A stretch of DNA of 62,886 nucleotides, counting the filler, from Octopus bimaculoides (Eukaryota): NCBI RefSeq assembly GCF_001194135.2. It is 5 parts of 4 records of this genome, joined end to end, with 100 filler letters (N's around TTAATTAATTAA, not from the genome) between each part and the next. Parts side by side here need not be neighbours in the genome. Positions count along the whole stretch, not along the records: positions 35,636 to 52,355 come from NC_068990.1; 4 more parts are not named here. One strand, given 5' to 3'. Shown in pieces: positions 1 to 62,886 of the stretch. Each line of letters begins with the position of its first letter. Position 1 is the stretch's first letter. The notes under the pieces are model-generated. The model saw only the letters and a program-made list of their open reading frames with translations, was not told the DNA's origin and searched no databases. The position numbers and the translations under genes were made by a program.

Positions 1-60
1 TATATATATATATATATTGTATGTGTATGTGCACGTGTGTGTATGTGTATGTGGTGTGTG

Positions 61-205
61 TCTTTGTGTTTGTTCCACAACACCGCTTAACAACAGGTTT
101 TGCTACGTTTATGTCGCCGTTATCTAGCGGTTCGGCAAAAAACATCGATAGAATAAGTAACAGGCTTTAAAAAATAAGTCCGGGGGTTGATACGTTTGAC
201 AAAAA
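61..205 (+). mobile_element. SINE family A, diverged 3' half
   Basis: Aligns by eye to the 3' half of full copies at 45969-46372 and 53965-54372 (TAGCGGTTCGGCAAAA..CGATAGAATAAGTA); preceded by (TA)n/(TG)n. Confidence 0.7.
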
Positions 206-400
206 TTTTTCAAGGCCAGCAAGTTGGTGAGAGGTGAAGGGGAATATTCGATTCCATCGAGCCCCACTATCCAACTGGTACTTATTTTATCGTGCCGTGA
301 AGGATGAAAGGCGAAGTTAACCTCAGCGATATTTGAACTCAACGTAATACCGCTAAGCATTTTGTCTGGTATGCTACCGATGCTGCCAGCTCGACGCCTT
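205..400 (-). mobile_element. SINE family B copy
   Basis: Reverse complement matches the family B head (GGCG.CGAGCTGGCAG..GAGTTCAAAT), body (TTTCATCCTT..GATAAAATAAGTACCAGTT) and tail (TTGCTGGCCTTG). Confidence 0.75.
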
Positions 401-719
401 ATTCCGTAGATGTATTACGCAGTATCCCTCAACAAGTGAAAGGGTTCTCTAAGTTGGGGGGGGGGAAGAAATGCTGGTTTTGTGCCTTTCTTAAAAGCAT
501 TCAAGGAATTACTGCAGTAGCAGCACTAAGAAGCGAAGTTTAAGGAAGGAAGAAAACCAGCACCGACGACCCTTTTTTGGGAGCCATAACTGGCGGGAGG
601 AAATTATACTGACGCTGTGTTTGCAACAGAATGCCCTCAGCTAAAATTAACAAAGGCTCAGGTGGAAACGTTACATTAGGAATGGGTCTAACATCGAAGA
701 AAAAGACGGATTAAAGTGT

Positions 720-875
720 CAGGCTTCCGCACAATTTCCATCAACCAAATGACACTCAAACGATTTTGGCCAGCACTGCCGCTTAATGGAAGGTACTTGC
801 ATAATGGATGCCGGTCTGTGATCAACCTGGGAATCAAGCAGTTTTAAGCTACACAATCATGTGTGGGCCCTTGGC
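720..875 (-). mobile_element. Highly diverged SINE family A head
   Basis: GGCTTCCGCACAATTTCCATCAACCAAATGACACTCA resembles the reverse complement of the family A head. Confidence 0.45.
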
Positions 876-1482
876 CACGCGGCAGCCACGAAACAAATCC
901 CCCACCTACGCTTCAACAGTGTTCGCCACCTGATACACACATTCACGCATGTCTGTGTGTATGTATATGTGTATATACACGAATATATTTCATGTATGTA
1001 TGTATGTACGCATGAGCGTGTGTATGTGTATATGTATAAATACTTGGTAATCGATTTGGTTTTTTAAGGAAACAGCTTCGTTTACGAGCCGCCATGTTGA
1101 CATGGATCATTCATGTGGATAACTGACAGAATATTGATCAACCTACTTTATGGCCATAATCGACACCTTTGGTGGCGGCCAGCAATCGTTGCTGGCTTTC
1201 TGTGCAAGCTTTGTTAAATTTTGTTTCGTGGACAACGATTCGTATAATGCATTTAATATGTTTACATAGACAAGCAATCACATACGCACGCACACGCACA
1301 CACACACACTCAAACCTCAAGCATACACAAACTCATATTTACATGCATATACGAACACATATGTAATATCAATTTTATCCAGCTATGAATTTGCTTATAC
1401 ACGCATATACGCATATATACATCCACACACGCACGCACACACAGCGCTCGTGCACGCGTACTTATCTATATTTTCATATACA

Positions 1483-1523
<41 letters not shown>

Positions 1524-1746
1524 GTGTGTGTGTGTGTGTTTATATGTATACTTGCGTACATGTATGTACTGTGTATGCATGTCATTATTCAATGTTATTT
1601 CAAGATTTCTTGCTAATAGAGAAAGAACCGGTTTCTAACCCAGATCCAAGGCTCCTTCATTGGAATTACATCAACATGTATGTATGTATGTGTGTATACG
1701 AGCAGATTCGTATGTTTTGTTTTATGTATGTCTTCTCATACACAGT

Positions 1747-1995
1747 GGAGGCGCGTGGCTTAGTTGTTAAGATGTCAGCACCATGATCGTAAGATTGTGG
1801 TTTCGATTCTTGGACCGGGCGACCTGTTGTGTTCTTGAGCAAAACACTTCATTTCACGTTGCTCCAGTCCACTCAGCTGGCAAAAATGAGTAATGCTGCG
1901 ATGGACTGGCGTCCCGTCCAGCTGGGGTATGTATACGCCATTGAAACCGGGAAACCGGGCCCATGACCCTGGCTAGGCTTTAAAAGGGCGCATTT
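1747..1995 (+). mobile_element. tRNA-derived SINE family C (full-length looking)
   Basis: A-box-like TGGCTTAGTTG and B-box-like GGTTTCGATTC; body GTGTTCTTGAGCAAAACACTT..CTGCGATGGACTGGCGTCCCGTCCAG resembles CORE/V/Meta-type SINE bodies; second copy at 5234-5478. Confidence 0.85.
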
Positions 1996-2089
1996 ATTTA
2001 TTTTGTATTCTCATACATACCTAAACATGCAACTATATGTCATATGTATGTGCGGGTGGGTGGATGGATGGATGCTTTTAATTCTTTAA

Positions 2090-2815
2090 ATTCTTTCTCT
2101 AAGGAAGAACTTCGTTCCTAACAAAGATACGCAGCTCTATCGTTGGAATGAATATTTTGAACGTGAGACGAAACCTTGTATACTTCTTCTATTCCGCTTT
2201 CAGATTGCATTTGTAATGTTCGAGGTAGCTGGACGTATTTCATTTCTTGATAATCCTAGCTTATCCAGATTGTCCGTCACTTCGGTATTTACACAGAAAT
2301 TCGAGTGCATCAGTTATTGGTGCGAATTGCTTTTTCAAAGGTGCTCTCCATAGGTATCCACTTTCTCTTTGGCTTTTCGAAGAGATATTTATCTCTATTG
2401 AGCATCTGATCTCTCTGATGGTACATAATTTTCTTGTCTGTCGGAAACAACGATATCCAGCCTGTGTGTTTACACTTGGTATAAGCTTTCATGGGAATGT
2501 TCCAACAATATTCCTTACGTTGAAGTTTATGTATGTATTCAATAATAGTGTTTTTTTTTTATTCATTTCAGGATAGTCTTTTATTTCAATGCATTGTGTT
2601 TTGTTTCAGCACCTTGAAAGGTAGTACCTCGATGGCACTTGTTGAGCAGCTGCTGATCACATCTGTGATATCACCCTCAGAAATGGGACATAATCGGCAT
2701 TTTTCGTTGCACCCTGAAACTTCAAGAACTTCCATGTCCCATTTTTTATCAAGTAGCAATCTCCTGCATTTGTATTGCAAACACGCAGTCATGCGCCAAA
2801 GAGAGGCAACACTTC
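2090..2815 (-). mobile_element. Decayed 3' part of a non-LTR retrotransposon with restriction-like endonuclease (R4/Dong/NeSL-like group)
   Basis: Joining frames on the minus strand gives FAIQMQEIAT, a CCHC remnant CNEKCRLC..DITDVISSC, then EYCWNIPMK..KCKH(N)RLDIVVSD, KLCTIREIRC and EKVDTYG. This follows the zinc knuckle plus PD-(D/E)xK order of RLE LINEs; many frameshifts and stops. Confidence 0.85.
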
Positions 2816-2829
2816 ATATCGTTATTAAC

Positions 2830-2932
2830 TGGCGCTCCACTGATTACAACGACGAGTGTTCTAGTTGAACACTCGCGGAAGGGCCTGCTCGCGGAATTGA
2901 CGTTCAAGTGGATGAGCACTCCACAGACAAAC
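2830..2932 (-). mobile_element. Diverged family E SINE 3' tail fragment
   Basis: Reverse complement resembles TGTGGAGTGCTCAGCCACTTGCACGTTAATTTCACGAGCAGG of the family E copies. Confidence 0.6.
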
Positions 2933-3228
2933 TGTAATTGTGTATATCAGAAAAAATCGAAACGATTTGTTGGCATTTTACGGTTTTTATAATTATTTAT
3001 GTTATATAATATTATATTATGTTATATATTTTATTCATAGTATTTCTATTTCAAGATTCATAGCATTTCTATTTCAAGATCTTTATACTTACTCAGTTTT
3101 TGGTAGATTTTGACGGATACGTTTATATCGATTGGGACAGTCATATCAATGAGGAGGCATGATTTTTGTCTGAAGTCTTTCAATATAATGTCTGGCCTAT
3201 TTGCATGTCTTTCTGTCAGTTTGAATGG

Positions 3229-3254
3229 TATTATTATTGTTGTTGTTGTTGTTG

Positions 3255-3349
<95 letters not shown>
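3229..3349. repeat. (TTG)n/(TTA)n microsatellite
   Basis: Directly visible; gives the poly-I, poly-Y, poly-L and poly-N pseudo-ORFs. Confidence 0.98.
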
Positions 3350-3510
3350 GCGGCGAGCTGGCAGAAACGTTAGCACGCCGGGCAAAATTCTTAGCAGCGT
3401 TTCGTCCGTCTTTACGTTCTAAGCTCAAATTCTGCCGAGGTCGACACTTCGCCTCTCATCTTTTCGGGGTCGATAAATTAAGTACCAGTAAAACACAGCG
3501 GTCGATGTAA
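3350..3510 (+). mobile_element. tRNA-derived SINE family B (tail missing)
   Basis: GCGGCGAGCTGGCAGAAACGTTAGCACGCCGGG head, B-box-like GCTCAAATTC, body to AAGTACCAGT..GTCGATGTAATCG. Confidence 0.9.
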
Positions 3511-3572
3511 TCGAATGGTCGACTCCACACAAAATTTCAGTCGTTGTACCTTTAGTAGAAATGATTGTTATA

Positions 3573-3796
3573 AAGGTGGCGAGCTAGGAGAAACGTTCCC
3601 TATGCAGGACAAGATGCTCGGCAGCATTTCGTTCGTCTTTACTTTTAGGTCTTATTCCGCCGTCGTCAACTTTGCCTTTCAATTTTTCGCGATGACTAAA
3701 AAAATTACCAGTTGAGTGCCGGAATCGATGTAGTCGACCAGATCCCCCGCCCCGACAGAATTTCACACCTCGTGCCTTTATTTGAAAGGATTATTA
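3573..3796 (+). mobile_element. SINE family B, older copy with GAAAGGATTATTA tail
   Basis: Diverged head AAGGTGGCGAGCTAGGAGAAACGTT; collinear with the other B copies. Confidence 0.75.
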
Positions 3797-4747
3797 GAGA
3801 AACAGACAAAGGGATTAAGTCAATTACATCAACCCCAGTGCGTAACTGGTACTTATTTAATCGACCCCTGTTTACGGGAAAATTGGAAAAATAAGGAGTG
3901 AATATTTATTTTATGAGTGCTGTGTATTAAGTCTGCAAATTTGAGCACAGAGTATATAAAAATATATATATATAAAATTTATCAATTTGTTTTAGCTACA
4001 AATTTGAAAGTTCAAACTGAGAGATGTTCTTGGAGCTTAAACATAATTAGTTTGTGAAAACCCTTTATAGATTCTATAGTTAACGCGTTGACCATAAGTA
4101 ACCACTGTGTCTTTGCTCCAGCCGTTAGGACCTCCAACAGCTGCCTATTTCTGTAAAGCTGCATACATTTAGAGTTACGTGTAAATACTGTTGAAAGAAC
4201 ACAACGAGAAGCAAAAACCTCAGATTCGTACCATTCTCTTCCTTTCTCTCTACCATTTTTCTCTTTTCCCTCTTTCTCTCCTTTTCTTTCTTTGCTTCTA
4301 TCTGTCTTTTATATTTAAAAAAATAAAACACCACTTCTCGTTTTATTCGCTCCTAGAAAACAAATATCAACAATTGCTCAGTCGTGTGAATGCAAAGCTG
4401 TCTGATTTTGCCTATTAAGATAAATAGACATACAATGGAAAGTAGAAACTGCTTTGCCGCTTGTGACATATTGAAAAGACTATTCAATACTTGTGACTTT
4501 AAATCAACTATCGATCTAATATTTAAAGTCTCAACAAATGTCATATTAACTATTTATTCAGTTGAACAGATTTTTCTCCTCAATATTTTCTTCATATCAA
4601 CGTTGAAAAGGTATCGATTTCATCTTCATGTTTTACCGTAAATTTATTTAAAATACAATTGACATTTTCATTGAAAACTGACAGGATTTATATCGTTCAT
4701 CATTTCAAAATACTTATCGATACTTATTGAAATTACTGTTAGTACTG

Positions 4748-4900
4748 TTGTTTAACCCTAGGTTGGCTTTGCTTGGGTAGGCCTTGGCCGATATCAATTT
4801 TAGTAAAGCGTATTGAAAAACTATGAACATGTCAGTCGATATTGTCTGTAAAAGACTAGGGTGTGGTTTGAGAGAGATGTAGTTGCTATTTTCAGTGACT
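4748..4900. mobile_element. Old interspersed repeat family D fragment
   Basis: GTTTA(A/G)CCC.AG(G/C)T.(A/G)GC starts recur at about 22520 and 28580; the TTTGAG(A/G)G.GATTT.G.TGCTATTT motif recurs at about 7630, 7960 and 21800. Confidence 0.5.
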
Positions 4901-5233
4901 AATTGTAAACTGCTTTATCTAAGCTATTGGTAAAATATGTAACGTGAGTTCAAATCCTTGCAAGTGACTACCGTCCTTATATATCCTTATATATTCAGTG
5001 TATGTGTGTGTGTTTTATGTTATGATACACAGTCACATGATGTGTATTTTATACATCGATTTTTGTAGAGAGTAAAAGGAAGGGAAACCCAGGTACGATG
5101 TACTGCTCAGAGTATCTAAAAAATACTACTCCATAATCTACACGTCCCTCCACTACACCTCAAATTGATAAATAACCTCAGAATTACACGGAGCTCAACA
5201 GATAAATACAGAAACACTAACACCCTAACCAAT

Positions 5234-5478
5234 AGGCGAGTGGCTCATCGGCTAGGGTGTTGCATGCCACATCGTAGTTTCGATTCCCGAACCGGTTGGT
5301 GCGACGTGTTCTTGATCAAAACACTTCATTGCCCGTTGCTCCAGTCTAATTAACTGTAAAGGAGTAACCCTGTGATGGACTGGTGTCCTGTCCAGGGGTA
5401 ATGCTAAGAGCTCGATCACTTATACGCCATTGTACCCGGGTAACAGTTCCTATAATTCTTAGGACTCGAGATTTTACC
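5234..5478 (+). mobile_element. SINE family C, diverged
   Basis: Collinear with 1747-1995 (GTGTTCTTGATCAAAACACTTCAT..GTGATGGACTGGTGTCCTGTCCAGGGG). Confidence 0.8.
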
Positions 5479-5785
5479 TGTACTTGCTAAAGCTAATCTT
5501 CGAGTAATTTAATTTCATTTTATATTTTTGATCCTAACACGCAAAAAAAAAATTAAAATAAAATATAATAAAATTATGATTTTTAAAAAATGACAAAAAA
5601 AGAAATGAAACATTTATGTATTGTGGGACGGTGATGCAGGCCGAAATCAGGGTAACAAGGGTCTGTTGTAGTTTTAATACTTGAAACAATAATATAACAA
5701 CCATCAGACAATTATCTTACAATACATAGTGAAAAGTAATTTTTCTTTTAACTGAACTAAGTTTTTTTTATATTACCTATCACAT

Positions 5786-5911
5786 CACGCATCCTTTCGG
5801 GATCGATTAAATAAGTACCAGTTACGCACTGGGGTCGATGTAATCGTCTTAATCCTTTGTCTGTCCTTGTTTGCCCCCTCTATGTTTAGCCCCTTGTGGG
5901 CAATAAAGAAA
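5786..5911 (+). mobile_element. 5'-truncated SINE family B carrying a Tx1-LINE-like 3' tail
   Basis: B body CATCCTTTCGGGATCGATTAAATAAGTACCAGTT..; the last 41 nt match the 3' end of the Tx1 element at 18412-18452 at 34 of 41 positions. Confidence 0.85.
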
Positions 5912-5932
5912 TAAATATCGTTGATCATAAAC

Positions 5933-6150
5933 TGGCGCTGAGCTGGCAGAATCGTTAGCACGTCGGGAAAAATGTTTAGTGGAATTTCTTTTGGCTTCCT
6001 ACAGTTCATATACCTCGAGGTCGACTTTGCCTTTCATCCGTTGGGGATCGATAAAGCAAGTAGTAGTTGAGTACTGGGGTCGATGTAATCGATTATTCTT
6101 CTCCCACTAATACATCTGACCTTATTCCAACATTTCAAACCATTATTGAT
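5933..6150 (+). mobile_element. SINE family B
   Basis: GGCGCTGAGCTGGCAGAATCGTTAGCACG head and collinear body. Confidence 0.85.
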
Positions 6151-6483
6151 AATCAGGAATAGTTTTCCTCGCGAAATGCTTCGGAAATAATTCGCTACTA
6201 CTGAATTAACATGAATCAGTCCTGATTCGAGCAAAGCTAAGAATATTTTGTCCGTGGAAATGAAAAGCGATATTTAATGGTCTCTGTGGAAGGGGTAGTT
6301 ATTTTTTCTTTGTTGATTAAGACATTTAGTAATTATTATTCTGTGGAGTAAATACTAGGCGCAGAGGTCAGTTAATGAGCTGGGACGGTGAGGTGGGGTC
6401 GATCTTCAGCAGAAGATGGGTATGAGAGAAGGAAGCACAATTCGGTCGGTAGTGCCGGAGTTGAGCTGGGAAAGAAACCAACC

Positions 6484-6517
<34 letters not shown>

Positions 6518-7013
6518 ATAGAAAATTGGTCAGCTCAGTCATGACGTTGGTGGGACAAGACCGACAACAGCAATAACAGTATGTGTGTGTGTAAGCAGGA
6601 TTAGTGGAGGTGACATATTAAAAGTTTCAGTGCGGATTGTATTGGCTATAGCTGTTCGAGTTATGCCGAGAGTGAAGTGCTGTGTTGTATAAATAAGAAT
6701 ATATATATATATNNNNNNNNNNNNNNNNNNNNNNNNNNNNNNNNNNNNNNNNNNNNNNNNNNNNNNNNNNNNNNNNNNNNNNNNNNNNNNNNNNNNNNNN
6801 NNNNNNNNNNNNNNNNNNNNNNNNNNNNNNNNNNNNNNNNNNNNNNNNNNNNNNNNNNNNNNNNNNNNNNNNNNNNNNNNNNNNNNNNNNNNNNNNNNNN
6901 NNNNNNNNNNNNNNNNNNNNNNNNNNNNNNNNNNNNNNNNNNNNNNNNNNNNNNNNNNNNNNNNNNNNNNNNNNNNNNNNNNNNNNNNNNNNNNNNNNNN
7001 NNNNNNNNNNNNN

Positions 7014-7066
<53 letters not shown>

Positions 7067-7759
7067 CATACATACATACATACATACATACATACATACA
7101 AACACACACATGCATATATATATATATCCACGTATAAATGGATGTGCGTGTATGTATACACGTGTATAAAGCAGTGGGTATATACAAGTATATCGTTGAA
7201 GTGTAACTTTAAACCACTCTTGTTGAGTGGTTATTTGCAAACAAGTATTGAGGTCTCAGCAGAGAGCTGGCGGGAATATAAACGGTTTTGGAGTGAAAGT
7301 AAATACGAGCGTGGAACACAGCCAGGAGCAGATGGAAACAGGAACCAATAAGGGTAGCAGACGGGGTGGAAGAGACGAAGAGGTAGCCGGCCAGGAAGTA
7401 GATATGCAAGAGTTTTGTTGCTGTTGTTGTTGTTGAGATGGAGGTGGCTGCCGTCGTCGTTGTGGTACTTTAGATCCACATTAATTCCAATAGAAGAGAC
7501 CAATGATTTGAATATTCCAGCCACGTTTCTCCAATCTTTTAATTCAGATGTGTTTTCTTTTTACCATGTTGGGCAAATCCCATCCCATGCTTTCTTCCTA
7601 TTCTTCACATGGCAACGGTGTGTAATTTGAAAGATAATTTAGTTGCTATTTCTAGCATGCTTGCGAGCATATCCATAGGCTTCTTCAGTAATCTATAAGG
7701 AAGTGGTTCTTGAGTCGCTTTCGTTGTTGTTGATGATGATGATGATGATGAGGATGATG

Positions 7760-7807
<48 letters not shown>

Positions 7808-8582
7808 TTCAAAACTGCTTCACCCCTGATTGAGTACATCTATAAATATGTTCTGCACATGACGATCCTGTCGTATTTTATAAATTTATTTTTAGGTGTG
7901 GTATACGTAGAATTATGTTATACACTAATTCATTCAACATTTAAGGTGCCAAAGGGTGCTTTGAGGGAACTTGGCTATTGTTTCTAACAGTTCAAGCAGC
8001 AAAACCTTAGCTTGGAAAAGGATGAGATGGGAGAGAATGTGGAAAACAGAAGAGTAATGGAGATGTTTAGGTTTTACATACACACATAGACACGTACATA
8101 TGTACATACATACACACATACATACACACTACATACATACATACACACGTACAAACATACACTACATACAAGCACACATACACGTACGTACATACACACA
8201 CACATACATACATACATACTATCATACATGCATGCATGAATACATACATACATGCATACATACATACATGCATACATACATACGAGACATGATGTTGTAG
8301 CTAGGACACTCTCTAATGAAATCTGTCGGAAGGATAATCCCGAGGAAAANNNNNNNNNNNNNNNNNNNNNNNNNNNNNNNNNNNNNNNNNNNNNNNNNNN
8401 NNNNNNNNNNNNNNNNNNNNNNNNNNNNNNNNNNNNNNNNNNNNNNNNNNNNNNNNNNNNNNNNNNNNNNNNNNNNNNNNNNNNNNNNNNNNNNNNNNNN
8501 NNNNNNNNNNNNNNNNNNNNNNNNNNNNNNNNNTGTGTGTGTGTGTGCGCGTGTGTGTGTGTGTGTGTGTAAATTGTTTTTG

Positions 8583-8961
8583 CTTTTACTTGTTTCAGTC
8601 ATTTGACTGCGGCCATGCTGGAGCACCGCTTTTAGTCGAACTAATCGATCCCAGGACTTATTCTTTGTAAGCCTAGTACTTATTCTATCGGTCTCTTTTG
8701 ACGAACCGCTATGTTACGGGAACGTAAACACACCAGCATCGGTTGTCAAGCGATGGTGGAGGGGGGCACTGACACACAAATACATACATACATATATACG
8801 ACAGGCTTCTTTCAGTTTCCGGCTATTAAATCCACTCACAAAGCTTTGGTTGGCCTGAGGCTATAGTAGAAGAGACTTACCCAAGGTGCCACACAGTGGG
8901 ACTGAACCCGGAACCATGTAGTTGGGAAGCAATTCTCTTACCACACAGCCTCTCCTGCGCC
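8583..8961 (-). mobile_element. Full-length tRNA-derived SINE family A
   Basis: Reverse complement has the GGCGCAGGAG.GGCTGTGTGGTAAG head, internal (TA)/(TG) tract and GACTGAAACAAGTAAAAG tail, as in 45969-46372. Confidence 0.92.
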
Positions 8962-9133
8962 TATATATACTTTTCAGGAATATTGGTTCATATAAACATG
9001 CAAACATTAGGTCGAAAAAAAACAATCTTGGAGAGAGAAAGTTGAAGGACGCTCGTGGAACTCGAAGCAACGTCTCCTGTAGACATGGCAAGTATTCTAC
9101 CATTGAACTTAATCCTTCGAATGNNNNNNNNNN

Positions 9134-9169
<36 letters not shown>

Positions 9170-10247
9170 CTATTCAACCTTTCCTGCGAGATATATGGGC
9201 TGTAACTGAGAAGTGTTCGGAATGAGCCCGACACGAACGACAATTGAAGAGGTAAACTCAGAAACAGCGTTTAGGTCAATTAGTAAATTCCGAAACGGAA
9301 AACACAGAGACGTACATTTTTTTAAATATCAAGAAAAAAAAAATACATACACATTAATAGATATTAATACAGATCAATACAGATCTATATTTATAAAAGC
9401 ATAATATATAATAAAAATGTACATTAAAAGAACGTAAAAATATGCGAGGTGTGATTATGGTGAGTGCAAACAAAAGAGAGCACATTGACAGCAATAGAAA
9501 TAGAGATTGAAAATAAAATGATAAACCACCCATAGAAAATACAACATATATAGATTTTATCGGATAACAGTAGGAAGGCGTCTAAGTCATTGAACAGCAA
9601 CAAAGGTAAAACAGCTCAGAGTGCAAATAACTACATTACTAGAATAGATCAAAATTTTACAATTGAGGACTAAGTATTAAGGATAAAGTCTCGTTATAAG
9701 ACGAAGTCCGTTCGACGACCGTTTTTTGGAGTACATTTTCGGTAAGGTAAAATGTTCAAAAGTTTAATTCAGCCTTGTACATTTATATAATCTTTTATTC
9801 GCTTTTACATCGGAGGCGCCGAATTCTCGTCTGAGCATCTGGCTGGTAGCTTACGAGTTCGTGCCATTGAAAATGCGTTTCTCCACCAGTTGCTGCCGGC
9901 AGGAATTTTTAGATGTTACCTCAGCAGTAAGTGGCCTATAGAACATGGATGTACATTAAGTATGATACATAGATAGCTATCATCTAACAATATATTTTTT
10001 TTAATCTATGGCATATAACATAAACTCTTGGTTGGTTCGCTGGGGGTAAAAGGATGAAGCAGAAGACGAACTAATATTTGGGATAAGAAAGAAAGAAGAA
10101 TCAATTATTTCCCACGGATTGGTGTTAGCCATGGGTGGAGTGCTTAGGCTGAGTGTTCATCGTTCTCCAGTTCAGAAAATGACGTGACCACCTCGCTAAA
10201 ACTAATTTTTACCCTCAGGGAGAAGGTATATATATATNNNNNNNNNN

Positions 10248-10287
<40 letters not shown>

Positions 10288-12092
10288 AAAAAAACACAAC
10301 GAACGGAAATCGTCAAGACATAACTAGCAGGAAAAGGACGATAGCCCAACAACGACGAACAGGACAAAGATACACGGATCATTCGCAGCTTCTTCAGTTG
10401 GAGTCTGGAATATCCACGTAGTTTCGCCCAATCTTCTCCGACATTACGCGAAACCAGTTGGGCCAAGGGCTTAAGCTGAAGGCATTAAGCCCCTGAGCAA
10501 GGCAAACGAATGTACATATACAAACGCAAGGAAATAACAAACAGAAAGGATCTTTCGACTATCGGACGAACCTAACATAAGAAATAGAATTATACATATA
10601 CAATGGACAAAAGCCTTTCGGCTAGACAACAAAAATAAAATAAAAACAGTCTTTCGACTATCAGACAGTATATTGATACAGTTATNNNNNNNNNNNNNNN
10701 NNNNNNNNNNNNNNNNNNNNNNNNNNNNNNNNNNNNNNNNNNNNNNNNNNNNNNNNNNNNNNNNNNNNNNNNNNNNNNNNNNNNNNNNNNNNNNNNNNNN
10801 NNNNNNNNNNNNNNNNNNNNNNNNNNNNNNNNNNNNNNNNNNNNNNNNNNNNNNNNNNNNNNNNNNNNNNNNNNNNNNNNNNNNNNNNNNNNNNNNNNNN
10901 NNNNNNNNNNNNNNNNNNNNNNNNNNNNNNNNNNNNNNNNNNNNNNNNNNNNNNNNNNNNNNNNNNNNNNNNNNNNNNNNNNNNNNNNNNNNNNNNNNNN
11001 NNNNNNNNNNNNNNNNNNNNNNNNNNNNNNNNNNNNNNNNNNNNNNNNNNNNNNNNNNNNNNNNNNNNNNNNNNNNNNNNNNNNNNNNNNNNNNNNNNNN
11101 NNNNNNNNNNNNNNNNNNNNNNNNNNNNNNNNNNNNNNNNNNNNNNNNNNNNNNNNNNNNNNNNNNNNNNNNNNNNNNNNNNNNNNNNNNNNNNNNNNNN
11201 NNNNNNNNNNNNNNNNNNNNNNNNNNNNNNNNNNNNNNNNNNNNNNNNNNNNNNNNNNNNNNNNNNNNNNNNNNNNNNNNNNNNNNNNNNNNNNNNNNNN
11301 NNNNNATATATATATATATATACATGTATGTATATCTGTATATATATATACGTATATATTTATATATATTTATATACACACACACACACACACATATATA
11401 TATACACACACACATGCATATGTGTATGTGTGCGTATAACTATATTTATATACACAGACACATATACATGTGCATACATATGGGTATATATGCAGGTTTG
11501 TATGTGTATGTAGAAAGACATGCGAGTATGTGTATGTAGAAAGACAGACAGACAGACATATAGACAGATAGGAAGATATGCATGTGTATGCATGTATGTA
11601 TATGCTTATTCCAGGCCGAACCCAACACCCATCTCGCCAATCCTCTCCGCTGTGTTATTTAATGACTGGTGCCTGCTCTACCCGCACTGATCTGTGTCAC
11701 TGGCACATCAACACACCTGGCCGAAAACAGAGGCAGGTTAGTCATCTAGGTGTTTTCATAACAAAAATATTTCTCACTCAGTCTCCCTCTCATTCCCTCT
11801 TGTCTTCTCTCATCCAATCTGCTTGTCACTCCATCTTTTTTTTGTTTGTTTGCTTTTACTCGTTTCTCTCCCTCTTTTACTGTGAAATAATGCAAAAGTA
11901 CAACTTTTACTTATAAATATTATCATGCCGTTCATATTTAGTGGCTCGTCTGGCTAAATTCAGCTTTGAATAATGTTTTCTGAGCGTCATAAATCTCTCT
12001 CCCCACATCACACAAATACATGATATATATATGCATATATACATATATATATATGAATTCGCACATATATATGTGTATTCCAAGTATGTATG

Positions 12093-12139
<47 letters not shown>

Positions 12140-12675
12140 GTATATGTGAATGCACACACACACACACATACGCACGCTGTTACTAATTAAGATCTTCACA
12201 GCGCAATATATTTCTATCGCACGTTAGTAAACGAGAAGACGCCTCATTACATCGCCTGTAAAAGAAATCTCGTTCCGACCCTACAAAGAGATCAGAGAAA
12301 TACGCGAACATTTATTATATAAGTTCTACATATTTGTGGCAGTACATTTAGTATAGAGAATGTTTTAGTTATAGATTCCTGCAATACGTCTATCGGTCTT
12401 TTGGAACCGGTGTTATAATTATAGTAGGTACTCAGATGACGAACACCGTTTCACTGAGCAGGCTGACAAATGTTTTCAGGCTCAAAGAACTTTCAAATGC
12501 AATAAGAATTATTTCATGAGATATGTCCATGTTCTAGTTGATGCATAGAATTGCTGGGACAATTAATGCTTACGTATTATTATAGATTTAGGTCTGGGTG
12601 GATTTTTAAGGAAGTTCTCGCTGTTTACCAAAGTGCTAGGGTCAGCCGTATTCATGTAATATTCCTTTCTCTGCC

Positions 12676-12992
12676 TGGCACTCCGCTGGTTACGACGACG
12701 AGGGTTCCAGTTGATGCGATTAACGGAACAGCGTGCCATGAAATTAACGTGCAAGTGGCTGAGCACTCCACAGACACGTGTACCCTTCTCGTAGCTCTCA
12801 AGGAGATTCAACATGACACAGAATATGACAAGGCTGGCCGTTTCAAATACAGGTACTGTTCATTTTTTCCAGTTGAGTGGACTGGAGCAATGTGAAATAA
12901 AGTGTCTTGCTCAAGGACACAACGCGTAACCGGGAATTGAACTCACGATCCTGCAATCATAAGTCGATACCCCAACCACTAACCCACGCACT
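12676..12992 (-). mobile_element. Chimeric SINE: family C head joined to family E tail
   Basis: 12850-12992 is the reverse complement of the C head/core (GTGTCCTTGAGCAAGACACTTTATTTCACATTGCTCCAGTCCACTCA); 12676-12850 is the reverse complement of the E tail (..TGTGGAGTGCTCAGCCACTTGCACGTTAATTTC..GGAGTGCCA). Confidence 0.85.
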
Positions 12993-13169
12993 TTCTCATT
13001 CTGTGCTCTACCACGACAATATAATTCCAATTTGATCGAATCTTGCATATTCTTTCTGCCATTAACACATCTTAAAGAGTCTATCGACATATTCATTCAT
13101 TATATCCTCATTCTGTATACAGGTGTACACACGCGAGCACGTGCATACGTATTATCAGGTGGGTCTTTA

Positions 13170-13226
13170 GATTCGGCTAACTTAGCCTGACGAGTTACGT
13201 TTCTGTAAGAAGCCAACGAAACTTCA
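13170..13226 (+). ncRNA. Degenerate type III hammerhead-ribozyme-like motif
   Basis: Hairpin GCTA-ACT-TAGC, then CTGACGA (13187-13193), a paired stem II (GTT/AAC plus GTTTCT/AGAAGC), then GAAAC (13218-13222). Stem III is imperfect and one extra G follows the UUC triplet. Confidence 0.3.
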
Positions 13227-13318
13227 CGCTGCTTGGAACCGAATCAAACTGATTTAAATAATGATATAACTCCAACTAATGTGTTGAGTGCCTCCTACTG
13301 TCGTTTGCCCACTCACCT

Positions 13319-13368
<50 letters not shown>

Positions 13369-13398
13369 CACATAAAGCATACATAAACACGCACGCAG

Positions 13399-13481
<83 letters not shown>

Positions 13482-14199
13482 GGAATGCCGTTTGTACTTG
13501 AATATATCAATTTACATAAGTGCATATATATATATGTGTGCCAGCGAGCCTATGTGTGCGTGTGCGTACGTGAGCGTGCATGTGTCTCTAGGTGTATACA
13601 TGTATGTGTGCGTGTATGTGTGTGTGTGCGCGTGTGCGAATGTTTATATATGTTAAGTTTTATTTTCCGTAAATTATATTGAAGAACAGATTAATTGCCA
13701 TAATGTTTATCTTTGAGGAAATCTTCCGGAAACATATGTCTTATCCGCCAAAGATATTCTAGAAAGTTCACTTGATTCAGGAGAACCAATTTTAAGTACA
13801 GCTGCTTCGTAGCTTTGCTGTTTTAAATTTAGCACAAATATTTCGAGGAAATCTCTGAAGATAATATATTTTTAATGGAGAACTTTTCTATTTGCCACAG
13901 AACAGGATAATGTTTTAGGCCGTGAGAGACGAATTTTTTTCTATTTCTTTGTTTCCTTGGTGAGGTAGTTCTGGAATTTTAATTTTTATATTTTTAATGT
14001 TTCTTTTTACTTTATTTTCTTCCCGTAAAATGTATGTTTGTAAATAAACGAAAGATTAAATTGAAAATAAAGAATTAGAAATTAAATTACATCTGACGAC
14101 GTTTCTTTCGTTATTCATCAAAACAATGGTTGAAACTGCTAACATACACTGACATTATACTTCGTGATATTGCCGTGTTTAAAACATCCGCCGTTCAAT

Positions 14200-14500
14200 T
14201 CTCTCAGGAACCACAATATTTAGTGACCTGTGGAAGGCGTATTCGCATATTCCAGAGATAGAGGGATATAATTTTCGTCATAGAACGGCGAACCACAGCG
14301 TCGAGTTTGTTAGCTCCATCGATAGGACACACACGCAACAAGTGGAAAGCACTTGGGCGTGTGTGAAACGGAGTAATAAGCGACTGTGTGGTACACACCG
14401 TTCTATATTTGTGAATTCATGCGGCGGCGCAGATACGAGAATTGTGACCTTTGGGGAAAATTATTGTAGTGCATTGCAAGCTTTCCAAATCTTGATTAAA
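14200..14500 (+). mobile_element. Merlin (IS1595/ISXO2-like) DDE transposase C-terminal remnant
   Basis: Stop-free frame not in the ORF track: SGTTIFSDLWKAYSHIPEIEGYNFRHRTANHSVEFVSSIDRTHTQQVESTWACVKR, then frameshifted CEFMRRRRY. Matches the Merlin pattern SDxWxAY..NHS..FV..HTQxIESxW..EFMWR. Confidence 0.9.
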
Positions 14501-14867
14501 TGCATTCGTGTATGAATTGATGTATCGCTGCCTATTTATTTCTTACACCTGCCTGCTTTTTTTTCTTCTTTTTCATTTGCTTATTTCCAATTATTAGGCC
14601 CGCCTTTTTTTTTTTTTTTCTATGCTTCCCTGCCTGTACTGCCGCATTAAAATTGATTTAATCTCTGCTTGTATCTGTCAAAGTATCCTGCTGTGGTATG
14701 TGTTGCCCACCTACACGAATATTATCTCATTTGTACCTCTGTCTGAACTCTGTGTGCACTTCCATGGAATGAATGTTACAGTGCTTTTCAAAGTATAATA
14801 TCCTGCATTAAAATGGATTTAATCTTTATCCGTTTGTTTTGTTTCTCCTTTTGTTTACATCGTGTAC

Positions 14868-15148
14868 ATGCCCTGAGAGAAAAGTTGGGCATAAGAAACA
14901 TCAAATGTGGCGTGCAAGAGAGGCGACTGTGCTGGTATGGCCATGTGTTGCGTAGGGATGAAGACAGCTGTGTGAAGAAGTGCCACTCCCTAACTGTTGA
15001 AAGAACCTGTGGAAGAGGTAGACCCAGGAAGACATGGGATGAGGTGGTGACGCATGACCTTCGAACATTGGGCCTCACAGAGGCAATGGCAGTAGACCAG
15101 GACCTTTGGAGACACGCTGTGATTGAGAAGACCCGGCAACTAAAGTGA
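14868..15148 (+). mobile_element. RTE (BovB-like) LINE, 3' end of ORF
   Basis: LREKLGIRNIKCGVQERRLCWYGHVLRRDEDSCVKK..GRGRPRKTWDEVV..DQDLWR, the typical RTE C-terminus. Confidence 0.93.
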
Positions 15149-15169
15149 TATCGCAGCGCACAGGGTATT

Positions 15170-15400
15170 GTTCTCATGGACTGGCCAGCTCAAAATCTCG
15201 ATCTAAATCCGACCGATCACCTATGGAGAACTCTTGGTGAAGCTATCAGGAACACAACAATTAAAAATAAAGAGCATTTGTACCAAAATTTGAGAGAAGA
15301 ATGGAGTAAAATTGCGCCTAGCACCTGCAAGAAACTAGTTAATTCAATGACTAATCGTATAAAAACTGTCTTAATACATAATGTATCTAGGACTACATTA
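15170..15400 (+). mobile_element. Tc1-family transposase C-terminal remnant
   Basis: MDWPAQNLDLNPTDHLW..EEWSKI..CKKLVNSMTNRIKTV matches WPxQSPDLNPIEHLW..WxxI..LVxSMxxR. Confidence 0.9.
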
Positions 15401-17810
15401 TACAGTGTCCCTTACTTTTAATGGAGTAGTGGCTGTTTTTGGAGGAGACCTAATTGAGTATTCCGGTTTGTAGTTCTGTCTGTTTGGCTCGTGTTTGGGG
15501 CTGGTTTGTCAGTGGAAGAATACAGAGGGCGGGGTGGCAGAGCCGACGTTAGGGTTACTACCGGCCGAGGAGTGGTTGTAATGGCTGCGGTGGTGGTGGT
15601 GGTGGTGGTGATGGTGGTGGTGGTGGTGGAGGTGACAGATTGTAAATTCAATCAAACGGTTTAATGCGTGATTCTGGTGGGTGCATGCCGTGCTAATATA
15701 AAATCTGTGGCTTTCGAATGAAAGTGTGTCGTATGATGTAGGAGTATAATATTATTAGCGGGTGGAAATCCATGTAGCTAAACTAGATGAACAGAAGGGG
15801 ACATATACGACACAGATACATTAGATAGACAGAGATAGAAAGAAAGAGAGATGGAGAGAGTGAGAGAGAGGGGGAGGTAGAGATAGGGGAGGGTAAGAGG
15901 AAGGGTTTCTCAAGTGATGGCATTACCAACGTCTTCACACCTAGCTAACAGACATCAAAAGTAATCGCTATGCACCATTTACGGAGGTTGACGAACAAAC
16001 ATTGTAGAAAGTATGATGGCAGAGACAGCACTCAATACACACGCACACACACACACGCACACACACACACACGCACACATACACGCACACACATACATAC
16101 ACACACACATACACACATATACGCACACATTTATAGACACATAATTTATACGTTGATAGAAAGTCACTTTTATACATAAAGAATTACACAAATGCACACA
16201 TTTATATATATATATAAATATATACATATATATATATATGTATGTATATATGTATGTATGTATGTATGTATGTACGTATGTATACGTGTATGTGTGTGTG
16301 TATGCGTTGAGAACCCACTTTTTCTTCTGGTTCATAGATTACACGGACATAAGAGAAAGATAGTTTTCCTTATATTTATATTCGACGCAACCCCGTCCCC
16401 ACCTTTCCAACCCCAGCGATCACCACCACCACCACCACATCGCTAGCATCATGAGCGCCACTTGTTGCTACGCTCCTCTACGCTAGCAAATTAGTTTCTT
16501 TGTTATTGCAGTTCCGCTCAGGCGCTCTCTAAACCATTTCACTTCCGGTATCTTAAGAATCATTTCATCTTTTATTACGACCATCATTCTTAACATATAT
16601 TTTTTTTTATGAAATAAACATCCCACTGTTTGTGCCCAGCTAGGAGTGGGTATATATATATATATATATGCATATATATATATANNNNNNNNNNNNNNNN
16701 NNNNNNNNNNNNNNNNNNNNNNNNNNNNTTAATTAATTAANNNNNNNNNNNNNNNNNNNNNNNNNNNNNNNNNNNNNNNNNNNNGGTAGGTGGGTATATG
16801 TGTAATTGTATATATGTGTAATTGTATATATGTGTAATTGTGTGTTCGTCTATCAGCTTATTTTTTCACTTGTGTATGGTTCGGCTTAACACATTCAGTT
16901 TGTGATGGTAGTTATTTATGTCGAACTTGAAAATTTTGAATTAATTTCGTTGATGGTGTCTCTATTTGCAGTCAGCTATGAAATTTCGTTATTCATGCAT
17001 CGTTTTCTTGAGGAAATATTTACTAGAATGAATGAATATACTTTATATAGAGTTAATATTGACTTTTATTTGTACCACCTATCACCAAATTTATTACCGT
17101 TTATTTCTGAGTGTGTTTATTTTAGAGAAATAGCCTGTCATCAACAGATTCACAGAGAACAATGTCTATGATTTATAGATATCTTCAAGACAAAGCAATA
17201 GTTTACAGTGACAAGTCATTCGGGATTCAACTGTATAAATTTTGGCTCGGTCTTCTATCTATCTATTGACAGCCATCATTTGTAAATGTTCGAAATTCAT
17301 TAGAGTAATTGGGTGGTTTTAGTAATCGTTCCCCAACACCAACCATCTCAATATTACCGCTTCGGAGGGCTCAAGAAAGTCATGGGTACATTGTCCCGGC
17401 GATATCATTACCTATCTATCTGTCTGTCTGTCTGTCTGTCTAAATACATAGATATTGTTAGATACATAAACAGAGAGATATAGCTAGAGGGATAGATAGA
17501 TATTATTAGTGAGATAGATATGGTTAGATATAGGCAGAGAGATAGATCGATAAATCAATGCACACACGCACGCGAATACATATATTTAGTGTGATTTAAC
17601 ATTTAGATTTAACAAAGTTGTGTGCTAATCTTGTAATGGCAACACTGTCACTAATCTAGTAAAATAACGAATGAGAGTTAGGTATCTCTGAAGATTTCAG
17701 ATTGCAATTTGAATATATAATTTCCACTGCGTAACTACTGATCAATCGATGGTAATGAAATGTGCGTAAAATCGTTTAACAAAATATTTTATAAACAATC
17801 TTTCCTGTTT

Positions 17811-17881
<71 letters not shown>

Positions 17882-17904
17882 CACCAGTTAGAGATGATTT
17901 AGAA

Positions 17905-18200
17905 ACGTACTAATTAAAACATTTGAGGAAAAGGACATAAAACGTGGAGGACTACTGGAAATTCGTACGAGAAAATCTACTGAGAGCTACAGACCAAAAT
18001 TGTGTTTGGTGCAAATTCTACCGAGCCAAGGGTGACGTGATAGTGAAACAAGGAAGCAGATATAACAATAAAATGAAGAGGCAAGTTTGGAAGATTTGGA
18101 AGTATGGAGGCAACAGATAGCTTTACCGGGTAGCTAGAGAGAAGCTAAGAGATAGATCTATTTAGCAAAGGGAGAGGCGTAAAAGAAATTTTCCAGTATT
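17905..18200 (+). mobile_element. RTE (BovB-like) LINE internal fragment, region between endonuclease and RT
   Basis: Across frameshifts: NVEDYWKFVRENLLRATDQNCVWCK, PRVT***NKE (consensus VTWWWN.E) and KRQVWKIWKYGG. Confidence 0.8.
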
Positions 18201-18334
18201 TTACATACCCCCCTTTATTAGAAAAAGTGTTATCTAGATAATATACAGTTTGGTTCCGTGGTAGGGAGAAACACTACTGATGCTCTCTTTATAGTTCGGA
18301 AACAATTATTTAGAAAAAGCCATCCACTGTAGTA

Positions 18335-18410
18335 AGCAGATAGATAGATAGTAGATAGATAGATAGATAGATAGGCAGATAGATAAATAGATAGATAGAT
18401 AGATAGATAT
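18335..18410. repeat. (GATA)n microsatellite abutting the Tx1 3' end
   Basis: Directly visible. Confidence 0.95.
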
Positions 18411-18411
18411 G

Positions 18412-19421
18412 TTTCTTTATTGGCCACACAGGGCTGAACACAGAAGGGACAAAATACAAAGTAGAGTTTTTCTTTTTGGGAAGAAGAAAAAAAAGATCGT
18501 GGAGAAAAAAGAAAGGGGGCTGATCAATAGGGATCGTGTATCACAGAAATGTCATAATGTAAAAAGCGGGAACAGATTAGGTTTATCCGTGGGAAGAAAA
18601 GCCTACGGAAAAGATCACGGTAACCTTGGGCAATAATGTCATGCATAAAAACACATTACAGTAAGTGACTCTTTTTTTCCTTTCTTTTTTTGGTTCATAG
18701 GATTATGCTCAAGCTGGCTCCGTCATTCATACGTGCCATTCTTGCTACATTCACCCATCTTTTTTTTTAACATTCACTAGACAAAACTTCCTTCTCTACT
18801 CTCACCTTCCTCTTCAAATGATACTTGAAGAAGTTGATGAGAGATTGACCAGAGAAGAAAGTGTTTGTCCTAGACCTTTCAGACGCGTCCATCATACACA
18901 TTCTTTCGCTATAGCCACAAGTACGATGAAAATGGCTCTTCCTTCCAGTTTCAAGGAATGAGGCGCGACAATATTCCCGATAGATTCGGTTGATAAACCG
19001 ACTCGTCCCACGCAGTCATTCGACATAGGCCTACAGGTCGGAAATGGTTGGATACTGTACGAGTGCATGCAGAACGGTTTCGTCGCTCTGACCGCATCTC
19101 TGGTAGGTCGGCCCTGTGTTTCTCGAGCCATGCCTTTAGAGCTTATCCCTAACGGGTAGCGCTTCTCGATAGCACTGCCAGGCCAGGGATCTCTGGAAGT
19201 TGTCCATAGGTCTCGGTCCGAACGTCATCTTGAACAGGCGGGTCAGGTATTCCTTGTCGACACCCAGGTTCGCCCCGAGATCGTCGTTGTACCTCCCCTC
19301 CACTAATCCCCTATAGAATACTTTGGTTGTGTTGAAGTCGCTCAAGGTCGATCCGGGACGGTATAGTTGCTCGAGTGCAGCGCGACACTCAAGGTGCCAT
19401 TCGCCTTTCCTCGACCTCTTT
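18412..19421 (-). mobile_element. Tx1-clade (L1 group) LINE, 3' part of ORF2 plus 3' UTR; 5' part lost in the gap
   Basis: Minus strand reads DNFQRSLAWQCYREALPVRDKL*RHG..QRCGQSDETVLHALVQ (zf-RVT region and CCHC remnant), then ..AIAKECV*WTRLKG; the 3' UTR ends CCAATAAAGAAA. Confidence 0.9.
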
Positions 19422-19881
19422 NNNNNNNNNNNNNNNNNNNNNNNNNNNNNNNNNNNNNNNNNNNNNNNNNNNNNNNNNNNNNNNNNNNNNNNNNNNNNNN
19501 NNNNNNNNNNNNNNNNNNNNNNNNNNNNNNNNNNNNNNNNNNNNNNNNNNNNNNNNNNNNNNNNNNNNNNNNNNNNNNNNNNNNNNNNNNNNNNNNNNNN
19601 NNNNNNNNNNNNNNNNNNNNNNNNNNNNNNNNNNNNNNNNNNNNNNNNNNNNNNNNNNNNNNNNNNNNNNNNNNNNNNNNNNNNNNNNNNNNNNNNNNNN
19701 NNNNNNNNNNNNNNNNNNNNNNNNNNNNNNNNNNNNNNNNNNNNNNNNNNNNNNNNNNNNNNNNNNNNNNNNNNNNNNNNNNNNNNNNNNNNNNNNNNNN
19801 NNNNNNNNNNNNNNNNNNNNNNNNNNNNNNNNNNNNNNNNNNNNNNNNNNNNNNNNNNNNNNNNNNNNNNNNNNNNNNNNN

Positions 19882-20183
19882 CGTTGTGAGTGTTTATTGA
19901 GCGAAAACACCTAAAGTTCCACGAGGCTCCGGCAGGGGATGGTGGCGAACCCTGCTGTACTCTTCCACCACAACTTTCTCTAACTTCCTGTTTCTGTTGT
20001 GCTTGTAATTCAAAGGGTCAGCCTTGTCACACTGTGTCACGCTGAATATCCCCGAGAACTACGTTAAGGGTACACGTGTCTGTGGAGTGCTCAGCCACTT
20101 GCACGTTAATTTCACGAGCAGGCTGTTCCGTTGATCGGATCAACTGGAACCCTCGACGTCGTAAGCGACGGAGTGCCAACAAC
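19882..20183 (+). mobile_element. SINE family E (head in gap)
   Basis: Near-identical to 25021-25448 from CGTTGTGAGTGTTTATTGAGCGAAAACAC to GGAGTGCCAACAACA. Confidence 0.92.
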
Positions 20184-20677
20184 ACAGATAGATAGGCAGA
20201 TAGATAGATAGATATGCTGTGTGTATATATCGAAACAACCATTTCAAACGCTTGTCCAGAAATCTAGATTTCCTTGTATGTTATGATAGATTTGAAAGAT
20301 TAGATTTCATGGAAATTTTACTGAATATAAATCAACGAATGTAAATGCTTCAGACTCAATAAGGAGATTTTAATGTCTAGAATATCGATTTCTAATAATG
20401 CACGATGTAAAATACAACATACAAAAGAAGTTTTTTCCTACGTGATCTAACATCTTACAGTTCTCTACTCTCAATAAAAATCAACATTTCATCTTTACAA
20501 GTTGATTCGGTTTTATCAGATGTGCATACTTCCTGACATAAAACTGGAGCGGAAAACGTGAAATGAGGGAAAATGTGGCCACTGTGTTTACCGCGTGAAA
20601 ATCTCTGATTATCAATTGTAATATATATATATATATATANNNNNNNNNNNNNNNNNNNNNNNNNNNNNNNNNNNNNN

Positions 20678-20717
<40 letters not shown>

Positions 20718-20734
20718 CAATACTGTACTTTAAA

Positions 20735-20847
20735 TATATAATTGTATAAATATAATATAATTAAGGGTACAGGAGAGGTACCATCATGCTAGGTATAGCA
20801 TGATAGTACCTCTCCAGTTCCCTTAATTATATTTATATAATTATATA
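20735..20847. repeat. Long imperfect palindrome (about 55-bp arms, 4-nt loop)
   Basis: TAATTAAGGGTACAGGAGAGGTACCATCATGCTA-GGTA-TAGCATGATAGTACCTCTCCAGTTCCCTTAATTA with AT-rich arm extensions. Confidence 0.92.
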
Positions 20848-21292
20848 GTTATAGTAATTATTACCTTTATAGCTTTTTCCATGCTGGCCACTTGATATGA
20901 TTAGTCAACAGATCCACTCCTATTTTATTGCAAGACAACACCAGAACACACATCGTAAGGATCTTTCTGATTTGGCGGACACCATTTGTTTTCTAACGAA
21001 ACACTTTCAAACTTGGGACATTGGTAGAATGTGTCATATATAACATCTTTTACGCTTAGTGTTGTTGAGAAAAGTTTATATTTTAAAAGTTATTTGTGTT
21101 AAAGTTGTCTTATTTCAGTAATTTCAACCAGTCACTGGCGTCTATTGAGGTGAAAACAATTACGTTGTGGCGGTGTAATGGGATCTTTTCCCTTGAATAA
21201 AATTAGTGCCGTTGTTTGTCAACAACATCTATCGGCGGTACTGTTATTTATGACATCGTTCGTGCGTTTGTACTGGTTTTAGCTTTATGGTT

Positions 21293-21338
21293 TTAGGGTT
21301 AGGGTTTGGGTTTTAGAGTTACAGTTAGGGTTAGGGTT
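21293..21338 (+). repeat. Short degenerate (TTAGGG)n interstitial telomere-like tract
   Basis: Four exact TTAGGG units plus TTTGGG, TTAGAG and TTACAG variants. Confidence 0.8.
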
Positions 21339-21975
21339 ATGAATATTTCTGCCAAATTTAGTGAAAAAAATGTAGTGGTTTTAACTAGGAAGAATTTAAA
21401 ATCGAACTAAGTCCTTTTTTAGTTTTCTATCATTCGTTCAGAAAAGCAATTTATAAAGGTCATTGTCTTGTCTGCTTTATAATCCCATCTAAATTTTGGA
21501 TACACTAGGGTAATATAGATCCATTCTCGTGCTTAACTAGTACTTTATTTTGTAGACCCTGGAAGCATGAAAAGCAAAGTTGATTTCAGTAGTAATGGGT
21601 TTTAAATATATACCACTCGCCATCTTTTACGACGTAGTAACGATTCTACCCTTGCCAGGGATACATTTATTTTTCTGGTTTTCAAATAAACACAGTTCTT
21701 GTTGTTTATCGCAATGTTAGTACTGACTGAACAGACCTGTGAACAAAAGTAGAACCACATTATTCAATGTGTCCATTTCTCAAAGATAGGCGAGTGTAAT
21801 TTGAGGGTGATTTGGTTATTTCTTTCAGATCGAGTGATCGCATAGTGCCTCCTGTTGAATATGTTACTCCAGTAGAAGATATTGCTTCGATTCCAATATA
21901 TTATTGATACATATTTAATGGAACCATAATAATGACAAAAACGATTCTGGTTGTGTAAGACCGTTTCAGAAATTA

Positions 21976-22142
21976 CCATATTTATTCGTATGCAAGTTGC
22001 CCTATTATGCATTTGATTTTAACTGAAAAGACTGAGGTACAACTTATACACGGAGCAAAGCTAAAACTATGAATCAAAAAAAATTTGTACGAAGATTCAA
22101 GACTCTGAATTAGGGGTGCAACTTACACGCCAGTAAATACAG
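21976..22142. mobile_element. pogo/Tc2-type MITE flanked by TA
   Basis: TA|CCATATTTATTCGTATGCAAGTTGCCC .. GGGGTGCAACTTACACGCCAGTAAATACAG|TA: imperfect TIRs of about 27 bp with a TA duplication. Confidence 0.75.
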
Positions 22143-22166
22143 TATATTAATATTGTAAATCATGAT

Positions 22167-22385
22167 AAGGCAGCGAGCTTGCAGAATCGTTAGCACGCCA
22201 GGGAAAACGCTGAGCGGCATTTCGTCCGTCTTTGTTCTAAGTTCAACTTCCGCCGGGGTTGACTTTGATTTTCAACCTTTCGGGATCGATAAAATAAGTA
22301 CCAGTTGGGCACTGGAGTCGATGTAAATGACTGCCCCACCTCCTTCAAACTTGCTGGCCTTGTGCCAAAATTTGAACCCAATATT
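22167..22385 (+). mobile_element. SINE family B, full-length
   Basis: Head, body and TTGCTGGCCTTGTGCCAAAATTTGAACCCAATATT tail. Confidence 0.92.
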
Positions 22386-23775
22386 GCAAATCATGACGGT
22401 TGCTTTCAACTATCTGAGTCAATCACTACTAATATATCCAGCTTTCAATATGCCTTACTGTAGTCATTGCTTAAGTCGAGTTGGCTTAATTGACTCCCGC
22501 TTTGGACTTCATTCAGTTGTTGTTTAGCCCTAGCTTGGCTTTTATCGAGCAGAGCTTATCAAAGCAGTGCCATTTATGGGCATCTAGTCAAGTATTTTTC
22601 ATTGCAAGGTGTATAGTATCCAGGACTACATTATCTACTGTGTTCTTCCTATTATTTTTAGCTCGCTTTATCGTAATTCGAAGGAAACTTAGTTAATTCT
22701 GGTGGGAGAGTGATCATGCAGGGAATCTTTGTTAGTTTGACTACATTTAAAATTAACGTTTACCATCAGTATACATTGAATATATACAGTGTTTTGCTAT
22801 TAAGATGTCTGTTAAACGAAAACGTCCTGCTTTGCCAATTCGATAAGGTCAGAGTATTATGTAACCTAATTACTGATGATATATGTGTGTGTGTTTAACA
22901 CCATATATATGGTGTGTGTGTATGTGGAGAGAGGGTGTATTTGTGTATACTCTGGAGTAGTAGAGATCATCGTGAAATTATGGATGTAATCTTAAATTAG
23001 AAATTTTTCACTATCTTGCAATGCTTCGCTACCAAAGGATATAGAATGGAGAAATTGTAAGGTCCTCTTGACTGTGGTTCAAATCCAATAGCTCACTTTG
23101 ATTAACAAATAACACTCATTACTTCTACTAGAACCACCTCTTTTGCCACTGCCATCTCCAACACCAATATGCTCGCCATATAAACAACAACAGCAACAAC
23201 AACATCTCTACTACTACTACTACTATATGCTACATGCTACTGTTGATGATGCTGTTCCAGTTAGGACAACTCTAATAAAATACGTATCAAACGTATTGAA
23301 ATAAAATCAAAAACCTTTTTAAAAAGCTAAACATAATTAATCTTGCTTTCGTATATTTCTGTTAAACTGAGCTATTTAAATATTTTTCTTATCTCGCCCA
23401 ACATTCTATAGTCTTTTTTTTTTTTGCTTCTTCTGTATTTTACATTTAGAATATAATCAATATTCTTCTGCTTGATTATAATCCACAGAGCAGAACGAGA
23501 TGTGTATTTATCTATTCCATCATGAATGTATAAATATTTGAATAGATACACGCATAAAGTTTTTTAAAATTTAATCTTTTCTGAAATTGCTAAGACTCAA
23601 GACCAATGCCTAAAATTGGATTCTACAGCTTAAAGAAAACATTATTCTATCTCTTCTATTATTGCATGTAACTTTTCCAGTTTCACTAGAGAATTATTGT
23701 ATCCAAAGTTAGAGGATCTGCAACCATGTAGAAGTGTCCTCGTCAGAAACATATCTTAATATATTGAATAGCTTT

Positions 23776-23993
23776 AAGGCGGCAAGCTGACAGAATCGTT
23801 AGCATGCCGGATAAAATGCTTAGCCGCATTTCGTCAGCCTTTATGTTCTGAGTTCAAATTCCGCCGAGGTCGACTTTGTCTTACATCCTTTCGGGGTCGA
23901 TAAAATAAGTACCAGTTGAACACTGGGGTCGACATAATCGACTTACTCCTCTCCCAATATTGCTGGCCTTGTGTCAAAATTTGAAACCAATAT
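23776..23993 (+). mobile_element. SINE family B, full-length
   Basis: Collinear with 22167-22385. Confidence 0.92.
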
Positions 23994-24005
23994 CTTGAAT
24001 AGATT

Positions 24006-24150
24006 TGTGGTAAGTAGCTTGCTTACCGACTGCATGGTTCCGAGTTCAGTCCCACTGTGTGGCACCTTGGGAAAATGTCTTCTACTATAGCCTCGGACCG
24101 ACCAAAGCCTTGTGAGTGGATTTGGTAGACGGAAACTGAAAGAAGCCGTC
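24006..24150 (+). mobile_element. SINE family A 5' half (runs into (TA)n and gap)
   Basis: TGTGGTAAGTAGCTTGCTTACC..GGAAACTGAAAGAAGCCGTC. Confidence 0.92.
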
Positions 24151-25020
24151 ATATATATATATATATATATATANNNNNNNNNNNNNNNNNNNNNNNNNNN
24201 NNNNNNNNNNNNNNNNNNNNNNNNNNNNNNNNNNNNNNNNNNNNNNNNNNNNNNNNNNNNNNNNNNNNNNNNNNNNNNNNNNNNNNNNNNNNNNNNNNNN
24301 NNNNNNNNNNNNNNNNNNNNNNNNNNNNNNNNNNNNNNNNNNNNNNNNNNNNNNNNNNNNNNNNNNNNNNNNNNNNNNNNNNNNNNNNNNNNNNNNNNNN
24401 NNNNNNNNNNNNNNNNNNNNNNNNNNNNNNNNNNNNNNNNNNNNNNNNNNNNNNNNNNNNNNNNNNNNNNNNNNNNNNNNNNNNNNNNNNNNNNNNNNNN
24501 NNNNNNNNNNNNNNNNNNNNNNNNNNNNNNNNNNNNNNNNNNNNNNNNNNNNNNNNNNNNNNNNNNNNNNNNNNNNNNNNNNNNNNNNNNNNNNNNNNNN
24601 NNNNNNNNNNNNNNNNNNNNNNNNNNNNNNNNNNNNNNNNNNNNNNNNNNNNNNNNNNNNNNNNNNNNNNNNNNNNNNNNNNNNNNNNNNNNNNNNNNNN
24701 NNNNNNNNNNNNNNNNNNNNNNNNNNNNNNNNNNNNNNNNNNNNNNNNNNNNNNNNNNNNNNNNNNNNNNNNNNNNNNNNNNNNNNNNNNNNNNNNNNNN
24801 NNNNNNNNNNNNNNNNNNNNNNNNNNNNNNNNNNNNNNNNNNNNNNNNNNNNNNNNNNNNNNNNNNNNNNNNNNNNNNNNNNNNNNNNNNNNNNNNNNNN
24901 NNNNNNNNNNNNNNNNNNNNNNNNNNNNNNNNNNNNNAAACTACTACTACTACTACTGCTACTAGGTGATACGGTGTGGAACATGGCTGATCTTTTCTTT
25001 TATTGGTACAATCCACCAGT

Positions 25021-25448
25021 GGAGGCGCAATGGCCCAGTGGTTAGGGCAGCGGACTCGCGGTCATAGGATCGCGGTTTCGATTCCCACACCGGGCGTTGT
25101 GAGTGTTTATTGAGCGAAAACACTTAAAGCTCCACGAGGCTCCGGCAGGGGATGGTGGCGAACCCTGCTGTACTCTTTCACCACAACTTTCTCTCACTCT
25201 TACTTCCTGTTTTTGTTGTGCCTGTAATTCAAAGGGTCAGCCTTGTCACACTTTTTCTCGCTGAATATTTCCGAGAACTACGTTAAGGGTATACGTGTCT
25301 GTGGAGTGCTCAGCCACTTGCACGTTAATTTCACGAGCAGGCTGTTCTGTTGATCNNNNNNNNNNACGTTAATTTCACGAGCAGGCTGTTCTGTTGATCG
25401 GATCAACTGGAACCCTTGACGTCGTAAGCGACGGAGTGCCAACAACAA
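25021..25448 (+). mobile_element. Full-length tRNA-derived SINE family E
   Basis: GGAGGCGCAATGGCCCAGTGGTTAGGG (A box), GGTTTCGATTCC (B box), long body, (AAC)n-type end. Confidence 0.92.
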
Positions 25449-26057
25449 TCCACCTAACGAGATTCCACACAATTTTCACTTAATTTCCTTCACAACGCTT
25501 TGGTCAACGCAATATAATGGTAGGAGCCACTTACTCAAAATGCCGTGTAGTAGGATCGAACCCGAAACTCATGACTGCGAAGTGAACTTCTTAAACATTC
25601 AGCCGTGCTTTTGCCGATATGACACTAGTTGTAGTGTGTATACGCTGGTACAAGTATAGCTATAACCAGTGTTCAATGTTTAGTGACCGTTAAGTATATT
25701 TTCTAATGGTATGTAAAATGTCACAAGTCACCGGGAAAAAATACGTTGTGTGCTTGTGTCCGAAAAATAATTCACAAATCATTTAGCGAACATAACTGTG
25801 AGAGAAGGGGTGCGGTTGGAACTACATATAAATGCAGACACCCACGCACATACTTATGCATACACATATATATATATACATGCATACATACATACACTCA
25901 TATATACATATTTATATGTATATAATATATATATATACGCATACACACATGTATGTTNNNNNNNNNNNNNNNNNNNNNNNNNNNNNNNNNNNNNNNNNNN
26001 NNNNNNNNNNNNNNNNNNNNNNNNNNNNNNNNNNNNNNNNNNNNNNNNNNNNNNNNN

Positions 26058-26270
26058 GGATGTTGCGTTCTGTTCTTGAACAAAACACTTTATTTCACGG
26101 TGCACCGTGATCACTTGGACATTTGACGTGTGGCACACCATGTACGTGTGCAGTCATTTAATGGAGGGACTGAGCTACTGCACAGCACAAACATTTGATC
26201 AACATAAGCAAATCGTCTGTGCACGTTGTTCAACAAAGCGACTGCGGGGACTTCATATGTCGTCGACGAC
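26058..26270 (+). mobile_element. SINE with family C-like core and a different 3' body
   Basis: GTTCTTGAACAAAACACTTTATTTCAC core followed by sequence unlike the C or E tails. Confidence 0.5.
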
Positions 26271-26308
26271 AGGGGAGTCCCCGACACGCGCGCTCGCACA
26301 TACGCACA

Positions 26309-26348
<40 letters not shown>

Positions 26349-26354
26349 TGTATG

Positions 26355-26414
<60 letters not shown>

Positions 26415-27217
26415 TGAGAGTTTAGAGGGACATATCCGGGTGGAAACCGTGATAACTCTCAGTTATGTTCCAGGTTACGGCTGGCGGACGTACGAGACTC
26501 CATTTCTCTATCCTTATAATGATTGCATGTGTGTGTGTGTGTGTGCAGTAACACCTCAGTTAGCGCTGTACGTGCTAACCGAGATATTATAAGATATCGG
26601 AAAGTGAAATTCGAAAAACAAGATGTGAAATGCCAGTTGTCATAAACATAAGTCTCTCTTGCTTGAACTACAAACATTATATGTATGCATGTTATCTCAT
26701 TTTCTATACTCAAAACGAACTTTTCGTTCAGCGTGAACAATTCATTCAAAAGCATATGTTCCTTATTATTGATGGGTCTCCCCCAGTCATTTGTGCATAT
26801 ATGTGGCTTTACTACGACTATTTGTTTCTGAAAGTATGTTGAAGTCGGAAAACCTCAAAACGGGTGACTAGAAATTAATTTGTCCAGGTCTGCAAATATG
26901 TTATTTTCTTCCTATACTCTGTGTTGTAGGGATATTTTCAAATGTTTAATTGTGTTGTATATTTTTCATACAGTTACTCTGAATTTGTTGTGATTCATAG
27001 AGTTCAAACGTTTCATTAAGTTATGGGAGATATACACATCAACTCCACTCTCTCAATCGACCCGCACTTCATATCCCTTATGTCTGTTGAATCAAGAATG
27101 AGAGGGTGTCTGTGCCTGTTGGCGACTACGTGAGCATCTAACACCATAAGGCAGAACAGCTCATGCTGATATTAAATCATATATGTATTTACATATATAC
27201 ACACACATACGAGTGTA

Positions 27218-27284
<67 letters not shown>

Positions 27285-27386
27285 GTATATTTAGATATAT
27301 GATATACGTATATCAAGAGAATAATAAATGGAAAACTAGAACCGACTATCCGTCATTCATTTTGTGATGCTGGTTTTGTGTTACAG

Positions 27387-27494
27387 TGGCCGAAAATAAA
27401 TCTGTTAGAAACTATTGAACAGCTTTGCTATGGTTATTTTTAATCAGTATTGCGGCTTGACACATTGTTTTCTTGTTGAGATATTTTCTACAAG
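27387..27494 (+). other. Candidate 108-nt internal exon, non-coding or 5' UTR
   Basis: T-rich acceptor GGTTTTGTGTTACAG and strong donor AAG|GTAAGA in repeat-poor sequence; all three frames carry stops, and an internal ATG could open MVIFNQYCGLTHCFLVEIFST. Confidence 0.25.
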
Positions 27495-30400
27495 GTAAGA
27501 CGAATTTTTCATCTGCTTATATTTGGTTTGATTTGTGATGTTCATCACTAAATTTATTATCTAACTCTTTTTAGAATGTTTATAATTATAGAAATAGTTT
27601 GTGAACACGACAGATACGTAGTAAATAATTTGCTTGATTTATAGATGTAGGTTTATATAGATTTATAGACAAAATAAATGATCTCACTAATAGTTTAGAG
27701 CCGAATTTCAAGAGTTCTGGGTTAAATCTTTACATTTCCAGTAATGAACAAAACAATTGTAATATTTTTAATGAGATTTAGATAATTAGCAGGAATTACT
27801 TGCAGCACAAATTATTGTCAATACAAACGAAATCTCGTTTTAGGATGCTTATGATCTCAAAAACCTTACCTAGCATATCTTTTGCGCCATTAGTAAAAAA
27901 TATGCTTTGCTGAGGAGACGTAATAAGACCAAAACTTTCCAAAGTTGTTACCGATTTTCTGAAGATCATATTCTCTTCCCCTGAATACCCATATTTTATT
28001 GTTAATTAAGCTTTATAAATTTATAATCCGGAGTTGACTCCTCTTGCTTTCCTAACTAGCATTAATCATTAAGCTATTGATTGTTCTCGTCACTTTGCTT
28101 GTAATTTTAAGTAAATGTATTCTAAACTTATTTGCGTTTAGTACTTTAGTTCTGGCTTTTCTATCTTTCGCAACGAAATTTTGCCGTCCCGAACACTCGA
28201 ACTGTGTTCTCATTTACCACATGGATAGTGTCTGTTAAAAATTCTAAATATAGTTATTATTTCTTTTAAAAGAAATTCGTGACCAGTGTCGAACAAATGT
28301 GTTAGAACGCCCCTCTCCCTCATGCTCTGAGTTCAAATTCCACCAAAATCGTCTTTACTTCTTATCTTTCAACAATCAAGCTTTGAGGTCAATCTAATTA
28401 ATTGTGCATTCATCACAATAAAATGTTGTGCAGGGCGGGCTTTGTGACTCTGCTAGAGACCCTAATTAGCTAGGGTTCTTCAGAGAATATTTGTTCATTA
28501 AAATACGTTTGAGAAACACATAGAAAAGAGACGAAAGAAAAACGAATGACCTAGAAACATGCACTGATGCTATTGTTGTTGTTTAACCCAGGTCAGCCCT
28601 GATTGAGGTATGACCAAAGGCGTTTCAGTCATGGTTATCTCTTCTTCTTTTACTTCTAGGACTATATTAGTTGATGTGTCCTTTTTCTATATTACTAGTG
28701 TGTGAATTTGTGGTATTTGTCCACTACATATTTCCAAAAGTTCAAATAAATGCGTAGAGGCGCATTCGTGATTCAAATCCCACGTAGATTATTGTTGAAA
28801 TACTAGTTGTTCTCAATTTTACAGTCTGTTTTATAACCTTTGAAATTTAAGCAGACATAGTCTAATTTTGTTTTCCCAGACCTGTCTCTGACCGTTAATT
28901 AAACACTTAATTCGTCATTTTTATCTTGTGTCACTCAGAAGGGAAACATTCTACAAAATGACTAAGTCACTCCGACAAAATTTATTTACTTATTTTCTAT
29001 ATTTTTCAGTACATCAAAGAAACAATTTCTTTCGCAAATATTTTTTACTAAATGAATGTATTTATCACGTTTGTGTGTATATAGGCAAACGGTAATAAGA
29101 GAAGAAAAAAAAACCTAAATGAGCGTGCTAGAAACTGGTCGCACATTTTTTCTTTTCTGTTTTTTGTTAGATTCATTACTCGAATTTTCGAATGGTCACG
29201 AATATGTCTGTACCGACTATTATACCTGAAATTGAGCAAATAGAAATTGGCTAAAAGGCAAATTAGGAGAAAAAATTGTTTAGATATTTGCTCATTATGC
29301 CTACCTCACTAATTATATACAATTACATATGATAATACTTCTGACATATGAACACAATTATGTATGTATTTTACTCTTTTTAATATAATATCAATAATTT
29401 TCTCAGAGTTATTTCATTGCTTCCACTATATTCCAGCTTGCTGTCAGACTGGGATGTCACTAATTAAACATCGGTTGGTTGCTCTTGCGAATAGATTTCC
29501 TAGTTCAATGTAAACTATCTTTGAAACTTACTATTAGAGATATCTCCTTGAAATTCTTATTCGTTTTCTATTAATTGAAGATTGTGTAATTAAGCACAAA
29601 GTATTTAGTGTCATACGACGTTCCACATGATTACTTAATCACATCGGTTGTTAACAACGGAGTACAATTACATACCAGGAGGAAAATATTAACATCATTA
29701 GTATACATATGTTTCTCTGTTGTGAACCAAAATTAAATATTATTTCAGAAAAAAAAAAAAGAACGAAAGATATTAATGATTTAAATATATGTATACTGAA
29801 ATAAATCATGATATTCGTTGTGCTTAATTTAAAATCTACGCCTGATGAATAATATGTATGTCAAAGCTTCACGAATTATATCTAAATAGTTAATTGAAAT
29901 TCTAATCATAGACCCTATGGTATCTGAAGCAAATACTATGATACAGTTTCATAACCGGAGAAGCAAGGTTTCTTAACTGAAATTCTGTTGCTACTAGATT
30001 GTTAAATATATGGAAAGTAGATGCAACAAATATTATGTTACTCTGAACAAGAATATATTGCTTAGGAAGGAAAAATTTCACGATACATCTAAGAGTGGGA
30101 TATATGTTATTACTTATACTATTAGCTTGTATGAGATAAAGTTATCTCAAATGCGTCCTTGCTTGGAACAGCTATAATATACTATTTAAGCCAACATTAC
30201 TAAATGACAAACGAGAGTAATGGTCACTTTATAATGGGGTAGCTGCCAGATAGCTTATGTTTAACGGTGTTATTTCATGTAATAGAAATTGTTTCATATG
30301 ATGGAAAGAGACGAAAGTAGATGGAGATAGAAGTCAACTTTAGATTAGTTGATATATTGAGAGCTTGACAGATAGATAACTAAATAAATCAATTTGATAC

Positions 30401-31436
30401 AGAATATAACATATTTCCAAGAAAAACGCCGAAACATAAAAACTACAGCTGTGCTAATAAGAAAACTTAGCTTTACATAATATTTCATAATAATAAGAAA
30501 CACGAGGAACTGATAGAATTTCACATTCGATGTGTGTATGCATATTGCTCGGTGCCTCTGTATTCATTCTCTAAATTGCTGAAAGCAAGATTTTTTCCAT
30601 CCGTAAGCCATGATGGCACACTAGGATTCAATGGATTACATATCTTCTCTGGAATATTAATATTTTGCCTCTTGTTATAAACTGTCCAGAGGAGGAGTGA
30701 ACGGTGTCCATTGATGCAGTTTAAATATTTAAATAATATTGCTTTAAATATATATGATTCACTTCTTTAAAAAGGTTTCTCAATGTCAGCTCCCAGTACT
30801 GACGTAGCAACGGCGAAGTTTTCCATTTTCACTCTCAATTTTAATGTTTTCATATCAAGTTTTAATTCGCTATTTGCAAACAGCTACGATAAATTACTGA
30901 AGGAAATATTTCACAAATTTAAATATTCAATACAAGATAGTTTTTAACGAGCTTTTATTTATACGATTTTTTCATTTCATGTTTATTTCATTCATTGCTT
31001 GCAATGTTCTCTCACTCACTCTCTCTCTCTTTCTCTCTCTCTCTTTCTCTCTCTCTCTTTCTCTCTCTCTCTTTCTCTCTCTCTCACACACACACACTGT
31101 CTCTCTAATATAAACACACACACAAACTGTTTCTCTAATATAAACACACACTTCAGGTTTGATTTCGTTATTACATAAATATCACATTAGAATTTTGTAA
31201 TCCAGCATGGGGCCTCTAAGAAATTCTTTATTTATTTACTTTTTGCGCGCCGTGTTCAGCTCTGTGTATTTGTAGTCAGCCACACACGCACACGTGTGTC
31301 TTTGTATGTACGTTTGTATACATTTATGTATGTGTGCTTGTGTGTGAGAGGGGGAGAGAGTGAAGGGGTGTGTTGTCATCTATACGTGCATACATAAATA
31401 CATATGCATACAACTTTTCCGTATGTATGTGTGTGT

Positions 31437-31482
<46 letters not shown>

Positions 31483-31501
31483 GAGTGATGTCTAAGTGGC
31501 A

Positions 31502-31533
<32 letters not shown>

Positions 31534-31670
31534 TACACACACGCACGCATACATGCAAAAGAGATGTATGCTTATTCATTTATGTATGTACGTATACATG
31601 ACAATACACCCCTTCACTCTCTCTCTCTCTCGCATCCATTTCATCTGATGTTGGATACTGTATGTATATA

Positions 31671-31968
31671 GGCGTAGGAGTGGCTGTGTGGTAAGTAGCT
31701 TGCTTACCAACCACATGGTTCCAAGTTCAGTCACACTGCGTGGCATCTTGGGCAAGTGTCTTCTATTATAGCCTCGGGCCGACCAAAGCCTTGTGAGTGG
31801 ATTTGGTAGACGGAAACTGAAAGAAGCCCGTCGTATATATGTATATATATATATATGTGTGTGTGTATGTTTGTGTGTCTGTGTTTGTCCCCCCCCCCCC
31901 AACATCGCTTGACAACCGATGGTGGTGTGTTTGCGTCCCCGTAACTTAGCGGTTTGGCAAAATGAAAC
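31671..31968 (+). mobile_element. SINE family A, 3'-truncated
   Basis: Head, internal microsatellite and the start of the 3' half. Confidence 0.92.
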
Positions 31969-31974
31969 TGTAGC

Positions 31975-32774
31975 AAGGATTAACCATGAATTAATAAGAT
32001 TCCAAAAGTCATTAAGGAGTAGAAATCAGTTGATTCAGTCCTTGATGAAAATCAAGCTATCCATTACCGAACAGAGTTCCTTAATTCTCTTGAGCCACCT
32101 GGAACTCCTCCTCATAAACCTTTTCTGAAGGTAGAAGTCCTAATAATGCTTCTAAGAAATTTAGATCCGCTTAGCAAAGGGACAAGGTTGATTGTGAAGA
32201 CATTATCACCTAATGTGACAGAAGCTACCATCATCGCTGGGTCTGCCTCCGGGGAAGAGATTTTCATTGCGAATTCCATTCAAACCAACAGACATGCCAT
32301 TTGAGTTCAAACGAATACAATTCCCAGTACGACTTTGCTTTGCAATGTCTATTAATAAAGCTCAAGGTCAGACTTCAAAATCTACTGGCTTGCACTTAAT
32401 TGAGCCTTGCTTTTCTCATGGTCAACTTTATGTTGGTTGCTCCAGGGTTGGTAGTTTGCAAGACTTGTTTGTCTATGCTCCAAACCAGAAAACAAAGAAT
32501 GTTGTATATCCAGAAGCTATTACGTAATTTCCTTCAACAAATGTGATAGAATTTATCTCCCTTCATAAAAGTGGTAAATTTTGCTTTTTCATTTATTATT
32601 ATTGTTGTTGTTGTTGTTGATTTTGTTGTCATTTTGCATTATGAATTCAGAATTGATTTTTCAATTAAAGTATTAATTGAATTTAGAATAAATTTCTATA
32701 CAATATATTTTGTTTTTCCTTCCAATATAAAAGGAACAGTTTCATTCCCGGGCAACGCCGGGTACCCCCGCTGG
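31975..32774 (+). mobile_element. Helitron 3' portion: PIF1-type helicase remnant plus terminal hairpin and CTRR end
   Basis: TEFLNSLEPPGTPPHK..MLLRNLDP..GTRLIV, then RIQFPVRLCFAMSINKAQGQT..FSHGQLYVGCSRV..TKNVVYPE* (stop at 32527); CCCGG-GCAACG-CCGGG hairpin at 32747-32762, then CTGG at 32771-32774 followed by T. Confidence 0.93.
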
Positions 32775-32858
<84 letters not shown>

Positions 32859-35342
32859 CCTTTTTGTGGTGTGAGGTGATCTTTTTCTCCCACTGCTGGG
32901 ATCAAACTAAAGTTATATATTCAGAATTTGCTCTCATATAAGAGTGCCCAAGTACCATTTCCATTTAATCCAGTGTAGTCGAAGTTACTACAGCTTAACA
33001 TGACGAAAACTCGTAAAATATCTAATATTTATAAAATTCTACTTCAGTAACAATACAACTCGTTCTTCCGTCTACTTTCACAATCACCCTATCTACTTGT
33101 TTCAAGAGGGAGTTATGTTGATGATTGATATGTAGATGGGATTAATAGTTACGGTTGAAGGATTGAGATATGATTGATATACTTCGAAAAATGGAGTAAA
33201 CTAAGAAGCAATCTATCTGTATAGGCACAGATTAGGTTGTATTGATCGTTGCGTAGAATTAGAGGATATAAACATAAATGGTTATTGATTTCTAACTTAG
33301 AAAGATTTATAGAGAAGTTAAAGGACATTATATGACATTCATGCATTTCCCGAGTAAAGCGAAGGGAATTAGTTTCAACTGGGAATTAGAAGCCAGCATA
33401 AGTTGATGCTGGAAAGAGAAATGAGATTTTAAATGAAATTAATAATGATGATTTAAAAAATCGAAAATGAAAGAGAGGAAAAAAAAAAACAATTGAGAAG
33501 AGGTTTGACGGCATAGTTAAAGAAAGATCGCCTGATATTTTGAAGAAAGAAAAATAGTTGTCTGACATGAAGGGCAAAAATAATTAAGATTGAGATAATG
33601 AGAGAATTTTTTTTTTTAATAAGAGGAAGTCACTATAAATATAAAGGAACAAGTAAAAAGATAGAAATATAAAAGAAAGCATTTATATTAACAAGAGCAT
33701 GCAGAGAAGGGGGAGAGAACGAGGAAAGCAAAAAAGGATGAGAGGGAGAGAAGGGAAGTATCAAAAGAAAATGGAAAATGCCGTCTATTAGAAGAAAGAC
33801 AAAAAGATGATTCGTTATAATAGTAGATATATTTATTGAAATTGGAAGGCGAATACAAGTCGAAGACTCGAGAAACGTCATGTGGAATTCAGACAACAAG
33901 GAACCAGAGAAAGGCAATTAAATGATTGATTGAAACTGAAACAATTTAACAAATTTACTATATTAAACATTCATTTGGGAGTTGGTAGCTAAATATCTAC
34001 GCGTTTTCCTTTACGTCATTTAATATAAATTGTTGTAGTCTAAAGATGTAGCGGTTCTGCCTCAGTCGCTCTAAAACAGCAATCAATAACACCAACCAAA
34101 CAAGAAACAGCCAGTTTTATAACCATCTAAGTTATGAAATATTACCACACTATCTCTGTTTAGATACAAAACTCCAAGAGCGCAATCAATCGTATTATAC
34201 TGGGAAAGTGAACACAATCCTTCAGTTTCGATTAATAATCTTTTTGTAAAAAATAAGCCAGAAGAAATATAAATATTCGTAAAGAATTGGCTAGGATAAT
34301 TATTCTGTCTATGATTTATATCTATTTTATATTACTTCATGTAATTTTACTTAGTTATCTTAGTAAATTGTTTCATCTTTTGCAACAGAATATTTGTATG
34401 AAATATTTTTAGATATTACTTCCACTCGTAACATTAAAAAAACAAATAACAAACAAACACTCATGATTTTTGTCGTTTCAGGAGAGTTAACTAAATTGAC
34501 AAATTATTTACATCTAAATCAAAAACAATTTTTTTTAAACTATGGATTAAAAACCTTTTGTTTATTATGATCCTTGCTGATTTTCTTTGTATTTAGTTAA
34601 TTGGATTGATTTGAAATTTATTTTCTCAAAAGATGTGACACTAACATACCAATAAATATTATTCAAGATCAATAACCAAAGACAATTAAATAATTATGTG
34701 ATGATCGGACTCTAGAGAAATGATCATGCCACCATAAATATTTTGGCTTAGGCATTTTAATACACTCACACACTCATATTTATAGAGGTGGTGTAAAGAT
34801 ACGCTTTCACAGAATAACTGTTTTCGTATTATAACTGAAAATGTAGTGGTATACGTATTCATAATATTTAGCACATATAATATATATAAACATATGTAGC
34901 ATAAGTATAAGTGAGAAAGACAGAAAAAAAGGTATCAGATTTTGCTTCGAATCTTTTGTTTAGAAAAGGGGTGTTAGTTTATACATTTGGGGGTGGGAGT
35001 GGGTTAAAAGGGTTGTTTTTCTAGTATATGAAAAAGTCATAGTTTCGCTGATTTCAGCCTTCTAGATTTGATTTATTTTTTTATATTTAAAACTATATGT
35101 AGATTAATAATTGAACAGTCATGTCGCTTCTGATATTTCCAAAACACAGGATTTAATTTTGGTTTGTGTTAGTGCCGTTGTTCTTGTTATCAGTCCAAAA
35201 CCGATGCAATGGCGAAGTGGACCGATCTAAGGCTTGTAATTCTGTTTTGGTGCACACGCGTATTCAGAGGAGTAGCAATGTAACTACACGTGTGCCGTTG
35301 GCGATTTCTTCTTCTCAATCTTTAGACTTTCCTCCTTTCTCC

Positions 35343-35376
35343 TTTCCAACGAAGAGCTATGCTCGAAACGTCAAAC
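35343..35376 (+). ncRNA. Minimal Penelope-type hammerhead ribozyme remnant (core mutated)
   Basis: TTT-CCAACGA-A-GAGC-TAT-GCTC-GAAACGTC-AAA versus the pattern CTGANGA-A-stemII-GAAACGTC; two core substitutions. Confidence 0.55.
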
Positions 35377-35478
35377 TTTCTCCATTCACCGAGTGTCAAG
35401 CTGATACATTTCTTGTGCACGTCTTCACGTTCGTATTTTTTTCTTTCCGTATTTGAATTGTTCATTTATTTGAATTGA

Positions 35479-35535
<57 letters not shown>

Positions 35536-35649
35536 NNNNNNNNNNNNNNNNNNNNNNNNNNNNNNNNNNNNNNNNNNNNTTAATTAATTAANNNNNNNNN
35601 NNNNNNNNNNNNNNNNNNNNNNNNNNNNNNNNNNNATATTGTGAATATA

Positions 35650-36431
35650 TATATAATAGCGTGAAATGCATATCTTTGATGCAGCCTTGACCAATAGTAT
35701 CCCTAGGAGGGGTTAGGTCTAGATCCAGATTAGTCACTGCCTTTCAGAGGGTTCTGAGCCCCCTTTCGCTAGGTTAGCTAAGGATTAGGTTAAGGCTTAG
35801 TTGTGATCCGAACATAACCTCTTCTAACACAGAGGATCGGGAGTCCTTTTGGGTGTTCTATTTTCCTTGCTGGAAAGTGGGGTTAGTTGATGGGGGTGGT
35901 GGTTTCAAAAGGGCCAGCATGTGCAACCTGATCACCTTTGCCGATCAAACTCCCAACCCATGCGTTCCCGTTGCGACACAGATTCTACAGAACTGGGTTG
36001 GGTGTGAAAACCAACTTTAAAGTATAAATATAGATTTTTTGAATCAGCAACGTTATGTTCGGTTAAGTCCTATTTGGGTGAAAAGTCAATAAACTGATTC
36101 CTTATGGGGTTTTCTATTCAATCAGGATGAAAAATCGATAAACCGATTCCTTATAGGATTTCTCACTAAAATTGGCTACACCCCATTTTCAACCATTACT
36201 TTTACCTATTTTGATGTATTTTGTTCAAACTTATGACTCATGGGATCTTTGAATGCTTTAAGTTCTCCTCCCCCACCACAAAAAAAAAAACAATCGATGA
36301 GTGGAAAAATTGATAAACCGATTCTTTATAGGATTTCCCAATCAAATTGTCTGCAACCCACTTTCAGCCCAACGTTCACCAATTTCAACTGATTTTGCTC
36401 AAATTTGACGTCAGTGTTATTTAGTTTGGTT
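35650..36431. mobile_element. Probable non-autonomous DNA element with internal motif repeats
   Basis: The GATAAACCGATTCCTTATAGGATTT motif recurs at about 36088, 36137 and 36312; degenerate TTAGG-like tract near 35770-35800; no ORF. Confidence 0.3.
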
Positions 36432-36876
36432 NNNNNNNNNNNNNNNNNNNNNNNNNNNNNNNNNNNNNNNNNNNNNNNNNNNNNNNNNNNNNNNNNNNNN
36501 NNNNNNNNNNNNNNNNNNNNNNNNNNNNNNNNNNNNNNNNNNNNNNNNNNNNNNNNNNNNNNNNNNNNNNNNNNNNNNNNNNNNNNNNNNNNNNNNNNNN
36601 NNNNNNNNNNNNNNNNNNNNNNNNNNNNNNNNNNNNNNNNNNNNNNNNNNNNNNNNNNNNNNNNNNNNNNNNNNNNNNNNNNNNNNNNNNNNNNNNNNNN
36701 NNNNNNNNNNNNNNNNNNNNNNNNNNNNNNNNNNNNNNNNNNNNNNNNNNNNNNNNNNNNNNNNNNNNNNNNNNNNNNNNNNNNNNNNNNNNNNNNNNNN
36801 NNNNNNNNNNNNNNNNNNNNNNNNNNNNNNNNNNNNNNNNNNNNNNNNNNNNNNNNNNNNNNNNNNNNNNNNNNNN

Positions 36877-36928
<52 letters not shown>

Positions 36929-37009
36929 ACACCACACCACACCACACATAGATGAGTTTCTTTCAGTTTCTGTCAACCAAATCCACTCCCAAGGCTTTGG
37001 TAGGCCCGA

Positions 37010-37560
37010 GGCCTTAGTAGAAATGCGTCTGCTGATGTCTCCTCCGTCGATGTTCCAGGCTTCTGCTTCAGGAGATCCCCATGCAGCGCTCGCGCTTTCT
37101 CGCAGCTGATGGTCTCCGTCATCGTATCCCCTGCGAGTTGCTTACGGCCTTGATCTCGTACTTGCTCGTCAGGATGGTGCAGATCGTCGATGCTTCGGCT
37201 GTATTGATGCGCTATGCCCACTACACGCACACCTCTCTTATGTTTATCAGCGATTTCCTTCTTCAATTCTATCGTAATCAGCTTTTTCTTCTTGGTACTG
37301 TGCTTTGCACTAACCTTCTTAGGACCCATGGCTAACACAACTAATTATTATAGAATAATAACAAAAGCGCACAAATCCAAAAAGGAAACACTGGGAAAAA
37401 CACAATAGGGATGCTGCTACAATGAGATAAATATGTGAACTGAACAGGTGAAGGCTGCGCTCGTTGGGAGAGCGTGTGCAAACACAGCGCCAACTAGCGG
37501 TCGGTTGTATGAAAATCGCTCGTGCTGGGGATTTGCGCTCGTATTACAAGACAAAAATTC
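37010..37560 (-). mobile_element. pogo/Tigger transposon, internally deleted 5' remnant
   Basis: MGPKKVSAK..KKKLITIELKKEIADKHKRGVRVV (CENP-B/psq-type HTH) joined to LAGDTMTETISCEKARALHGDLLKQ (second HTH). Confidence 0.88.
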
Positions 37561-38939
37561 GCGCGCGCACACACACACACATACATACGCACTCATGCAT
37601 AATATATGTGTGTATTTGTGCATTTAAATATATATATGTATATTTATGCATGTATGCATGTGTATGTACGTCTGTGTGTATGATTGTGTATGTATATATG
37701 CGTGAATACCTGTACATGTGTGTGTGTGCATGCATATGTATATAATGTAGGTGTAGTTGAAGTGTCAACAACTGTATTTGTTTTCTCAATTTGGCTGCCT
37801 ACATTGCTGTGTTAAACGTACCTATGGCAATCTCATGCTATCCACTGCATCATTAATTTGTCAAAACATGAAACATTTGTTTGTGCAGTTACACTGCACT
37901 TTAACATGTAATCAGATGTCGTCAAACTCCCGCCACGACGCCGAAGCTGGGTATATCATCTTCATAGGTTTTATGCTGTGCAAAGCATACGTTGGCCTGC
38001 TTCCTAGAAACACACTGTTGATATTCCCAAATGTTTGCCCAGACGTGTTACAACAACAAGAACAAGGGTGAAAAAATACAGAGAAAACAATTACAATGTT
38101 CATAAGAGTATCATACCTGTTTGTGCGAAAATGTAAATTTTCTTTGACTCTCTTTCTCTGTACATATATATATATATANNNNNNNNNNNNNNNNNNNNNN
38201 NNNNNNNNNNNNNNNNNNNNNNNNNNNNNNNNNNNNNNNNNNNNNNNNNNNNNNNNNNNNNNNNNNNNNNNNNNNNNNNNNNNNNNNNNNNNNNNNNNNN
38301 NNNNNNNNNNNNNNNNNNNNNNNNNNNNNNNNNNNNNNNNNNNNNNNNNNNNNNNNNNNNNNNNNNNNNNNNNNNNNNNNNNNNNNNNNNNNNNNNNNNN
38401 NNNNNNNNNNNNNNNNNNNNNNNNNNNNNNNNNNNNNNNNNNNNNNNNNNNNNNNNNNNNNNNNNNNNNNNNNNNNNNNNNNNNNNNNNNNNNNNNNNNN
38501 NNNNNNNNNNNNNNNNNNNNNNNNNNNNNNNNNNNNNNNNNNNNNNNNNNNNNNNNNNNNNNNNNNNNNNNNNNNNNNNNNNNNNNNNNNNNNNNNNNNN
38601 NNNNNNNNNNNNNNNNNNNNNNNNNNNNNNNNNNNNNNNNNNNNNNNNNNNNNNNNNNNNNNNNNNNNNNNNNNNNNNNNNNNNNNNNNNNNNNNNNNNN
38701 NNNNNNNNNNNNNNNNNNNNNNNNNNNNNNNNNNNNNNNNNNNNNNNNNNNNNNNNNNNNNNNNNNNNNNNNNNNNNNNNNNNNNNNNNNNNNNNNNNNN
38801 NNNNNNNNNNNNNNNNNNNNNNNNNNNNNNNNNNNNNNNNNNNNNNNNNNNNNNNNNNNNNNNNNNNNNNNNNNNNNNNNNNNNNNNNNNNNNNNNNNNN
38901 NNNNNNNNNNNNNNNNNNNNNNNNNNNNNNNNNNNNNNN

Positions 38940-38998
<59 letters not shown>

Positions 38999-39249
38999 GA
39001 GCCTGCACTAGCCTCGTGCTTATTTACCACTTAGTAGAACTGAAACACCTTACTCAAAAATACAATGCGTCGCCTCGTCCAGGAATCGAACCTACAGTTT
39101 TATGGTTTTGAATTTATTGCCCTAACGTGTTGAACATGTGTCCCCGTAATATAGTTAAGAGTTAATTAAAAAAAACGTAAGTCGCGTTCACACACAATAA
39201 ATGAACAACTCTTTCTATTAGAGGTACAAGGCCTAAAGTTTTAGATACG

Positions 39250-39420
39250 GAACTTGTCGATTACTTCGGCCTCAGTGCTCAACAAGAACTTATTGTATCG
39301 TCCACGAAAGTATGAAAGGCAGAATCTACTTCAATGGCATTGGATACAGGACATAAAGACGGATAAAATACTGCGACGCATTTTTTCCGGAGTACTAACG
39401 ATACTGCAAGTAATTCATTT
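39250..39420 (-). mobile_element. Old SINE family B copy
   Basis: Reverse complement resembles the B head and body (CTTGCAGTATCGTTAGTACTCCGGAAAAAATGCGT..CGTCTTTATGTCCTG). Confidence 0.65.
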
Positions 39421-39429
39421 TACACCCGC

Positions 39430-41000
39430 TTCAGGTTCCGTTATTAATTTTGATCCGAGTACCCCAACGATCTCAACTACATTTCCAATTACTTTGCACC
39501 CAGGTACAGGAAATTGTCAGCCCCGAAAGAGTTCACGAATAACTTGAAGGTCAGAGAAGGGGTTCATGTTGCCCTGCTGGTTACAATATTGCAGTTCAAA
39601 ACCAGGTTAGTCAGTTTTTCCTCTAGCAGTCTATCTCTTACGTAATCCACACAGTCGGACGCTATATAATCACTAATCTTCAATTGATCTTTTCCTGCAG
39701 TATATTGAAAGTATTCGTTTATTTCGTCCATCAGCTGGTCGTTCGTTAAATTATTTAAATACAATAAACCCTCGTGTGCTCCCTGGAGATGTGCTCCACC
39801 GCACACTTTCCACTCTCTTTTATTTGGGGTACACTTTTTGTTTTGAGGAGTATCTTTCTTTTTCATTTACTCTTCTGCTTTCAACAATCTATCGTTGTTC
39901 ACTGCTCATCTCCTACTCATTGTCACCAGGCGATGAGGTGCCGCTGCTGCTGCTGATGATGATTATAACCAACCTCTTGAACATCGATTTCTAGATCTAG
40001 TTGAGACGATCCGTTCTGTTATTTATAGAGACTCGACCAGTTTTGCTCTGGATTGCGGCTGCTGGTTTCTTCTGTGTTTTAAGCGTCTTTTTCTACCAGA
40101 CAGAAAGTCCTTAATTAACCCTCATTGCCCCTCGATTTGGTCAGAACACCCAACAACACAAACCACATGTCACTCGCCTCAATTTCTATATCTGAGAGTG
40201 CCCGTTAGCATCTCTGGTGTCGAACTGGACAAGAAATCTTCCATATTAGGTGAGAAATGATGCAGACAGTTCATTGCTTTGTCCTATGATTTTTACCAAC
40301 AATCTCTCACCTGGCTGTTTCACACAATGGGAGTCCATTACCATACAATCAATCCATTGCTACTTTCTTCGTTTTCTTTCAGTTTACGCAATAGTTCTAT
40401 CAAATTTTCGCTTACTTTGTGAAGAAATGTGAACTTCAATTCGTCGTAGGGGAGATGATGGGCTTTTCACACATTTTACTTACCTTGTTATGCACTATTT
40501 TTCTTCCATAAACCCTCTGTCTTCAGTAATTTTTTAACCATGCCCACTTCATCTCTTATTCATTAACATAATGCGGTAGAGTATCGTTTTTGGCTAATGA
40601 TAGAGTCACTGAATCTTTCGGTTTTCTAGTGGATTCTTGGAACTAAGAAAAAGGTAGTATCTGACGCCTCCAGAAATGCATCCAGTGATATCCCAAGGAC
40701 TCCAACCTCCTTCAACTATTCCTGTTATATTTTTTTCCTTTTAGCTTTACCAGCCTTTCTGATCATAAAATTCTTAATTGACCTTCGCTGCCTTGAATGA
40801 TCAGTCGTACTGCACCTACTACAGGAAATAATTCTGGGTGTAATTTGGTGTCCTGTGTGAGGTCATGAAAACTTGCATATGCATTCAAAATCCCACACGA
40901 TATCATCAAAAGTTGCGTTAGCGCCAAGTGTTTAACACTATTAAGTCTATTGTTCTCATGAATTAGGGAACAAATCGTCACCAATGTCTTTTACAAAGAC
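39430..41000 (-). pseudogene. Unassigned decayed ORF, possibly retroelement ORF1/gag-like
   Basis: Protein-like stretches in shifting frames (HLALTQLLMISCG..KLHPELFPVVGAVRLII; LKEVGVLGISLDAFLE..FFLVPRI; IRDEVGMVKKLL; KVCGGAH..LLYLNNLTNDQLMDEINEYF). No diagnostic domain recognised. Confidence 0.35.
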
Positions 41001-42966
41001 CCTTGCGCCACTTCGTAAGAAATACTGTGGAATTAGTTTATAAGGAGATGTATGAAGCACTGAGAAATTAACTTTGTTTCGTTTTGAGGGTTGATATAGT
41101 ATAACAAAGAAATACCACCGGGGGCTTTTTTGTAATGAGAACAGCGTATCATTAATTTATTGATTCCTTATATTTCGGGCTGCTCACTCATCTACATAAG
41201 AAAACGGGCAATACTTCTACCGAAAATTACAAATAGTCGACATCTGATATCTGATAATGCTTTGGCTATTTTCTTTTGTAGATGAGTGAGTCACTCGACA
41301 TATAATAATTAATAAATTGTTAATTCTCCTCGTCTTGTAAAACGTTTCTTGTATTATTTATTTATTTATTTTATCATATCGCAATGTTTCAGACTAACCC
41401 TAACACTATTCTATGATAATGCCAAATGATTTACTGCACCCTATCTCTCTCCATGCGAGGGCTACTTCTGATTATAATCTGAATGTCGTAAGAAGGATCT
41501 TTGTTGATTGTTCTCTTTATTGCAGCTGCGTGACAAATACCAGTAGAATGTGTCTAATTTCCTCACCTAATACTGTTATAAGGTTTTTATCTAAATATTG
41601 AATGTTTGAACCTACAACAAGCTTGTCTGTTTGAAGTGCAGTTCTCATTTTCTATTGTTAATTTTAAATGGCAAAGCATGTGTGTGTACGCGCGCGCGCG
41701 TTTGCGTCTGTGTGTATGTTTGTGTGTGAGTCAGTGTGTGTGTGTGTGTTATTGTCAAAAAAATTTTCCTATACCACTAGTCCGGTATTTTTTATCTAGA
41801 TGAACGACGGTCTTTCAAAGTATCGATGGTTTTTACATCTAAATATAAACAAGTTACATGCTCTTTTTTGTACCTTTCATATCATCTTATAAAATGTGGT
41901 CAATGTCTCCGTTCAGCCCTCTCTCAGCACGAGTCTTCGGATTTCTCTCAACTGCTCTTGCTGTATTCTTGCAGTTTTAGTAACCGTCCTACTACAGTTT
42001 ACATTATTGGTTGTCACTGCTGAAAGTGATATTATTGACTACAGCAGTGGTAGTGGTCCGGGCGTGGCGGGACGTTGCAGTGAGAAGTGTTGTTTGGTGC
42101 TTTGATGATGCAGGACCAACTCGTTGTTGAGCGGCGGTTGTTGTTGTTGTTGTTGCGATTAATAGCAACAATAACAACAAAATGCTGTCAAAGCATCATC
42201 ATCATCATCATCATCATCAACAGCAACAACAGCAGCAGCAACAACAACACCAACAATAATAACAACAAGACCAAACGCAGCAAGCCACAAGATCAGCAAC
42301 ATTAAGCAAAGAACGACGGTATGCAAAGCAAAGAACAACGACTTCAACATCAGCATCAGCAACAACAACATTTTAACAACAGCAGCAACAGAAGCAGCAG
42401 TAAGTAGAGAAAAGAATAAGTTTTTGAGTAGTAGGATCAACGAAACTAAGAACACCGTAAACAAATATAATATAGTAGATGCAATTGCAAATGTGGCGTT
42501 GAAATGTGATGCTGTCTGCTGTATTATTGTATTAAACAGAACTCAGTCATGTGAAATTAAAGTGGTTGTAACATCAACGATGGCGTGTATAGGGTAAACA
42601 AGAGAGAAATGAGTGGGGATCCTTAAACAGCAAGTCACTTGTTTTGCAACTAACTCAGTATTAAATAAAACATACTAAAAATTGTCGAGCACTTACAAGA
42701 CAGAAATATTGGCTTGGTTCGTACCTCAATATAACAAAACGGACGAAAATAAACCTGAAATAATTTCAATACTGGCTGGAAACCGAAATTCTAATAACAA
42801 TTAGTATCATACTCTACAGAACTGTATGGAGAAGATTATTTCAAAATCTACGGTGTGACGGCAAGCGGAGCCACGGCTGCAAAGAGACAATCAAAGTATA
42901 ATGTGTCAGATTACCAAAAGAAATTTGCACATACACACACACGCACACATACGTGCATATATATGA

Positions 42967-43034
<68 letters not shown>

Positions 43035-44379
43035 GAATACGCATACATGCATAAATAGAATATGCGTGTATATGTATATATATGTATATACATACACACA
43101 CACATGTATATGTCATATATCTGTATATATATATTTGTACGTTTGTATATACATAATATATATACATATATATATATATATTTCCACATATATATTTATG
43201 TATTTACATCCATACATACGTACATACGTTCATACATTCTTACATACACATATATAATTATATAATAAGCATAGCGAAGATGGTAGCTGTGTACATTGGA
43301 AACTGTGCCAAAACTACGAATAAGCATATAAAACAGATGGTTTAACCAAATAGTTCTCACTGTGCCTGGCTATGACTTAGCCACCCACAAATACTGACAC
43401 AAAGATAGAAATAAATGGTAGTGGTGCTGGTTAAAGTTTGGTTTATCTTTACCTCCTAATAATAATTTTTATCATCTTTGAGTATCATTTGAAACTGAAG
43501 GGAAGAGTGGAGAAAGAAGTTCAAATTTCTATTAGATCTCGTAAAAAGATTTAAGGCAACATTATTTAATGTGTCCTCCATTTTTAAAGCCGGTACAGTG
43601 TAATCTAACTGAAGTTTGGTTCCTATTTCTAGCACGTTCGCAGAGCACCAAAAGGCTGTTGTTGGTTCATGGTTATAAAGTTGGAGAAAATATAAACATG
43701 TCTGCTGTGGAATGAGATGATTGGGCGCAGCTGTTTTGACATTGAACCTATTTTGGTGACATTGTGGTTTGGGTCTGGAGGCAAACGCGCGCGCACAGAA
43801 ATAGACACATGCAGAAAGAAAGCGAGAGAGAGAGAGAAATAGGGAGAAAGAGACATTACACATACATACAAATATAACTAGATGCTCATAAGGAGAGAGA
43901 GAGAGGGGGGAGTGTGAAACATTAAAAACTCTGATGTTAGATAAATCAGCGTCGAATCAGCGACGCCAAATAAGTGGTGTGGGAACGGTTGTGTAAAGAC
44001 ATCTCATACTCTGTCCGCCACATTACGTTTCCGTTGCCAATTATGCCATTCTCCTTTTGATTATTTATCTCTTCCTTCATAAGATTCTGTGTTGTGAATA
44101 ATACCCAAGACGGGTTTGCTTAGACGACTTAATCTTTACCCTAGATTACAAAGCCAATTGTAACAATTAGAAAGGGATAACAGAGATCTTTTAGAAATAT
44201 AAATCACATATAGAATATAAATCATGTGCATACCAATTCCTGGTCTCATAAGTGCTTTGAATGGAAACTGATCTATTGCAAGCGTTCATACTCCTGCTAA
44301 TTGTTTACCGTGACGCAACGACGCATTTATACACAGTACATCCCGTCCCTGATGCAAAAAAGAATAATACTAAATCTGC

Positions 44380-44720
44380 AAGCTATTTCTCTCTCCAGAT
44401 ACTTTATATCTTAGAGATATACAGATCATATTCCTATTCCTCTTCGAGAGACAAATCTCTCATTCTTTAACCTCCGCTGTCCAGGCTACACTCAACTTAA
44501 ACTTCACTTTGAAAGTGGGGAGTCAGTAAATGCGTAGTTGCGACTCACCTCATCACTCACCTCTCATCTGGATATTACAATCAAGACTTCCACTTATTCT
44601 GACTCAGCGTCCACATTCCTCTAACTACATCAGCTTCCTCTACCACTCCCTAAATTCCTCCATCCGACAACTGCCTCATTGAAATTATCTTCCACACGAT
44701 CGCATACTACACAACTTCCG
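44380..44720 (+). mobile_element. Possible Penelope-like RT remnant, very decayed
   Basis: Motif order LYLRDIQIIF (cf. LYxRYIDDIF), LNFTLK (cf. LxFTxE), HLDITIKTS, NYISF across frameshifts. Confidence 0.3.
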
Positions 44721-45602
44721 CATCTTACGGACCACATTGCTACTTAACTGATCAGAGTTTCGTTATTATTGGCACCAACATATTCTTTACCTCTGACCTA
44801 TCAAATAACAAGTAGATGGGCGGCTAAAACCAACCTCTTAGCCACCCCATAAGTGACCAAATCACGTAGATCCATGTTTCCCAAGTTGTTTGCTCGTAGT
44901 TGTAGTCTTTCAGCTAAACAAAATGACCAGAAATGCTTGAGAACAGGAAAATCAGCAACTCCTTCCAATTGGAAGGTTTTTAGCAAGTACCTGGACTGTT
45001 GAAAATAGCGCGATGAATGCCTCGCACCTTGTGTCACATAAATACACGTTCGCCTCTAAAATGATCCTTTTGGCCCTCTGTGGAATTCTCTGTTTCTCCC
45101 TTTTCCAACATAGCAGTTCTATAACTACGGCTTAGGTGGGAAAATCCTCCATATTTGTTTTGCATCCAACTAGACAAGACAGAAAAATGGCTTCATTCAA
45201 ACAACTCTCTTTAAAACTCTCACACAAACATATCTCAAATCTGGATATAAGTGTATGTGACAGGGAAGCCGGGAAAGAAAAGGGGAGAACAAAAGGAGAG
45301 AGAGAGTGGGAGACAGAAAGTGGGTGACAGAGAGAATGAGAGAGAGAGAGAGAGTGTGTGTGTATGTGTGAGCTCGCCCGGGTATGTCTATTTGTTTTGA
45401 CTTTATTTCCCATCATGGTCAAATTGGACCTGTCGATTTATCAATCATCTCCTTTAACAGCATCACCTTCTTACTTTGGATACCTTTAAAGGAGTCCATT
45501 CTATTGCATGCTTTAGGCGAGGTTTCCTATCAATCTCGGATGGCCCTTTAACTGATTATAAGAACTAACTTCACTCCTGATTAAAGACTGAAAAATATGT
45601 AT

Positions 45603-45788
45603 CTTTTACTTGTTTCAGTTATTAGACTACTACTATACTGGGGTACCACCTTGGAAAAGTTTTAGTCGAATGAATCGACCCCTGTAATATTTTAAAGCTT
45701 AGTACTTAGTCTATCGGAATCTCTTGCCGAACCGCTAAGTTACGGGGGCGTAATCACATCAACATCGGTTGTCAAGCTGTGGTTGAGA

Positions 45789-45795
<7 letters not shown>
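45603..45795 (-). mobile_element. SINE family A 3' half
   Basis: Reverse complement of the A tail (CTTTTACTTGTTTCAGT..GCCGAACCGCTAAGTTACGGGG). Confidence 0.85.
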
Positions 45796-45875
<80 letters not shown>

Positions 45876-45968
45876 AAACACACACACGCACGTACACACA
45901 CATACAAACATACATACATACATACATATATACATACATACATACATATGTATAAATAATAATAAATA

Positions 45969-46372
45969 AGGCGCAGGAGTGGCTCTGTGGTAAGTAGCTT
46001 GCTTAACAATCACATGGTTCCGGGTTCATTCGCACTGCGTGGCATCTTGGGCAAGTGTCTTCTACTATAGCCTCGAGCCGACCAAAGCCTTGTGAGTGGA
46101 TTTGGTAGACGGAAACTGAAAGAAGCCCGTCGTATATATGTATATATATATATGTGTGTGTGTGTGTGTTTGTCTCCCTAGCATTGCTTGACAACCGATG
46201 CTGGTGTGTTTATGTCCTCGTCACCTAGCAGTTCGGCAAAAGAGACCGATAGAATAAGTACTATTCTTACAAAGAATAAGTCCCGGGGTCGATTTGCTCG
46301 ACTAAAGGTGGTGCTCCAGCATGGCCGCAGTCAAATGACTGAAACAAGTCAGGGTAAAAGAGTAAAAGAGTA
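45969..46372 (+). mobile_element. Full-length SINE family A
   Basis: A-box-like TGGCTCTGTGG, B-box-like GGTTCATTCGC, internal (TA)n(TG)n, tail CCAGCATGGCCGCAGTCAAATGACTGAAACAAGT. Confidence 0.95.
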
Positions 46373-46428
46373 AGGGACAAAAGAAAATTTTTCTTTGCCA
46401 ATATAGTGAAAAATAGAGTATAGATCGT

Positions 46429-46800
46429 TTAACCATGTTCTCTCCAGCGGTCTTTATCCTTCATCATCGCTGCCATGCCCTGTGTCTCCCAGAGACAAGT
46501 GTCTGTCCTTAGGACATCAACATGTGTCATCCTCGGTCTCTCTCATTCGTGTAGGGGAACCCACAGGAGCACTGAGTGCAGTATCAAGTCTGAATGACGG
46601 TAAACATGTCCAGCTAACCTCAGTCTCCTCTGTGTTATTTTCGAGCTAACTATTGGGAAGTTCTCGTACAGCTCAGTGTATATTGATTAATGTTCAGAGC
46701 CATCCTCAGCATTCTCGTGTAGCACCCATCCACCATCTGAGTGATTTACTTGGTCAGTGTCCAAGTCTAGATCGTACAATAGCACAAACCCCACTGCAGC
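46429..46800 (-). mobile_element. RTE-X LINE 3' segment (C-terminus), opposite in orientation to the adjacent 5' segment
   Basis: Minus strand across frameshifts: AAVGFVLLY, TWTLTK..VDGCYTRMLRMALNI, ELY..KITQRRLRLAGHVYRH..VLLWVP..RPRMTHVDVLRTDT..MKDKDRWR. Confidence 0.9.
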
Positions 46801-46802
46801 AA

Positions 46803-49488
46803 CGGGTATGACAATAAACTACTTCCAGTTCAGGAGCTGTGGGGAATGTAGAGTTACCCCATAGTTCTCATCACTCCCAGGTCTGAAATTGAAATTGAAA
46901 AGAACCATGAAGAGTGTACTTGATAGCATGAGGATTAGAGCCTCTAACTACACTGTCAAGGAGCAGCCCGATCGTTACAACTCTGCTGGTTTAGAGCCAT
47001 AGGGAAGGCCAGTGGATGATTGACCAGCAATTTCTGTGACAAATATATAGAAAACACTTGATCTGCAGAGGAACCACAAAAATCGACACTCTGAATGTGA
47101 GGACTGTTCGGACGCTCGAGAAGAGAGGGGAGTTGAGTCATCTGTTTGAGTAAGACTGGTATGCAGATACTTGCGATCCAAGAACACAGCATCCTACACG
47201 ATGAGTCCGTGAAGAGAGTGATGATTGGGAAGAAAAGCCAGCTCATCACCACATCAGCAGTGAGAAACACGGCTGGTGCTGCAGTAGGAGGGGTGGGTTT
47301 TGTGTACAGTGTAAGAGCCAATCTGTTAGTGAGGGAAATCACACGTTTCCCGCGAGTGTTGAAGGTGACCTTCAATGGAAACCCAAGGCTGACACTCATC
47401 TCAGCCTATAGTCCAACCGAGGGGGACAGTGATGCGAGTGCGGAGGAGTTCCATGAGGGAGTGTGTAAAACTGTCAACACCATACCAGCTCATAACATCT
47501 TGCTTGTTCTAGGTGACCTCAAAAATACATCTGAGCAAGGAAAGTGGTGAAGATCCTTGCTGGTACTTCCATAACAATACCAACCGAAATGGGTGACTAC
47601 TGAGGAACATCCTGGTGGAGGTGAACTTAATGGCAACCAGCTCAATGTTTTCAAGAATCCGAGGAAAATGTGGGCCTGCATTTCTGATACGCACCTGTCG
47701 AAGTCCCATTTTGATTTCATTCTAGTGAGGAAGAAGTAGCGGAGTAGTGTTCTAAACACAGAACCATACAACGATTTCAGTACACTGGGAAGTGACCACC
47801 GGCTTGTTATGAGTAACGTCCGGGTGAGCTTAAGAAAGAGTAAGGTTCAACCCCGGAGAGCAATCTATGACTGGAGAGCTTTCAAGGAAGGTAAGTTACA
47901 GTAGAAGTGAGGAAGAGGTTCAGTGCTCTGTGTGGAGAGGCAGAGGAGAGGGAGATTAGAGAGACTGAGGAGAGAGTGACGAGAACGTACGGGTACTTCA
48001 TCAAAGCAGTGGCAGAAACAAGTGAGGTCCTGGAGCCGAGGAGAGAGAAGAAGAGGAGAAACGTCAGCTTTGCAGACCCAAAAGTGTGTGCCGCTAGCGA
48101 ACATCTGAAAGCTGCCAAGGACCAATTCCTTGCTGATCCTACGGAGGGGAGGAAGGAGAATGTGGAGGTTATGAAAGAAGAGCTCTGTACCGCTTGCACT
48201 GAGGCTAGAGAGGAAGTACTGATGGAGAAGATCAGAAGTGTGGAGAGAGCGGTTGACGGGTCTAGGTGTAAAGAAAGCTGGACAATCATCAACGAGATCA
48301 CAAGGTAGAGGAGGGAGTTCAAGTTAGATCCAGGAAACAGAACCCGAGGAAAGGAAGAGTAGATGGCTGGACTATTTTAAGACCCTATTAGGAGAGTTGC
48401 CTTCCACAACCCAGAACGCTGGGGAGATCAGGCAACTGTTTGAGGAACTGGATACTGAGACAGGACTCTTCGCCAAAGCGGAGTTTCAGAGAGCCACGAA
48501 GATCAAAGAGGGAAAGGCCTATGGAGAAGATGGAGTAGCACCAGAGGTGATGAGAGGTGTGATTTTGAGGATATCGTCCTGGAGTTCTGTAACTAGACAC
48601 TGGGAAAAGGAGTTGCTCCGAGTCAGTGACATCGTCCCAGTGCCAAAGAAGGGAGATCTCTCTAACATCAACAACTACAGGGGGATTTCACTGATATCAC
48701 TCGTAGTAAAGACCTTCAACAGGATGATTCTTAACAGGATCCAGCCTGTGAAGGAGAAGAAGCTCAGAGACAACCAGAACGGCATCAGAGAGGAGGGAGG
48801 ATCAACCACCAATCACATCCTAATGCTGAGGAGAATATTAGAAGGCGCTAGAGCAAAGAGTCTTCCTCCTGTTATGGTTTTCATTGACTTTAGGAAGGCC
48901 TTTGATTCTGTGGACCGTCACTGCGAGATGAAGATCTTACAGGCTTATAGAATCCCCAAGAAGATAGTAGACCTGATATCACTGCTCTACACCAACACCA
49001 AAACCCAAACCATTACACTTGATGGGATGATGAAGTTCTTTGAGATACTGGCTGGAGTGCTTAGGGAGATACATTGGCTCCCTACCTTTTTATCATCGTG
49101 GTGGACTATTGTATGCGCCTTGTTTTGGAGAAACACCAGAACTCTGGCTTTACTGTAGCGCCGGCTCAGAGCAGGTGGGTCAAGGCTAAAAAGATATCAG
49201 ATGTTGAATTTGATGACCACAAAATTCCAGTGACAAACACAATGAAGGAGGCAGAGGAGTTGATGCAGGAGGTAGAGACTGTGTTGATGAGAGTGGAGCT
49301 GAAAATGAATGAAATTAAGACGAAGTATCTGGTAGAGAACATTAAGAAACCAGAGAAGATTATGAATGTAGACGGGAAGCCACTGGAGTTGGTTGAGGAC
49401 TTCCTGTGTCTGGAGTAAAGATTGAGAACACAGAGGGTAATATAGTTGAGAGGAAGAGCAAAGTCTGGGCGGCATGCCACAGTTTGAG

Positions 49489-49496
<8 letters not shown>
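46803..49496 (+). mobile_element. RTE-X LINE 5' segment: 5' leader, APE endonuclease and RT (decayed)
   Basis: IDTLNVRT, ILAIQEH, ITTSAVRN..GGVG, FNGNPRLTLISAYSPT, LLVLGD (APE); IVPVPKKGDLSNINNYRGISL, DNQNGIR, FIDFRKAFDSV, APYLFIIVVDY, EFDDH (RT); ends KSKVWAACHSLRSI. Many stops and frameshifts. Confidence 0.95.
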
Positions 49497-49525
<29 letters not shown>

Positions 49526-49533
49526 CACACACA

Positions 49534-49629
<96 letters not shown>

Positions 49630-49640
49630 TACACACATAT
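49490..49640. repeat. (ATCT)n then (AC)n microsatellite at the RTE-X breakpoint
   Basis: Directly visible. Confidence 0.97.
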
Positions 49641-50151
49641 ATATGCCTTTTTAAATAAGAAAATGAAAATAATTGGATAAAAATTTACGTACCGAAGAGT
49701 ACCAAAGACATTCCTTACGTACCAAAGAGTACCAAAGACATTCAAATTCATACATAGAAACTCCTACCTACAGCTGTTTCCATACCCAATTTTTTAATTT
49801 CAGAAATAAAATTCCATATTCGAAACCAGTGAATTGGGTATATCCTCAGGGAGAATTTCTAAAGGATGTCATTTAACAGCGTATAGGCTAACCCACAACA
49901 AATTCAGAAGTGTGTGCTTTTTTCTGAACGCAAGTGTTCCATAGAAACCGTCAGTATTACATATATACAAAAATAAACACATTCAACACATCTTTGCTTG
50001 TGCCAATATGATACACTATAGTCCATTGACGGTGTTATGATAGTTAAGATAAGGACATTATCGAGAGAAAAAGAATGGTAGATAAAACTAGTGAATGGGG
50101 GAAAACGTTATTTATCAATTGTTAAGGAGAGAGCAGCTGAACATGTATGTA

Positions 50152-51205
50152 CTTACTGTTAACAAAAGTCAGGATGCGTGACGTTCAGTTACTCAATAAA
50201 TGAAAAATGCATTAAATACTGAAAAATGTACACGAAGGCCAGACGCAGAAGGATCCTAATTTTTCTTCAATTATCAACCGAAATGTTAATACACAGTTTC
50301 ATGTCTTTAATGGTAAGACTGAGAACTTCGCATTGACGAAGACGGAATAAATACGGCTTTTCGGCCAAACAGACGCGAGTGGTGGGTAACGCCTGAAAGA
50401 AATTCCGAATGGATACAGAAAGAGAAATAGCAAGAAAGGAAATAGATATTGACCGGCAAGCTAAGCGTTCGGTGCCGAAAAGCAGAGAGGTGAGAAAATT
50501 AGCCACGGGTCACGTGAGCAGTAGATAGAGGGAAAGGAGGATGAGAGAGAGCGCGGCAGAGAGTACAAGGAAGGAAGGAAGAAAGTCTGCAATTACGAGT
50601 AAGAGGATGATAGAGAGGAAGAGAGGAAGTTGGGATGCTAGAAAAGAAATGAGGACGAGAGAGAAAGGAAGAAGATAGAGTCGCAAAAAATATATAAAAC
50701 CTTACTGTTAATAAAAGTCGGGATGCGTGATGTTCAGTTACTCAATAAATGAAAAATGTATTAAATACTGAAACGCGTGTACGTAGAACAGACACAAAAG
50801 GACCCTAATTCTTCTTTAGTTATCAACCGAAATGTTAATACACGGTTACATGCCTTTGATGATAAGATTGAGAACTTCGCATATCGGCGGCACTCGCAAA
50901 ATTTGCGGAGAATTAGGGCTCGAGCAAACAAAACGATACAGAGTGGACGTACGAAAGTAAACAAATGTAATTTAAAACAATTGACGAAAACGGAATAAAT
51001 ACGGCCTTTCGGCCAAACATACTAGAGTGATGGGTAACGCCTGAAAGAAAAGCTGAATGGATATAGAAAGAGATATAGCAAGAAAGGAGATAAATATTGA
51101 CCGGCAAGCTAAGCGTCAGGTGCCGAAAGGCAGAGAGGTGAGAAAATTAGTCACATATGGGCAGAAGATAGAGGAGAAGGAGGATGAGAAAGGAGAGAGA
51201 GAGAA
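50152..51205. repeat. Diverged tandem duplication, unit about 550 bp
   Basis: Copies start CTTACTGTTAA.AAAAGTC.GGATGCGTGA at 50152 and 50701 and stay collinear; the second copy has an extra stretch of about 98 bp (50882-50979). Confidence 0.92.
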
Positions 51206-51212
51206 AGTGGCA

Positions 51213-51245
<33 letters not shown>

Positions 51246-51284
51246 GCGTGTATCTATGTATGTATATGTATATATACATGTACA

Positions 51285-51442
51285 CAACGGACTTCTTTGA
51301 GTTATCGTCGTCTAAATTCACTCGCTTTGGTCGGCCCGAGCTATAGTAGAAGAGACTTGCCCAAGGTGCCTTGCAGGGAGACTGAACCCGTACCCATGTG
51401 GTTGGGAAGCAAGCTTCTTATCACACAGCCACACTTGCACCT
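51285..51442 (-). mobile_element. SINE family A 5' half
   Basis: Reverse complement of the A head. Confidence 0.88.
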
Positions 51443-51460
51443 ATGTAGATGAACATATAT

Positions 51461-51510
<50 letters not shown>

Positions 51511-51669
51511 GTGTGTGTGTGTGTGTGAATTTAGTAAAAATGGCACAGTAAGCATGATTTCCGCCAGAACTTTGAAATGTACATAAGGACAGCTTGATGA
51601 ACTTTGGGACGTACATTGGGACAGTTTGATGAGCTTTGGAACGTACATCAAGCTGTCCCAATGACACTT

Positions 51670-51928
51670 TGTAACACCAAAGGTGAATTGAAGGCAAGGA
51701 TTGTAGCAGCATTCACCAACTTAAACAAGAAGACCGTCCAGAAGAGTTGCTGGAGATTCTGAAGTTGCCTAGAGGCCGTAGTTGAAGCCAATGGCAATTT
51801 TATTGAATAAATTTACTCTTTAGTATTTCAAAATATTTTTAGATAATTTTGGTAAATATATCTCTTAAAATGAGATGTCGGTGTCATTTTCATTTTTGCG
51901 TAACTTAGACGACAATTTATTCACCCTG
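51670..51928 (+). mobile_element. Tc1/mariner-superfamily 3' end with TIR
   Basis: CNTKGELKARIVAAFTNLNKKTVQKSCWRF*SCLEAVVEANGNFIE* (cf. RxxAVxxxxGxxxE); terminal ..TTCACCCTG followed by TA. Confidence 0.8.
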
Positions 51929-52455
51929 TATATTGTCAGATCGGTCTTGGGCGCTACAGGTAATATGTAGTCCAGTACAACCTGTTGCATAGTCGGATCG
52001 TTGGCAACTAAACAGGCAACCTCATCAAGCTTACTTGGTGAGGAGGGTGATTGCTGAACACCCTACAGGGCGAAAAATAAGACCTGTCAAAAGGTGGAAG
52101 AGCTCATGAGCAGTCAAAAGCTATCCAACAATATGTGTACATGTGTATGTATGCATGTGTGTATGCGACAGGACGTGAAAATATCTGGGTTAGTGTCTAG
52201 GTGCGTGGTTGGCTCACTAGGAGTGGGAGGCACCTCTGTTGTTGAGCATAGAACGGGGCTCACCACTTCGAGCTGGGAAATGAATGGAATGCTTGGTGTG
52301 TGCCTTGCTGTGGCTACTGACTCTTTAAAAAAATGGGGAATAGGGCTGGATATATNNNNNNNNNNNNNNNNNNNNNNNNNNNNNNNNNNNNNNNNNNNNT
52401 TAATTAATTAANNNNNNNNNNNNNNNNNNNNNNNNNNNNNNNNNNNNNNNNNNNN

Positions 52456-52674
52456 CATAAAAGACACCATTTCGAGCGTGGCCGTTTTCGTGCGGGTGAC
52501 ACGTAAAAGCACCCACTACACTCTCTGAGTGGTTGGCGTTAGGAAGGGCATCCAGCTGTAGAAACTCTGCCAAATCAGACTGGAGCCTGGTGTTGCCATC
52601 CGGTTTCACCAGTCCTCAGTCAAATCATCCAACCCATGCTAGCATGGAAAGCGGACGTTAAACGATGATGATGA
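52456..52674 (+). mobile_element. Repeat family F (RTE-type 3' end; SINE or LINE 3' UTR)
   Basis: GAGTGGTTGGCGTTAGGAAGGGCATCCAGCTGTAGAAAC..CCAACCCATGCTAGCATGGAAAGCGGACGTTAAACGATGATGAT; also at 55350-55670 and 57190-57577. No tRNA head is seen in the window. Confidence 0.85.
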
Positions 52675-52689
52675 TATATGTGTGTGTTT

Positions 52690-52890
52690 GTGTGTCTGTG
52701 TTTGTCCCTCCAACATCGCTTGACAACCGATGCTGGTGTGTTTACGTCCCCGTAACATCAGCGGTTCGGCAAAAGAGACCGACAGAATAAGTAGTAGGCT
52801 TCCAAAGAATAAGTCCTGGGGTTGATTTGCTCGACTGAAAGGCGGTGCTCCAGCATGGCCGCAGTCAAAGGACTGAAACAAGTAAAAGAA
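52690..52890 (+). mobile_element. SINE family A 3' half
   Basis: Collinear with 54175-54372. Confidence 0.92.
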
Positions 52891-53964
52891 TAAAAAGTGA
52901 GTATACACACAAGCTTGGTGATGCAAGCAAACCGAAAAATAGAACTCAGGACATGAATATGAGTATATGTTTTTTATTATTAATTGGTAGAAATGACAAA
53001 GTGACTGAAGAGCCTCGAATTTCATGCATTATCATTTAGGAAGCTCTACATATATTTATGTGTGTATGTGTTTGTGTGTGTATGCATATATGTGTATATG
53101 TGTGTACGTGTGTGTGTGTATGTATATATATGTGTGTATGTGTATGTGTGTATGTATGTATGTATGTATGTATGTATATATATATGTATATACACATACA
53201 CACACACACATATACATACAAACTGAGGTGAGTAGCAATTTCTGAGGCAACAGTTCAAATTTCACCTTGTAAACATCTGTCAACACACACATACACACAC
53301 ACACATACACACACACACATACACACACACATATACACATCACACACATATACACATCACACACTCAATCACATGCACACACACATACACACACACACAC
53401 ACACGCATACACTCAGTCACATGCACACAAACACACCGAAGCACACGCACACACTAGTACACCACATTCACGCACTCACACACACACACACATATACACA
53501 TCACACACACACACATGTACACATCACACACACACATATACACTCAGTCACATGCACACAAACACAAAGAAGCACGCACACACACACACACACACACACA
53601 CCCAGACCCAACACACAGACGTACTGAGCTGGAGTATTCAACACTAGGTACCCCAGCAGTAAAAACACAACCGTTATGTCATATACCCAGTAATACAATC
53701 CACCCAGAATGGGGTGGATTGTGTTACTGTAACTGTACAACATCATTGTTTTCATTGGATTATAAATATTATCATCATCATCATCATCATTATCATTTAG
53801 TTATTATTATTATCATTATCAGTATTATTATTTATTATTATTTCATCCTGCACATCATCATCATCATCGTCATCATCATTATCATCAACATCAACATCAT
53901 CGTCATCGTCATCATCATCATTATTATTATCATTATAATTTTGTTATTATTATTATTATTATCA

Positions 53965-54372
53965 GGCGAAGGAGTGGCTGTGTGGTAAGTAGCTTGCTTA
54001 CCAGCCACATGGTCCCGGGTTCAGTCCCACTGCGTGGCACCTAGGGCAAGTGTCTTCTACTATAGCCTCGGGCCGACCAAAGCCTTGTGAGTGGATTTGG
54101 TAGACGGAAACTGAAAGAAGCCTGTCGTATATATGTATATGTATATATATATATGTATGTGTGTATGTGTTTGTGTGTCTGTGTTTGTCCCCCCAACATC
54201 GCTTGACTACCGATGCTGGTGTGTTTATGTCCCCGTAACTTAGCGGTTCGGCAAAAGAGACCGATAGAATAAGTACTAGGCTTCTAAAGAATAAGTCCTG
54301 GGGTCGATTTGCTCGACTAAAGGCGGTGCTCCAGCATGGCCGCAGTCAATTGACTGAAACAAGTAAAAAGAG
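53965..54372 (+). mobile_element. Full-length SINE family A
   Basis: Head, internal microsatellite and tail, all close to the other full copies. Confidence 0.95.
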
Positions 54373-54414
54373 AAGAAAAAAAAAGAATCAGCATTATTAT
54401 TATTATTATTATTA

Positions 54415-54453
<39 letters not shown>

Positions 54454-54492
54454 TATTATTATTATTATTATTATTTATTATTATTATTATTA

Positions 54493-54527
<35 letters not shown>

Positions 54528-54636
54528 CATCCTGTTCATCATCATCGTCGTCATCATCATAATCATCAACGTCGTCGTCATCATCATCATCATCATCGTC
54601 GTCGTCGTCGTCGTCGTCATCATCATCATCATCATC

Positions 54637-54856
54637 GGTGCCACGCTGGTAGAACGATCATGCTGGGCAAGATGTTTAGTGATATGTCATCCGTCTTTTA
54701 TGTTCTGAGTTCAAATCCTGCCGAGGTTGACTTTGCCTTTCATCCTTTTCGGGGTCGATAAACTAAATACCAGTGATGCACTGGGATCGATGTATTCAGC
54801 TATCCCCCTTCCCCCAAAATCCCTAACCCTTGCGTCTATTGTAGAAAGGATTATTA
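54637..54856 (+). mobile_element. SINE family B with GAAAGGATTATTA tail
   Basis: TTCTGAGTTCAAATCCTGCCGAGGTTGACTTTGCCTTTCATCC body. Confidence 0.85.
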
Positions 54857-54965
54857 CCTCCACCTTAGCGAAGGCAGAGATATTGTTTTCAGTCATGTTT
54901 GTTTGTTTGTTTGTTTGTCCATGGACAAGATATCTCCAGAACCGCTGGAAACATTCAGGGATATT
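54850..54965 (+). mobile_element. Helentron-type non-autonomous element (HINE/DINE-1-like) 5' end
   Basis: TTATTACCTCCACCTT-AGCG-AAGGCAGAG stem-loop, then TTGTTTTC and an internal (GTTT)n tract: the HINE/DINE-1 layout. Confidence 0.6.
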
Positions 54966-55349
54966 AAGCCTCACGACTGACACAAACAGATTAGATTTAA
55001 ACTAAAGCTTCAATAAGATAAGTATTGCATTTATTTTCAGTAATATTGTTGAATGGTTTTCTTTTATTTATTGGTAAAATAAGTATTTTTATATAAATTC
55101 ATTTGATATTTATTGTTAGTCGATAAATATCAGATAATTGGAGTTTGGACACCTCTCAACTGGACAGCTCCAAGACAAACCGTCCAACCCTTGCCAGCAT
55201 GGAAAATGGACACTGAACGATGATGATGATGTATATATATATATATACATATATATACACACACACATTGATAGATACATACATATATACATATCTATAT
55301 ATGTATATGCACACAGACATAGACACACAGATACACACACAGACACACG

Positions 55350-55670
55350 CCCGTGACATGTGTAAGGATTTTCGAGCGAGATCATTGCCAGTGCCCCTGG
55401 ACTGGCTCTTGTGAGGGTGGCACATAAAATACACCATTTTGAGCGTGGCCGTTGCCAGTACCCGCCTGACTGGCTCCCATGCTGGTGGCACATAAAAGCA
55501 CCCACTACACTCTGAGAGTGGTTGGCATTAGGAAGGGCATCCAGCTGTAGAAACATTGCCAAATCAGATTGGAGCCTGGTGCAGCCATCTGGTTCACCAG
55601 TCCTCAGTCAAATCGTCCAACCCATGCTAGCATGGAAAGCGGACGTTAAACGATGATGACGACGATGATG
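55350..55670 (+). mobile_element. Repeat family F
   Basis: Longest F copy; includes an internal duplication of TGCCAGT.CC..GACTGGCTC..GGTGGCACATAAAA. Confidence 0.88.
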
Positions 55671-57189
55671 TATGTATATGTATACATTAGTTGCACACAG
55701 ATAGATAGATAGAGAGATAGATTGCTAAATAGATAAATAGAAAGACAAACAGACAGACGGGCAGACAGACTGCAGACGTACACACAGATAGCGGGGTGGG
55801 GGTTTGCGGGGCAGGGTGGAAAGGGTATGCGGTGAGGGGTGGAAAATAAGTAGACAGATAGACCGTTGAGATAGAGGTAGACAGCTTAAGCAGATACGGA
55901 ACACGCAAACACATGTGAAGTATGTGCAAAACAGAAACAAGGGAACAACATGGCAAAAACAAACAAACAAACGAAGGAAGGAAGGAAGGAATGGTATGAT
56001 GAAGGAGAAAATACCTTAGAAGGCCGATCTGGAATAATATTCACTGCACTTTGTAACATTTGGAGGTTCAATTGTGTTGCATTGTTTTTTACACGTTCCT
56101 CGCATGTTTGCTGCGTTGTTTTTTTATCTCCATATTTTCTGATTGTAGGATACAGTGAATGATTGTTGGTGTTGTTGTTGTTGTTGGTGGTGGTGGTGTT
56201 GGTGGTTGTAGTGGTGGTGATGGTGGTGGTGGTTGTGGTTGTGGTGGTGGTAGTGGTGGTGTTGGTGTTGGTGGTGGCTCTGATGAGAGTGATGGTGATG
56301 GTGGTGGTGGTGTTGATGATGTTTGTAATGATGGTGATGGTTGTGATGATGGTGGTGGTGGAGGTGGTNNNNNNNNNNNNNNNNNNNNNNNNNNNNNNNN
56401 NNNNNNNNNNNNNNNNNNNNNNNNNNNNNNNNNNNNNNNNNNNNNNNNNNNNNNNNNNNNNNNNNNNNNNNNNNNNNNNNNNNNNNNNNNNNNNNNNNNN
56501 NNNNNNNNNNNNNNNNNNNNNNNNNNNNNNNNNNNNNNNNNNNNNNNNNNNNNNNNNNNNNNNNNNGGTGGTGATGGTGGTGGTGGTTGTGGTTGTGGTG
56601 GTGGTAGTGGTGGTGTTGGTGTTGGTGGTGGCTCTGATGAGAGTGATGGTGATGGTGGTGGTGGTGTTGATGATGTTTGTAATGATGGTGATGGTTGTGA
56701 TGATGGTGGTGGTGGAGGTGGTGGCAGTGGTTGTTGTGATGATGATGATGGTGCAACAGCAGGGGTGATTACGGTGTTCAAGATGGTGGTGGCAGTGGCG
56801 GTAGTGGTGTTGCTCTTGTTGTTGCTGTAGGGACAACAAAACATCCAGAAAGACGATACAAAGAAAACAAGGACGGGTCATTCGGAGTTTTCTTTCCTCA
56901 ATCGAATTCCGGAACTTCGGAACTGTGTCAGGAAGTTACGTATTCTCTGAAACGTCTAATTAAGGGCCTTTCATCACCGCGAAAGCTGGTTCGAGTGGGC
57001 TACCCTCTTGCCCTTTGTCAGGTTTGTATTATCAATTACCATAACACCGGAATTTTAATGCTGTTACTCAATATAAGTAGCTTCCATTATGAACCCCTGT
57101 GTTCTGAGATTAAATCCTGTTGATGCCAATTTGGACCTTTCATCCCCTTGCGGGGTGGGGAGTGAATAAATAAAATACTAGTTATATAC

Positions 57190-57577
57190 TAGTATGAACT
57201 TTTGAGCGAGATTGTTGCCAGTGCCCCTNNNNNNNNNNNNNNNNNNNNNNNNNNNNNNNNNNNNNNNNNNNNNNNNNNNNNNNNNNNNNNNNNNNNNNNN
57301 NNNNNNNNNNNNNNNNNNNNNNNNNNNNNNNNNNNNNNNNNNNNNNNNNNNNNNNNNNNNNNNNNNNNNNNNNNNNNNNNNNNNNNNNNNNNNNNNNNNN
57401 NNNNNNNNNNNNNNNNNNNNNNNNNNNNNNNNNNNNNNNNNNNNNNNNNNNNNNNNNNNNNNNNNNNNNNNNNNNNNNNNNNNNNNNNNNNNNNNNNNNN
57501 NNNNNNNNNNNNNNNNNNNNNNNNNNNNNNNNNNNNNNNAAAGCGGACGTTAAACGATGATGATGATGATGATGATG
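57190..57577 (+). mobile_element. Repeat family F spanning a gap
   Basis: Left end GAGCGAGATTGTTGCCAGTGCCCCT and right end AAGCGGACGTTAAACGATGATGAT match 55350-55670. Confidence 0.75.
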
Positions 57578-57585
57578 TATATATA

Positions 57586-57888
57586 GTGTTTATTGAGCGA
57601 AAACACCTAAAGCTCCACAAGGCTCCGGCAGGGGATGGTGGCGAACCCTGCTGTACTCTTCCACCACAATATTCTCTCACTCTTACTTCCTGTTTCTGTT
57701 GTGCCTGTAATTCAAAGGGTCAGCCTTGTCACACTCTGTGTCACACTGAATATCCCCGAGAACTACATTAAGGGTACACGTGTCTGTGGAGTGCTCAGCC
57801 ACTTGCACGTTAATTTCATGAGCAGGCTGTTCCGTTGATCGGATCAACTGGAACCCTCGATGTCGTAAGCGACGGAGTGCCAACAACA
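57586..57888 (+). mobile_element. SINE family E lacking its head
   Basis: Near-identical to 19882-20183. Confidence 0.92.
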
Positions 57889-57944
57889 ATATATATATAT
57901 GAATATATACACGCACACACACTACAGTAAGCACATAAATGTGA

Positions 57945-58030
57945 AACAAGGTGGGTAAAAATAGTACTCGAATACCGGAGGTAGGGTAATATGCTTTATT
58001 ACAAAAGCTGCAAAAACATCACAACAATCT
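57945..58030 (-). mobile_element. Possible Penelope-like terminal fragment
   Basis: Minus strand AATAAAGCATATTACCCTACCTCCGGTATTCGAGTACT; assignment is by resemblance only. Confidence 0.25.
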
Positions 58031-58299
58031 CATCACACCCTTGACAACATCAATATCGAACATCCTGTCCTTATTAACTCAGCAGGCTTCTTTGCTTAAA
58101 AGGAAGCCGATTTTTTTTTTTTTTCTACATAAATAATGGTTTTGTGATATTTTTGCGATGTTTTCGCAGATTTAATAATAATAATAATAATAAAGTATAT
58201 ATTTATATGTGTGTGTGTGTGTGTGTGTCTGTGTGTGTATGTATATATATGTATCTATGTATATATGTACATTTGTATGTACGGATATATGCATGTATG

Positions 58300-58358
<59 letters not shown>

Positions 58359-58588
58359 GTATTTAAATGTATACTTTTGTGCCTGTGTCTTCTGTGTTTA
58401 TAAATTGGATAAACACAAGAAAGTAATTAACAGCACTCATTAACAATTTCCTTTGATATAATTGGTTTCCTTAAAACAGTCAAAACTTTTGTTGTTGTTG
58501 CCATTGTTGTGGGTGTTGTTGCTGTTGCTGATGATGATGTTTGTGGTGAGTTCTTGGTTGTGGTGGTGGTGGTGGTGGTGGCGGCAGA

Positions 58589-58620
<32 letters not shown>

Positions 58621-58649
58621 GGGCAATGACGATGTTGATGATGAGGACT

Positions 58650-58695
<46 letters not shown>

Positions 58696-59666
58696 GGACA
58701 ATGACGATGTTGATGATGAGGACTATGATGATAAGGACTATGATGATGATNNNNNNNNNNNNNNNNNNNNNNNNNNNNNNNNNNNNNNNNNNNNTTAATT
58801 AATTAANNNNNNNNNNNNNNNNNNNNNNNNNNNNNNNNNNNNNNNNNNNNAATTAAATAAAGAATAAATAAAATAATACTAAATCAAGCAAGCGTGCATT
58901 ATTATATAGTTATAAAGTTCGCTTCGCAAATGCACGGTTCCAGGTTCGATTCTACTGCGTAGCACCTTTAGCAATTTGCTTCTACTCTAGGGTCGGTCCG
59001 ATGATTGACTACTATGTGGTCTCACCCCCACGTACATCTATCTATCTATCTATATAATTTATTAATGAGGGTAGAAATTGATATTAATCAATTAAAACCA
59101 GTGGTCTAGCTTTGCTGGTCATTCTTCTTATTTTTGTATCTATCTCTCTCTATATATATAATTTATATGCATTCATTTATATGCATATATATTCATTTAT
59201 ATGCATATATATTCATTTATATGCATATATATATAATTTATATGCATTCATGTATATGCTTGGTGCTTATTTGAAAATATGCGTGTGACACAACATTAAT
59301 GGTTAAAAACTCATGCAGATTCTGGAAAGGAAATGTGCACTGACATGATATAGATAACGATAACTCTTGAAGACATTGCCCCAGCATAGCCGCAATGCAA
59401 TGGACAAAAGTTACTAAATGTGAATAATGAATATAAACAAAAGAGAAAAATCACTTTAGCAGTTCATTTTCTCGAGTAAACACATTAAAATTATTTGTAA
59501 AAAGGGGCAGTCTGTCGAATCTTCATTCAGTCGCACCTTAAACGGAAAAGCATTTGACTATATTGGTGTGTTTGTGTATACATAGACAGACATACACACA
59601 TGCATACACATATATATATACATATATACATGCATATATACATACACATGCATACGTATATATCTT

Positions 59667-60092
59667 TTACCTCTTACTTGTTTCAGTCATTAGACTGCAG
59701 CCATGCTAGGCCACTTGCCTTGAAGAAGTTTTTAATCGAATGAACTGCCCCCCCCCCAATAAAAGCCTAGCATTTATGCAATCGATCTCTTTTTGGCAAA
59801 CCGTTAATTTACACGGACGTAAACAAACCGACACCAGTTGTCAAGCAGTGTTGGGGTAGGGTACAAACACAGACTCAAGAACACACACACGTACACACAC
59901 ACACACGTACACACACACACACGTACACACACACACACGACGGGCTTCTATCAGTTTCCATCAACCAAATCTACTCACAAGGCTTTGGTGCCGGAGGCTA
60001 TAGTAGAAGACACTTGTTTAATATGCCTAATAGTGGGACTGAACCCGGAACCATGTGGTAAGTTTCTTACCTCACAGCCACACCTGCCCTTC
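59667..60092 (-). mobile_element. Full-length diverged SINE family A
   Basis: Tail at 59667-59880, internal (CA)n, head at 59938-60092. Confidence 0.85.
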
Positions 60093-60949
60093 TACACACA
60101 CACACACAAACAAACAAACACGTACAACGGCAAATAAACAAACAGACAAATAGATGGACAGACTGTTTGAATTGACCGTCAGGCGAAACAGTCCCAGGGA
60201 GAACGAAATTCAACTACACATACACCCCACAAATACGTGTGTGCGTTCTTAGGTACAATTCTTTTTATAGAATGTAGATATAGACACAGCTGGTATGCTT
60301 CTAATCATAAGCCTATAGTAATAGGCCGACCTGGTGTTAAATAACAACACTACAGCGTTTCTACTTCGATGTGTATGTTTTTATGAATGTGTGTGTATGT
60401 ATGTGTGTATGAACGTATTCCGATAGCAACGTATCCACAGTTACAACTCATTAACATTGTACAATGAAGAAGAAATAAAAGTAAAAAAGACAAAAAATTA
60501 ACACACGAAAAAACATAAAAATAGGGAGTCTCGATGCATGATCGGTCATTCAACCAACGAGAAATAGCAGTCAAATCTCTGTTAATACTACTACCACCAC
60601 AATCAATCCCAATGCCTTCACCATTTCGAGTAACACGAACAAAAATCATTATCACTCACACCACCACCACCAACAGTACCACCACCACCACCACCATCAC
60701 AACCTCCAACACCACCACCTTCACCACCAACTCGTGCACCAAATTGTCCAAACATTACCACCTTTAGCCACATGTTGCCATGTGCCGACTGTAACGACGT
60801 CCTGTTTAGACTAGTCTCTAGCGCTTGCCCCATTGTTCAGCAGCTGTTTGATCTACAGTAGTCAGGCCTTGCGCTTTATCGCTCAGATTTCTTATACAGA
60901 TATCGATCCATACACATACACATATAAAAACAACCACGACAAGTAAGAC

Positions 60950-60980
<31 letters not shown>

Positions 60981-60999
60981 CATTGGTACAACAATATAG

Positions 61000-61036
<37 letters not shown>

Positions 61037-61789
61037 TCTCTCTCTCTATCTCTCTCTTACNNNNNNNNNNNNNNNNNNNNNNNNNNNNNNNNNNNNNNNN
61101 NNNNNNNNNNNNNNNNNNNNNNNNNNNNNNNNNNNNNNNNNNNNNNNNNNNNNNNNNNNNNNNNNNNNNNNNNNNNNNNNNNNNNNNNNNNNNNNNNNNN
61201 NNNNNNNNNNNNNNNNNNNNNNNNNNNNNNNNNNNNNNNNNNNNNNNNNNNNNNNNNNNNNNNNNNNNNNNNNNNNNNNNNNNNNNNNNNNNNNNNNNNN
61301 NNNNNNNNNNNNNNNNNNNNNNNNNNNNNNNNNNNNNNNNNNNNNNNNNNNNNNNNNNNNNNNNNNNNNNNNNNNNNNNNNNNNNNNNNNNNNNNNNNNN
61401 NNNNNNNNNNNNNNNNNNNNNNNNNNNNNNNNNNNNNNNNNNNNNNNNNNNNNNNNNNNNNNNNNNNNNNNNNNNNNNNNNNNNNNNNNNNNNNNNNNNN
61501 NNNNNNNNNNNNNNNNNNNNNNNNNNNNNNNNNNNNNNNNNNNNNNNNNNNNNNNNNNNNNNNNNNNNNNNNNNNNNNNNNNNNNNNNNNNNNNNNNNNN
61601 NNNNNNNNNNNNNNNNNNNNNNNNNNNNNNNNNNNNNNNNNNNNNNNNNNNNNNNNNNNNNNNNNNNNNNNNNNNNNNNNNNNNNNNNNNNNNNNNNNNN
61701 NNNNNNNNNNNNNNNACACACAGACACACACACAGAAATACACAGACACACACACAGAAATACACACTCACATATATGTATGCACCCAC

Positions 61790-61952
61790 ACGACGGGCTT
61801 CTTTCAGTTTCAGTCAACCAAATCCACTCAAAAGGCTTTGGTCAGTCCGAAGCTATAGTAGATGAGACTTGCCCTGGGTGTCACGCAGTGGGACTGAACC
61901 CAGAACCATGGGGTTGGGAAGCAATCTTCTTACCACACAACCACTCCTGCAC
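61790..61952 (-). mobile_element. SINE family A 5' half
   Basis: ACGACGGGCTTCTTTCAGTTT..CTTACCACACAACCACTCCTGCACC. Confidence 0.9.
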
Positions 61953-61998
61953 CTATAAATGTATATAATTCTCGAATTTCTTTATGTAAGTAAGTAAG

Positions 61999-62072
<74 letters not shown>

Positions 62073-62176
62073 CAAACTTATATGTTATGTATGTGCCTGT
62101 ATGTATTAAAGTATGGCACAAAGTACGCAATACTTTCAAAGAGTAGAACACATTTCATTATTTTGCTGGAAACTAG

Positions 62177-62271
62177 TTTATGGAGTTAATCCTGTTTCAG
62201 TTCTTGTGATCATATTCGCAACTAGTTGCGAACATGATCAGAGGAAACTGAAACAGGATTAACTTTATAAA
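62177..62271. repeat. 95-bp near-perfect palindrome with no spacer
   Basis: GAGTTAATCCTGTTTCAGTT..TGATCATATTCGCAACT|AGTTGCGAACATGATCA..AACTGAAACAGGATTAACTT. Confidence 0.93.
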
Positions 62272-62318
62272 TCTTGTCCCCAATAAAATAACAGACAAAC
62301 GTCCGGGTGCGTACGTTA

Positions 62319-62392
62319 GCATACTAACATAAATATACATATAGGCATACTAACATAAATATACATATAGGCATACTAACATAAATATACAT
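62319..62392. repeat. 26-bp minisatellite, about 3 copies
   Basis: Unit GCATACTAACATAAATATACATATAG. Confidence 0.93.
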
Positions 62393-62434
62393 GTTTGTAC
62401 GTGTGTCTTTGTATAGACTCGCATCCATGTATTA

Positions 62435-62660
62435 CTTTTATCTTCTATCATTTACGTGTTTGAGGCATTGGACTGCGGCCATGCTGGAGCACCAATTCGA
62501 AGGGTTTTTTTGTCGAACGAATCAACCAGTGCTTTTTTTTTTTTTTTTTTAAACTTGCTGAAGTATGCTTTAGATCTCTTTTCGCGAACCACTAATGTTA
62601 TAGAGATGTAAACAACCCGACAGTGGTTCTTAAACGGGTTGTGGTAAACAAACACTAGCA
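62435..62660 (-). mobile_element. Diverged SINE family A 3' half
   Basis: GACTGCGGCCATGCTGGAGCACC..GAACCACTAATGTTA. Confidence 0.75.
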
Positions 62661-62695
62661 CAGACACACATACGCACACACAGTGATACAGAGAC

Positions 62696-62726
<31 letters not shown>

Positions 62727-62851
62727 GAAGCACACACATAAATTACACGACGATCATTCAGTCTACTAAATCCACTCATAAGTCTTTGGCTGCTCATCTT
62801 ACTGTCTTTAACAGGAAGATGTCTACGATGGGCACGATTATTCATAGATCA

Positions 62852-62886
<35 letters not shown>

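What the first reader, a model, noticed from the sequence alone, without database searches (positions are those of the whole stretch)
46429..49496. Near-full-length RTE-X LINE with twin-priming-like 5' inversion
Seen: the C-terminal 370 bp lie on the minus strand (46429-46800), back-to-back with the plus-strand 5' leader, APE and RT (46803-49496). The plus segment stops at ACHSLRSI and the minus segment resumes at AAVGFVLLY; by the RTE-X consensus only about 15 codons are missing. At the outer breakpoint the LINE's own AGATCTATCT merges into a (ATCT)n tract, giving primer microhomology. Known: flank - inverted 5' part - 3' part, with a small deletion and microhomology, is the twin-priming signature of mammalian L1 and is not generally described for RTE-group LINEs. 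Inference: twin priming by a non-L1 LINE, primed from a (GATA)n overhang. I found no TSD, so a later inversion or a misassembly remains possible.
Basis: partly seen in the sequence, partly recalled or inferred. Interest (0 to 1): 0.8.

Follow-up and report, generated by a model that had tools for sequence, protein, structure and literature searches.

The report
Octopus RTE LINE with inverted 5' part
One old, decayed copy of an RTE-type jumping gene in an octopus-like genome has its first 2.7 kb flipped relative to its last 0.4 kb, the pattern that "twin priming" leaves on mammalian L1 elements, so this way of inserting may not be limited to L1, but one locus without a target-site duplication cannot prove it.

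Summary
One RTE-clade LINE copy is split into a plus-strand part (46804-49492: 5' leader, ORF start, APE, RT) and a minus-strand part (46406-46805: C-terminal ORF end plus a TATAT tail).

- **Contiguity.** Against a collinear Octopus bimaculoides copy (L001), the two parts are adjacent in element coordinates, with only about 35 nt (about 12 codons) missing.
- **5' end.** The plus part starts within about 1-9 nt of the family's 5' terminus.
- **Junctions.** The inner junction is direct, with a 2-nt GG overlap. The outer junction shares 4 nt (ATCT) with an (ATCT)9(AC)56 tract.
- **Age.** Both parts carry the same load of private substitutions (5.4-6.8% against 5.9%).

This topology is what twin priming predicts, and it is hard to get from two independent insertions. 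A later inversion is also unlikely, because it would need a breakpoint at the element's very 5' end.

Three weaknesses remain. There is no target-site duplication, the last 16 nt of the 3' end align poorly, and no reads or orthologous empty site could be checked. In the searchable literature, 5' inversion is essentially an L1 phenomenon.

Verdict: a probable twin-priming-like event in a non-L1 LINE. It is a single, old locus of moderate interest.

The parts
45971..46375 (+). Octopus-type SINE copy with an internal (TA)n(TG)n and a (GTAAAAGA)n tail. It is neighbouring sequence, not part of the LINE.
   Evidence: 84.5% identical to a SINE copy in O. bimaculoides locus L001, 12180-12528.
46376..46400 (.). 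Short unique flank. In the LINE's own orientation it lies 3' of the element.
   Evidence: No similarity to any RTE copy or to the SINE. It contains no copy of the right-hand flank, so there is no TSD.
46401..46405 (-). TATAT: putative remnant of the (TA)n 3' tail, or target microhomology for first-strand priming.
   Evidence: The closest copy, L001, ends ...TTGCCC followed by (TA)16 at the equivalent spacing. Other family members end directly in short tandem repeats (TAAG, TAAAG, TTGAT).
46406..46805 (-). RTE 3' segment: C-terminal part of the ORF, about aa 752-893 of the intact relative's ORF. It carries stops, frameshifts and small deletions.
   Evidence: blastn to L001 6841-7232 at 80%; tblastn to L008 orfB 765-882; three-way alignment. 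The last 16 nt (46406-46421) align only weakly.
46804..46805 (.). Inner junction: the 5' end of the inverted part meets the 5' end of the direct part. GG could belong to either part.
   Evidence: Read directly against L001, L006 and L008. There are no filler nucleotides.
46804..49492 (+). RTE 5' segment, inverted relative to the 3' segment. It holds the 5' leader (46804-46907), ORF ATG (46908), APE (about 47076-47810) and RT (about 48640-49350). It ends 35 nt before the point where the minus segment resumes.
   Evidence: blastn to L006 at 81% over 46894-49051, to L001 at 85.7% over 48691-49492 and to L008 at 75.5% over 46894-49487. Pfam RVT_1. At least 6 frame changes and several stops.
49489..49492 (.). 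Outer junction: the ATCT is shared by the element (consensus AGATCT|GTATGG) and the microsatellite.
49489..49637 (+). (ATCT)9 followed by (AC)56: the flank that abuts the internal breakpoint. Its complementary strand, ending (AGAT)n-3', is the proposed second primer.
   Evidence: Tandem Repeats Finder.

Best explanation
A single retrotransposition of one RTE-clade LINE RNA was resolved by a twin-priming-like route.

**Proposed steps (inferred).**
1. The plus-strand end at about 46400-46405 (...TTTGCCAATATA-3') primed cDNA synthesis on the RNA's 3' end, which carries a (UA)n tail. About 400 nt were copied.
2. The other broken end, whose minus strand terminates in (AGAT)n-3', annealed by 4 nt to an internal AUCU about 35 nt further upstream on the same RNA. 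It was extended almost to the RNA's 5' end (2.69 kb).
3. The two cDNA 3' ends were joined at a GG microhomology.

**Result.** Flank, then the inverted 5' part, then the direct 3' part with its tail, then flank. Thirty-five nucleotides were lost at the inversion point, and there is no recognisable target-site duplication.

**Shown versus inferred.** Shown: the topology, the contiguity, the equal age of the two parts and the junction sequences. Inferred: the order of events and the identity of the primers.

The copy is old and dead, with about 6% private substitutions and many frameshifts and stops.
For: 1. **Contiguity.** In the collinear copy L001, window 48691-49492 (+) maps to 5998-6798 and window 46801-46437 (-) maps to 6841-7232. 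A base-level reading leaves 35 nt missing.
2. **Orientation and order.** The internal breakpoint of the inverted part faces the flank, and both 5'-most ends meet in the middle. This is the order the twin-priming model gives (PMC2912911).
3. **5' end.** The inverted part begins at GGGTATGACA. Independent copies (L006, L008, and metagenome contigs L048 and L055) stop being alike only 4-9 nt upstream of that motif.
4. **Equal age.** Window-private substitutions are 6.8% and 5.4% in the plus part and 5.9% in the minus part (Fisher p about 0.8).
5. **Microhomology.** There are 4 nt at the outer junction and 2 nt at the inner junction, with no filler.
6. **3' end.** The 3' segment ends at the right spacing in TATAT, and its closest relative ends in (TA)16.
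7. **Strand composition.** It flips at 46800, as expected.
Against: - **No TSD.** RTE-clade inserts usually have TSDs of 7-15 bp (PMC4245944 and PMC6007223), and L1 inversions mostly have TSDs of 10-20 bp. If the second primer were a TSD overhang of (AGAT)n, that repeat should follow the 3' tail. It does not.
- **Weak 3' end.** The last 16 nt of the 3' segment match the closest copy at only about 9 of 16 positions, so an intact 3' terminus is not proven.
- **Uncertain right flank.** It is 150 nt of microsatellite. The same piece has N gaps at other microsatellites, so what lies beyond (AC)56 is less certain.
- **Single locus.** None of the 8 other distinct copies I fetched shows an inversion. 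No reads and no orthologous site could be examined.
Confidence: 0.6

Rival explanations
1. Post-insertion DNA inversion. An ordinary full-length minus-strand RTE copy later suffered two breaks, one inside the ORF and one at its 5' end. The 2.69-kb piece was re-ligated in reverse with loss of 35 nt.
For: It gives the same final arrangement. AGATCT at the internal breakpoint is a palindrome next to (ATCT)n, so end joining could use the same 4-nt microhomology. The absence of a TSD does not discriminate between the models. Other copies show later rearrangements: L006 has a foldback insertion and a 3' truncation, and L001 has an internal deletion.
Against: It needs a breakpoint within the first few nt of a 3.3-kb element, about 10 in 3300 by chance. 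If the break lay inside the element, the leftover 5'-terminal bases (reverse complement of ...TAGTCCT) should sit next to (ATCT)n. They do not. No inverted repeats longer than the 4-nt match flank the breakpoints.
Confidence: 0.15
2. Two independent insertions of the same family. A 5'-truncated minus-strand copy and a full-length plus-strand copy landed head to head, and the plus copy later lost its 3' 0.6 kb to a deletion or microsatellite event.
For: 5'-truncated RTE copies are the norm. Nested and adjacent TE fragments are common in this repeat-rich region, for example the two SINE copies in opposite orientation at 45601-46375. L006 shows that 3'-truncated copies exist.
Against: The two breakpoints lie 35 nt apart in element coordinates, about 2% by chance. 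The fragments abut with no intervening flank. Private divergence is equal. No 3' tail or TSD of a second element is present.
Confidence: 0.07
3. Assembly artefact. The contig joins pieces of different RTE copies, or is mis-joined across the microsatellite.
For: The piece comes from a scaffolded assembly with N gaps (36432-36876 and 38179-38939) next to microsatellites. Full-length octopus LINEs are reported as hard to assemble from short reads (PMC9115989).
Against: The inner junction shares only 2 nt between the joined sequences, so a k-mer or overlap assembler has nothing to mis-join on. The element-to-(ATCT)n transition lies within ordinary read length. There are no Ns between 38940 and 52355. 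A mis-join inside (AC)56 would change only the distal flank, not the inverted structure.
Confidence: 0.1

Closest known systems
Twin-primed (5'-inverted) L1 insertions of mammals (Ostertag and Kazazian 2001; model as drawn in PMC2912911)
   Same: Both have a direct 3' part with its tail and an inverted upstream part. The two parts are contiguous in element coordinates, with a small loss at the inversion point. The outer junction and the cDNA-cDNA junction both show microhomology.
   Different: The element is an RTE-clade LINE in a mollusc, not L1. Its tail is a short tandem repeat, not poly(A). No TSD is present, whereas most L1 inversions have TSDs of 10-20 bp (PMC4245944). The inverted part runs almost to the 5' terminus.
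RTE-clade LINEs of Octopus (RTE-2_OV and the O. bimaculoides RTE in PMC9115989; 13 recently active RTE families in O. vulgaris in PMC13282606)
   Same: It has a single APE+RT ORF, is about 3.3 kb long with minimal UTRs, and ends in a microsatellite-like 3' end. Its closest DNA copies are in O. bimaculoides (81-86% identity).
   Different: This copy is dead, with about 6% private decay, and is rearranged. I could not compare it with the published RTE-2_OV sequence or with Repbase RTE-X entries.
The single 5'-inverted insert of zebrafish Nimb-2_DR seen in chicken DT40 cells (PMC4245944)
   Same: It is a 5' inversion produced by a non-L1 LINE.
   Different: That was an experimental de novo event of an I/Nimb-type element. 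This is a genomic fossil of an RTE element in an invertebrate.

Membership tests
RTE-clade non-LTR retrotransposon | One long ORF encoding an N-terminal APE-type endonuclease followed by a reverse transcriptase | tested here: met
   Window RT: Pfam RVT_1, E=8.5e-24. The window APE region is below Pfam threshold but is 55-80% identical to the APE of the near-intact relative L008. L008 itself hits Exo_endo_phos_2 (32 bits, cutoff 27.4) and RVT_1.
RTE-clade non-LTR retrotransposon | Compact size (about 3.2-3.3 kb) with very short UTRs | tested here: met
   L008 is about 3.3 kb from the GGGTATGACA leader to its tail. The 5' leader is about 210 nt and there is no 3' UTR, because the stop codon lies in the tail repeat. 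The window composite is about 3.1 kb plus small internal deletions.
RTE-clade non-LTR retrotransposon | 3' end is a short tandem (microsatellite-like) repeat, not poly(A) | tested here: met
   Family copies end in (TAAG)n, (TAAAG)n, (TTGAT)n-like repeats or (TA)16. The window has TATAT. The feature is as listed for RTEs in PMC6007223.
   No Repbase or Dfam reference set was available. The only indirect support is that sources name homologues 'craniofacial development protein 2-like', and that octopus RTE LINEs are described in the literature.
Twin-primed 5'-inverted LINE insertion | The two parts of one element lie in opposite orientation, with the 3' part carrying the element's 3' end and tail | tested here: met
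   Searches show the orientation. Evidence for the 3' terminus and tail is plausible but weak over the last 16 nt.
Twin-primed 5'-inverted LINE insertion | The parts are contiguous in element coordinates, with only a small deletion or duplication at the inversion point | tested here: met
   35 nt are missing relative to L001, and the same position is found in L008, L002 and L005.
Twin-primed 5'-inverted LINE insertion | Microhomology between the target end and the internal priming site, and between the two cDNA ends | tested here: met
   ATCT (4 nt) at 49489-49492 and GG (2 nt) at 46804-46805.
Twin-primed 5'-inverted LINE insertion | One TSD flanking the whole composite | tested here: not met
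   There is no adjacent direct repeat. The best matches are unrelated 8-mers. The (AGAT)n expected from the primer is absent after the 3' tail.
Twin-primed 5'-inverted LINE insertion | Both parts derive from one event (same age and subfamily) | tested here: met
   Private substitutions are 5.4-6.8% in the plus part and 5.9% in the minus part, with Fisher p=0.78-0.82. The untrimmed 3' end looked older (9.8%), but that came from the poorly aligned terminal columns.
Twin-primed 5'-inverted LINE insertion | An empty pre-insertion site in a relative, and junctions confirmed by reads | not testable with these tools
   No eukaryotic genome DNA search and no read data were available. The window's own proteins are not in the protein collection.

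The most novel reading that the evidence does not exclude
RTE-clade LINEs in a mollusc can complete integration by twin priming. If so, using the second target end as a primer on the same RNA is a general property of APE-type target-primed reverse transcription. It would not be a peculiarity of L1 ORF2p with mammalian host factors, and it could happen without a long TSD overhang.
Probability: 0.55. Interest if true: 0.5.

Novelty: new member of a known kind. Interest (0 to 1): 0.4.

Why it matters
Experimental work reports 5' inversions almost only for human L1 in human cells, and has proposed that long (10-20 nt) overhangs and host factors are required (PMC4245944). A well-documented RTE example in an invertebrate would show that the twin-priming route is available to a distant LINE clade in a distant host. 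It would also justify a genome-wide survey that could test the overhang-length idea, since RTE TSDs are typically 7-15 bp.

There is a practical point too. Such composites are easily annotated as two unrelated fragments, which inflates insertion counts and hides near-full-length copies. A single fossil locus is only a lead.

Tried and rejected
- **TSD search.** I ran local alignment of the left flank (46331-46410) against the right flank (49486-49760), direct and inverted. Only non-adjacent 8-mers turned up.
- **Paralogous empty site.** I tested whether both flanks belong to one older repeat. The flanks match no repeat in the roughly 110 kb of related DNA I held.
- **Closer subfamily copies to fix the 3' end.**
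  - The third protein search, with the window's C-terminal translation, found nothing.
  - L085 and L086 turned out to be only 68-72% identical.
  - L009 is the same locus as L008.
- **Metagenome scan for the 5'-terminal motif.** Of 75 hits, only L048 and L055 carry the leader. They moved my estimate of the true 5' terminus to 4-9 nt upstream of the window's GGG.
- **Self-cleaving ribozyme at the 5' leader.**
  - The idea came from crossing complementarity: GGGTA...TACCC and TGACA...TGTCA.
  - Rfam at a permissive threshold found none.
  - The second pairing is not kept in L048 or in the window, so I dropped the idea.
- **Apparent older age of the minus part (9.8% private changes).** It disappeared once the badly aligned terminal columns were trimmed.
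- **Source of the window.** Its RT ORF is absent from the protein collection; the best hit is 65% identical. No orthologous or source contig could be fetched.

Full report
**What is there.** The piece (35636-52355) is repeat-rich, microsatellite-rich non-coding DNA of an octopus-like genome. The closest DNA matches to its repeats are in Octopus bimaculoides GCA_001194135.2.
- *Plus-strand part.* Six-frame translation and ORF listing show a decayed LINE on the plus strand from about 46800 to 49492. It has an ORF start (ATG 46908, MKSVLDS...), APE-type endonuclease homology and a reverse transcriptase. The RT hits Pfam RVT_1 at E=8.5e-24.
- *Minus-strand part.* Immediately to its left lies the C-terminal end of the same kind of ORF (AAVGFVLLY...DRWRE).
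- *Relatives.* A near-intact relative, L008 (ENA contig, 3.9 kb), carries Exo_endo_phos_2 + RVT_1 in one ORF broken by a single frameshift. tblastn of that ORF onto the window covers residues 1-740 on the plus strand and 765-882 on the minus strand.
- *Composition.* Strand composition flips at 46800, as expected.

**Are the two parts one element?**
- *Mapping to a collinear copy.* In locus L001, window 48691-49492 (+) aligns to 5998-6798 at 85.7%. Window 46801-46437 (-) aligns to 6841-7232 at 80.1%.
- *Base-level reading.* The plus part ends in the element's ...GTTTGAGATCT, and the minus part resumes at CCGT.... The missing stretch is GTATGGACGTCGGACATTCGTAAAGACCTGAAGAT, 35 nt or about 12 codons. 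L008, L002 and L005 agree on the position.
- *Age.* I compared the window with an O. bimaculoides copy, using L008 as outgroup. The window's private substitutions are 6.8% (46894-49051) and 5.4% (48691-49492) in the plus part. They are 5.9% in the minus part once the badly aligned terminal columns are trimmed (Fisher p about 0.8). Untrimmed, the minus part looked older (9.8%); that came from the last ~40 columns.

**The ends.**
- *5' end.* The plus part begins at GGGTATGACA (46804). L006 and L008 share this leader and become unrelated just upstream of TGGGTATGACA. Two metagenome contigs with the same leader (L048, L055) share TTTAGTCCT before GGG, and L006 has TATTATCCT. The family's true terminus is therefore probably 4-9 nt upstream, and the window's copy is essentially, but not perfectly, full length at its 5' end. 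The leader also has two internal deletions.
- *Inner junction.* It reads ...CAGCAACGG|GTATGACA..., has no filler, and GG is assignable to either part.
- *3' end.* In this family the ORF runs straight into a short tandem-repeat tail: TAAG, TAAAG, TTGAT-like, or (TA)16 in L001. The window has TATAT at the equivalent spacing (46401-46405). The preceding 16 nt match L001 at only about 9 of 16 positions, so the terminus is plausible rather than proven.
- *Outer junction.* The element's AGATCT merges into (ATCT)9, followed by (AC)56. Four nucleotides are shared.

**Mechanism.**
- *Fit to the model.* In the element's own orientation the order is: flank ending (AGAT)n, inverted 5' part with its internal breakpoint outermost, direct 3' part, tail, flank. 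This matches the twin-priming model (PMC2912911). One target end primes on the RNA's 3' end and the other primes internally on the same RNA. The two cDNAs are then joined, usually with a small loss or gain at the inversion point and microhomology at the junctions.
- *Independent insertions.* These would place the two breakpoints within about 40 nt of each other only about 2% of the time. They would also need exact abutment and a later loss of the plus copy's 3' end.
- *Later inversion.* This needs one break inside the first few nucleotides of the element. If the break lay slightly inside, the leftover terminal bases should sit next to (ATCT)n, and they do not.
- *Misassembly.* The inner junction is hard to produce by misassembly because only 2 nt are shared there. 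A mis-join inside (AC)56 would change only the distal flank.

**What does not fit.**
- *No TSD.* None was found. RTE-clade inserts usually have TSDs of 7-15 bp, and L1 inversions mostly 10-20 bp (PMC4245944, PMC6007223).
- *Consequence for the primer.* If the second primer were a single-stranded TSD overhang made of (AGAT)n, that repeat should reappear after the 3' tail. The sequence there is TGGCAAAGAAAAA. The event was therefore blunt or deleting at the target, or the microsatellite has since changed.
- *No second example.* None of the other 8 distinct copies I could fetch shows an inversion, but that sample is far too small for a rate.

**Comparison with what is known.**
- *Octopus RTE LINEs.* They are described, including candidates for current activity (PMC9115989, PMC13282606).
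- *Twin priming in the literature.* Of 106 papers in the library that mention it, the 40 listed and those I opened concern L1 and mammals, or mention it only in passing. The one experimental comparison of LINE clades found 5' inversions only for human L1 in human cells, apart from a single Nimb-2_DR insert in chicken cells. It found none for ZfL2-1.
- *Classification.* The locus is best filed as a new member of a known kind: a twin-priming-type composite of a non-L1 LINE.

**Age and state.** The copy has at least six frame changes and several stops. Its private divergence of about 6% is in the range that PMC13282606 equates with roughly 18 My for O. vulgaris (JC 0.065). That is only a rough analogy.

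**Verdict.** The twin-priming reading is the best-supported explanation (about 0.6), but the TSD criterion fails and no read-level or comparative confirmation was possible. Interest is moderate, because a genome-wide survey would be needed to turn this into a finding.

Noticed in passing
window 46804-46885; L006 7032-7117; L008 441-545; L048 1749-1921: The first ~80-100 nt of the RTE 5' leader are much better conserved between distant copies (88-95%) than the coding sequence (68-81%). The leader also recurs in unrelated metagenome contigs. This points to a functional 5' module, such as a promoter or RNA element. No Rfam family matches, and a pseudoknot idea was not supported by covariation.
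   Followed up: partly
window 45601-45950 and 45971-46375: Two copies of the octopus SINE lie in opposite orientation. The left, minus-strand copy keeps only its 3' half, and its internal (TG)n(TA)n has grown into a 160-nt (AC)n(ACAT)n array.
   Followed up: partly
window 50152-50549 and 50701-51192: A direct duplication with a period of about 550-650 bp and 87% identity lies downstream of the LINE. There is also a 30-bp unit repeated twice at 49685-49743.
   Followed up: no
L006 7118-7651: The O. bimaculoides copy L006 has a ~530-bp foldback (palindromic) insertion in its 5' leader. Its arms start with the reverse complement of the adjacent RTE sequence and contain tRNA-like segments. L006 is also cut off at RT residue ~587.
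   Followed up: no
L008 and L009 (whole contigs): Two ENA assemblies from different samples (ERZ17096671, ERZ27291734) hold the same 3.9-kb contig with identical flanks. It carries a near-intact RTE with a single frameshift at 1062-1068. One version has a 7-aa duplication in the N-terminal ORF.
   Followed up: partly
protein hits P0121, P0029/P0131, P0011: The best full-length APE match is a sea-urchin protein (Diadema antillarum, 56% identity over 100% of the query). Further hits come from a ctenophore and a brittle star, and one is labelled as a Gammaproteobacteria MAG protein. The spread across phyla fits the horizontal transfer often reported for RTEs. The MAG hit is probably eukaryotic contamination.
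   Followed up: no
window 36432-36876 and 38179-38939: N gaps of unequal length sit next to (CA)n and (GA)n tracts. The assembly therefore tends to break at microsatellites, which matters for trusting the sequence beyond (AC)56 at 49525-49637.
   Followed up: no
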